Below, piece after piece: positions 1 through 64,000 of a DNA stretch of 64,000 bases. Every line of letters starts with the position of its first letter. Within the stretch, counting starts at the first letter, position 1. The position numbers and the translations under genes were made by a program. The notes under the pieces were generated by a model, which was given only the letters and a program-made list of their open reading frames with translations, did not search any database and had not been told where the DNA came from. Source of the stretch: Protoeuglena noctilucae (lineage: Eukaryota); the NCBI GenBank assembly GCA_958009085.1, contig OY253673.1, positions 558,001-622,000 of the forward strand. Reading direction: 5' to 3'.

Positions 1-957
1 GGGTGTCGGCCTCGAGGTTCAGCGGCCCCGACGGAGCGCTCCCGATCTCCACCGGGCGCCCCGTGAATCCCGGCACCTGCAGGCTCCACCCCCGCATGGC
101 GTGGAGCGCCATGTGGTGCGGCTCGACCGTGTCCTCCCCGCAGCGCTTGGCCATCGCCGCCCCGAACGCCAGCAGCGACGTCAACAGGTCCACCGATATC
201 TCCTCCAGTACCTCCCGGACCTCCGCCTCCAGCCTCTCGTCCGCGTGACCCATGATGTTCAGGAGACGACGTAGGCTGGGGGCGCAGACGACACACAACT
301 TAAGTTCCCACCTCGCCAGCACACAGCCGGCGCCCTTCCCTACGCAGTCAGCCTAGGCATCGCCGTGCGCGCTTCATGGATGGCCGGGTGGCGCCCCACA
401 CCTGTCCTGCGAGAGGACCTGCTTGAGCCCCTGGTTCCGGGGAGCAGACGGCGTCCACACGCGACCCGCGCCATACGCCGATGCGGCTCCGCGAGAAGCT
501 TGCACCCGCTCGGCGCCAGCCGCCATTCCCTGGGCCGAGCCCATCGCGGCGACGCGGCCCGGGTTCGTAACTGCGGCATAGACCCCCTGCGCCCCCCCGT
601 AACCAGGCATCACACCTCCCCCGGCGGCAGCATGAGGGACGCCGCCCGGCGCACTGGCCGGCGCCACGCTCTGCGCGAGGTGCTGGTTGTACTGGGAGCA
701 AAAGGCGAACCGTAGCCCTCTGAGTCCCTCCTGGAAACAGCGACGGAAGAACGGCCTAAACAGGATCGCCTCTTTGCTCGTGTGCGGCTCACCTGGGCTG
801 CGGAGGTCGGTAAGCCTTGCATCCAGGCGTGCCCGGCCTGAGCGAAGTGCTGCTGCTGCGCTACCGCCTGTGGGAGCGCGCCTGCCCCGTACGATGGGTA
901 TTGTGCAGGATGCTGGGGCTGTGCGGCCCCATCAGGCCGCCGCTGGTTGGGGTCCAT
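1..957 (-). CDS. TAF12: TFIID subunit 12 (TAF12)-like histone-fold protein, spliced, runs off the left edge
   Basis: Q/P/A-rich N-terminus (MDPNQRRPDGAAQPQH...) followed at ~250-55 by ADERLEAEVREVLEEISVDLLTSLLAFGAAMAKRCGEDTVEPHHMALHAMRGWSLQVPGF, matching the TAF12 histone-fold pattern ending W-x-[IL]-x-[IV]-PGF. Confidence 0.7.
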
Positions 958-1435
958 GCGCCCGCCCCACCGGCGCAGGTCCCGCCGCTCGCTGCCCAGC
1001 GCCCAGGCACGATTGGTCTACGCTAGGTTGCGGAATGACTCCTCCGGATCTTGCAGGGCGGCTGAGGAGCAGCGCGGACGACGCACACACAGAGGCTTGG
1101 ACAGGGTGGGGGCGCTTCAGAGGATAGCAAAGCTGTATTGGCACGTCCTGGCGACAGAGTGGGGCGCAGTCTTGCCGTGTCAACCCACAGTGCAGTCCAG
1201 GCGTCGCGAGACGCCGCTGGAAGCCCGAAACTCCGTCCGTCGGCGTGGCAGACGCGCCAGAACACCTGGCAAAGCGCACGAAGCGCGGCCGCCGCTGCCG
1301 GACGCGCGCACATGATTGGGAGGTCGTGAACGTGAGAAGCAGCGAGGGCACTTGGGGCAGCATCACTGGTGCAATCGTGCTGGGGCCTGGTGGGAGCGCG
1401 CCCTGAGTTTGGGGACCAGCTGAAAGAGAGAAAGG

Positions 1436-4400
1436 ATGGAGGAGTGCTGCGTGGTCTGCGCGGAGCCGCTGCAGTGGGTGGCCGTCGGCCACTGCGATCA
1501 CAAGGAGGCGAGTTTGCAGGGGCCTCAGGTTCTTCGTCGAGGGTCCTTGTTTCTTGCCGACCCGGCAATGGCATGTTGGTTGGTTTCATGCGGCGCTTTC
1601 TGGCCTGGCCACCGGCGCCGACGGCGCGGCAGGGCGGGCGCGGCCTGTGCTTCATCCGGGGTGAGGCGCAGCAGAGGCCCCGTCCGAGATCCCTCGCCTT
1701 CTTCGTCGGCGCAGGTATGCTGGAAGTGCGTCGTCAAAATGCGCTTTGTCCAGAAGGACAAGAAGTGCTGCATCTGCAAGCAGGAGCTGGAGATGGTCTA
1801 CTGCACTCGGGCGCTGGGAAGCTACACGCCCTCCTTTGGGTGACTCGCGACTGTCATCATCCTGAGCATCTCTATTTCCGTTGCCGTGACAGCTGCACAC
1901 CACCTGCCTCTGCCCAGCTCGCCGCCTCGTCTCTCCAGCCACGCAGTAATTGCGCTCCCATGTCGCACGCAGAGGTTTGGAGGAGAGGCGGAAGGCTGGC
2001 GACCCGATGCGGTTTAACGACCTGCTCGACGCGTGGATCGACGACGACGGGCTCTACCAGCAGCTCCTGCGCTTGACGTCGCTGCACTGCCCCACGTGCA
2101 CACACCAGCGAGGGGAGGACGAGGCGCCTACGTTCAAGTGAGCCCGCCAACGAGCCTGCCCCGGCCTGCTCAGGATTCGGGACCTGCCGTTCATCTTTCT
2201 GCCGTCACCGTGCCCGGCATTAGTACTACTCAACTTCACTGCAGCAGGGTGTTATCGTGCCCCACCCCTTCTTCCCTCCCGCAGCTCCCTCGGCCCGCTC
2301 AAGCGCCACCTCCGCGAGGCTCACAACCTTTTCTTCTGTGAGCTCTGTCTGACCCACCGGCAGGTGTTCGTGGGGGAGCAGGAGCTCTACTCTAAGAAGG
2401 ACCTGGATCATCACATGGCCCAGGGAGACAAGACGGGGTCTCTTTCAGAAACGGCATTCCGGGGGCACCCCGCGTGCAAGGTACGACGCTAGGGCGCCTT
2501 GCGTCCCAGTGGGCCCCTGCCGGCCCGGTCCTGGGCGCAAACGCTAGCACATGGTGCGCGTCGCTTGCTGCACGGCGCAGCTGGTGGATTCCGCCCCGGA
2601 GTCCTCCTCGCCCGCAGTTCTGCCGGAAGCGCTTCTACGATGACACGGAACTCTTCCGCCACATGGAGCGGGACCACGAGCACTGCCACCTCTGCCGCCG
2701 CCGCCAGCCGGACCGGTTCGTGTATTACAAGGACTACGAGGAGCTGGACCGGCATTTCCACAAGGTGACGCGCGGAGCAGTTGGCCTGAACAACGCGGCG
2801 GGATCTGGTATGTATTGGAGGTGGGCCAGTCGCTCTTCCCCACCAGTGACGCCCGGCACGCGCATCGGCACCTGCAGGAGCACTTCTGCTGCGACGAGCC
2901 GCAGTGCCTCGAGCGCAAGTTCGTGGTCTTCGGGGAGGAGCACGAGCTGCGCGCGCACATCGCCAAGGAGCACGGGGACCAGATGACCCGGGCGCAGCGC
3001 CGAGCGCACCTGACCATCCTGCTCACGCTGCAGTACCGCAGCGGGGACGCGCGCGAGGACGACGGGTCGCAGACGATCCGGGGCGTGGGGCAGGGCGCGC
3101 TGCTGGGCGACAGGAGGCCGCAGGGGGTGCCGGTGGAGGCTGCCGCGGGGCGCAATTGGGAGGTCGAGTTCCCGTCGCTGGCGCCGGGCGGGGGCTCGAG
3201 CACGGCCGGCGCGGGGGCCCGGTGGGCGTCGGCGACCGGCCTGCAGCGGGCGGTGGACCCGAACGCCTTCCCGAGCCTCCGGGCGACGGTGGCGCCGTCG
3301 GAGGGGCGGTTGAGCCGTGGGCAGAAGAAGAACCTCAAGAAGAAAGAGCGGGCGATCGCGAGGGATGCGCAAGCGGCGGCAGCTGCGGATGGCGCGTCTG
3401 AGGCGTCGGGCTCGGCAGGCTGGGAGGGCGGCGTGTCGGGGTCTGGCGAAGGGGCACCTGTCACCGGGCTGCGGCAGGAGGAGGCGTGGCAAGAGGTCCC
3501 GGCGGCGCCAACGCGGCGACAGGTGAGCGTACGCGTGCAGCGCCGATGATGTCGCTGCGCCGCAGTTGACCGTTTCATGCGGGTGCTCTCAAAGCGCTCG
3601 TCTTGCCGCAAGCGACGTCTGTACGTGACACCGCTATACTCCCTTTCTCTGCCGTCGCAGGGCCCGATTCCGGGGCCGTCGCCTTCCATGACGTCGGCCC
3701 CGGCGCCGACCCCAATGCCGGTGCCCGTGGCCCAGGCGGGTGCCACGGCGGGGCCGACGCTGGCGCAGCGGCTGGCGGGGGCAGGGACGGGCGCGATCCG
3801 CGTCGTCCACCGCGCCAACGCGAACGACGCGCGGCCGCCGAGGCCCCTGGACGATGCAGAGGCGTTCCCGGGTCTGCCGACTGGTGCTCCAGCAGTCGCT
3901 GCGGGCCCCGTGAAGGGCCGCTGGGCCAAGGGGAGCGTCGTGCCTCGCGGCACGGCCGCGGTGGCCACGGGGCCGGCGCACGGGGCCGGGTTGGCAGCGT
4001 CGCGGTTCGCAGTGCTGTCGGAATCTCAGCACGCAGCCACCGGGGGTTCTGTGGGAGACGGGGCGGGCACAGGGGCGCGGCCCGCGCGGCCGGAGACGGC
4101 CGGGAGGGCCAGTAGCGCCGCGGGCGACCAGGCCGGCCAGCAGGGCGGGGCAGCAGGCGTGGGGACGTCTGGGGGTGCCTCGGTGGGAGCCCCGCCCAAG
4201 AGCGCGGTGCAGGCGCTGATGGACCGGGTGCGGGCCATCGCGGGCATGGAGGGGTTACGCGAGCTAAAGAAGGAGAGCGCGGCCTTCATGGAGGGCCGGC
4301 AGACGAGCGATTGGTACTACGCGGCATGCGTGCGGCTGGGGCTGCAAGCGCTGGTTCCGGAGCTGGCGGCGCAATGTCCCAGCGAGCAGCACCGGGCGGC

Positions 4401-5350
4401 GCTGATGGAGGAGCACCGGCGCGCGGTGACGCGGGCGCCGGCGGGGGACGCGGGGAAGGGGGCGGGCGGCGGGCACGCCTCGGCCGTGCCGTTGGGCATG
4501 TGGGCGTGTCCCGTGTGCACTTTGGAGAACGAGGACAGCGCCGTGCACTGCGACGCGTGCGGGACGCTGCGCCCGGGGCTGGACACGGGGGCAGGGACGG
4601 GGGGCATCTCGGGATCGCACACCGCGAAGGTGCGTGCTGTTTGTTTTGGCCTTGCCAGGGGCCAGCCGTGACGGCGGATAGCGTCGACGTGTCAATTGCA
4701 TGGTCTGCGTCTCGTCTCGCTCGCAGGGCAAGAAGAAGGGGTCCTCGCGTGGCGTGGCGATGAGCCTCTCGGCGGGCGGGGTCACGTCGTCGGGTGCCGG
4801 GCAGCAGAGCGGGACGCGGAGCACGGGCGCGTGGGCCGACGCGTCCGAGCGCAGCAGCGTCGGCTTCCATTCCCTGGCGTCCATGGCCGCGACGGACGAG
4901 CTGGCAGAGCCCTCCACGGACTCACACCGGTCGGCCAGCCAGGCGGGGCGGTCGCGGGCACCCGTCGCGGAGGACTTCCCTGGGCTGCCCGTCCGCAGCG
5001 CCGTCGTGGCGGAGCAGGCGGCGCTCCTCGAGTCAGCCTCAGCGTCGGCATCGGTGTCGTCCGCCGGGGGTGGCACCCAGGACGGGAACAGGGCGGGGGG
5101 CAAGAAGGGGGGCCGGAAGGGCCGCGGGGTGCCAATCCAGCTCACGGGCGGGCACGGCTCGGCGGAGGCGAGGGATTTCCTGCGCCCGCCCGAGCGTCAG
5201 AATGCGTGGGACCCGACGGGGGAGCGCGCTGCGGGGTCGGTGGGCGGCGGAGGGTCCTCGGATCCCAAGGGGTCCTGGTCTCGAGGCGGCGGATCGCGTC
5301 TCGCGTCCGCGTTAGGGGCTGTGCAGGACGCGTGGGTCAAGCGAAGTTGA
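1436..5350 (+). CDS. ZNF598: ZNF598/Hel2-like RING E3 ubiquitin ligase (ribosome quality control), multi-exon
   Basis: RING CVVCAEPLQWVAVGHCDHKE|VCWKC..CCICKQ, C2H2-like fingers (FCRKRFYDDTELFRHMERDHEHCHLC; EHFCCDEPQCLERKFVVF..LRAHIAKEH), repeated FPxL motifs, RanBP2-type finger WACPVCTLEN..CDACG. Confidence 0.88.
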
Positions 5351-5633
5351 CGTGCGGTACGTGCTGTGCGTGCTATGCGCGAGCGTTTTCAAGCCGTGCG
5401 GTGGGCTAGCGCCTGCCGCCTGAACTGCGTGAACGCTGCACTCATCGACGATTCAGCGGCACAGACCGCCTGACAAAAAAAGAGAAGAGAGGAGGTTGGA
5501 GTGGAAAGGGAACGGCGCCGTGCCATGCCCTGCATGGATGGCGCTTAGGCTAGAAGAGGAGTCAGGAAAACATTCAGTTGCAAAACCCCCAAAAAGAAAG
5601 CTTCAGTGACCAAGGTGTCCCCCAAAAGCGTGA

Positions 5634-6471
5634 TCACAATGGGCAGGCGCCTGGGTCCGTGCCCAGCCACCCAGCGCGCAGGCCGGTGCCCCGGCAGTGC
5701 TTGCATGGCTCCTCCCCCGTTCCCTGCGAGTCACCGGAACGGCGCTAGGTGGAACGGCGCCTTAGAATGCTCCTAGGATGCACATCGCCTGCATGTGCAT
5801 GGGCCTGCTGCCGTCCGCATCCTCGCCTTGCACACGGGACATGAAAGGGCCCTCTCGGAGCTGGGCTCCCGGATCACGTGGTCACCGACGCTGAGGAAGC
5901 CCGTGGACCCGCAATACCCGCACTCCCGATGCCCCTTACCCTCACAGCACGGGCAGCGATTGGGCCGCTGCACTGCCTGCGGGCGGGTGCGGCCAGCATG
6001 GATCGAGGGCGACGTTGCAGCGTTGCATGAGCACCGCACGCGACCTGCCGACGCCCGCGCGCACCTGGTCCCCGCTCCTGACCCTCCATGCAAGGTCCAG
6101 CGACGCTGCCCGGGACTCTGCCGAAGTGCCCTTGTCCCCCACGATCTGCGCCAGCTCGTGCGCGAGATCCTCGTCCATGCTTCCCGCGCTCAGTTCGTGT
6201 GGCGAGGACGACGACGAGCGTGCGACAAAACGGGCCAGGTGTCGCGAGCGGGCCCAGGAAACGCTCCTTGAATCGACTGCGGAGGGATCACGGTCGCCAT
6301 CGACGTCGAAGCTGCAATCGTGCTCGCGCGATCCCTCGCATGACGTGCGGCGGGCGGGATTCGATGGCGGGCAGAAAGGCAAAGCAAGGACATCGAACGA
6401 GGCATCGGACGGCCTAGGCCCCTTGCGCGCGGGGCAAACTTACCACATGGGGACAGAGAGACGGCGAGCAT
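5634..6471 (-). CDS. DnaJ-like CxxCxGxG zinc-finger protein, probably plastid-targeted; start tentative
   Basis: Four repeats after splicing: CPCCEGKG, CGYCGSTG, CPVCK|GTG, CKHCRGTG ... AGWLGTDPGACPL*; last intron 5826-5724 is GC-AG. Confidence 0.72.
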
Positions 6472-6849
6472 GGCTGTCCGCGCAGGCCGTCGAGCCAATT
6501 TAGCCCAAACTGGTCGCGACCTGGTTGCGCCACACGCGGCGAACGTGGTGCTTCTCATCGTTGCCATGAAACCCATCTGCTTGCTCAGTATGGTACGACG
6601 GTGGCCACGGGTTTTCGCAGAACGCGGCCCCCGCGCCTCTCAAAAAGCCAGAACACGCCGTGTTCTGACGTGGGACAAGGCGCCCGTTTTCTCGCTGTTC
6701 GCCGGTCGTGGCGCCCTCGTCGCTGTCATCAGACGAACAGCTGGCAGACAGCATCTGCCCGGTTGCGCTTCCCCCGGCCGCGACTTGGGTTTCCGCGCTC
6801 CGACACAGGCAGCGCGCTCGTCGAGCGCGCGCGGATCCGTCGCTCCGCC

Positions 6850-9800
6850 ATGATGTCGCTGGCTCGCTTGGCAGCGGCTGTTGGGATAGGGGGCGGCGCT
6901 GTCTGGATGTACTCGACCATGGAGCCGAGCCACAGCCCGCTGGACCTGGACGTTGGCAGCCCACCCCCGCCGCGGGAGCGGCAGATCGAGGCACTGAAGG
7001 GCAGCAAGGACAAGCCCTTCGACGTTCTTGTCGTGGGGGGGGGGGCGACGGGGGCAGGATGCGCGCTGGACGCGACGACGCGAGGCCTTCGGTGCGCGCC
7101 AACTGTATGGCATCGCTGGCCGAATCCTCCCTCGCGGAGCCGACCTTCGCCGGGGACCCAATCCTGCTAGGCCGGCTGCGATTCGCGCGAGCTCTGTCTC
7201 GCGCCCGCAGCACGGCGCTCGTCGAGCGCGAGGACTTTGCTTCGGGCACGTCCTCTCGGTCGACCAAACTCATCCACGGCGGCGTGCGGTACTTGGAGAA
7301 GGCCGTTTTCAACCTCGACTACGGTCAACTGAAGCTAGTGTTTGAGGCTCTGCAGGTCCGAGCCGCGGTCGCGCGCGGGCCGGGCCAAGCGAGGCCCCTT
7401 TGGCAGACCCCCGCATCCAAGCACCCCCGCCGGGTCTTACCTGCAGGAGCGGAGGGCCATGATCCACAACGCGCCGTACCTGAGCACGTCGCTTCCCATC
7501 ATGACCCCCTGCTACTCGCTGTGGGAGGTGCCTTACTACTACATGGGCCTCAAGATGTATGACCTCGTGGCGGGCTCCCGCGCCCTCACCTGGTGAGCTA
7601 GTCGTCGCTACTGCTGACAAGCGTGATTGTCTATGATCCGCTACTTTTGCGTGGATTGATGCATCCAGTGCTCGGCGGCTTCGCCGGGAGGGGTTGGGCA
7701 GTTGCGCTCAACGTCACCTTACCTTCATTGCCTCTTCTCCGCGACTTCCAGGTCGTACTTCATGTCAGCGAAGGAGTCACAGCGCCTCTTCCCCACGCTC
7801 TCCCAGCAGCGTAAAGACGACCATCGCTCGCTCAAGGGCACCATCGTGTACTACGGTGAGCGGGCGAGCTGCGACGTTCGCAGCTGCGACCGGGCTGCCG
7901 CATAGCAGCGGCAGTCAGCAGTCAGCAGTCAGCTGTAGTGGGGTTGTTGACGAAGGCGAGGCTTGGGGGCAGGGCCTGGGATGAGCTTCGTTGGGGGCCC
8001 TGCGCCGCAGATGGCCAGTTCAACGATGCGAGGATGAACGTGGCGCTGGCGTGCACGGCGGCACGGGCGGGGGCCACCGTCCTCAACCACGCAGAGGCGA
8101 GTCGCAGCGATGGTCGGCAGGGGTGGCGGTGCTGCGGTGCTGGTGGTAGCGGCACTGGTAAGCTGTTGCTGGCAGTTGCGGTGCAGGTGATGGCGCTAGT
8201 TATAAGGAAAGCAAGCGCATCTCATGTTCATAGCAGTCTCAGTCCGTCGCAATGTTCGCAGGTGACGGGCCTCATCAAGGATGAGCGAGGCAAGGTGGTG
8301 GGCGCCAAGGTGCGGGACGCGCTGACGGGGTCCATGTGGGACGTGCACGCCAAGGTGGTCGTGAACGCCACGGGGCCATTCTCGGACGCACTGAGGCACA
8401 TGTCGGACCCTAAGGCATCTAAGATGATTGAGCCGAGCTCGGGCGTGCATATCACGCTCCCCGACTACTACAGCCCCGAGAACATCGGCATGATTGTGCC
8501 CAAGACCAAGGACGGCCGCGTGGTGTTCATGCTGCCCTGGCTGGGGCACACGATCGCCGGCACGACCGACGCTCCCACGGACGTCACGCCGAGGCCGCAG
8601 CCGACGGAGCAGGAGATCCAGTTCATCCTCGGTGACCGCCGCGGCGATGCGTGCGTGTCTCTGCGCCGCAGAGCGCGCAGACATTCTTGCGTTGCTCTCT
8701 TTGCCACCGGCCATCCGCGACAGCTCACCTTTGGCCACCTTTGGAGCATCTAAGGAATTCATGTCACCCACTGCGCCGCAGACACGCTCAAGGATTTCCT
8801 GACCGTGCGCGTGCGGCGCTCGGACGTCATGTCGGCTTGGTCGGGCATCCGCCCGCTGGCCGCGGACCCCACGGCCAGCAGCACCGAGTCCGTCTCCCGG
8901 GACCACGTGGTCTGCGTCGAGTCCGACGGCCTCGTGACCATCAGCGGGGGCAAGTGGACGACGTACCGGAGGATGGCCCAGGACACGATTGATCTGGCAG
9001 CACGCGTCGCGGGCCTCAAAGCCGGCCCATGCATCACCGAGCGCGTCATGGTGGTTGGATCTAAGGGATGGTCGCCCAACACCTTCACGGAGGTCGCGCA
9101 GAATTACGTGGTCCCGCACCGCCCCGGCGCCATCGATACCCGGGTGAGTTTCTGGCAGCCGTGATGTCAGAACCACCTTGATGGGGGCCGTGCAGACAGG
9201 GTCACGAGGCTTTTGGTCAGAAGTGAACATCGTTCACGACGGGGTGCCATCGAGTCAGGAACTGGGGCAGCAAGTTAGGCTGCCAAGCAGGGAGCGAGTT
9301 GGATGTGACGACACAGTGCACTTGCCCCCCGCAGGTGGCGATCCACCTGTCGAACAGCTACGGCACCAAGGCGTTCGAGATCACGCGGATTGCCGAGAAG
9401 GAGAAGCTGGGCAAGCGCCTGGTGCGGGGTCACCCACTGCTCGAGGCGGAGGTGGCGTACTGCTGCAGGAACGAGGTGAGGGGCGCCGAGGGCCTTTGTC
9501 ACTGGTGCGATGTGCGGCCGGGCTGCAGAGGGCTCTTGCATTCACACAGTCCTCTTAACCTTCGGATTGTGTCGCTTCTGTCGCGACTTGCAGCAGCACC
9601 TCCAAAAGCAGCTGCGGCTTGCAGCATCGTAGCACCGCAGTGGCACGCGCCATCCGCGCCGCCCGCAGTACTGCGAGACGATCGAGGACTTCATCGCCCG
9701 TCGCACCCGCCTCGTGTTCCTCGACACGCTGGCGACAAGGGAGGCGCTGCCGTGGGTCGCCGAGCTGATGGCCCGGGAGCACGGGTGGAGCGACGCACGC

Positions 9801-9902
9801 CGCCGCTCGGAGCTCCAGAAAGCGGAGTCGCTTCTGGAGACCTTCGACTCGACTGAACGTAGGAACATGGGCAACACCAACGCCGCACCCGTCAACGCCT
9901 GA
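6850..9902 (+). CDS. GPD2: Mitochondrial FAD-dependent glycerol-3-phosphate dehydrogenase (GPD2/SDP6 family)
   Basis: FDVLVVGGGATGAGCALDATTRGL, EREDFASGTSSRSTKLIHGGVRYLEKA, DGQFNDARMN, DGRVVFMLPW, AWSGIRPL, GGKWTTYRRMA. Confidence 0.95.
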
Positions 9903-10137
9903 CGCACACGATGTGGAGTGGCGCTGGAGCCGCCGTCCAGGCCCGCGGCAACGCTGTTCAGTGCCTGCTGCTGCGAGGAAGCGCGCCATTGGGTACCGAG
10001 CGCGGTGGCTCGCGTGCACATCCACCCAGCCTTCCTTTCGCTTTCCTTCCCTACCTCCCTCGTGCCCCACGAGGCCTCTTGCGTTGCTCGCCTGTCCCGG
10101 GCATTGTGACCGCCCCTCGTCATTCAATACTAAAGCT

Positions 10138-11180
10138 TCAGTACGACTTGAGCGCGAGGTCATTGACGTCCGTGGGCATCCCCATCTCCTTCTGACGGCC
10201 CACGGCGTAGCACAAGTGCGTCTGGTGCAGCCACTCGCTGAAGTCCCCCAGACCAGCCATCCCCGCCACGTCTGCCTCCCAGCGCGCCAGGCTCTCTGCC
10301 TCGCGCCGCCTTCGTGCCTCCAGCACCCCCGTTTCAAACACACCCTCGTCCGACACGGCGACAAAGTCGAGAGCCATGCAGCCGTGGCCGTCCCGCTCCG
10401 CCAGGCGCGCCAGTGCCACCCAAATCGCCCGGCTCCTGCGGTGGCAGCGACTCCGGGGCTGGTGCCCAGTCCCAGCAGAGTGTGAGGGGCGGTAAGTGTC
10501 CGTCCCAAAGCATCCCTAAGTCCCCAAGCCAGGACGGGGGCTTACCTGGGCATGTGGAAGTCCGAGGTGACGACGCAGAGCCGCCGCCACTTGCGCGGCA
10601 GGGCGTGGATGGTCAGGGCAAAGTAGGCGTTCCCGATCGTATCGTAAGACGAGACCTCACGGAGGAGGTGCCGTGGGTGGATGCCGTGATGGTCCATCAG
10701 ATACTGCAGGGTCTGGCACATCGCATGCACGTGACGCAGCGTCGGCACCCTGGGCGCTCTCAGGAAGGCAGCAACACTCGCGCTCGCCTGTGCGCACGAG
10801 ACGCTCTCGTGGATGACGAAGCCGTGCTCGTTGAGGTGCGGGGGCTTGTGCGGCGTTCCGCCACCCGAACACACGATGTAGGCGCCCGTTTCGCGGTGGA
10901 TGTCCGCGCACTTGTCGAGCCTGCACGCCAGGAAGCACCGCAGCATTGGGAGGCCTTGCCAGGTGAGGATGCATCGGGAGCAGCGTTGCTTGGGTGCCGA
11001 CCTTCGCGTCACCCACTCAGGGTTGCTCCCGCCCGCAGTCTGGCCTCCAGCGAGCACCACGACGGCGTCCAAGCCATCTTGCGAAGCTGTTGCTATTGGA
11101 CGAGCACGACGAAGCGCACGACATGTCCTATGGCCGATCAAGCCGCGCATGTGCAGCGTACTAGGAATGCGCTGCGCCAT
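10138..11180 (-). CDS. DUF218/YdcF-like protein
   Basis: DAVVVLAGG, RLD, CSGGGTPHKP, ESVSCAQ|YL, EVSSYDTIGNAYF, VVTSDFHMPR are typical DUF218 motifs. Confidence 0.82.
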
Positions 11181-11475
11181 GTTTGCACCGGCGATGAAAG
11201 GAGCGGTGGCGCGCGCTGAAATGCAAACGCAATGCACAGTGTTTTGCTTTGTCTTTTTGGCTACAAGATGCGTATGCCAAGCGTAGGGCTTCAGCGTCAC
11301 AGTCATTTACGGTTCACCTATCGCTCTGGAGATGCGCCGTCACGGGAAATCCCTTCTGGCCCGCTGTGTAAAGAAACACTTTGTCAAGCGCCCTGACTCG
11401 CGTGCGTCTCGGGTGCTGGGTATATGCGCCTGTCCTTCGGCCAGCAGCGTTAATGCGAACCATGTCTTCTGCTGG

Positions 11476-12610
11476 ATGCCGTCACTTGTCTTGCTGGCCC
11501 AGCGCGCTGGCACCCGCCCCTTCTTTTGCATTCCACTGCCCTCCCGCCCTCTCATCGTGCCGTATCCCTTTCAGCGTTGGCTTCACCAATCATCAGTTTC
11601 AGTATGCAACTCATTGCAGGAAGAGGGCCAGACGAACACTTGCCAGGGCCGAGAAGCAGCCATGCGCAGATGTCTTCGATGTTTGCCGTCAATCTGCGCA
11701 GGGAGTCGCTCTCGTCTTCATCTGTGGACAGCTCACTGGCCTGACAGCAGTCGCACTGTGAGGCTCGGCGCGTGGTAGGCGTGTCGCTGTCGCTGGTACC
11801 GACGGCTGCGCCCTGCCAAGGCTTCTCTGCTGCCTCCCTCACAGGTCGGGTGACGTGGCAACGGTGTCTGCGACCGACCTGGCCGCCGCGTCCCTCCTCA
11901 CGCAAACGGGGCAGCTGGCTGGGGCGCTGTGGCTGCTGGCATCGACCGAGTTTGACCCCGGGGCTTCCCTGGGCCAAACCCAACGGCCCAGCAACATCCT
12001 CACCTCCGTTGGTACCGGGGTCATATTCGGAGGTCTGGCCCTCTTGAGCGTCTTCATCGCCACCTCGCTGGCCAGCCCGGGCCCTGCCGCCAACACCGCC
12101 GAGGTCGCAGGCGTCGTTGAGCAGTTGCCTCGGGCCGGTGTGACGAGCCTCTTCCTCAGCACATGCGTCCTGGGACCCGCGTCGGAGGAGATCGTCTTCC
12201 GCGGGATCGTGCTGCGGGTATGTGTGCCATGCTTGCGCGCGAGGTACCGATGACCGCCAAAGTCGTGTTGAGCAACATGGGGTCACTCTCACCGTTTCAT
12301 GCATTTGCAGGGCGCCATGGCCGTCGGGATGCGTCCGCTCCCCGCCGCAGCTGTGTCCACCGGGGCCTTCCTGCTCTTGCATCCGCATGTCTTTGACTGG
12401 GTGGGGCTCGCCCCACTCAGCGCAACACTGGTGAGCCGCAGCGGGGCAGGTTGCGCAGCATTGCACCTACGTCTAGTACCCACACGCATCCCTTCAACGC
12501 TCCCGGTCTTGCAGGCGTCTGCTATGCTCGTGCCAGGCGGTGGGCTGCTATCCGCCACCGTAGCGCACGCCATGTACAACACGGTCATCTTTGCCGCGGG
12601 GCTTCGGTAA
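11476..12610 (+). CDS. CPBP/Abi family intramembrane protease (CAAX type II-like); N-terminus uncertain
   Basis: Hydrophobic segments with VLGPASEEIVFRG, STGAFLLLH and AHAMYN motifs. Confidence 0.75.
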
Positions 12611-12679
12611 TGCACTACACACTACTATGGGTCCACAGCAGTGAGGCCTGGATTGAATGGCTTTCGAGGGCAGGTGGCA

Positions 12680-14415
12680 TCACTGCGCTGCCTGCGGCTC
12701 TTTCTCCGAGCCCGCTGCTAACGCCTGCTCAAGCTGGTCCAGCTCTCTCACCATGTGAAGCGGCACGGTCAGACCGTAGACTTTCAGCCACCGCCAAGTA
12801 CCTTGGACGTCATTGTGGGCGCAGAGCGGGGCGCCTCGGAACTCCACGTCCACGCGCCGCCAGGGCAGCGACCGCAGGCGCAGGAAGGCGTCCCTCCTGT
12901 GCGCAAGGCGAGCAGGTGTCGAGCAATGACCTCGTGCAGCTGCGAGGTCGCTCGGTGCCATGCAGCCCAGCACTCACCGCAGCTCCGCCAGCTCCGTGCC
13001 AGGAGGTAGGGGGCGCTTGAGGCCGCGCTTGGCATCGTCTGGGGAAGCACAGGCCCCAGGGGTGCACGCTGCACCTCCATCCACGCCCCGCGGCTGCGTG
13101 CACAAACGACTGACACTGAGCGAGGCCCAGTTAGCGCTCCGCCAGCCCACCGCGCTTCCTCCGCCACACGCATGCACCCGGGCTGGGTCCGTCTCCCAAA
13201 AGGCACAGGCGGGCCGGTCCTCATGAATGATGGAAGAACCCACGAGAGCAGCGGACGAGGACCCATTCAGTGGGGTGCTGGTGCTGCCCCCCTTCGTGGC
13301 TAGCACCGCCGCACCCTCGCCACCCCTGCCCTCCACCGCCACCGCTGCGCCGCCCTTCCCGTTGCCGGACGCCAAGACGATGGGTTCGATGTTGTCCACA
13401 CGTGCACCCTTCTTGTGCACCGGGAGCTCGGATGCGTCACGGATGCTGGCACCCGCCCATGCCACAAGATGGTCTTCACCCGTGTTGGCTGCAGCGGCGA
13501 AGGCACACGCACAACGGTCGGCCTCTACGTCCAGGAGCGCGTCGCAGCCATGGGGCTTGCTGGTGCTGGTTCGGCACCCTCACCGTAGGTGGTGCGCGTG
13601 CGGAAGGCGCAGAGGGCCGAGTAGAAGTACTCTTTGCTGTTTGGATGATCCAGGGTCATCCGGTATAGCAGGGGCTGCTGCCGGTCCCCTGCATGCCATG
13701 GCGGGTGCTGTCGTGACCCCCGCCCAGTGGCACAAGCGCATGTGTCTCTCGCGTGTGACCCCTGCAACGCACCTCCATCAGCCCACAGGAACTGAGAGCC
13801 GGCCAGGCCGATGGCGGCGCGAGCCACGATCGGAGAGAGCGCACGGACGGGCTGCAGGAGGAGGCTCACGCCAGGGAAGCGGCCGAGCCACTCGAGGACG
13901 GGGAGGTCGTGGGGGCTGCCGTGCGTGGCGTCCACGCCCATGTGTGGCGTGGCCATCGTCACAAGGTGACACGGAGCTAGGCCCGCCATCGTGCCGCGAG
14001 AGGGGTCCAACAGGACGCCCGCGGCGTGTCGGGCAATGAGGCCCCCCATGCTGTGCCCCACAAAGCTGATGCGCTTCAGGTCGGGATTGGCCCGCGCCAG
14101 CGAACGGACTTCATCGGCCAGGCGGTGTCCGCACGCCGCGACGCCCTCGAAGGTGGCCGCGCGCGACGACGCGGTCGACACGTGCACCACGGCAGCGCTC
14201 TTCACGTGGCCGTCACTTCGGGGCAACACATGCTCAATCAGGTTCTTCCAATTGAGCGGGGACCTGCATGGTGGTGTGGATGCGTCATCGTCTGGAGGGA
14301 GGAGCTCGTTGCGGACTCTTGTGGCACAATCATCACGCCAGCGCAGTCACCCGAAAAGACCATTGACCAGCACGACCAGGTGATCGCGTTTGGGATCGTG
14401 TATCGAGGTCTGCAT
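12680..14415 (-). CDS. DUF676 putative lipase/serine esterase (alpha/beta hydrolase); may extend further 5'
   Basis: DHLVVLVNGLFG, ISFVGHSMGGLIAR (GxSxG), TMATPHMGV, ALCAFRTRTTYG, GDHLVAWAGASIR. Confidence 0.82.
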
Positions 14416-14810
14416 GGACGCGCGCGCCACACGATAACTTTGCAGCCGAATTCTCCCTTCCCCGGCCCGTGCTGGCCCGGCCGATTGCGGCGGAGAGGAG
14501 GCAGCTTGAAATGTTATATCGCTGAAGATAGAACGGCGCGAGAACGCGTGGCGATTCGAGGAGGGCCCAGCGTAAGGACCAACAGCACGGCAGCAGTGTT
14601 TCTGAGCGCCGTGGCTCGATGATGGCCCTCGGGTCATTGAAACGCTACTCCATACTGAAGGAGGCACAGCGGGGAAGTGCCATTTGTGGGAACAACGACG
14701 GGCAAGAGAAGCCGGCCGTGCAACGACATCGCTGGCATACAGCTGCGGCCGATTTCGGCATCGGAAGCACCGGCAGCTTGACCCTGCTGCCACGAGCGGC
14801 GGCCTGGCGC

Positions 14811-15402
14811 TCACTCCCCTCCCGCCTCTGCCTCCTGCGCCTCCTCGGCTTCCCTGCCCTCCTCCTCCTCGCCCCCGCCAGCCTTCTGCCTACTGCACTC
14901 CTCCAGCCACTTGCAGTACACGTCGATAGGAGCGGAGAGCTTGTGAATGGTGGAACTGAACGACGCTTGGCACTCGCTGCGGCGACAACAAGGGCGAGAG
15001 GTTGCGCCGGGCCGGTGTGGGAAGGCGGGAGGCGTTCATCCTGGCTCCTAAGGAAGTGAGGCATAGCATACAATGAAATCGAGCGGAATCGGATGCCAAC
15101 AGCCGAAACGCAGCCCTCCTGCTCGTCGTGGCGCCAAGCACGGGCGCTTGTCAGGACGCAAGGGCCTCTCACGTACACTGCAGCCTCCCGACGCCATCCT
15201 CCATGTCCATCTTGACGCTCACACACTTCTCGTTGTTGCAAAAAGGGCAGTTGAACTTTGCTGCGGGGGATGGGCGGGGAACAGGTTCCCGGCCTGAAGC
15301 AGCTCAAATGCTCGGCGATGGCGTCGCGATTCGGCACTCACTCTCCACCTTTGGCCGCTTCTTCTTCGGAGGTGGCGCCTTTGTTGCCTTGCGCTTGCCC
15401 AT
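14811..15402 (-). CDS. ELF1: Transcription elongation factor Elf1/ELOF1
   Basis: Spliced MGKRKATKAPPPKKKRPKV..FNCPFCNNEKCVSVKMD..LQCTECQASFSSTIHKLSAPIDVYCKWLEEC plus acidic tail; not present in the ORF track. Confidence 0.9.
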
Positions 15403-15649
15403 GCTCGCAGTCCGGCGTCCGCCGGGGTTGCGGGGCCGGAAGGAGAGCTAGGTTTGAGCCTCAGCTAGCAATGCACGTCGTTCTCCTTCTAGGGTGATAC
15501 GGACCGCAAATGGAGCTGATTAACGCGAAAATGGAAGGGAAAGCCGGCTCAAAATACCCAGCTTTTGACACGTCAGAGGCGCTGCGGCACGCCGCGTTCA
15601 CAGAACAGCCCACCGCCTCTCTAGTCCTAAGGTCACGCGGCGCCGACAG

Positions 15650-17994
15650 TCAAGCTCGCACGGCGGGCTGGGAGGTCTCTAAGGACGCAGAGCCTAAGGC
15701 GACGCGCGGCGGGGCGGGCGGCGAGGCCCCTCCTGCGCCCTCGTCGCCCTCCGCCCCAGGCATCGCCATGCTCCGGGGCATGGCCGCGGCCTGCGCGTAC
15801 TTGAGCGCGAGGGACCCTGCGCCCGCTGCAGCCCCCATAGTGTCGGATGGCGACCCCGTGCGACCGTCCCTCCCGCCGCTGCCCCCCTGCCCCGGCAGCT
15901 GCACGGTCGAGCGGAACGAGTAGCGCGTGGACCCGACCGAGTAGCGCCCCAGCTGCGCCTCCGTGACCTGCGCGTTCAGCCACTGGATCATCTGCTGGTT
16001 GCTCTCCAGCAGCGCCTGCGACTCGTCCAGCTTCTTCTGCTGGTCGGCCGCCCGCGCCTCCAGCACCCGCCGCGCGTGCTCCTCCCGGTCCAGCGCCTGC
16101 TGCAGGTGCAGCGACTCGCGCGTGACCTTCTCGAGCTGCCCCTGGCGCTCGTTGAGCAGCGACTCCTGCTGCGCAATCACGGCCGCCTTGAGCTTCATCT
16201 TGGCGCGCGCCGCCTGCGGGTTGGGGGAAGTAGCGAGGGTCGTGGGCGCGGGCGGCCGGCGGCGACAGCAAGCTGCGCACCTGACCGCCGTCTCGCCTTC
16301 AGGTCCGCTTGCAGGCGGTCGATGATCTGGTTGCCCTTGTCCACCTCGGCCGCCGCCGCGCCCAGCCGCGCCTCCAGGGACCGGTTGGCGCTGCGCACTT
16401 CCGCGAGCGTTTCTGACAGGGACGCCCGTGCGCCCTCGGCGTCCGCCAGCTGCCGCCGCAGCGTCCCGACCATCTCCTCTTGAGCCTTCGCCTGCACAGG
16501 AGGACAAGTACGGCGCATCATGATCCGCCAGCGAGAGCAGATTGCAATGATGGGACCCATGCGCCCACCGCTCCGCACCTGCTGCTGGAGGGCTGCGACC
16601 TCGACCCGCCTCTCGTTCAGCGCCTTCTCCAGCTCCACGCGGACCCCCGCAGCCTCCACGCCGGCGCGCTGCATGCGGTCGGCCTCGTCGCGCAGGGCGC
16701 GCAGCTCGCCGTCCGACGCCCCGAGCCTCGCCGACAGCTCAGACACGCGCGCGTCCAGCGCGTACTTTTGGTCCTGCAGCTCCCGCCGCTGCCGGTCCAG
16801 CTCGGACCCCTTTCTCTCCAGCTCCGCCACCTGCGCCCGCAGCCGCCCCTCGAGCTCCGCCTTGTCCCGGTCCGCCCCCTGCCGCACCTCCTCCAGCTCC
16901 CGCAAGTGGGCCTCCTTAGCCTCCGCCAGGCGCGCGGCCAGGTCCGCCTGCCACCGCACGCGCTCCTTCCCGTACGAGTCCCGCTCCTCCCGCAGCTCCG
17001 AGCTGCTCGCCGCGGCCGCCTGCTGCGTACGCTCCAAATGGCGCTGTGCCTCCTCCAGAGACTCCCTGGGGGCGATGGGAGACCGGCGGGGTGTCTCAAG
17101 AGAGTCGAGATAACCCAGGGTTACCAGCGAGCGCGGGCGGCGACCCACCGGAGGCTCGTGGCCTGGGTGCGCGACTCGGTGAGGCGGGTCGCCAGGTACT
17201 GCTTGACGGCGGCGTCGCTGCCGGGCCGGAAGCCGAGGGAGATGTGCGTGATCTGTTTGAAGAGGTTCGTCTCAATGACGCTGAGACGGGACTCGGAGCC
17301 ACGCACGGCCAACTCGGCGATGAACTTGGCGGGGTCCTCGCCTCGGGCATCGATGCAGAGCTGCGTGAATGGCGCGACGCCATGGGGTCGCTGCGCCCCG
17401 AGAGCACGCCCACCAAGAGCATCGCAAAGAGGCGGGTCTGCCGTGCGGGGCCGGCGGTGCGGGGCGGCGATGCGCGGGCGCGGTGGGGCGGGACACGTGC
17501 CTGCAGAAGCTCGGACAGTTTTTCCGGGAAGGCGTGGAAATCCACGAGGATGCCCTGGTCGACCTTCAAGTGCTGGAAGTCGTCCTCGTTGACCTCGAGC
17601 GTATGCAGGAAATAGAGGTCCCCGTCGCTCGAAACTTGGATGACGAGCACCTGCACGCGCCAAACCCCCCGCGCCGTCAAGCGGGGGCGATGGGCCGCCA
17701 AAGCAGCTGGCGTCGACGTCGTTACTCATGTGCGCGACGGCGGCGCGAATCGCCAGCAGCGCAGGGGCCTTCTGCGCCGGGGGGGCCCGCGACGTGCGCC
17801 GACCCGCGGGGCCCTCTCCGCCCCCGGCCGCGCACCTGGACGCCCCTCCCCTCCTTGCTCCTCCCCAGCGACATGCGGACATTCACATCCTCGACCCGTT
17901 CCGTCTTGTCGGGCGCGCGGATGCGGACGGGCACGCGCTCCTCGTAGACGATGCGCAGCGAGTCGTAGAAGTCCGGGATTTGAGCCCACGACAT
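15650..17994 (-). CDS. SAS6: Centriolar cartwheel protein SAS-6
   Basis: PISA-like head DLYFLHTLEVNEDDFQHLKVDQGILVDFHAFPEKL..LCI..IETNLFKQITHISLGFRPGSDAAVKQYLA followed by a long coiled coil. Confidence 0.92.
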
Positions 17995-18384
17995 GGTCGC
18001 GGCGAGAGCGGGCGCAGGGACGAAGGAGGGAGGCGTGGATCGCTCCCGAGCCCGCGGGAGCCGCCACTTGCGCGCGGGGGGCGCGCTGCAGGTTCGAACT
18101 GTCCAGCGCGGGAAGCCAACAACCCGTGGGAGTCGCGTGGAGGGGCGGGGACCAGCCGCAGCCGCCGACTTCACGCGAAATTGGGACCCTGAGCGCGCGC
18201 GCCCGGCCCGAGTCGCCGTCCTGGCCCCGCCCGGACGTCAGGCTCCGTTTCTGGTGCTCGGGACCGGTGCCGCGCCCTCCTCGCGCCCGCGTCGCATTCT
18301 TGCCCCAGATTTGCGTTCCACATCGATCTTCGTGAGGGACCGTCACCTTACCGTGAAGCCAGAGGCTCGATAGGACTGGGGAGC

Positions 18385-21123
<2,739 letters not shown>

Positions 21124-21282
21124 TGCGCGTAGGGCCGAGTAGCGGCCGAGCCCGCGACGCCTCCCCCGCAGCTGCCCCGTTGATTGCCCCCTAGCCTCTC
21201 GCGCACGGTTCCCGTGCGGGCCCGTAGACGCCCCATTGCCTACGCCCCACGCCTAGCGGACTCGTCACCCGTCCCAGTTCAA

Positions 21283-22919
21283 TCACAGCGCACTGATGCG
21301 CCCGTGGACATACCCCAGGCACTCGTTGCTCGCCACGTACAACAGCTCCTCCTCTAGCGCCGAAGGGTCCGTGACGTCGACACAGGGAATCGAAGACCCG
21401 ACCTCCTCCGTCACCGGGTGGATAACCTGCAGGAACAGTCACGATGGCCCCACGAGCTTCCCACCAGTCACCCTCCGCCATCCTTCACAACATGTTTAGA
21501 CACTTGCAGAGCCTGGCACCGACTGCAGCGCCCTAGGCACTGCGTGACGAACAAACATGCTCACCAGCCGGCCTTGGTCCTCTGTGATCGCCCCCACTTG
21601 CCCGTCCCCTGTGGCGAAGAACCCCAGGCCTCCCACCCCACCGCGCCCGTCCGTCGACGTCACCGGGCCCCCGAACGCCACCGCCCAAACCTCCCCCGCC
21701 CCATGCGCTCCCGACGCTGCTAGCGGCTTGGCGCCGAACCGCATGTCCCACAGGGCGACTGCGGGCGCGAGCGTGGTGGGGACAAGGGTTGCAACACAGA
21801 GCAAGTCATCACATGGAGCGAGTACAGTCGCGCCGGGCCCCACAGCGCACCCGTGCCGTCCAGCGACCCCGACAGGCACGTGTTGGGCCGGGCGGGGTGG
21901 GCCGCTACCGAGCACAGGCGCCCTCCCGCCCATCCCGGGGGCGATACTTGGCACAGGCGTGGCCCCGCGCGGATGTCCCACACCTCCAGGTCCGCCGAAG
22001 AGCTGCGAGGAGCCGTCGGGTAGCCTCAGATGCCACGTAACGTAGCAGGGAAGGGCATCTAGCACTGCAGGGGTCTCACCTGGCCGTGACGACCTCGTGG
22101 TAGCTAACCCAGCACAACGCACGTGCCGTAGCGCCCTTCCGGGGCGGCCCCTTGCTGGTTCCGGCTGGCTCTCCCATGCGCCGCATGTCGTGGAGGTGGA
22201 GAGCGCCGTCAGCACCAGCCGTGGCCAGCCTCAGCTGTCCTGCATGTACGTCCGCCGCCGTGACGCCGCCCGCGTGCAGCACGTCCGTCTCCTGGTAGGA
22301 AACCTGGCGGCCGTCCTCCGGCCCCGATCCCGGGTAGCGCGGCACGACGAGTGTGAGGACGTGGAGGGTGCCGAGAGACGAGCCGCTCACCACCGCGACC
22401 GTGTCGGTGGCCACGTCGCACGTGGCGAGGCAGGTGGGGGCGCCATGGTGGATGAGTGAAAAGAGCCGCTCAAACTCCACGGCGCGGGAAGAGCCCTCGC
22501 GATCGCGCGCGATGCACAGGTTGGCGAGCAAGAGGACGTTCTGCTCAGTTGAAGGGTCGTGTCCCGAGGCGACGACGAGGCGATGGCCAACCAAAGTGCC
22601 ATCTGGACTCTCACCGGCCGGCTGCGGGGCGCAGAGACGGTGGGAGCGAGTGCGCGAGCGAGCTGGCGGCGCACGGGCCGGGCGAGTGGCGCGAGCGGCA
22701 CGCTGGCTGTCCTCACCGCAGCAGGAAGCCAGCGGACCGAAGCCGGCTGTATCCCCAAGTGATGCCGGCTGTGATGCACGATTTCCAAGCCCATCGCCGG
22801 AGATTTCGGTTGGGAACCAGGCAGGAGGCGGTTTGAGTCTCAGGAGTGTGAAATTCGTGTGGCCGATGGCGTGTCTCACAACGCCATCGCAACGTGAGAG
22901 CTGGATATGTGTGCCACAT
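21283..22919 (-). CDS. WD40-repeat protein, Nup43-like nucleoporin
   Basis: WD repeats (LHAGGVTAADVH..LATAGADG; LWDIR; LCSVAAHPARPNTCLSGSLDG; ALWDMR; HGAGEVWAVAF); layout resembles plant Nup43. Confidence 0.6.
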
Positions 22920-23102
22920 GATGCCGGGATCGCGGCAGACCACGCATTTGGCGGGATGCGCACTGGCGCAGGCGTCGCTGGCGTCGGAGAGGAGCGCGGT
23001 GCGCTCGGGAAGCCGTGGGTGCGAACGCTTACTGTGGCGCCGCATTCAGTGGTCCAAGAACTTGTCAGGCTGTCGTCGTTTCGCGGAGAGGCGGGCAGTG
23101 GC

Positions 23103-24461
23103 ATGCAGGGGTGTTGCTGCGCCCCAGTCACCCGGTTTCCCGGTCTCCTTTACGCGACCAAGGGATGTCCGTCTCGATTTGCAAGCGTAGCAAGCCGATG
23201 GGAGGCTGACTGGCGCTGCCGAGGCCACACCAGTCAGCGTAGGGCGCGAGACGCGAGCTGTCTCGCCCTCGGCCGGGAACCGACCGATGAAGGGCAGTCT
23301 TCAGCGATATCCTCATCCTTGGATCCCAAAGAACAGCTCGCGACTCCTGAAACGCCAGGGAAGCCGCTATTGGAGACGCTCCGGGACCTCGACGCAGCCC
23401 TCCTGGTGAGACGCCTGAAATCCATCCCGAAAACTTCGCCACGTGGCCTCCCCGGCCACCTCAACAATCTGCCTGCTGACCGCAGGCCGGGGACGAGAGC
23501 CGGGCAGTGTCTCTGGCGGCAAGTCTGCCCTACTTCGGTCGTGGGCGTCAGGTCGGCAAGCGGCAGTTCGCGCTGGCCGAGGTGCGGCTCAACGGCATCG
23601 AGCCAGACAAGCTCTTGTCCCCCAAGGACGCGACACTGGAGGACGTGCAGCGCAAGCTGCTCCTGGTCGGCGCCGCCCTGGCAGCGACCGCAGCGTACGG
23701 CCTGCATGTCCCTCCCGAGTCGCTCTTCTGGTCTGCCGTGGGCCTCTCCTTCCTCGGCGTCGTCGACCAGGTGGCCTGGAATGGAGGCGGGTGGTCGCTC
23801 GTACTCGACGCCGCCGGCCGCGCCCTCCGCCCCGACTACGCGCAACGGTGAGCGGTGCACCGAGGGGCTGACCCCGGCTTATCTGCTAGCCTCAAGCACC
23901 CAAGTAATCCTGGCCCATCTGCTGGCGCCGAGCAGCCGTTTTCGTTTATCATCCCCCGGTGTTGCTCTCCCCCACAGCGTCGCCATGCATGAGAGCGGGC
24001 ACTTCCTCGTGGCGTACCTGTCGGGCCTGCTGCCGCGGGGCTACACGCTCAGCGCCTTTGACGCCCTCCTCCGGGCTCGCGCGCTCAACGTGCAGGCCGG
24101 GTGCAGCTTCTGCGACGGTGCTTTCCGCGCGGAGGTGTCGTCTGGCAAGGTCCAGTCCGGCAGCATCGACCAGTTCACGATGGTGGCGCTGGCGGGCGTG
24201 GTGTCAGAGTTCCTGCGTTTTGGGGTGGCGGAGGGCGGGCTGGGGGACATCCGGCAGCTGGATGCGCTGCTGCGGGCGGTGGGGTTCTCTCAGCGCAAAG
24301 CAGATGATGAGGTCCGGTGGGCGGTGATCAGCGTGGCAGACATGCTGCGGAGGCACCGCGGCGTGCAAGGGCGCCTGGCTGAGGCCATGCGGCGGGGGGA
24401 GTCGGTCGGGGCTTGCATCGGCGTCCTCGAGGCGGCGTTCGCGCAGAGCGACGATGTCTGA
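23103..24461 (+). CDS. Chloroplast peptidase-M41-like protein (VIR3-like, no AAA domain)
   Basis: LNGIEPDKLLSPKDATLE, TM segments, RVAMHESGHFLVAYLSGLLPRGYTLS..NVQAG, VALAG..AEGGLGDIRQL. Confidence 0.8.
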   Translation: MQGCCCAPVTRFPGLLYATKGCPSRFASVASRWEADWRCRGHTSQRRARDASCLALGREPTDEGQSSAISSSLDPKEQLATPETPGKPLLETLRDLDAALLVRRLKSIPKTSPRGLPGHLNNLPADRRPGTRAGQCLWRQVCPTSVVGVRSASGSSRWPRCGSTASSQTSSCPPRTRHWRTCSASCSWSAPPWQRPQRTACMSLPSRSSGLPWASPSSASSTRWPGMEAGGRSYSTPPAAPSAPTTRNGERCTEGLTPAYLLASSTQVILAHLLAPSSRFRLSSPGVALPHSVAMHESGHFLVAYLSGLLPRGYTLSAFDALLRARALNVQAGCSFCDGAFRAEVSSGKVQSGSIDQFTMVALAGVVSEFLRFGVAEGGLGDIRQLDALLRAVGFSQRKADDEVRWAVISVADMLRRHRGVQGRLAEAMRRGESVGACIGVLEAAFAQSDDV

Positions 24462-24557
24462 GACCACGTTTGACGGCTAAGGAGGTGTTGCTGCCAGCGG
24501 AGTTTTGAAGCGACAGCGACACGGCACCGGCGGGCATCGGCATCGCAATGCCCTCCC

Positions 24558-27508
24558 TCAAGCTCCCTTAGTGCTACCCTCCCTCATGCTACCCGCGCGC
24601 CCCTCCCCCTCCTTGTCAACCTCTTTCGCGGCCTCCTTCGAGACCGCCTCTTTCCCACCCTCTTTTGCTGTTTCCTTTGCTGTCTCCTTCGGCCCCTTTC
24701 CACCCTTGTTGGCCCTGTCCGCCTGCGCTGCCTTCTCTTTCTGCAGGCCAAGGGATGGACATGCCCAGTCACGCTACTTCCCTCGAGGCCCCACGCCCCT
24801 CACCCTCACTTCATGCACCCACGCCCCTCACCCACGCCCCCACGCCCCTCACCCCCACCCAATGCCCCCACGCCCCTCGCCCTCACCTCGAACTTCCGCT
24901 TCCGCTCGACCTTCTCCTCCTCGACCCGCGCCCGGATGCTTTCTGGCAGCATGTCGGGGTACGTGTACTTGACGAGGTCCTCCAGGTCCGGGTTAATGCC
25001 CCCGATGGGGAGCGCCTCTGCGGGGACACTCCCCGCCACGTTCTGCCGGGTACGGTTCAATGCCCTGCAGAGGTGCCGGAGAGCACATTTGTGGCAATGC
25101 TCATAACCACATGCGCGACTGGCCACTTCCGGTTGTCGCTCCGATGGGGCTGCTGTGGCCATTCATGGCCAAGCTCATTTGCCACCAGCGGGAACAGCGA
25201 GCAGAGACATGTCCTCACCGGAACGCCCGCCACTTGAACGTCCCGTCGGACTTGAGCCGGGACGACTCGGGTATGCCCATGTCGGGGTCCATCTGCAATG
25301 CCACGTCCTGCATCAGCGACGTGAGGCCGCGGCTGTGGCCCCGGGACTCCGCGGAGAGACCCTCCAAATTATCGTCCCACAGATTCCACAGCTCGTCGAG
25401 TCCCGGCGCCCCCAGCGACACCGCCCCGCCCTCCCCCATGCGCACGCGCTTGAGCGGCGGCACGGTCGGCTGACCGGCCTCGGGTGGCTCGATGGGCGGC
25501 AGCGGGGCGCGGTGGAAGGTCGCGCACCCCTCGGCGGCCTTCTCCTCCTGCGCACGCGCGGCACAGGATGGCGTGTGGTAAAAAGCACAAGCGCAAAACG
25601 CAGCAAAGCACAAACCGCGACGGCGGAGCACGGACCGGCGGAGCCGTGCACCCCATGGTGCATGAGCGATTGTGTCTTTGCATCCGAATCGTCGCTACTT
25701 GCCTTGTTCTTCGGCTTTGGGGGGTTCTTCCACCTCATCCACACGTCCTCCCTCTTAAGCAGGTCCCGCACGGCCGCCACGAACTCCTTGGCGTGCGGCG
25801 GCGTCGCAGAGAGTTCCCGGAACACCTCCTCCGTCACTGCCTTGAAATCATCCATCTGCTTCGGCTTGAGCTCGTCCCGCGGCTCGCGCGGCATCTGGTA
25901 CCCTCGCAGCAGGAAGAGGCACTGCGGGTGCGGGGCGAGCGAGCGCGGGATTTGCACAACACAAACGTGTACAACACCATAAATCGCAGTGGATAGGGAT
26001 CGCGTTGCGGACGCGGCGATTGCCAGAAGCAACAGCGCGAGGCGCGCGTGGGGAGCAGCGGTGCGCGCGCTTGGCACCTGGAGGAGGAAAATGCGACGGA
26101 AGGCAGAGTCGCGGAGCTGGAGGCCGAAGAGGTGGGGACTCGTGAGGTGGGCCACGGTGACTTCCGAGGAGGCGGACTGGGTGCCCTCGGTGGTGAGGGC
26201 GATGGAGCGGGTGCGGAACTCCTCCAGCACAGCACGAATGTCGGCCACAAGCGTGCTGGACGCCTTGACGCTGCTCACGCCCGCGGCGGGGTCCTGGAAG
26301 ATGGCCTGGAGGCCCCAGAAGCGACGGTAGAAGGCCGCGTCAATGGGGTTGCCCTGCGCACGACACGCGAAGGGCGCGGGGTGAGGTGACGGTGCCCGTT
26401 TACTGATAGCAAGCACTGTGGCACACCACGCCTGGCCGCGCGGGGAGTGGGAGCACGGCTCCACAACCTCGCTTCGCCTCGCCTCGCCTCGGGCGCTTGC
26501 ATCGACTCACCATTGTGTCTTTCTCGCCCTCTTGAACGTCGTAGAGCAGCACCGGGTGGTCCTTGTTGGTGAGGCCCGTCGGGTTGAGGCCCGACTTGTC
26601 GTCCAGGGGGACCAGGCGGATAAGGAAGAGGAGGATGCGGCCACTGCAGGCGCAGGTGGGGCGGTGGGTGTGAACGTCGCCATCTGTGAGGGTCGCCGTC
26701 CGCAAGTGCCAATGCATGTTTGTGATTCACATCGTCCCCCACGCTGTCGCTCACCACAGACGCGTCCCATCCGCCTTAGACAGTCGGCGGAGCAGCTGGT
26801 TGCAGGTGCGGACCGCGATGAGCTTGCCGCGTGCGAGCATGTCCGGATGCCCGAGCTCCTCGGCATGGCCCTCGATCCAGTCGAACACAGATTCGCAATC
26901 GCTCACCATGCATACCTCCACCAGGTCTTCCAGGACTGCGAAAGGGGGCCGGCGCCGCAGCACATCAACTCGGGGCGAGCCACGCGCTGCAGATGCCGTC
27001 TCCTCCGCGCCCAGCATCCCCCGCACCCGCACCTGAGAAAATTAACCCCGGCTCGACGGCTTTCCGCCGCCCCAGCGTCAGCGTCGTGTCCAGGAGCCCA
27101 GGAATCCACGGCCCCTTGCCCGCTGGAGCGAATTGCATCAGCGCGGCCCCCGACTGCGCCGCCTGGCCCGCCAGTCGATGCGCCAGCACTCGCGTCCCAT
27201 CCGCAAGCGCATTCCTCGTTCCCTCCTTGGCCGCGTCCGAGGAGGACTCCTCAGGTCTGCGAACACAGCGTGCCACTGTCTCGGGCGCGACCGCTCGGAT
27301 GCGTGATGTCCCGTGAGGCCACCCACATGATACGCGTGCGTCAGAGGGCGCGATCGACAGCGCAGCTGAGCGCGGCTCACCTCAGCTGAGCCCATTTCGC
27401 GAGAATTGCATCCGCTGCAGCGGCCCCGGGTGCCTCCGTCTCCACGATCTCCTTCAGCAACTCCACGGCCTTGGCAAGCGTGACCTCATAGTCCGGCTGC
27501 ACGGGCAT
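24558..27508 (-). CDS. THOC1: THO complex subunit 1 (THOC1/HPR1)
   Basis: PFAVLEDLVE..CESVFDWIE..RGKLIAVRTCNQLLRRLSK, CGRILLFL..PLDDKSGLN, FYRRFWGLQ, LTSPHLFGLQLRDSAFRR, REDVWMRWK. Confidence 0.92.
24788..24886 (-). repeat. Degenerate CCCACGCCCCT repeats in the last THOC1 intron
   Basis: Four to five copies of cccacgcccc(t); G-rich on the transcribed strand. Confidence 0.55.
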
Positions 27509-27946
27509 CTGTCGCCAAGCAAACCCGTGGAGCGCGGAACGGCGCTGAAGAGCGCGTGCCCCTGGAGGCCGGCGCACACGCCTGCCCGCGCGGCGCGAGG
27601 CACTGTGCTTCCTGTGCCGGGTCACTAAATGCAAGTGTCAGAGCCCCGACAGCGAGAAGGGCGGCAAGGAGCTGGCTGGTGCAGCGGTGAAAGCTGTGCG
27701 GAGAAGTTTGTGGGCCTCAAAGCGCAAGGAGGGGTTCCTGTGGACACTACTTCACGTGGAACGAATGACTGGCAGCAATCGCCTCGCAATCGCTTGAGCA
27801 TCGCCGTCAGAGGCCCGCCAGAAGGCGCTTTGCGTGGCCGTGCATGTTGATGGGTGGCGCGCGGTGCCTGCTCGCCACCAACTCTGACCTGGAATAGCAC
27901 CGGACTTTCCCAGTGTCTGTTGGAAGTGGCCAGCCGAGGACTTTCT

Positions 27947-30080
27947 ATGCAGGTTTGCACCACGGGCCCGGCGGCCCTTGCGGGCCCCGTGGCGCGCCGG
28001 AGCGCATGTCGGAGCGCTCCGATTGCGGCTCAGCGGGTGCCCCTGGCGGGTGCTGCGGTTGTGCAGCGGGGGGGCCCGGTGGCGCACGCACCCTTGGTGC
28101 CGGCGAGGACATGGGAGGGGGGCGCCAGGACCGCGGTCGTCGCTGCTGCGGCCGCTGCAGGTGACGATCGCGTCTGGCTCCAGCTCTGCTTGGGATCGTG
28201 GGGGCCTACGGAGCCCACGGCTCGCAGAGTGGTCGGTGCCAGGGCCGGGGGAACGATACACACGGCAGTCCCCGGCACTCTGGGCATTTCTACCGTCCAT
28301 CGGGCTTGCCGGATGATAGATTATAATTTGAGGGTTCCAGCATGCCGCGGACATGGCCATGAGTCTTCGCACGGCGCGCGCCTGGGCCCCCGGCCGTAAA
28401 CCCGAGTCTGTGCCTTGCCTGCTGCCCCGGGAGGACCCCGCGCAGGATGTGAGTGTCGAGCACTGTCTTCGCTGCAGATGCCGCTGAGAAGAGCGAGGGG
28501 GGGCTGGGCAAGACGCTGGTGCTGGGCGGACTCTTCGGGGCTTGGTATGCGTTCAACATCTACTTCAACATGTGAGTGGCGGCCGCGCGGACTTGCATTT
28601 TTCATCATATCATTTCAATCGCCGCACATCGGGGCTCAGGAACGCCCTTCATCGGCCCCGTGTTGCCCGGGAGAAGGGGTGGGAATCCCCGCATTTCCGC
28701 GACGCCGCCCGGGCCAGGGGCCGTATTTTGCCGGCGCTCGTGAGTTCCGATTAGCCTAATTTCTTGCACCACACCGATGGCACAGCGTGCGGGCCGTCGC
28801 TGTCGCGGGATGGCCGGCTTTTCGAGCGTCTCTTCGCCTGCCCGACCCGCAGCTACAACAAGCAGGTCCTCAAGGCCTTCCCCTACCCGATGACCTGCAC
28901 CACCATGCAGTTTTTGGTAGGCTCGGCCTTGGCGGGCCTCATGTGGCTCCTGCGCCTGCACCCCGCGCCCGTCCTGACGCGCAAGGGCGTCATGTCCGTG
29001 CTCCCCCTCGCCGTCGTGCACACCCTCGGCAACCTCCTCACCAACCTCTCCCTCGGAGCCGTCGCCGTCTCCTTCACCCACACGATCAAGGCCATGGAGC
29101 CCTTCTTCTCCGTGCTCCTCTCCGCCATCTTCCTCAAGGAGGTCGCCTCCCCCGCCGTGCTGGCCACGCTCATCCCCATCGTGGGCGGTGTCGCCATGGC
29201 CTCCGCCTCCGAGCTCTCCTTCTCCTGGGTCGGCTTCCTCGCCGCCATGGGCTCCAACGTCACGTTCCAGTCCCGCAACGTGCTGTCGAAGGTGAGCGGG
29301 AATGAGGGGCGTTGGGGGGCATGTCCCTGGCTGTTGTTCTTGTTCCTACATGCTTGCTCACCGACATACTCGCATCGTCGCCCTCGTCAGCGCCCCTTGA
29401 CGAGCAGTGACATGCAGCTTTACAGCCATCGCCCCACGTCCTGGCCGCAGCTGCTGATGAAGGAGAAGGTCTACGACTCGATCAACACCTTCTCCCTCAT
29501 CACCGTCTTCTCCGCCCTCATCCTCTTCCCGATCAACCTCGCCCTCGAGGGCTTCAACCTCACGCCCGCCGGCCTCTCCACAATGGGCGTCGCCGACGTC
29601 AACACCGTCCTCATGAGGCGAGTTCCAGAGAGCCCAGAGTCCCTGAAAGCTCAAGAGGTCACTTGAAAGGCTTGTTGCTACCCCTGAGCCGTGTTGCTAC
29701 CCCTCAGCCACCCCTCCGCACCTCTCGCAGGGCCTTTGGCGCTGCGTTCTGCTTCCATGCCTACCAGCAGGTCAGCTACCTGATCCTCCAGCGCGTCTCG
29801 CCCGTGACGCACTCGATCGGCAACTGTGTCAAGCGCGTCGTCGTCATCCTGGCCTCCATCGTGGTGTTCCAGAACCCGGTCACGCGGCAGGGCGCCATCG
29901 GCACGGCCATCGCCCTCGCCGGTGTCTTCGCCTACTCCCAGGCCAAGGTGAGCGCGCTTCGGACAAGGAGCGGTCGGGAAGAGCACGGGTGAACGGCCGG
30001 CACTTAGCAGTCGCCCGTGCTCCACGCCCCCGCAGCGCCTGGGCAAGAAGGGCTCTGCGTCGAAGGCCTCTGCCGAGTGA
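27947..30080 (+). CDS. PPT: Plastid phosphate translocator, phosphoenolpyruvate/phosphate (PPT)-type
   Basis: [89 protein letters not shown]. Confidence 0.92.
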
Positions 30081-30255
30081 CCGGAGACTCCCGTCACACC
30101 TGAGGTGCGCCTCAGAGACTCGCTTCGGCAGCTGGAAGCCATGATAGGGCGGCACCAGGATGGCAAAGCCAATTCAAAACGACGTTCGCAACAGCACCAG
30201 CCACGCGCGACAGCCGTGCCACAGTCGCACTGCCTTGCGCTTCATTGCTTCTCCG

Positions 30256-31037
30256 TCACTTCTTGTCCTCGAGGCCGAACACCTTGGGCAGCTCGCCGCT
30301 GTTGTGCATGCTCATGAGGATGTCGGAGCCCCCGACGAACTCCCCGTCCACAAACACCTGAGGGATAGTCGGCCACTGCAGGAGGAATGGGGCATGGCAT
30401 GAAAGAGAGACATCTGGCGTAACATCGTATCCTAGACAAGGCCCGCCGACGTGCCTGGGTGAAGCTCTTGATGCCCTCCCGCAGCTGCGGGTCCGCCAGG
30501 ACGTTGGCGGATCCATACTTGACGCCGTACGCGTCCAGGATGCGGCACGCCATGTTGGAGAAGCCGCACATGGGGGCATCCGGCGTCCCTTTCATGAAAA
30601 TGAACACCCTGTTGTCCTGCACGTCACGCCACACTGTTGGCGAGGCTCAGCGGCCATTTCCTGGACGAGGGGCTCGCCCACCCACCGCCCAGGCACAAAT
30701 CAGAAACTCACCTTGATGTACTTCTCAATCGCCTCTCGTGCTGGGCCCGCGTCCGGCTTGTACTGCGGCTTGAAGTCGTCGTGAGAGTCGTCTGCCACCC
30801 AGCGCCGGCTCAGTCCCTGCGGGTGTCCGAGGCCCCATATAAATCTCTTTCTCCAGCGCTGAGCAGCGCGAGCAGGGGTCAGAGGGGGCCCAGCCACGCA
30901 AGCCAACTGTTCTGAGACGTGCAGTAGTTGGCGCCGAACATCCGTGCGGGGACACGCCTCACCAATGCAGCGCGCTGCTCCAGCGCCCACGGACGACCCG
31001 CCGCCACCGCCGCGGCCCTCCTCACGGACGCCAGCAT
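30256..31037 (-). CDS. Monothiol CGFS glutaredoxin, mitochondrial type (GRXS15/Grx5-like)
   Basis: [50 protein letters not shown]. Confidence 0.92.
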
Positions 31038-31379
31038 CGTGGGCAACGAGCGTCCCCCAAAAAGTGCACTTCACAGCGTCTACAAGCAGCTACAAGGCAA
31101 GGACGCTCACGATACAAAGACAGGCTGACGCCACAGGAGCGGAAATGACGCCCCGCGTTGTTGGATCGACCCCTTTTTCCCTGATGCGTAGAGGTGTCAG
31201 TGACGCAGCCCTGTACGCCGAGAGAATGAATCGTTAGGAACGCAACGACGCTCCATCCCTTCATCGGCGTCGAGCGTAGTCTCCCCTGTGGTGTGCACCT
31301 TGAGCTCTCAGCTTGCTTGTTGTCCCAATCCGCTCCACCTGCCACGCCTGCAGCGCAGAGCCCCGCGTCGGCGATCGCC

Positions 31380-32320
31380 ATGTTATCAAGAGTCGTCGTA
31401 GATATGCCTTTGGGCCGGCCACCGGTGCAGCCCAATCTCAGTCTCCACCGCCGGGCTGTGCAGATGCGAAACGCGCCTCACCGGTTGATCCTGACCAGGG
31501 GGGTGTCGGCGGGCATGGAGATCGCTGGCGTGTCGATGCGGGTCACGGATGACCGCCTGGGCTTTGAGCGGGGCGCCTTGGAGGCGCTGGAGCGCCACTG
31601 TGGGGCGAAGCCCGACGCGTCCCACGCCGAGCAAGTGCTGCTGGAGGCTGCAGCCGAGCGCAAGCTGCCCCACGAGGTGGTGACAGGTGCGGTCTCCTCT
31701 TGGGGTGCACTCAGATGTAGTGGCCCCCCTGCAGGGTGCAGCATCATGCGTCATGGACGGGGAGAGTAGCTGCCTCCAATCTCTTCTTAGCATTGGCCCA
31801 ACGTTGCACGCTTCTCGCAGGTGCCATGCGGCTCTTGGAGGACGCCTCTGGCACCCTGAAGCCGGAGGCACGAGCGGGAACGCTGGGGAGGTGGCGGCTC
31901 ATCTATTCCGACATCGTCAAGATCAAGGCGCTACGGTACATTCCCTTCGACGAGTATTTGACCATCGAGGACTCGGATTTCGTCCTCGACATCCCCTTCG
32001 GTGACAAAACCTGTGGCGTGGCGCGTGGGTGTGGGTTGGGTGCTGTGGCTTGCGCTGCATTCCGACGCCCGGTCGACCCTGCGTCTCGCCCCTCAGGACC
32101 TCTGCAGTTCAAGTTCGCCTACGGCTACGAGTGGGTGGACGACGCGGCTGCCGCCAAGTTCGGCCTGCGGCGCTCGACGGTCAGGCTCCTGGGCCAGACC
32201 GTGCGGGACTCGGAGGCCCGGGATGGCAACAAGGATCGCGTGTACGCCTTCTTCTACGTCACCGACCGACTCGCGTGCCTCCGGAGCAGCGCTGGCGGCT
32301 ACACGCTCATGGCCAGATGA
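31380..32320 (+). CDS. Hypothetical, probably organelle-targeted protein with a beta-rich, fibrillin/lipocalin-like C-terminal part
   Basis: Exons joinable by GT-AG introns; LGRWRLIYS motif and C-terminal YAFFYVTDRLACLRSSAGGYTLM; no firm family assignment. Confidence 0.55.
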
Positions 32321-32389
32321 AGCGCGATGAAGCGCGACCAGCCGCCGCCAGACCGGCCCACTGAATTGTGCTATGATGGCCCGCGACCC

Positions 32390-33341
32390 TCACCGCCGCT
32401 TCGCCTGCCCCAGCAGCCAGTCCACGGCTTCCCTCACCCCCGAGCCCTGCAGGGCGCTCCCCTTGGCGGCCACCACGGTGCGCCCCTCGCGCCGCAGCAC
32501 CTCGAGGTCCAGCTCCGCCTCGATCTCCTCGAGCGGCCTCGCGTGCGCCGTGTCCTGCTTGTTCGCGAACACGAGGACGGGGGCATCCCTGCGGGTCATT
32601 CAGGAATAAGACTTGTCATAAAAATATTCCGGTTTCAGTGTTTCTTTTTTTGGGCCACGAGACCATGAATGTCGTCACGCCCCCACGCTGTCAGTGTGAC
32701 TCCCGAAGTCTCTAAGACCCAGAGACGGGCGCTACGTGCCGTAAGGGGCGCAGACGTTGCCGATGCTGTCGCTCACCGCAGCGCCGCGTCCCGCACCACC
32801 TCGTGGAGCACGCGGCGCGACTCCGGGAGCCGCTCGACGTCCTCCGAGTCGACGACGTACAGCAGCCCGTGCGCCTCGTCGTAGTACTTGCCCCAAAGAG
32901 CGCGCAGGGCGGCCTGCCCGCCCAGGTCCCAGAAAATGCTGACGGTACGGCCCCGCTCCACCTGCGGGAGCCTGGCCGCGGCTGCGCTCTCGTCCTGGGC
33001 GCCTCTCGCCGTTGCACCCGGTTTCAGAGTCGCGGCATCCAACTCTCACCCTGCCGATGTTGAGCCCGATTGTCGGGACGATGCGCTCGGGCGGCAGCGC
33101 CTGCTCCCCGGTGTACGTCTCCTTCACCTTCTCGAGGGTCGTCGTTTTCCCCGCGTTGTCCAATCCGATGATGAGAAACCTTCGTCACAAGCACAAAGAC
33201 GCAACGACAGCTCAAGCCGACCGCTCGTGCGAAGACCGGGCGCGGCGAATGGCCACGCGCCTCCCAGGAACGCCGCGCGCTGCACCTGTACTCTGTCTTC
33301 CGCAGCAGCAGCTCTAACAGACCATAGATGAGCGTGAACAT
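32390..33341 (-). CDS. ARFRP1: ARF-related protein 1 (ARFRP1-type small GTPase)
   Basis: MFTLIYGL N-terminus (no Gly2), GLDNAGKTT, PTIGLNIG, WDLGGQ, NKQD. Confidence 0.92.
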
Positions 33342-33696
33342 GGGAATGGGAGCTCAGGATATTGCGCACAGGGCCCGCCTGCGTGTGCAGAGGCCCTGCA
33401 TGGCCCCCAATCAGAGATCCGGGGCAGGCGATGTGGCGGCAAGGCGATGCGCGTATGATGAGCGTTGGGCAGGCGCTGGCAGACCACCCCTGTTTTGGGT
33501 CTTGCAGCGGACCCTGGCGCGTCGCGTGCCAGGGCGGCTGTCCGCGCGTGATACGTGCCTTACCTCCCCCCGTCCATCACACGCGTGGAGAAGGACGCCA
33601 GGGACGGCCTAGAGTCTGAGGAGCTCCAGCCAGGCCTGCTAGCCCGCGGGAGTCTGGGAATCTCCTGAGCTCTGCGCGTGCCTGATTGGAATAAGG

Positions 33697-36600
33697 ATGC
33701 AGGTCTCCGCGGGGCTCCGCGCGGGGGCCGCGGGGGAGCGGGCGGCGCCCCGGCACGTCGCGGCCAAGGTGGGCCCTCGCTGGATGCCCACCCGCGCGCC
33801 CGGTTTCCCTGGGGGAGACCGCATGGCCTTTCCCCAAGCGCGTTGGCGAGCCGCGAGGCCCCATCGCCCTCCCGATCGATGCCCCCCGTACGGGATATTC
33901 GCGCGCGGAATGCAACGGTTTCCGCGTTCACCGGGCCTCGAGATCGGTCGCCCCGACTGCCTTTTCGTGTTTAAAGATCGTTGGCATGCGAGGGCGATGG
34001 CGGCTTGCGCGGCGAGAGCCCGCTGCGGCAGATGTTTGGGCGGCTTGTTCCTGGCCGCGCACGCGGCCTGGGCGCGGAGGGCAGTGGGGCCATCGCGAGG
34101 GGCTCTAGACGGGCTTCCGACGCGGCTGGCAGCGCGCCCGGCGCGGGGGAGAGGCGCGGGCTCCAGGCGCGACGCTGTGGCGACGGGGCCTCCCTGCGTT
34201 TCCCGCAGGCGGGGACCGTGATTCAGCCTCCCAAGGACATCCTCATCCCGTCTCAGTACTGCGAGTCCACGTTCCAGACGCGGGTACGGCCACAGCGCGA
34301 TGCACAGCATGCTTGGCACCCCGGCCCGTCTAGGCCCGGCCCGTTTCGTCGCCGGGCCCGACCGCAGCGCGCCCGTCTCTCCCCGCAGCGCCGTAAGACG
34401 CGCACGGTGTGGGCCGGCAAGGTGCCGATTGGGTCGGAGCACCCGATCGCGAAGCAGACAATGACGACGACCGACACGCGCAACGTGGAGGCAACGGTGG
34501 ATCAGGTCATGCGGTGCGCGGAGGCGGGGGCCGACCTCGTCCGGCTGACGGTCCAGGGGAAGAAGGAGGCGGAGGCTTGCTTCAAGGTGAAGGACCGCCT
34601 GCTCCAGAAGGGCTGCGACGTGCCGCTCGTGGCCGACATCCACTTCCAGCCCGCGGTGGCCATGATGGTGGCGGACGCGTTCGAGAAGGTCCGCATCAAC
34701 CCGGGCAACTTCGCCGACGGCGCCAAGAAGTTCGAGACGCTGACCTACGCCACGTGAGCGCACGCCCGCTGCCCCATGCGTGTGTGCCACTGGGCTCAGA
34801 TGCGCGGCCAACCGCGTCGACCCGATCCCTGGACGCCTCGCGGCCGCAGCGAGGACGATTACCGCCGGGAGTTCGAGTACATCGAGGAGGTCTTCACCCC
34901 GCTCGTGGAGAAGTGCAAGAAGCTGGGCCGCGCCATGCGCATCGGGACCAACCACGGCTCGCTGTCGGCGCGCATCCTCTCCTACTACGGCGACACCCCG
35001 GCGGGGATGGTCGAGTCGGCGTTTGAGTTCGCCCGCGTGTGCCGCAAGCATGACTACCACAACTTCCTCTTCTCCATGAAGGCCTCCAACCCCGTCGTCA
35101 TGGTGCAGGCAAGCGAGCGGCTCATGACGTGTATGAGTCGACACGCAAAGGGCTCTCTGCCCACAGACGCATGCCGAACTGGGCGTCTGGCCCACACTCA
35201 CGCCGGCACCCAGGTCGCGCCGTGTCGCTGTGCAAGCGCAGAGACGTTGGCTTCCGCTTTTGTAGCATCGCCGCAGTCGCTCGACGTCCCCATGCCCCCA
35301 TAACGAGACCCTGTGCGCGGCATGCCCTCGCAGGCCTACCGCCTGCTGGCGGCGCGGATGTACGAGGAGGGCTGGGACTACCCCATGCACCTGGGGGTGA
35401 CGGAGGCCGGGGAGGGCGAGGACGGGCGCATGAAGTCGGCGATCGGCATCGGCGCGCTGCTGCTGGACGGGCTGGGCGACACGATCCGCGTGTCCTTGAC
35501 GGAGGATCCCGAGTTCGAGATTGGGCCGTGCAGGTGCGGAGATGGAATGTCAGGCTATCATGGAAACGCACAGATGCTCCGCGCCGAGACGCGACGGGAG
35601 GCACCGCAGCACATGGCCCTGCGCTCGTCACGAGCATGCGTGGTACCAAGCGACGCTCGCCTCCGCCTCTGCAGTTCGCTGGCCCGCATGGGGGAGACGG
35701 CGTGCCGCGACGGGTGGGGCGTGGCGCCCTTCCAGGAGCGCCACCGCGACTTCTCCCAGTTCAACCGCCGCCAGGCCGTCCTGGTGGAGAAGAAGGAGTC
35801 GGACGCGTTCGACTACGGCGCCGTGTGCCACCGGGACGGCACCGTGTTCAGCTCCGTGACCCTCGACAAGCTCTTGGCCAAGCCGGAGCTGGTGTACGCG
35901 CAGCTGGGCTGCAAGATGTCGGTGGGGATGCCCTTCAAGGACATCGCCACGTCCGACTCCATCATCCTCGACCGCCTCCCGGCCGCCGACGACGCCCGCG
36001 GCGCCGTGGCGCTCAAGCGCCTGCAAGAAGTCGGGGTGGGCGTCCTGGCTCCCTTGGCGGCGCTGAAGGCGAATCCCCGGGCGGACGCGGTGGCCATCGT
36101 GTCGCCGAAGGAGGTCGCGGGGCCGCTGCCGGCCGGGGTGTCGCGCGTCGCCATCGAGCTCACGGGGGCCGAGTCGGAGGAGGAGGTCAAGGCGCTCGCG
36201 GGCGTCAGCAACGCCGTGTGCCTGCTCATCAACGTCCCGGCGGGCGTGTCGCGCCTCCACGCCCAGCGCCGCGCCATGGACCTCATCATGGAGGCCGGCA
36301 TCTCCCTGCCCGTCATCAACCGGTGAGTGCACGCGCGGGGGCGACGACTGCTCGGGAGGGACCGCGGGCAGCCATGCGCTGGCCAGTGCAGGGGCGCAAG
36401 CTGACCTGAGCGGCGCACGGTGGGGACTGAGACTCTGTTGCGGCGCGTGTCGAGCTTTATCTACTTACGCCCCTGCCCCCAGGATCTCCTTCCCCGAGAA
36501 GGTCGACCGTGATTCGGTCATCCTCACATGCGGCGCCGAGATCGGCGGCATGCTGGTGGACGGCCGCGGCGACGGGGTGTGCATCGACGCGCCGTGGGAG

Positions 36601-37142
36601 GACCTCACGTTCCTTCGCCTCACGTCCTTCGGGCTCCTGCAGGGCTCCCGGATGCGCAACACCAAGACCGACTACGTGTCGTGCCCCTCCTGCGGCCGCA
36701 CCCTCTTCGACCTCCAGGTGACGCGAGCGCCGCTGCGGATGGTTCCTCAGATGCTTATGGAATGAATGTGACTTGTGCTGTTAGCTGGGGAGTGGCGTCA
36801 CACCAATGCGGTCGAGGGCTCGCCATGTCAAGGGGCTGTGCGCTTGCCTGCCCGCAGGAGGTGACCGAGCAGATTCGCACCAAGACGGGTCACCTGCCGG
36901 GGGTGTCAATCGCCGTCATGGGTTGCATCGTGAACGGCCCTGGCGAGATGGCCGATGCGGACTTTGGTTACGTGGGCGGGGCGCCGGGCAAGATCGACCT
37001 GTACGTGGGCAAGGAGGTGGTCAAGAAGGGCATTGACATGGAGACGGCCCCCGATGCGCTCATCCAGCTCATCAAGGACCACGGGCGCTGGGTGGAGCCC
37101 GAGCCCCAGGAGCAGGAGGCACAGGAGGCGGTCAGCGCCTGA
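33697..37142 (+). CDS. ispG: Plastid HMBPP synthase (HDS/IspG/GcpE), plant-type with insertion domain
   Basis: [92 protein letters not shown]. Confidence 0.97.
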
Positions 37143-37553
37143 GGCAGACCATGATGCTTGTTGCCGTTCGTGCGTTCAGCGCGTCCCACCGCGCCGCGTG
37201 ACGACTATTTGAAGAAGGGAAACGCAACGGGGATCTGGTGAAGGACACCTGGGCTTCTGACACCCCACTGTCGTGTCGAGATCGTAGGACAGGTCACCCC
37301 GCGCGAGCAACGCGTCGCCTGCCATTCCGCCCTTTCTGTCATCGCGAGGTGCATCTCTCCTGCCCCGAGTGTATTGCTCAGAGACCTGCTCAGGCATATC
37401 AGCGACTCAACCCGGGGATTTCGTGCAGCATTTGCTCTGTCAGCGCACCCCGCGAGGTCTGAGCCCTCGGTAGAACCGCGGCTTGGAGGCTGGCGCCTTC
37501 CTACTGAGCGGGGGTGGGGCGGGGCCCCGAGTGTCGCATAGGATTGGGCCGCG

Positions 37554-39154
37554 ATGACGACGGACGCGCCTACAGAGCCGGACGTCGAGCCGTCCGAAGC
37601 CGGGGAGGAGTTCGCCGAGAGTGCCGAGCTTATGGTTGAGGCGGCAGCTCACGGGGACGTCGACACGGTCAGGAAATGCATCCAGAAGGGGCTCACGCCC
37701 CTCTCGTCGGGCCGCGCCGCTCCTGGTTTCACTCCCCTGTAAGTGTGACGTCAAAGCGATGTCTTTGAGAATCCCATGTGGCTGCATCACACTTCTCGAC
37801 GGGATTGTCGCTGTCCGCAGCAGCTGCGCATGCAGGCACCAACCGGCGCCTCGGTCGGCCCCGTCTTTTGCATATCTTTCTCTCATGGCAGCCTTTGTCC
37901 CTCTGTATGCGCAGCATGGCCGCGTCAAAGGCTGGGAAGCACGAGGTGGTGGCCTGGCTCCTCCGGGAGTGCCCGCAGAGGCCCGGGTGAGTTCGCTGGG
38001 ACCCGGCAGCGCGCGAGATGCGGAATGCGATACATGTTTGCTCAATAGCTTCCGATTGTGGATGACGCGGACCCGCGCCGGCCCGCAGGATACGCATGCG
38101 GAGCCAGACCGGCGACATGGCTTTGCATTACGCCGCCATGAGCGGGGACCTGCTGACGCTGAAGATCCTTATTGATGAAAGCGCTCCCATTGATGAGGCG
38201 GGGGACCTCGGCAACACTCCGCTGCACCTCGCCGCGGCGTACGGGCACTCCAGTGCCGTTGCGGTGAGTGGGCGCCCGTAGGACCGCCGGCCGCGCGACG
38301 CCTGCCGCAGTGCGTATAATGCGACGACGGGAAACTAAAGTATCATCGTTTTGGCCTCCCGCAGCTCCTGGTGGCCTCCGGGGCCCCGCTGCAGGCGCGC
38401 AACGCATACGGCAACATGCCGCTGGCTCTGGCGACGGACGTGGAGGCGCGCTCCGTGCTCAAGAAGGCGGCGACGGGAGGCAAGGAGGCGCTGGACGAGA
38501 TACGCGCGCAGGTGGAGGAGGCGTTGTGGGAGGCCTTCAACCACAGCGGGGTGGCCATGCCCACGACCCCTGCCGGCAAGAGCATCGGGTGGGGCACCGT
38601 GATGCGCCCGCCCCGGCGACCAGAAGCTGTGACGGGGGATGCGGAGCCGGACGGCGGCCCCGCGGAGACAACGGAGGAGGACCGCGCTCGGTTGCGGAGG
38701 TGACAACTGCCTCCCGCGTTAGCTGCGGCAGCAGAGGACCTCGCTGCGCCACCCTGGATGCGCAACCTGCAGCGGCGGTGCGCGCAGGAGGGAGGAGGAC
38801 GTGGAGGAGGACCGCATCGACGCGGAGATCGAGCGACTGAGGCGGGAAGAGGAGGAGCGGATACGAAGGGAAGAGGAGGAGCGGCTCAGGCTGGAGGAGG
38901 AGGAACGGCGCAGGTGAGCGACGGAGAGAGCGCCGAACGAATCTCCTGATCAGGTCCAAGAATTGGGTCGGGCTCCCTGATTCCTGTTTGCTTCCTGATG
39001 CTCTGCGTGTTTGTGCGGTCGGATTTCGTGCTGCGTCACCGCACCGCTGTCCCGCTCTGGCTTGGCACGCAGGCTCGAGGAGGAGGCGGCCGCGAAGAAG
39101 AAGAAAAAGGGGAAGGGCAAGGGCAAGGGGAAGGGCAAGAAGGCCAAAAAGTGA
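37554..39154 (+). CDS. Ankyrin-repeat protein with C-terminal charged coiled coil and Lys-rich tail
   Basis: AAAHGDVDTV, GFTPL, GDMALHYAAMSG, GNTPLHLAAAYGH, NAYGNMPL; ends KKKKKGKGKGKGKGKKAKK*. Confidence 0.8.
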
Positions 39155-39731
39155 TCACTTGTGTCGACTACTTGTGTTGATTCAACGGAACCCTGTGCTA
39201 GGGGTTATAGCTAGTGGAACGCCTAGCAGCCTTGCATGGAGCGGCCTTGACGGACCTCACGTACGTAATGAAGGTGCGATGGGTCGGCACGGCGTGGAGC
39301 CTAACGGTCGCTTGGCAAGTGCGGCTACGTGGGGCGCAAGACATGGACGCGGGACGCAGGAAAGGGACTGTAGGAGGAGATGGAAATGCGCAGAGAGGGC
39401 TGAAGGGCCCGCCGCAGAAAGAGCAAAGGTGGATTGTGTCCCTTGCTGCCCTAAACGGTGTGGGGGAGAGCGCCGAGAGTGGAGCCTGACAGGGCGCCGG
39501 TGCACAGGGCGGGATCCACGCCAAGGCACAGCGGCGCGTGTTCCTGTGAGCTCAGTGAGCAAAGGCGACAAGGACACATGTTGGTGCAATAGCAGGCCGG
39601 CGCACGTGGCTGATGGAAAAGGCGAGGGTCGTAGGGGTTAGGGCACTAAACGTGACAACAGGTGTGTCAGAAAGCGGGTGGCGCCGAGGAAGGCGCGCCG
39701 TCCGCGAGGTGGGAGCCAGCAACAGTGCCGC

Positions 39732-42673
39732 TCACGGCAACGGCTGGCGCCGGCGTGCGCGGACAAACGGCGCGGCAGACGCAGCGAGGGTCCCCTCGCC
39801 GCCACCCGCCGCGCTGGCCGGCGCCGCGTCTTCGGACCCGGCAGGCAAGTGCACTTTGACCAGCTTGGGCGGCGTGCGTACATGCGCACCGTCCACGCGG
39901 GCGTACCGGCCAAACGCGCCTTCCGCGCCGTCAGCACGGTACCCGTCCGAATCTGATCCGAACCCGAACCCGGCGGGCTGCGGCTTTGAGGCCTGCGGAC
40001 GAGCGAAGGGTGCAGCGCAGCTCAGCACTGCTCCACGCATTGCGTGCAGCGATGCTCCAGCAACCGATACGCAGCCAACAAGAAATCGTGTTACTCACCG
40101 GTCGCACGGTGCGCTGCGTTGTATCCACGGATTCCACGACCTGCAGCTCCCAAGCAGAGCGCATGTGCGTGCGCTGCTGGGCGCCGCCTGTGGGCGCGGC
40201 GTGTGCTGGGGACGTGACCTCTTCCCCAGAGCTGCCGCCCGACGCCTCCGCTTGCGCCCGGAGTTCCGGCGGCAGCTCCTGCTGCGGGCCGCGGGCCCTC
40301 GGGCCGGGCCCCGCCACGGCTGGCACGGCCGCTTCCACCCGCTCCACCGGGCTCAGCCCCGTCCCGCCCTCGCCGCCTCTCCGCCCGCGCTTCGCCTTGT
40401 GATCTAGCAGATGCGCCGTCGCTGGCGTGTCTCCCGGCTGGTCCCCTGCCTCCGACCCCGACCCATCGCCCCTGCCCGCAGCACCCCGGTACACGGGGGC
40501 GTCCCTCCCATCAAACGACCCGCGGGACTCCCGGTCGTCGTCCTCCCCGGCCTCGTCCACGCGGGCCACCGGAGCGTCTCCCGGCACCCTCGCGCGGGCC
40601 CACGAGTTGCCGCCGGCGTGCGCCCCGAGCGGCGATGGGTGCGACGCGCCCGACACAGACGGACTGGGGCCGCCCTGGTGGCCCGGGCGCAACCCGCCGG
40701 GCCGCGAGCCGGGCGTCGGGAGCGACGACAGCGGGCGGCTGGTCACCGAGTCGTCTGAATCCGACCCCGCCGCGTCCTGGGCCGCGCGAGCCACAGCACC
40801 GACCGAGTCCGGGCTGTGGGGCCGCTGCGTCGGCATAGCCCAGGTCCCGCCCCGAGCCGCGCCCTGCCCCGACGATGGACGTGCTTCGGTCGTGGTTCCC
40901 TTGGGCTTTGTCGCGGTCGCCAGGGCGTTGGCCGTCGACGGCCTCGTCTTGGGCCCGAGGTCCTTCTCGCGCACCTCTGAGGTGGCCCTCCTCTCGCTGT
41001 CACCATCGCCTCCTGCGCGCACGCCGCAGTGTGGGACGCTTCACTCTCTCCTCAGGCAAGGGGCCATGCACCATCCGATGGCCGCGCCCACTTGGTGCAT
41101 CCCCCGCAGCGGCCTCACCCGCGATGGTGGCGGCAGCCAGGTCCTCCGCCAACGACCGCACTTCTTCGCTCACGTCCCCCGACCGCCCGGAGCTCTTTGC
41201 GTCCTCGTGGATCAGCGCCAACCGAATGGGAAGCGCAGGGACGCGCGGCGGCCTCTCTTCCCTCGGCTTGCCCTGCGGCCGCCGCGCGAGGCCCTCCCCC
41301 GGCCGGTTGCTACGCTCGTCCTTCCCCCGCGTGCGCCCCTCGGACGTGTAGTCGGGCATGAAGCGGCGCCTGCGTTGCGCGTGACGAGTGGACCTGGTCA
41401 TACGGGCGGCCTAGGAGCGGCGCATGCGATGGAAGGAAGCAAGAGCAACAGGCGCGTGGAGAGCCAGACGGCCGCGGGGGGTCGCGGCGGGCCCTCACCG
41501 GTCCGATTCCCGGTCCCTGGGTGCAGCGCCCATGTCGCTGGACGTCCCCGCTCCCCCCGGGGCACCCTGGCCGGCCGCGGCCGAGTCTTGGCCCATCTCT
41601 GTGCCGAAGGGCGTCACGATCGATTCCGGGATGCCGCGCGAAGACACGGCGTCGTCCTCGAGGACCCAAAGCCCCGCGGCCAACACGTCGCGCTTGTCCT
41701 TCGCGATCAGCGCCTCCCGGTACTGTCGTATCCGCTCACGTCTGCAGGAGCAAAGCACGGACAGTTGGAGACGCTCACGGGCCACGCGCGCGGCCGGGGG
41801 CCATTGCGCAAAGGGCGAAAACCATGCTACGGTCTGCACACCCCCCGCACGGAGTGGACGATCCCGTGCGAGGTCAGAGAGGAGCGGCATGGAACATGCT
41901 CAACATATGCGTCCACCGACCGCCCGCGCACCGTTCTGCCGCGTCCGACTCCTGCTCGCTTTCGAACTCCAGCCCGCGGCGCTCGATGAAGACGGGCACC
42001 TCCTCGGCAGCGCCGACAGGCTTCATGGTCGGCCCCGAGGGACTGTAAATTGTACCCTCGGCCTCGACCACGGGGGCCGACGTGGGCAGGGACAGGGCCG
42101 CAGCATCGCCCGCGTCCGGCACCGGCGTGCTGTCCGGTAACCGCTCCGAATGCTGGCTGGAGAGATCGACCTCTGCGCGGATGTCGCGCTCCGATCGCTC
42201 GCTCTTGAATCCTGCCGACAGGCCGGGGCTGGTCGCCCTGCCAGAAGGGCTGAGCGGCGTGGGGCCCAGACGCCCTGCGCGGAGGGGCCGGAGACCAAGT
42301 GACCCAGCTGGTCTTTGGACAGAAAACGTGCTGGCGGGCATCAGCTTGCATCCCTGCCGGGCCAAAAGCCGGTTCACTCCGCAATCCGACCGGACCACAA
42401 ACCACCCCCGCGGGCGGCGAAAGCAGCGCATATGGATAATAAGGAGCCTGCTTACCTTTCTCTTTCGCTTTTGTGGCAACTTGGAGACCCTGGCTCGACG
42501 TCTCCCCGCTGCAAGAAGTGTCCCACTCGCCTGTGGGCAAGTCGTGGCGTGAGCAGGTCGTCAGCGGGCCGGTGCTTCCCGCGCCGGGCAGCACGTGATT
42601 TGCCGAGAGGGCAGGCATTCGCACAGGCAAACGGATTTTCCGCCGCTTGGCCGTGCGCGCCGCGATCGGGCAC
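39732..42673 (-). CDS. Large low-complexity (S/P/G/R-rich) hypothetical protein; both ends uncertain
   Basis: Long - strand frames separated by plausible donors (e.g. AG|GTAAGC near 42455); no recognisable domain. Confidence 0.45.
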
Positions 42674-43113
42674 AGGTGCTGTTCAGGATCGCACGCAGGC
42701 TGCAAGCCCCCCGGCGAGGCCGCTGCTCACGTGTCCCCTCGGAAGGCCTTCCCGAAGCGTTACTCTTGCTCCCCAGCCGTTTAGATCCAAAGCAGTGCAG
42801 GACGAAGCCCACAAAGCTCATTCTTCTGCGGGCCGCAACGCCGCACTCGAGCGACGACTCCCCGCCCCGCCCGCTGGGGGAGGCCACTCGCAACCACTGC
42901 TGGGACCCTTCCACCGCAAGCGACGCGCGTGTTCCTTTCACGGGCCTTTCCAGGTTATCGCTAGCTAGACATGGCTCGGCTACAACAACGCCGGCGCCCG
43001 GACGCTGCTGGACATGACATGGGCGAGCACTTGTTCAACGCGAAGCTCGCCGAGGAGTGAAAGGGACGCAACACATCTGGCAGAAACACCTCTGGCAGAG
43101 CACGGTAGCGTCG

Positions 43114-44972
43114 CTAGGGCTGCAAAGAGAACGCCCGCGCGGTGCCGTCATCGGAAGCCGTAACGCAAGCGCTGCCGTCTGAGCTCAGCGCCAGGTCCAT
43201 GATGGGCTCAACGTGGCCCTCCCGCCGGATGACGCATGTCGCGGTTCGGCAGTCCCAAACGCGCACGCAGCCGTCTGCGAACGAAAAGGAGACCAGCGGC
43301 TTCGTACTCATCAGCGAACACCTCCAGATGGCGACGTGACGCAAAGCCAAACCATTCTGCACACTTGCCTACGCACGCCGTGACGGCCAGGGGCGCGCTC
43401 GGGTGCCAGCGCAGCCGTACGACGGCCTTCCCCTCCGGATGCGCGCAGACGCCTCGCATCTGCATGCTGCCCATGTCCCACAGGCACAACTTCCCTGCAA
43501 GCGGCAAAGAGTGAGCGCCACGTTGGGAACACAGCCAAGCACCGCCATGCCCCTTCCCACAGCACCGCGTGCCTCCGCGCACCCGTGACGTCCCCAGTAG
43601 CCGCGATCGGCAGAAGAGGGCAGAACCCGGCTGTCTCCACGGTGTCCTCGTGCCCTCCCGCCAGAGAACCCAGCGGCCGGCCCGTGGCGAGGTTGCTGAC
43701 AAACACAGCCCCGTCTTCCCCGCCCGTCAGACACGCCTGTCCATCCGCGTGGACGTCGAGACACAGGATGCCGGCCTCGTGGAACGGGGCAGACGACCGG
43801 TCCACCATCTGCGCACACTCCCCGGTCCTGGGCGTCCACACCCGCACCGTGCCGTCCAGAGACCCCGTCACGGCCGCGCGGCCGTCAGGGACGAACCGCC
43901 CGCAAGACACTGTGGCGGGGAAGCGAGATGAGATGGTGTTTTCGGACGTGAACCGACACACGCGCCATCCACGCGACCCCCGCCAGCCTCACCCGCATCG
44001 CTGTGCCCCGAGAAGACCTGCATGCAAGTCCCCGCGTCCGCGTTCCACATCCAAGCAGTGAAGTCCGCCGAGCCCGCCAGCACCACGTGCCCCTTGGGGT
44101 GCCACGCCAGCCACTCGATGCTGTCGCCGGGACCGTCGCAAACGGACTGCGGACCAAAGGGCTCTTTAAAGGATGTGAGTTGGCTTGCGCGTCGCAAGAC
44201 GGGATTCCAAATGGTACCTAGTTACCGCTAGGAGGGCGTGCCCCGTCCGCACCTTGCGGGCGCCCGTGGATGCATCCCAAACCAAGACTCGGCCGTCCAT
44301 TCCACCCGTGGCGACAAGCGCGCCATCTTCAGAGAAGGCCGCACACGACACCGAGTCGGAGTGCCCGGCAAGCTCGGCACACGAGGAAGGGTTGTCGGCT
44401 CGCCAGAGGAAGCCCCGGTCGTCGCCGCCCCCGCTCACAACTGCGCCGGACACCGGTGACCACGCGACGCAGTAGACTGCCTCCCCATTCTGCGGGCACT
44501 CGGCAGTGCCGGGCCGGCGATCTGTGGCCGCCGGACGCCGCCGGCAAAACAGGCAGGGCCGGCGCGTGCGCTCACGTGACCAGAGAAGACGGCCACGGCG
44601 TCATCGCGCTCAGGAACGGTAGAAGGACCCTCCTCGTCATCGTCGTCCATCTGCGACCGTGGCATCGTCGAGAGAGGGATCACATAAGTACAGCGCTTTG
44701 TTCTGCGTGCCACCCGAGGCATGAGGTGGCGCGGTCACCTCCTCATATCCTTCTTCACCGTCGTGGCCCTCCTCTCCTGCCCCTGCGCAACAGGCAGGTG
44801 TGGAAGGGGTGCCAGCAGTGTGTGAGACGCTGGAAGCGTACAAGAGAGCAGCAATGCACTCCTCGGGTGCCGGCGTCACACCTGTCAAGTCATGGAGCAC
44901 CTCCCCATCGACGACGCCCTCGCCCTGGACGTTTAAGAAGTCCCCGTCCCCACCGTCGTCACCGGCCTGCAT
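43114..44972 (-). CDS. AAMP: AAMP/Sqt1-like WD40 protein (uL16 chaperone family)
   Basis: Acidic N-terminus, DDAVAVFSGH, SGGGDDRGFLW, GHSDSVSCAAFS..ATGGMDG, IEWLAWHPKGHVVLAGSADFTAWMW, CGRFVPDG. Confidence 0.85.
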
Positions 44973-45272
44973 TCTCGCGACTGTATAAGCAGCTGTGCCT
45001 TGCGCTCTCGCTTCCTATCCTGGTGAACAGCAACATGGATTCCTGATCCGCTGCTACTGTGCTTTCGTTCGCTGGCAACGCTGCAGAACCCTAGCAGGGT
45101 CTTCCCCTCCGCATTGTCGCAATGAGTGGCTGGGCAACCGCTCCTCCTGCCCTCATCTCGTTGCCACCGACTGCAGAGTGGCTAGGCGATTATTGGACGA
45201 CGACATATTGACGAGAACGCCGCGCACGCAAGGCCAGCCCATGGCACGTCGCATGTCTGGTTTGGCTGAAGA

Positions 45273-48200
45273 ATGATAGCGCTGCACAGATGTAGGTTTG
45301 TCGATTGGACGCCCAGCCCGGCGGTCGCCGTCGCGTCCTCGTCCTGCGGGTCTTTGATGGCCGTCGGGAGGGAGTCAGGTGGGCTCCGCGCGCTGTCCCG
45401 ATGTCACCGCTGCCCCGCGTAAGCTGCCGCTTGCCATGCTCATCCCGTTGCGTGTGATCTTGTAGCGGTTGGCCTCGCAGGAGAGCTTGCCGGTCGGGCA
45501 GTCCGTGCGGCAGCCGCCCGCGTTTGCACTCCCCGCTTGGCCCTCCAACTCGACCCGACTTGATGCCGATGTGATCTCCGATAATGACGCAGGCGATGTC
45601 GAGGTTTGGGACGTCGAGACGTACCACTGCCAGCACAAATTCGCTGCCTGCGCGGAAGGCACGCTGTCGTCCCTCGCGTTCGCGCCGCCGGCGGGACCAG
45701 GCGCGCCGCACACCCTGCTTATCGGCGCTCTGGATGGGACCATCAAGCTCTGGCCGGTCGGCTCCGCGCATGCCGCGTGCGTCGCGGACTCTATGGGCGG
45801 TGCAGTGTGGTCCCTCGCCGTCACTCGAGGTGAGACCTCACGTGCGACCACGCATGTTGCCTGCCCGGGCCTGTTGCAATTCACAGTCCGCGGACCTACC
45901 CTGTCTGGCCCTGCAGGTCCTGCAGAGTCGCGAGGAGACACTCAAGCAGATGCCGACGCGCCACCTGCCGAGGTGCATGTGGCAGCAGGGTGCGACGACG
46001 GCTCGGCTCGCGTGTTTGAGGTCGATGCCGTCGCGGGCGAGCTGCGGTACTACCGCACCACGCCGCGCGTGGAGGGGCGGGTGCTGGTGAGGGAGGGTGG
46101 CACACTGGGCTGCTCCCTGGCAACCCAGCCACCCGTCACCCGCGCTGGCGGTTGGGATGTGCCGTGGCAGCAACCCCAACCGTTTATCTCTACGCGCCGC
46201 GCGCAGTCTGTGGCGTGGCACCCGTCGGCGTACCTCCTGGTGGCCGGCACAAGCGAGGGGGCGGTGCACAGCTTCGACCCAAGCAAGCAGCGCGAGCTGC
46301 TCCGCATGACGGTGGGCGGGGCCACGCGGGAGGGCGCTGCGGCGGTATGGGCCGTCGCAGCTCTTGCGACGGGCGAGGTCGTCACGGGGGACTCCCACGG
46401 CCGAGTACGGTGGTTTGACGGCGCGACGGGGGCGCAGACGGCGTCGCTGGGCGTCCACGCCGCCGACGTCCTCGCGCTCGCTGCTTCTCGCGACGGCCGG
46501 AGCGTGGTGGCCGCGGGCGTGGATCACCAGGTCGCGCTCTTCCGGTGAGCTGCAAACGTGCTGTGCTGCAGCCCGCGGGAACGTGATGTGCAGCGCCGCG
46601 TCCGGTCACTGACTGGAGCGTGCCGGCCTGGCGTCGCAGGTGCATCGACACCCCCGCGGGGCCCACGCAATGGGTGTACGTGGCGAGCAAGCGGCCCCAC
46701 ACCCACGACGTGCGCGGACTTGTGCTGCTCCCCTCGCGCGATGGGCCCGAGACGGACCTCGTTGCGTCCTGCGCCAATGATGCCCAGGTCGTCCTGTACA
46801 GGTGAGCCTGTCCTGTGACACTAAACCCGACCCACTCGCACATCGAGCCCCATTCCTCGGTCAGGCTATGGGACTGGCCATAGCTTGCTACCCTCGCAAC
46901 GCGAGCCGTACTCGACTGCACCCTATCGCGGCCACTGCCTGCCGACTCACTTGGAGCTGCTGCCCCGCCGTCGCCCCCGCAGCATGGCTCGATTCGAGAA
47001 ACAGCACCCGTCCCGGCTGACCACTGCCCCAGATGCGCCGTCCGTGTCCTGCGTGCCGGGGCCCAAGGACCTTCTCCTCAGCAGGCACCGCGCGCACGTG
47101 GACCTGTGGCACCTGCCGGCCTGCCCCACCCCGGATGCGACGACCCCGGAAGGGTCGCTCCTGGACGTGGATGCGGCTCCTGAGCTCCTGTGCCGCGTGC
47201 GGCTCAAGACGAGCGGCAGGCTCCTTGCGGCCGCGTGCAGCGCCGATGGGAGATACGTGGCGGCGTCGGACGACCGATCGACACGGGTGTTCCTGGCGTC
47301 AGACACGGGGGAGGCGGCGCGCGTCCGGGAGGGGCTGCCGGCCGCCTCGGCGCTCGTCTTCTTGGGGCCGCAGCACTTTGCGCTCGCTGGGGTGTCGGGG
47401 GGGCTCTGGGTGTATGACTTGGGTGCCGATGCGGACGCACCGCCCACCAAGCTCTTGTCGGGTCCCAAGGAGGGTGCCAAGCGGGAGGACCCCATATCGG
47501 TGCTCGAGACCGACGGCGCTCTGCTGGTCGCGTGCGCCCGGCGCCAGGCTTGGCTGTTCGACTGGCCGGCCAACAAGCAGCGCCACCCAGTCCCGGTGCC
47601 CAACGGTCCCGTCACGTGCGCGTCTGTGAGCAGCGCTCACGGCCTGGTGTTGCTGGCGACCGCGGAGAACGACGTGACCCTCTACGATGTGGCGTCCCGC
47701 AAGGTGACTGGGGCTTTAGGTTGTCGATAGTCGGGGCCTGTCCTGGCTTTTGCAACCACCCATGCTAGTGTGCGCATCGCCTCGCTGACCACCCCGGCTG
47801 GTCACTCGCAGGTCGTGGAGCTCCCCGCGCTGCCGGACAGCACCCTCAGCGACCGCCTGGCTGCCATGCCGGGGACCATCCACTGTGCGGCCCTCCACCC
47901 CACCTCGCGGGGCGTGGCTGTCCTGGCCACCTCGTCCGCCTTCTGCGTCGTGGACTTTTTCAAAGTATCGGAGAAGGTGAGGAGTCGCTCTTGCCAGCGC
48001 ACCTACCCGTGGGCCCCCCAGGCGCAAGCACTTGCGCCGTCACTCCGGCTGCGATCGACGTGTCTACCGTGACGGCCCCACTGCAGAAGGAGCCGCGTAA
48101 GCGCCGCCGGACGTCAACCTATCGTCCACCGGACATGCTCGGGGGGCCGCGGGACAACGGCCGGGTCCTGTTGCTGGAGAACCCCTGCCTTGCACTGCGG

Positions 48201-48299
48201 TTCCTGCCCAGTGGCGCGCTGGCCATGGTAGAGAAACCCTGGGCAGACGTGCTGCTGACCCTGCCCGCACCTCTACACCGCAAAACCTTCGGAGAGTGA
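45273..48299 (+). CDS. UTP4: U3 snoRNA-associated protein 4 (UTP4/Cirhin), WD40
   Basis: MIALHRCRFVDWTPS..AVGRESGDVEVW, GGAVWSLA, GCDDG, VTGDSHG..HAADVLAL, HTHDVR, C-terminal VEKPWADVLLTLPAPLHRKTFG. Confidence 0.88.
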
Positions 48300-48446
48300 C
48301 GCTGGCTGCGGCAATTGTTTGGGCTGGTACGCTATGAACCTTGGTGCAGCTGCACGTTTCGACGCCCAGGTTGGGACGCCCTGTTGCGTGCGGCGTTCAA
48401 CTGGTGGCCCATTCGCATGTTGGGGACCTCCAACAGCCAATTCGCT

Positions 48447-50167
48447 TTAAACCTCCGAGGCCTTCGGGACCCGCTGCGCCCGGTACAGCAGCAGGTAGGC
48501 CATGTGCCAGTCCCCCCCGCCCGCGAGCGCCAGAATCTCCTCCTCCTTGCGCACGGTCAGGTCGTCGTCGTCGTAGAGCACCCAGCTCCCGTCGGCCTGC
48601 TTGCACCACGCCACGTAGTGACCCGAGTCGGCAGAACGCCCCTTGTGTGTCAGGACCGCCGCCAGCTCGTACCGCCCCGTCATGCGCCCCTCCATCGCCA
48701 CCGCCTCGACGCTCAGCTCCCCCGGCGCCACCCCCGCCGCCGTCGTCGCGCCCTCCCCGCCGCGCCCCCCCTCCATGTCCACGTCTCCCTCCTTCGCCGC
48801 CCCCTCCGTCTTGGGCCGCTTCGCCTCCCCTTCCACCGCCTCCGCCGCCCCCGCCTCCCCCTTGGCCTCCGCCTTGCCCAGGTTCTTCCGGTGCACCCGC
48901 AGGTCCTCGACCTCCTTGAGCGCCGCGCGGGGACCGTCCAGCTCCTTCTGCACGGCCTCGGTGCAGACGTCGTAAAGGTCAAGCACCACGGGGAAGCCGA
49001 CCTTGCGGAGGATCTTGGCCTTCTGCTGCACGTCGACTTTGTAGAAGAACCGGACCATGTGCACCGTCAGCCAGGGCGGGAGGCGGCTGATGCGCGACTG
49101 GCCCTCCCAGTCGGCCGTGCGGCCCAGGCGCTCGCTCGCACGCTCCCGCTTCTCCTCCAACGCCACCTTGATGCCCTCCAGGAGGTGGTTGACCGACTGG
49201 TTGATGTTGCACTGCGAGGGGGCCGCACGGGTCGGGGACTCGCGCACTCCGAAGCGCCCACACACCGCTCCGTGTACGCGTTGCCACGCCCGGCACCGCT
49301 GCGTGCCCCAAGCCCCACCTTGAGCATGAGCTGGCTCGTGCGCTCCTCCCACGTCTCGCCCGTCCCCGCGCACGTCAGCTTGGCCTCGAACCCGATCTCA
49401 AACAGGCCCCTCAGCGGCGGGGCACCGTCTCCCATGTGTGCTGCGTCGACGCGCTGGCTGAGGACGTTCAGCAGGCCCGTCCAGCACTCCTCGGCGTCCT
49501 GCTGCATCGGCATGCCCTCCGCCCCGGTCTGCGCGAACTGCGGGAACATGTCCCGCAGAACAGCGAGGAAGGCCATGGGCGTCACGGGGGGTCCCTTGGA
49601 GCTCTCCAGCGCCTGGAAGAGGCCGCGCGTCGAGAGCGCCATGCGCTGCAGCGAGCCGGTGGCCCCTCCGTCCGTTAATCCCTGCAGCGCCTGGCGCAGC
49701 TCCGGCACGCGGAAGAGGCACTGCACGGTCGCGTTCATGTAGCACGTGTTGCCCAGGTTCGTCAGCCCCGCGCCGTACGCCCGCGTGTCCTGCGCCGCCT
49801 GCTCCGCCTCGGGGAGGTCCTCCACGAACTCGATACGCTGCTTGGGCGCCTCAATCGGCTTCTCCGCCGTGCCCATCATCATGAGCTTGGCGCCGTCCTT
49901 CAGACCCGTCGACGACCAGTCCGCGTCGTCGCGCAGGAGGCCGCCCTGCGGGCACGGCGAGATTCCGGCCATCGCAAGCAGCCTTCACGCGTGGTCCGCG
50001 AGCGCGATCCCCCAGCGAGGCCCACGCACCTTGACCATGATCTTCTGCCGCTCGGCCGGGACGCCCGTCAGGGACTCGAGCTGCGCCTTGAACAGGGCCG
50101 GCGGCTGCGCTGTGTCCACCTCGATGTCGAAGGTCTCCTTCTGCCATTTGACGGTGACCTTCAGCAT
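48447..50167 (-). CDS. UBP6: Proteasome-associated deubiquitinase UBP6/USP14
   Basis: UBL domain MLKVTVKWQKE..LTGVPAERQKIMVKGGLL; Cys box GLTNLGNTCYMNA; QQDAEEC; His box THKGRSADSGHYVAW..GGGDWHMAY. Confidence 0.96.
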
Positions 50168-50684
50168 GGTGGCGCGCTGCGGGGGGCGCCGGTGTTGAGG
50201 TCGCGTTTTTTTAAGATCCCGTCGACATAGGAAGACCCATGGCAGCGCGTCGTCTAGGGTTGGACGATACAAGTCTCAGCAACGCAGTATCCGCGGCCGC
50301 CATGCTCAGAATCGCACCTCGTGCCGCTTGTTCGGTGTCCCGACGCTCCTAACGCGCAGACGCAGCGATGATGCCCCGTCCTTCGTACACAGCAGTTGTA
50401 AGGAATGTGCGTTGCGGTGGTGGATGCGGTGGCTGCAATGGCAGCGAGCCCCGCTGGCGTCAGGACGAGTGCGCTGGCGCCAGGACCGTGGCCTCGTGTG
50501 AAACGTGCTTACAGCTCGCCGTCCTCCACAGGGCAACATACAGCGACACATTGGTGGCTCTGCACTTGCGCTGAGGAGCTGTGAGCCGGGTCTTTGCGGG
50601 CCTTGCTTTTCCCCGGGCCCTCGGCCACCACCCAGGAGTGCTGGCGAGCGGCTGTTGTCGCGAACTTCTTAGTCTCTGCTCGCC

Positions 50685-52644
50685 ATGGCGGAGAAGGTCA
50701 CTCGCACGGACGATGCGAGCACGAATGATGGGGTGGGTCGCGTGGCGCCAGCCGTGTGGGCGTCTGCTGCGGCTGCGGCTGTGAAATCACACTTCGTTGC
50801 GTGTATGCTTGGCTGGCGAGCTCACGCGCGGCAGGGACGGAGGGTGTGGGCTCACGAGCGGGCTACATGTCGCCGCAGGGGTCGGGGCGGTCCACACCCA
50901 CGATGCAGCCCAAGCGAACGCTGAGACAGAAGCTCATGGAAAAGCTTTCAGCGGCAACGGAGGCGTCCAATGTCATTCAGACCCAGGTGCGCGCCGCGTG
51001 AGGCTCAGCGGAAAGTCGAGAAACGTGTCCTTGCTTCTTGGCTCGCCGAGTCCCGAGCCGTCCCGTGCAGATGCCGTGTTTGGCACTTGACTCGTTGTTG
51101 TCGGTGCAAGACTTGCCAATAACGGCCGGCAGAGTTTGCGCAGCCCGCATGACCTGCAACGCGTCTCCCTTGCTCCCCGCCGCAGGTTTTGACCGTGGAC
51201 CGCCGGACGCTGGCCATTGAGATGCTCGTGAAGGGATGTCCGGGCGCGTACATCGACTTTTTCTTCCTGACGCACAAGGACCTCATCGAGTCGGAGCGCC
51301 CGTCGGACGCCGAGCTCATCGCGCGCGGGATCGACCCGGAGAGGCACGAGGTCCACAACAACATGTCTCCGGAGGCGATGCGTCTGCTGCGAGAGCACCT
51401 GGTGCAGGCGGAGGCCTGCCAGCGCGCCGGGGATGTGGAGGGCGTATACGCGGCGTGGGAGAAGGCCGCGCAGTACTTCGTCGGGACCCACGAGTACAAG
51501 ACGGGGGCGTATTTCTACTCCAAGTGTCTCCACGTCGCCGCCTCCACGGGCTGGGTCCACGGCGAGATGGACGCCAACCTCAACCTGGGCCTGGTGTCGG
51601 AGCAGCTGGGGCGCATGGAGGACGCCGTTTCGTACCACGAGCGGCACCTGCAGCTTGCGAGGCAGCACGGCACCCCGGGCGACCGCGAGCAAGCCGAGCG
51701 CAACCTGTTGGACCTGTATGCGCGGCAGGCGGACGCGGCACACGCACGCGGCGACTTTGCGGCCGAGGAGCACAGCCTGCGGCAGATGGCGCTCGCGGCG
51801 ACGCTGGCGGGCAACCGGTCGGCGGAGGGCGACGCCGCGCTGCGGATGGGCCAGAGCTTGATACGCAGCGGACAGCTCATCGAAGCCCTGGAGGTGCGTA
51901 AGGGATGACCCCTGCCCTGCCTGCCATGCAGCAATGACGGCACCGGGAGCTGTCTGTGGCCTTCGGACGATGAGAGCCGCGAGCGTATGCGTCCTCTCCC
52001 GCGCAGTCCCTTCGGCTGGTGCTGGACATCGCACGGGAGCTGGGCAGCGTGCGGCGCGAGGGTGCGGCCCACCACTTGATTGGGCGGTGCCTGGACCGCC
52101 TCAAGCGCACGGACGAGGCCATGGCAAGCCTGGATGAGTTCAGGTAAGAGGACGAGTGCTCGAGCTGTGGGTGTTGTGAAGGTGCCTCGCCACGGGCAGT
52201 TCGAGAGCTCGGCCCAGGGACACCCGAACGTGCCTCTCGCGCGTCGCTCGCAGGCGGCTTTCCTTCCTGGAGGCGGAGGGCCCGGGGGGCAAGATGGAGC
52301 CGGACTACGCGGGGGTGGCGGAGGCGTCGTGTGAGATGGGGCACATCCGCTTCCGTCGTGGGGAGTTCCGGGAAGCCGCGGTGCATTTCGCCGAGTTCTA
52401 CGCCATGGCTCGGCGGCTCGGGGACGTGCGGCGGTTGCAGGCGGCCAAGATCAACCTGGGGGCAGCGCGGGCGATGGCGATGCGAGGGGCGTTTCTGGGC
52501 AAAGTGCGCGAGGACCTCGGGGCGGTGCTGGCGTGGAAAGCGACGCGAGAGCCTTTCTGCGGAGAGGACGAGTTCGTGCCCCTCACGTCCGCGACCGAGG
52601 ATCGTACGCTGCGGGAGGCCATGTCGGTGGTTGACGACGCATGA
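50685..52644 (+). CDS. TPR protein, TTC29-like (axonemal dynein-associated)
   Basis: LAIEMLVKG..YIDFFFLTH region, TPR-like repeats (ANLNLGLVSEQLGRMEDAVSYHERHL), C-terminal AKINLGAAR..LAWK. Confidence 0.68.
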
Positions 52645-52818
52645 TGACCGTGCATCGTGACGTGATGTAGCGTGATGACTGCGCTTCAAGCGCTGTGCAA
52701 CATACGCGGAGCTGCACTGGCGCGCCGATGCGCGGCTGTAGAGAGGACGTCAGGGTGGTTACATGCGGTGTGAACCATGATGATCAGTGTCCGTAGTTGT
52801 GGCCTTTGCCCTCCAGCG

Positions 52819-55436
52819 TCACGGGAAGAGCTCCGCGAGCGTGCAACGCACGCCGCCGCCTCCGAGCTCCTCCAGCGTGTCGATGGGCGCGTGGTGGATG
52901 GCCGCCACGTGCCGCAGGATCGCCTCCCGCTGCTCTGGGGTGAAGGCGTTGTACGATCGCGTAGACATGGCCATCACGGGCAGGTTCCACCGGTTGCGGA
53001 CCTCAAGCACGTTGCCGCACTGCGGAAGCACGAAAGCAGCAGTCCGTGTTCGCGTCGCAAACGCGGTGCAATCATCATGGCCAGCAAAGGGCCCACCCAG
53101 ATGCTCCGTCACGGCCAGCTCCGGCAAATGACTCTCTGCAGAGTCGCTGCTCGCAACAGACTTCCACCCCCCCGCGTGGCTCACCAGTGCCTCCATCTGC
53201 GCGGCCGTGATGTCGACGACCTCGTGCCGTCGCGACAGGCTCGCGTGCAGAGCAGCGCGCTCCGCCGGGTCCGCCACGCTCTCCAGGCACACGACCGCCA
53301 CGCCCGTGCCCACGGCCATCATGACGTTCGTGTGGTAGACGGGGCTGCCCCGGTTGGTCGAGTGGAACGTCACGAGGTCGTACCCCATGCGGTCCGCCCA
53401 CTTGGCCGCCAGGGCAGCGTCCGAGCGCTCTGCGGGACATCCAGCGCCACACAGTGAGGCACTGCTACGAGGACGCATGTCGTGACGAACAAGACAGGGC
53501 CAAGCGCAGGGGCTCGCTGGCGCAACCAAGCAAGCGCCTGCCGCACCGGACAGGGCCACGTAGGCGACGCGCCCGGGGCGGTCCAGAACCAGAGACCCCG
53601 TCCCCTCGAAGTACCGCCCCTCGCGCTCCTCCTTCGACATGTCGACCACGTTGGCATACCGACCCAGGCCGCGCACGTACTGCACCAGGTCCGGGCGGCG
53701 CTCTCGGCGCCTGGGAGCACAGCACAAAGTGGCATGGTACGGAGGTGGGGTGGTGCGGTAGAGACTATCGAGGGTTGCACGCTCGTTAGCACCCGCGTGT
53801 GGATTGGACAAGGAGAGGCGTCGTTCTGGCACTGCTATAGGCACCTGTTCTCGACCTTCATGGGGTAGAAACACAATGTGCCCCCCGGCTGGCTTCCGAC
53901 GAGCTCTGCCGCCGGGTGCGTGGAGAACCAGTTGTTGGGGAAGCAGGCGTCGGGCGTGTCGTGCTCTGCAAGCCAAGCGCGGAGCGCAGCCTTTGATGTC
54001 CCAAGGATCGCATCGCCGGTCCCCATAGTATGCACTGTCCCCATACTTCTATGCACTGCGCCCGCCCTGACGCCCGCAATGGCTCGCTCACCGATCCCGT
54101 GCTCGAAGAGGTGGACCTTGACCCCCGCTCGGTCCCGCAGCTCAGACACGAGACCCGCGAACTCCTCCAGCACCCGCTGTGTCGGGGACGCGTCACCCCG
54201 GCGCATGAACTTGTTGTCCTGTGCCGCAGGAGGGCCCCCCGGGTGTCAGAAACCCACCCAGGCGCATCCGAGCGACAACAGCGGCACTGCTTCCGGGCAT
54301 AATCAGAGTGCAAGAGTTGTTCGGCAATGACAGGCTCACCTGCGCGGCCTGCTCGTTGAAGACGAAGGCGGTGGGCGAGACCATGAGGACCTCATTCGAG
54401 CTCTGGAGGGCCCGGGAGGGGAGCGGCTGGGCGGCTGCCGGGTCCGGGCAGACGTTGACGACGACGCCGGCCGCGTGGAGCGCATGGAGGACGTCGACGG
54501 ACGCCACGTCGAGGTGGAGCTGGCCGGTCGGGGAGCGCTGGTAGAGGTTGACCGTGACACGCCCGGCCGGGCGGCATATCCCGGCGGCCACGGCCACCTG
54601 ACCGGGGCCGATCTCGCGAAGGATCGAGGAGAGCTTCACGGGTGGCGCGCCGTCCGCGGTGAAGGGCTGCCGCACCACCGCGACCGTGGCGGTCCCTGCA
54701 CGCGACGCGAGGCAGGCGGGGATCGGGGGATCGGCGCGACCGGCGCGGCGCTGCGGACTTGCGCGGCGCTGCCTCCCGATGGAATGGCGCACGAACCTGC
54801 GACTTTATGGCCGTTGGGCACCTCCAGCGTCGCAGGGTCGAGGGTGACGGACGGTCCTGCGAGCGACGCGATGAAAGCCGCGTTTCCGCACCACTTGCAC
54901 CTTGAGATGGTTGGCCCTGAGGCAGCTGCGGAGAGCATCGCGGAAATGGTGCGGGATCCGACCCGGGAGGGCTCACCGTACTGCCGTTGCTTGGGGGCGT
55001 GGATGGCGATGGACTTGACCTTGCCGTGGACCAACAACACGCCCGTGTCCTTTGTCTCATTCTTCTCCGCAGTCGAGGAGAAGGCACCGGAGGATATGCG
55101 CGTCAGGGACGATGCAGCCGCCCCAATCCCGCTCCTTGCCGCCTCCCACGCGGAGGACAGCAAGGAGCGCCTCAAAACTTGTGCAGACATTTCAGCTGAA
55201 AGCAGCTGCGGTCCGTGAATGCAGGAAAATGGCTGTTGAAGCTCGCCCTGTTGAATGCGACGTGCAACTGGCGCCTTGCTGTAGGTCCTTCTGGGCAGTG
55301 CCCGATATCGCGCCCCGCATCTCCCACCCGTGGCATCATGCGTGCAAGTCGATGGCGCTACCACTGCCCGCAGCGCGTGCGCTCGGCTCAGCAAACTCCA
55401 GGGGCGCGCTGGCGCACGAAGCGTGTTTAACCGCAT
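52819..55436 (-). CDS. Amidinotransferase/pentein-superfamily hydrolase (bacterial CtlX/FN0238-like) with an extra N-terminal region; start uncertain
   Basis: VLMVSPTAFVFNEQAAQDNKFM, TPDACFPNNWFSTH, YPMK..RRRERR, EGTGSLVLD, YHTNVMM, CGNVLE, GGGGVRCTLAELF. Confidence 0.85.
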
Positions 55437-55538
55437 GAGCGCGCCTTCCTAGCCTCACGTGGCTTAGCGCGGAGCTTGCGCGGAATCGGCAGGCAGAGAT
55501 GGCCGCCCTGCTGGCTCTCAGGGTATCGATTCCTCGGC

Positions 55539-55550
55539 GTTAGGGTTAGG
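55539..55550. promoter_or_regulatory. Telomere-like (TTAGGG)x2 / telo-box-like motif in a putative bidirectional promoter
   Basis: GTTAGGGTTAGG; related AACCCTAG/CTAGGGTT motifs occur in the divergent spacers at ~45088 and ~50254. Confidence 0.35.
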
Positions 55551-55737
55551 CGCACATACGCGTTTGGGGCCCGCATGGTGCGTCCCTGGGCCTTGCACCG
55601 TGCAGTTCTCCGGGTTTGGCGCTAGGCGGGGAGTTTCAGCTGGCGCTGGTCTCGGCCACGGGGAACCTTGAAGGGTCTGAAGTCGTCCCATGAAGTACCT
55701 CCATGGAGCTCCACTCCTATGGTGGTGCTCCACGGTA

Positions 55738-56199
55738 TGACTCCAAGCCCTTCGAGGTGACGACCCCTCGCACCATGGCCATCTCGTTCGCCCATTTGGG
55801 CCTGCCAGTCCGTCCTAAGGAGCTTCAGCGGGCCAAGTACCTTCGCCTCCCAGTGCAGGTGCCAATGTTTTTGCTTTTATGGAAGTGTCGGCGAGGCCAT
55901 ATTGATGCACGGCTATTGCAAGGATAAGAAGGGCGCCATGTGCACGTGCATGTACACGTGCGTGCGCGCGCCCTTCTCCCCCTTGCAATCTCCGTGCACC
56001 ACCATTGCCTCGCCAGGCACCTCCATGAAGCAGAAAGTTGCCATCTGCATAGGGAGGTGGCGGACAAGGGAAGTACTCGGCCTGCTTCAGCTCGTTGGAA
56101 CGGACTGGCAGGCCCAGGCCCAAACAAGATGGCCATGGGGCGAGGGGGGTCGTGATGACGGAGGAGGCCACCAAAGAGCCTCAGAGGGTATGCGGGTCA
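55738..56199 (+). ncRNA. Long imperfect stem-loop 1 (candidate pri-miRNA/hairpin RNA)
   Basis: Arms 55760-55936 and 55968-56153 are reverse-complementary with mismatches and bulges; basal helices 55748-55757/56179-56188 and 55738-55743/56194-56199. Confidence 0.6.
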
Positions 56200-56503
56200 G
56201 TGCAGCGGCCAAGCCGTGTCACAATGCGTTTGATCCGTGGGCACCCTGCACACTCCCCCGTCACCGGAGGGGTGCCTGCACTCTCACGTATCCGCCACTA
56301 CCCTCCCCGCACCAACCGCAACCCCTCGCCCATTCACCGCAGCCCCACAAGGAAATTGGGTATCCCCGCCCCGCCGTCCGCTTCCGTCGCCTCCGCCCCC
56401 GTCCCCACCGCGGCCCCCGCTGCCCCATCCCCCATCACTGTGTCCTCCTCCCCTACCCATCATTCACCTGCACCCTCCCTCATTCGCAAGAACCGAACGT
56501 CCT

Positions 56504-56771
56504 TGCCACACTTACCATGCCTCCAGGTCCCCCCGAAATGTTCGTCAACGTGGCAGTCGTATAGCTGCGCTGCGCATATAACGACACATGTGCGCCATGA
56601 CTTTGTAGGTGGGACACAGCGCCTTCGGCACGCCACTGTTGCGTTCCTCCTGCCGCTGTGCCCCTCCCATGAGGCCATGGTGCGTGTGTGCCATTTTATG
56701 CGCCGCGTAGCTTTACGACTGCCACGTTGACGAGCATTGGGGGGGGCCTGGAGGCGGCGGTGGGTGTGGCA
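56504..56771 (+). ncRNA. Pre-miRNA-like stem-loop 2 (core of a larger fold-back, ~56210-57156)
   Basis: 25-bp helix 56537-56561/56714-56738 with one G:U; flanking helices GCCACACTTACC/GGTGGGTGTGGC and GCCTCCAGGTCCCCCC/GGGGGGCCTGGAGGC; wobbles are G:U on the + strand. Confidence 0.7.
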
Positions 56772-56898
56772 GCGATGCTCCTTTGCTGAAAGAGGAGGTG
56801 GGTGCTAGGCTTCTCGAGGAGCTTGATATTGGCGTGCTGGGGCAGAATGGGGAGGGTGAGGAGGGTGGGGGGAGGGTGGGGAGGGTGTTGTGTGCTGT

Positions 56899-57039
56899 GT
56901 AGTGGGGCAGGCTAGGGAGTGTGAGGAGGGTGGGGTCAGTGAGGGGAGGGTAGCAGGGCAGGCTAGGGAGGGGGAAGAGGGTGGGGTGAGGGGGGGAGGG
57001 TAGTGGGGCAGGCTAGGGAGGGAGGGGAGGGTGGGGAGG
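56899..57039 (+). repeat. About three diverged copies of a ~50-bp G-rich unit (core GGGCAGGCTAGGGAG)
   Basis: Units start at 56899, 56950 and 57000. Confidence 0.75.
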
Positions 57040-57288
57040 CGCCAATGCGATGTGCCTTGCGCCTGGCTCGCTGCGGCAGGGCTAAGACGCGCGTCTGCGT
57101 GGCGGCGCGGCGCCGTCATCTGTGGCGATGCCGGGAGTGTCCACGGTTTCGGCTTGCTCGTTGAAAGTCATTCTATGACCTTGAAGGGCCCTGACGGTCC
57201 ACGCTCAATGTGCGCCCTGTCACAAGGCGAGGTCAACCCCGCCAGTTCGAGTTTAGAGTAAACATAGAACATATTAGTTTCTACAGAG

Positions 57289-58440
57289 TTACACTTTACA
57301 CGTCAGCGCCGACAGCAGACGGGCGAGGTGGGCCCCGTCGACCCACGAGGCGACGCGAGGCAGAGAGCTCTCTCCCAGACGGCGGTCTAGCTGCATGTCG
57401 TGGCCCAACGCCCCCTCGTCCAGCTCCTCGCAGCCAATCTCGCGCAGCTGCGAGTAGAGCGCGGCCAGGGCCGGGGCCGGCTCTCCCGAGGGCGCATGGG
57501 ACTGACCGGCGCGGCCTGGGTGGCGCCTGGCCAAGGCGATGAGCCCCTTGCCGCCCGCGAGGCAAGGGCACACGTCGTTGGACCCGTCGCCGACGTAGAC
57601 GATGCGGTGGAGAGGCCCGGGGAGGCCCTGGACCACCTCCCGCAGGATGTCCGCCTTGCATTGATTTCGGGGACACCTCGGGCAGCCGTGGAGAGGGCGA
57701 TCAGTCCGCGACTCCCACGGCACCTCCGGGCCTGCGTCCGCCATTGTGCCCGCGTCCGCCACGCTCGGCTCGCAGCCGTCCCTCGCCATGTCCGCCAGTC
57801 GCCCGCAGAAGGGGCGGACGCGCAGGGCGGCTGGTGCGCCTCCTGCTCCTCCCACAAACTCGGCAGGGTTTGTCAAGACCCTGTCGCCGAATGCCTTGGA
57901 CAGCCCTGGGCACAAGAGGAGGTCTCCTGATGCTGGGCAAGGGGCAAGAACTGACCAAGTCTGCCTAAGGACCCAGGAATGCACCACAGCCAGCATTAGG
58001 TCCCTGCAGCATGCTCGCCGTGTTGCTCCAACACATGGCGGATGAAGAGGGAGTTGGCGTCCGAGGCGAGGGCGAAGACGACACCGGCGTCGGATGCATC
58101 CCGAATCGCTCTGGCCACGTCGCGGTGCAGGGGCAGCGCCCGGCACGCACGCTCCACGTTAGCGGGGCCCTTCCCGCGCTCGCCCGTGGCGACACGGAAG
58201 CAAAGGTCCATGAGGACCGTCCACTGGAGGTGCCTGTTCTCCTGCGGCCGAGGTCGCTCGTGGCAGCTCGGCTCAGCTCGTGGCAGCTCGGCTGGTGGCA
58301 GGCAAACGGGCGAGGCAGCGCACCTGGTACACATCGGCCACCCCGAGCTCCTGCACCAGCCGCGTATCGCTGTTGTCGTCGATCAGCGACCAGTCAAAGT
58401 CAAACATCACAAGCAAGGGCGCTCTTGCGGGGTGCGACAT
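57289..58440 (-). CDS. HAD-superfamily PHOSPHO1/2-like phosphatase
   Basis: MFDFDWSLIDDNSD, SDANSLFI, TNPA, CPRCPRNQCK, IVYVGDGSNDVCP. Confidence 0.9.
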
Positions 58441-58861
58441 CGGATTGAGGCGTTGGCGCCGCCGCCAACGTCCCTTTAAATGCCTGTCGCGCCGAACAAA
58501 CATGCATATCCCCAGCGTCATGACAGCCTCGGCGGCTTCGTCGTGCTGCCGAGCAAGCGCAAAATGCACGACTCTAAGAGGCCGTCGGCGCGCATGACTT
58601 CGCATGCCAGTGGGAACGGTGTCGCGCGCTTAAAAGGAGCTCTGGGGCCGCGTCGACGCCGTTGATGTTTGCACGGATCCACTCTCCATCATCTCACTGC
58701 GCCACAGTCACGCCCCACGCTTCGAGGAGCTGCAACGGAGGAAGGGATGCTCGCGCAGGTGCGCGGAACGGCTGCAAGCGCATCGCTCGATTGCGTTGCA
58801 TTCTTTCGCATCCTGTCGCCCGGCCTAGCCCCATGCCCGTGCGCGCCGTAGTGCTCCCGCA

Positions 58862-59791
58862 ATGGCTGGCCGCAAAGTGCGCCACGGTGCCCCCGATGTG
58901 CGCCTTCGTCGTGGCGCAATCGCCTCCTCAGCCCAATCCGTGCGTTTAGCTCCTAGATATCCGATGTGGCCGTGCCGAGAGCTCCCGTGCGAGCGGCCTC
59001 GAGGGACCCTCGCCCGATGTCGCGGATGGCCGGGGACCCGCCACCCGAGCTGCACCATCAAGCTCTTTGTAGCCGTTTTTAGACCCCGGCGTGCCCCCGC
59101 GCCGCATTCCGACCCCCGCACTGCCGCCCCGGCCCGCTGCGATCCTTTGGTCCCGAATCACTGGGCCGTGCGCCGCGCCCCGCCTTCTGCAGCGGTGGTC
59201 GCGGCCGTTCACACCCCGATGCGGCCGCTAAGGCCCCGACCGCGCCGGCCCGCTGCCCGTGAAGAGCTCCCCGGACACGCCTGCGCAGGTGCGCCTGTCG
59301 GGCCTTGCGGCTCCCTGCGCTACGCCGGCGCGCCGGCCTCGGGCGGTCGCGGTGCGCGCCGAGGAGAAGGATGCCAACACCACGACGTCGGAGGGCGGGC
59401 CCAAGTTCTCCTTTGAGATGAACAAGCTGGCGGGTGCGGCTTGGCACGAGCACCGGCTGCACCTGCCGCCTGCGAAGCGCCCGCGGCCGCTGAGTCACCC
59501 CGCGCCGCGTGCCTCGACGCAGGGGTGGGCTACCAGAGCGAGGACTCGGCGGGCCAGCAGAACATCTTCGCCGTGGAGCCCAAGCAGTACGTGGCGCAGG
59601 ACAACACGGTGGGGGGCGGCTCGCTGGTGGGCGTGGGGTCTCTGATCGCGCTCGCGCTGCTGGGGGGTGGCCTGACGGCGCTGATCAACACGGACGGGGG
59701 CGCGGCGGAGGATATGTCGGGGTACAAGACGGCCACCGAGTACGCCCAGGCGTTCCGGGCAGCGGGCTCCGCGCCCTCCACGCAGATCTGA
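58862..59791 (+). CDS. Small single-pass thylakoid protein, MPH1-like; first exon uncertain
   Basis: Transit-peptide end RAVAVRA, motif GVGYQSEDSAGQQNIFAVEPKQYVA, one TM helix, then DMSGYKTATEYAQAF. Confidence 0.6.
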
Positions 59792-60106
59792 CGGGCGCCT
59801 CTGTCACAGAGACGTTCCGTTCGTGTTTCGTTGTCCCCGTCTCGCCGGCTGCTCTGCGCCTAGCCGCGCTCCCTCCCCAGCTTGCATGATGTCAGGCTCA
59901 CTAGGGCAGCTCCCTGCCCCCAGCGCTACCCTGCGCCCTCGCCGCATTGAATGGTCATGCCCTCGTCCATACGCGTGGCATAGACAGCAAGGCATGGCCT
60001 CCAGATGGTATCTGTTCTATGCCTCAAGATGCCGCAATGCAAGACGCCGCAATGCAGGGGCCAACGGCCGTTAGCCCTACTCGGCATTCTCTGGCACGTC
60101 CCCTCA

Positions 60107-63100
60107 CTAGCGCGCCCCTTCCAATCCCGACACGGTGTCCGTCAGGGCTTGGTGGAAGGCCGTGGCGTGGCCCACGCGTGTCTCCCACGACGCTGCCAGC
60201 ATGCCGTGGATGCGCACATGGGGCAGCCCAGACGCAGAGCACATCGGGACCCGCGACACCTGCGCGGCAGCAGACGAGGGCGGGAGTCGGCTGCAGAAAC
60301 CTGCCTTGCTAAGCCGCGTGGAAGTGGGAGTGCAATGTGGTTCGGTCACATACCAAGTGCCAGGCAGCCGCATCGCTCCGTGGGACGCCCACTTTGGCTC
60401 ACCTTGGCCCCGCAGAGGTGACAGAACTGAGAAGGCCGGCCTCCCTGGAGAGTCCCCACGATGCGTACCATGGTCCCTAACGCAGGCGCGTGCTTGACGA
60501 CGTCTTTTTCGTCGATCACGAGCCCGGGGGGCGGCGGCGCGACCGTGAAGGGCCGTGCACGGAAAGCCGACACCCCATCCACCGTGCGCGCGCTCCAGGG
60601 CCGGGGCTGCCGTACCCCGTGGCCTCCGTGCGCCCCGTCGCCGTTTGCCAGAGGCCCTCCGTCCCCCGCTGCGTTGGCGGCGGCCTTGGACCCCGGCGCG
60701 TGCGCCGACTGCGGACGCTCCGCCCGCCGTCCCTTGCCAGCCACCTGCGGCGTCCACACCCCCGTGGTGCTGTCCACAGCCGCCGGCCTCGTCGTCGGCG
60801 CCAGGGCGTCCTCGGACCGCGACAGCGCCAGGATGCTCGACCGACCCGCTGTGCCGGCCGGCGTGACGGGGTGCGTGGGGGCCATCGAAGCCGACGTCCG
60901 ACGTGCGCGAGGGCGACTTGGGGCGGCCGCGGTAGGGCACGTCCTTGCTCAGGGCCCTGCGGAGCATCTCCTCCGCCTCCGCCTCACGCACCGACCAGTT
61001 GCCCAGCGCGGGGTGCCGCAGGGGCTGCGCCGACAGGGGCAGGCCGTCGGGCCCGGGGCGCGCACCCTCCACGACCGAGGCGCCAGACGCGCGCGCGTGG
61101 CCCAGCGCGCTCGGGGGCCGCGAGCGCGAGCGGGGCGACACCCTTCCGATCGCAGGGACCTCGAAGTCGGCACCCGCCAGGCGGCCGAACAGCGGCGAGA
61201 TGGGCTCCCGCTGGGGGCTCGGCGCGCGATGGGCGCCGGCTGTTGCGCCGCGCGACTTGGTCACGGGGGCGCTGCCGGGCCGCGCGTCCCGTCGTCGGCC
61301 AGGGCGGTGCGCCAGGGCCGCAGGCGCGGCCGCCGCATCGGCAGCGAAGGGACTGGGGCTGCCCAGGATGTCCTGAGCCCCCCACTGTGCCGCCAGCCCC
61401 GGCGTCTCTGCCCAGGCCATCGGCACCGTGTCGCCTGGGGTGCCCAGGACGGCGCTGTTGCGCACCGTGGCGGCGGCGCGGTCGCTGGCGCCGCTGCCGT
61501 GGGGCGCGAGCCCGCGGGGCCGCGGGGGGCTGCTGGAGACGGGCGTGGCGACCCTCCGGAGCCAGCTGGCGTCGTCCTGGGTCGCGGTCATGTGCGCGGG
61601 CATGGATGGTCCCTGGGCCGCCCATGCGTCCGCCACAGCCTTGCGGGTCATCGCCGACGACATGCGCGCGAGCTCGAGCTGCCGCTGCGCCGTGCGCCGG
61701 ATGTTGCGCAAACGCCGCTCGCCCTCGTCCGCCCCGGGGAGCTTCTCAGCGTACGGAGACACCCCCGAGGGCTTAGAGCCTCGTGGACCCTTGGCAGGAG
61801 GTGACACGAGCACCTCGTAGCCGGCGGGAACGGGGGCGGCGCCCGACGGCGGCCCATGCTCAATGGCGAAGGGGCGTGAGTCGGGGCGCCATGCGTCGGG
61901 CATGGGGCGCGATGCCGAGGGGGGCCGGGCGTTGCTGCGAGCGGAGGCAGGGCGCCTTGGAGCCCCGCCGGACGCCGGCGCGGGTCCGCGCGGGGCCTGG
62001 GGCCCCTTGGCGCTCCTGGGCCTGGGGCGGCGGGTGGGCGACGGGCGCTTCTCCCGCGGCGACGCCTCGTCCGGGCCCGCAACGCCCGGTGCATAGTCCC
62101 AGTGGCCGTCGACCGGGGCCCGGGGCGGCGAAGCACGGCTCGCGCTGCCGTCCGCGGCGGGCCACCCCGCCTGCCCCAAGCCTGGCCCGTCCGCCGGTCG
62201 GGGCGGGGTGCGCCACTGCGGCATTGGGCCGTCCCGCGCCTCCGAAGGGGGCGCGCCGGGACTCCCAGCGTCCGCTGCGGTCCCGCCCCGTCCCTCCTGG
62301 GCCTTGAGCGCCTCGCAGACCTTGACGTACCGCCTCATCTCGTCCTCCAGATGGCTCCGTGCCTCGAGGATGGCCGCCAGCCTTGCCTCTAACTGCTCGA
62401 GAGGCGACAGGCTCGACGCGGGGTCGATGAGGCTGTCCAGGTCCGCGGCAGTGCCCCCGGAGCCCTGGGCGGGCGCGGGGGTCGCCGCCGCATCCTCGGG
62501 GTCGTGTGTTGGGTCGACCCCCGCAGCTGGGGCAGGTGTCTCGGCTCGGGCCCGCTCCCGCGCGGCGCAGTGAACGACGCGGTGTCGGAAGAGCCCGGCG
62601 TCGAGGCAGGCGTGGGAGCAGAAGAGGGACTCCCCGCAGTCGGGACAAAGGCACGGGAGAGGGAAGCCGGTGGCGCCGCACTCCCGGCAGGCGCCCTTGG
62701 CCGCTCGCTGCTTCTCCATGCGGGCCTTGACGGGGCCCACGCATCTCCGCGCCTGCCGCCCGCGCTCGAACGCCTGTATCTTAATTGCGGCCGCCACCTG
62801 CGCGTCGGCACGCAGCCGCATCTCCATCTCCCGCATCGCCTCGCGGGCCTGCAAGCCCCGCTCGAGCACCTCCGAAGCCAGTCCCGCGTTCTGCTGCGAA
62901 GCAAGAGGCGACCGACAAGCGCTCAGCGGCTCAGCGCCACCCTCCATGCCTGTCGTCTGCACCCAGCCCACACAACTGCCCTACATCCTGCGCGTATCAG
63001 CCAACAGCACCCCACGCGCGCTTGCAATCAAGCTTTGTTTAGACGAGACCCTCACCTGCCCCTCCAGCGACTGCCGGAGCTGGTCGATGCGATGCACCTC

Positions 63101-64000
63101 CTTGCGCACCCGGTCCGCCCGCTTAGCGATCTCCGCGGACAGCTTGCGGGCCGCGTAGCCCCTGACGTGCTTCTGGATCAGCACGGCGGCCGCCTGGCGC
63201 CGCCGGCTCTCGATGCGCAGCGACTGCACCCTGCGCCGCGCCAGCATCCCCCGGGCGTGCGACTGGATGCGCGTGGCCGCCACGACCCGCCTCTTCGTCT
63301 CTGCGACGCGCTGCCCCGCCCGGCGACGCGCCAGGGCGCCGTGCGCGTGCGACTGGATGGACGTCGCCGCCCTCTCGTCCCACTCGCTCGCCAGCATCTC
63401 TGCCCGTCGTCGGCCCATCACGCCCCGCGCCAGGCCTTGCAACAGCTCCACTGCCCACTCGTCCTCGACATCGCCTGCGTCGTCCGGGACCCCTCTCTCC
63501 ACCTCACCCATGCATGAAACCACCTCGAGCTCTGCCGCCCCCGCACCCAGGCCGGCGCTCGTGCCAGACACCTCCGCGCCCGCACCAGGCAATGCAGCTG
63601 CGTCCGAGCTGCCCCCATCCACCCCCGCCGTCGCAAGCGCCACACCCCCGGCGCCCGCTGCATCCTCTGCACCCCATTGCCCAGGCCCTTCCCTGTCCTC
63701 GAAATCGTCGCCGTAGTCATCTTCATATGCCACGCCCTCCGCTACCGTGGCAGCCACCTCCAGGGCCCCCGTCTCTCGGCCACTGCCACTGCCGCGACTC
63801 CCCGGCGCGTCCTCCTCCCCCCGGCTCTCCTCTTCGCGCGCCAGGGCCTCAACCAGCTCCTCTGTGAGGCGGTGCACGTAAGCGGACGAAGGCGCAGACG
63901 ACAGGCCCCCGTCGCTCAGGCCCTCCAAATCAGCCGCCACCGCCTCCACCAGCGCGTGCACGGCGCGGTGCACCGCGACTGCCGATGGGGCAGAGGACAG
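60107..64000 (-). CDS. Large IQ-motif protein with MYND-like zinc finger and disordered tail; 5' part outside the window, 3' end uncertain
   Basis: IQ motifs IQSHAHGALARR, IQSHARGMLARR, IQKHVRGYAARK, IQAFERGRQARR; CRECG..CPDCGESLFCSHACL..HRVVHC. Confidence 0.7.

What the first reader, a model, noticed from the sequence alone, without database searches (positions are those of the whole stretch)
56504..56771. Hairpin 2 has a near-perfect 25-bp core and strand-specific G:U pairs
AATGTTCGTCAACGTGGCAGTCGTA (56537-56561) pairs with TACGACTGCCACGTTGACGAGCATT (56714-56738) with a single U:G. Neighbouring helices (GCCACACTTACC/GGTGGGTGTGGC, AGCTGCGC/GCGTAGCT, CACAGCG/CGCTGTG) deviate mainly by G:U on +, which would be A:C mismatches on -. 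That asymmetry suggests selection on RNA structure rather than neutral decay of a DNA inverted repeat. Candidate mature species beginning with U: UACGACUGCCACGUUGACGAG (56714-56734) or UUCGUCAACGUGGCAGUCGUA (56541-56561).
Basis: partly seen in the sequence, partly recalled or inferred. Interest (0 to 1): 0.8.

Follow-up and report, generated by a model that had tools for sequence, protein, structure and literature searches.

The report
Long hairpin locus in marine alga
A 268-base inverted repeat between two genes of a marine green alga folds into an exceptionally stable hairpin and seems to be transcribed, so it may feed a small-RNA pathway, but the claimed strand-specific sign of selection is no stronger than chance.

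Summary
The hairpin is real. All ten quoted strings sit at the stated coordinates. The + strand folds to -195.3 kcal/mol (z -15.9, 0 of 200 shuffles as good). It is the most stable of 576 300-nt windows scanned.

The G:U asymmetry exists but is not beyond chance. There are 12 G:U against 5 A:C positions (binomial p=0.14). In 250 neutral-decay simulations, 39% gave a strand difference of at least 12 kcal/mol. The - strand folds to -183.3 kcal/mol (z -17.1).

The host is a chlorophyte with no close sampled relative, so covariation could not be tested.

One marine metatranscriptome has identical contigs at 56267-56471 and 56598-56839. About 2 kb of neighbouring introns and spacer have none. The region is therefore probably transcribed, strand unknown, at a depth like the upstream phosphatase-like gene.

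The locus is single-copy, has no Rfam match and shows no coding signal.

Best reading (0.4): a transcribed long inverted repeat that makes Dicer-substrate dsRNA, as Chlamydomonas hairpin precursors do. It may lie in a 3' UTR on the - strand. No small-RNA reads or Dicer/Argonaute genes could be examined.

Main rival (0.35): a neutral palindrome.

The parts
56504..56771 (.). Hairpin 2: a 268-nt imperfect inverted repeat. The transcribed strand is not resolved.
   Evidence: RNA MFE is -195.3 on + (z -15.9) and -183.3 on - (z -17.1). The DNA fold is -101.2, z -13.3. Of 132 aligned arm positions, 102 are Watson-Crick.
56537..56561 (.). 5' half of the 25-bp core helix.
   Evidence: It pairs with 56714-56738 with one U:G at 56541-56734. 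The longest perfect run is 20 bp, permutation p=0.11.
56714..56738 (.). 3' half of the 25-bp core helix.
55760..56150 (.). Hairpin 1: a neighbouring, unrelated 391-nt inverted repeat.
   Evidence: MFE is -263.9 on + and -264.3 on -, with z about -19. It has 11 G:U against 10 A:C. It shares no similarity with hairpin 2. No RNA contig covers it in X9.
56295..56503 (+). C-rich flank (112 C of 209 nt) that can pair with the G-rich flank beyond hairpin 2.
   Evidence: Inverted matches I4 and I6-I8. The 766-nt fold extends the stem. Composition.
56772..57040 (+). G-rich flank (155 G of 269 nt) with a 50-nt tandem repeat at 56899-57036 and G-quadruplex-type motifs.
56267..56471 (.). Stretch covered by an identical 205-nt contig of metatranscriptome run X9.
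   Evidence: record 22, depth 4.3, 0 differences.
56598..56839 (.). Stretch covered by an identical 242-nt contig of metatranscriptome run X9. It spans the loop, the 3' arm and 68 nt beyond.
   Evidence: record 23, depth 2.8, 0 differences.
57289..58158 (-). Last exons of the upstream neighbour, a phosphatase-like gene. Its stop codon is 518 nt from hairpin 2.
   Evidence: Pfam Put_Phosphatase E 2.2e-11. Spliced RNA contigs at depth 4.9-5.2.
54636..55448 (-). 5' part of the downstream neighbour, a spliced and well-expressed gene with no known family.
   Evidence: A 3211-nt spliced RNA contig at depth 33 ends at 55220. X12 contigs reach 55410. No Pfam family.

Best explanation
Hairpin 2 is a single-copy, long imperfect inverted repeat in the 1.8-kb spacer between two minus-strand genes of a marine chlorophyte. 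The region is transcribed at a low level. The transcript folds, on either strand, into a roughly 110-130-bp imperfect double-stranded stem whose basal half is best preserved.

Inferred and not shown: such a stem is a substrate for a Dicer-like RNase III. It would yield hairpin-derived small RNAs (miRNA-like or siRNA), as the long hairpin precursors of Chlamydomonas do. The strand is open. One possibility is an independent + strand non-coding transcript. The other is the - strand as an extended 3' UTR of the phosphatase-like gene, where cleavage would also lower that mRNA in cis.
For: - Fold stability is far beyond shuffles on both strands, and this is the top-ranked of 576 windows.
- Metatranscriptome X9 holds identical contigs at 56267-56471 and 56598-56839, covering 447 of 573 nt. 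It has no cover on about 2 kb of adjacent spacer and on the four neighbouring introns, which argues against uniform DNA carry-over.
- Depth there (2.8-4.3) is like the phosphatase-like gene (4.9-5.2) and unlike the downstream gene (33).
- The basal half of the stem has fewer non-Watson-Crick positions than the apical half: 9 of 66 against 21 of 66, Fisher p=0.02.
- There is no coding signal. No Pfam family was found in 3 ORFs across the hairpins, and the - strand ORF has no protein homologue.
- There is no other copy in the window. In organism A's DNA contigs only one contig covers 55438-56643.
- The host groups with chlorophytes. Its FtsH fragment is 80% identical to Volvox africanus and 77% to Monoraphidium.
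- In Chlamydomonas, DCL3 cuts hairpins in introns, UTRs and non-coding RNAs, some in 3' UTRs and some without detectable small RNAs (PMC4817775, passages read).
Against: - No small-RNA reads were available.
- No genome is held, so Dicer-like and Argonaute genes could not be sought. Some marine green algae (Ostreococcus) lack both (PMC4014436, passage read).
- The second metatranscriptome laid (X12) covers the neighbouring genes but not the hairpin.
- The RNA evidence is two low-depth contigs from one sample, without strand information.
- Strand asymmetry and the core run are within neutral expectation.
- No relative was found for a covariation test.
- No complementary target beyond chance exists in the 64-kb window: 1 hit, against 0, 7, 0, 0 and 1 in shuffles.
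Confidence: 0.4

Rival explanations
1. Neutral relic. The hairpin is an old inverted duplication of spacer DNA that is decaying without function. Any RNA over it is read-through or a 3' UTR that merely contains it.
For: - The arm mismatch spectrum looks neutral: 17 transition-type and 13 transversion-type positions, with G:U against A:C at 12 against 5 (p=0.14). Hairpin 1 has 11 against 10.
- The strand energy difference is reproduced by 39% of neutral simulations.
- The core run is not significant.
- No conservation data exist.
- RNA depth is low.
Against: - Two unrelated long hairpins lie side by side, and no others of this strength occur in 57.8 kb.
- About 23% arm divergence has accumulated, yet the arms stay colinear with a better-kept basal half (Fisher p=0.02).
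- RNA cover is found here but not on the adjacent spacer.
Confidence: 0.35
2. This is a canonical + strand miRNA precursor under selection for RNA structure, with a mature species starting with U at 56714-56734 or 56541-56561.
For: - The + fold is 12 kcal/mol better than the - fold and has 13 against 6 G:U pairs.
- All 5 transition-type mismatches of the basal half are G:U on + (p=0.06).
- The stem is 268 nt with a duplex region carrying one G:U.
Against: - The asymmetry is not significant.
- The z-score is stronger on the - strand.
- The two proposed species pair end to end with no 2-nt offset.
- RNA depth matches the minus-strand neighbour gene.
- No small-RNA data exist.
- Neither candidate sequence is in the searchable literature: 0 papers.
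Confidence: 0.12
3. Relic of a foldback or MITE-type transposable element.
For: The whole element is an inverted repeat. It sits beside a second one in a spacer with low-complexity repeats.
Against: - There is no second copy in the window.
- Only one contig of organism A's DNA run covers hairpin 1 and the 5' arm of hairpin 2 at 80% likeness or more.
- No target-site duplication is visible at either hairpin's ends (read by eye).
- No transposase-like ORF is present.
Confidence: 0.08
4. DNA-level element: a cruciform or G-quadruplex-flanked palindrome acting on termination, replication or recombination between the two tandem genes.
For: - The DNA fold is -101.2 kcal/mol, z -13.3.
- It is flanked by C-rich and G-rich tracts with G-quadruplex-type motifs.
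- It lies about 0.5 kb downstream of a gene's stop codon.
Against: - With 23% arm mismatch and 132-bp arms, extrusion is unlikely (inference).
- There is no precedent from any call.
Confidence: 0.05

Closest known systems
Long-hairpin miRNA/siRNA precursors of Chlamydomonas reinhardtii (DCL3-dependent), including hairpins in 3' UTRs and non-coding RNAs (PMC4817775, passages read; PMC5511227, passages read)
   Same: - The host is a green alga.
- The locus is single-copy.
- The stem is long and imperfect, much longer than animal pre-miRNAs.
- It sits beside or within a gene's untranslated region.
- It is not conserved outside the species, as reported for Chlamydomonas miRNAs.
   Different: No small RNAs, no Dicer-like or Argonaute genes and no strand have been shown here. 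The host is a marine chlorophyte whose FtsH fragment is only about 80% identical to that of Volvocales.
Young plant MIR genes or proto-miRNAs born from inverted duplications (mentioned in PMC5511227, introduction passage read; original papers recalled only)
   Same: The fold-back covers the whole length, and the arms are still recognisably duplicates. Expression is low.
   Different: No parent or target gene was found. The arms match nothing else in the window and carry no protein signal.
Endogenous hairpin-RNA (hpRNA) siRNA loci of animals and plants (recalled)
   Same: A long inverted repeat would give more than 100 bp of dsRNA.
   Different: Those loci are defined by heterogeneous siRNA reads, which are not available here.
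Foldback or MITE transposable elements
   Same: A palindromic, non-coding element a few hundred bases long.
   Different: It is single-copy and no target-site duplication was seen.

Membership tests
miRNA precursor (criteria as in PMC5511227: hairpin, no more than 2 predominant 5' processing sites, no more than 4 mismatches of the main read to the other arm) | The transcript region folds into a hairpin. | tested here: met
   It is met on both strands.
miRNA precursor | The main small-RNA read has no more than 4 mismatches to the opposite arm. | tested here: inconclusive
   The candidate 25-bp core has one G:U, but no reads define a main species.
miRNA precursor | Small-RNA reads with precise, dominant 5' ends. 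| not testable with these tools
   No small-RNA run was on offer. Contigs built from 31-letter words cannot hold 21-nt reads.
miRNA precursor | The locus is transcribed. | tested here: inconclusive
   One of the 2 metatranscriptomes laid has identical contigs over 447 of 573 nt, at depth 2.8-4.3, with the strand unknown.
miRNA precursor | The host has Dicer-like and Argonaute proteins. | not testable with these tools
   No genome is held. Neither family appears among the 143 window ORFs scanned, which says little for 64 kb.
Structured RNA under strand-specific selection | An excess of G:U over A:C mismatches, or a stability excess on one strand beyond neutral expectation. | tested here: not met
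   12 against 5 gives p=0.14. 39% of 250 simulations reach the observed difference. The genomic strand-difference sd is 18 kcal/mol.
Structured RNA under selection | Compensatory changes in relatives. | not testable with these tools
   No close relative was found. The best neighbour-gene match was 33-49% identical. The core 20-mer is absent from the viral and prokaryote collections.
Any Rfam family | A covariance-model match. | tested here: not met
   Scanning 50000-64000 at E up to 1 gave only a chance mir-182 hit at 51072-51127 (24.3 bits against a gathering score of 71). Nothing fell on the hairpins.
MITE or foldback transposon | Multiple dispersed copies. | tested here: not met
   None in the window. 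A single contig covers 55438-56643 in organism A's DNA run. Short look-alikes occur only in the low-complexity flanks.
MITE or foldback transposon | Target-site duplication at the ends. | tested here: not met
   The flanks were read by eye and no direct repeat is seen at either hairpin.

The most novel reading that the evidence does not exclude
It is cut by a Dicer-like enzyme, so it both tunes that mRNA in cis and releases trans-acting small RNAs. That would be the first small-RNA locus described in this poorly sampled marine chlorophyte lineage, and a second green-algal case of Drosha-like mRNA control by a Dicer-like protein.
Probability: 0.15. Interest if true: 0.5.

Novelty: new member of a known kind. 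Interest (0 to 1): 0.3.

Why it matters
If small RNAs are made here, the locus would show that a marine chlorophyte with no close sequenced relative runs a hairpin-based RNA-silencing pathway like that of Chlamydomonas. It would also give a concrete, easily assayed precursor with a 268-nt stem. If they are not made, it is an ordinary decaying palindrome. The result also has a methodological use: a G:U against A:C count of this size (12 against 5) cannot separate RNA selection from neutral decay.

Tried and rejected
- Covariation in relatives. It returned 54 loci, none close (best 49% over 55 aa, and 33% at E 4e-14). I checked the five longest for inverted repeats. Four had none, and L003 had one unrelated 77-nt pair 5.6 kb from the match. 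L002 is 47-49% GC, so it is another organism.
- Core 20-mer in viral contigs and genome contigs: 0 matches each.
- Protein search with the - strand ORF across hairpin 2: no candidate.
- Rfam: nothing on the hairpins.
- Target search inside the window: 1 site with 3 or fewer mismatches, against 0, 7, 0, 0 and 1 in shuffles.
- Literature search for the two candidate 21-mers: 0 papers.
- Earlier findings of the scan: none for this genome. One unrelated Naegleria note was returned.
- Run X10 is labelled as another organism and its kind is unknown. It has one identical 151-nt contig at 56614-56764 and nothing else of the 4-kb stretch apart from low-complexity matches and one partial 37-nt match. 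This is probably a few duplicate reads, and I draw nothing from it.
- X12 has no cover of the hairpin. With contigs, that is no evidence of absence.
- TGTAA as a poly(A) signal. There are only 10 in 64 kb, two of them inside the last codons of the phosphatase-like gene. It was not useful for finding transcript ends.
- Organism identity beyond 'chlorophyte' was not pursued.
- The sliding-fold scan stopped at its time limit after 576 windows (positions 1-57,800). The last 6 kb were not scanned.

Full report
**Observation.** The region 56504-56771 is a 268-nt imperfect inverted repeat.
- In the + strand minimum-free-energy fold the stem has 113 pairs: 66 G-C, 34 A-U and 13 G-U.
- From the base upward it is arranged as helices of 13, 17, 25, 8, 7 and 15 bp and several shorter ones.
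- The 25-bp helix 56537-56561/56714-56738 has one U:G, at 56541-56734.
- The fold energy is -195.3 kcal/mol against -108.3 +/- 5.5 for 200 dinucleotide shuffles (z -15.9, none as good).
- In a sliding scan of 576 300-nt windows (positions 1-57,800; the script hit its time limit before the last 6 kb), the window 56501-56800 ranks first on both strands. It gives -205.9 and -188.6 against a mean of -126.5, sd 18.7, and it has the lowest G+C of the top 15 windows.
- The hairpin is therefore real and exceptional.

**The asymmetry claim.** The - strand also folds into the same hairpin: -183.3 kcal/mol, z -17.1, 0 of 200 shuffles as good, 105 pairs with 6 G-U.
- Aligning the arms gives 132 paired positions: 102 Watson-Crick, 12 G:U on +, 5 A:C on + (these are the G:U of the - strand) and 13 transversion-type.
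- Under strand-symmetric mutation a transition in either arm gives G:U or A:C with equal chance. 12 of 17 has p=0.14 two-sided and 0.07 one-sided.
- I rebuilt a perfect palindrome from the 5' arm and added 17 transitions and 13 transversions at random. The + minus - energy difference had sd 14.0 kcal/mol over 250 trials. 39% of trials reached the observed 12 kcal/mol in absolute value, and 21% in the observed direction.
- Ordinary 300-nt windows of this DNA differ between strands with sd 18.2 kcal/mol.
- The neighbouring hairpin 1 (55760-56150; -263.9 on + and -264.3 on -) has 11 G:U against 10 A:C. Pooled, that is 23 of 38, p=0.26.
- The 20-bp perfect run (permutation p=0.11) and the 25-bp run counting G:U (p=0.31) are also within expectation for the overall mismatch rate.
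- One mild non-random feature remains. The basal half of the stem has 9 of 66 non-Watson-Crick positions and the apical half has 21 of 66 (Fisher p=0.02). All 5 transition-type mismatches of the basal half are G:U on + (p=0.06).
- In sum, the asymmetry exists but cannot carry the inference of selection on a + strand RNA.
- The two proposed mature species are exactly co-extensive in the duplex. They therefore cannot be the two strands of one RNase III product, which would be offset by 2 nt (recalled knowledge).

**Context.** The window is about 66% G+C and no genome is held for it.
- ORF scans show an intron-rich photosynthetic eukaryote. Pfam matches include FtsH, a triose-phosphate translocator, GcpE split over at least 5 ORFs, and SAS-6. 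I scanned 143 of the 152 ORFs of 180 aa or more, and 6 of the other 9. Three were not scanned.
- The FtsH fragment's best named relatives are Volvox africanus (80%), Monoraphidium neglectum (77%) and Ostreococcus tauri (71%). Apart from a 100% self-like entry, the next best is 83%. The host is thus a chlorophyte with no close relative in the protein collection.
- The DNA occurs in marine metagenomes and in runs of a cultured 'organism A'. One contig of 110 kb from that organism is identical over the 4 kb laid.
- The hairpins lie in the spacer between two minus-strand genes. Upstream is a phosphatase-like gene (Pfam Put_Phosphatase, E 2e-11) whose ORF stops at 57289, followed by an A+T-rich island. 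Downstream is a gene of no known family whose RNA contigs reach 55410.
- Hairpin 2 is flanked by a C-rich tract (56295-56503) and a G-rich tract (56772-57040). The G-rich tract includes a 50-nt tandem repeat. The two tracts can pair and lengthen the stem: a 766-nt fold gives -457.3 on + and -406.5 on -, with most of that difference also seen in the shuffles.

**Expression.** Only contigs could be laid, so neither strand nor ends can be read.
- Metatranscriptome X9 comes from the sample that may be the source of this DNA. It has identical contigs at 56267-56471 (depth 4.3) and 56598-56839 (depth 2.8).
- It also has spliced contigs of both neighbours, at depth 33 for the downstream gene and 4.9-5.2 for the phosphatase-like gene.
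- It shows no cover on 55221-56266 (which includes hairpin 1), on 56840-57301, or on the four neighbouring introns.
- Uniform DNA carry-over would not give 447 of 573 nt covered here and none of about 2 kb of silent DNA next to it. I therefore take the region as probably transcribed.
- The depth matches the phosphatase-like gene. This fits a long 3' UTR on the - strand at least as well as an independent + strand RNA.
- A second metatranscriptome (X12) covers the neighbours, partly unspliced, but not the hairpin.

**What it is not.**
- No Rfam family matches.
- No Pfam family was found in the three ORFs that cross the hairpins, and the - strand ORF has no protein relative.
- There is no second copy in the window. 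In organism A's DNA run only the one long contig covers 55438-56643 at 80% likeness or more.
- No target-site duplication is visible.
- The window holds no complementary 21-mer site beyond chance.

**Relatives.** The single metagenome scan, seeded with the neighbouring gene, found no orthologous locus. The core 20-mer is absent from the viral and prokaryote collections. Covariation could therefore not be tested. This is not surprising if the locus is like Chlamydomonas miRNA genes, which are not conserved even in Volvox (PMC5511227, passages read).

**Most likely mechanism.** My best reading, at 0.4, is a transcribed long inverted repeat whose RNA forms an imperfect double-stranded stem of over 100 bp and is cut by a Dicer-like enzyme.
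- In Chlamydomonas, DCL3 makes miRNAs and siRNAs from such hairpins in introns, UTRs and non-coding RNAs. It also lowers mRNAs that carry hairpins in their 3' UTR, some without detectable small RNAs (PMC4817775, passages read).
- Shown here: the fold, single-copy status, absence of coding signal, and probable transcription.
- Inferred: Dicer-like processing, small-RNA output, and any cis or trans effect.
- Not testable here: whether the alga has Dicer-like and Argonaute genes. Ostreococcus lacks both (PMC4014436, passage read). Reports for Coccomyxa differ between that paper and PMC3446292.
- The main rival, at 0.35, is a neutral, decaying inverted duplication that is transcribed only incidentally. 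Every sequence statistic I could compute is compatible with it.

**Verdict.** The structural observation is correct and the locus is a reasonable candidate hairpin-RNA gene of a known kind. The specific argument for strand-specific selection fails its tests. The case rests on data that are still missing: small-RNA reads, the transcribed strand, and the RNAi gene content of the host.

Noticed in passing
window 55760-56150: Hairpin 1 is an unrelated 391-nt inverted repeat 350 nt upstream of hairpin 2. It is equally stable on both strands (-263.9 and -264.3 kcal/mol) and has 11 G:U against 10 A:C. No RNA contig covers it in X9. Its loop holds a short CATGTACACGTG tandem repeat.
   Followed up: partly
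window 56295-56503 and 56772-57040: A C-rich tract and a G-rich tract flank hairpin 2 in mirror fashion. The G-rich side has a 50-nt tandem repeat (2.7 copies, 56899-57036) and G-quadruplex-type motifs at 56839-56885 and 56928-57036. The C-rich side has one such motif on the - strand at 56396-56433.
   Followed up: partly
window 57905-58018 (minus strand): The RNA contig joint that skips 113 nt reads as a GC..AG intron once shifted by one base, which the joint's ambiguity allows. The other three introns seen are GT..AG.
   Followed up: partly
window 57231-57310: One of only four A+T-rich islands in the window (50-nt stretches down to 28% G+C). It lies right after the phosphatase-like gene's stop codon, and two TGTAA motifs sit within the gene's last codons.
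   Followed up: no
window 56614-56764: Run X10 is labelled as a different organism and its kind is unknown. It holds one identical 151-nt contig over the loop and 3' arm of hairpin 2, and otherwise only low-complexity matches and one partial 37-nt match on the 4 kb laid.
   Followed up: no
window 54583-54806 and 57970-58190: Metatranscriptome X12 has contigs that run through introns which X9 splices out. This indicates unspliced RNA or DNA carry-over in that run.
   Followed up: no
window 51072-51127: A weak Rfam mir-182 match (24.3 bits against a gathering score of 71, E 0.14). It is most likely chance.
   Followed up: no
L003 6785-7189: An unrelated metagenome contig fetched through the phosphatase-like query carries a 77-nt, 97% complementary inverted repeat with a 251-nt spacer.
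   Followed up: no
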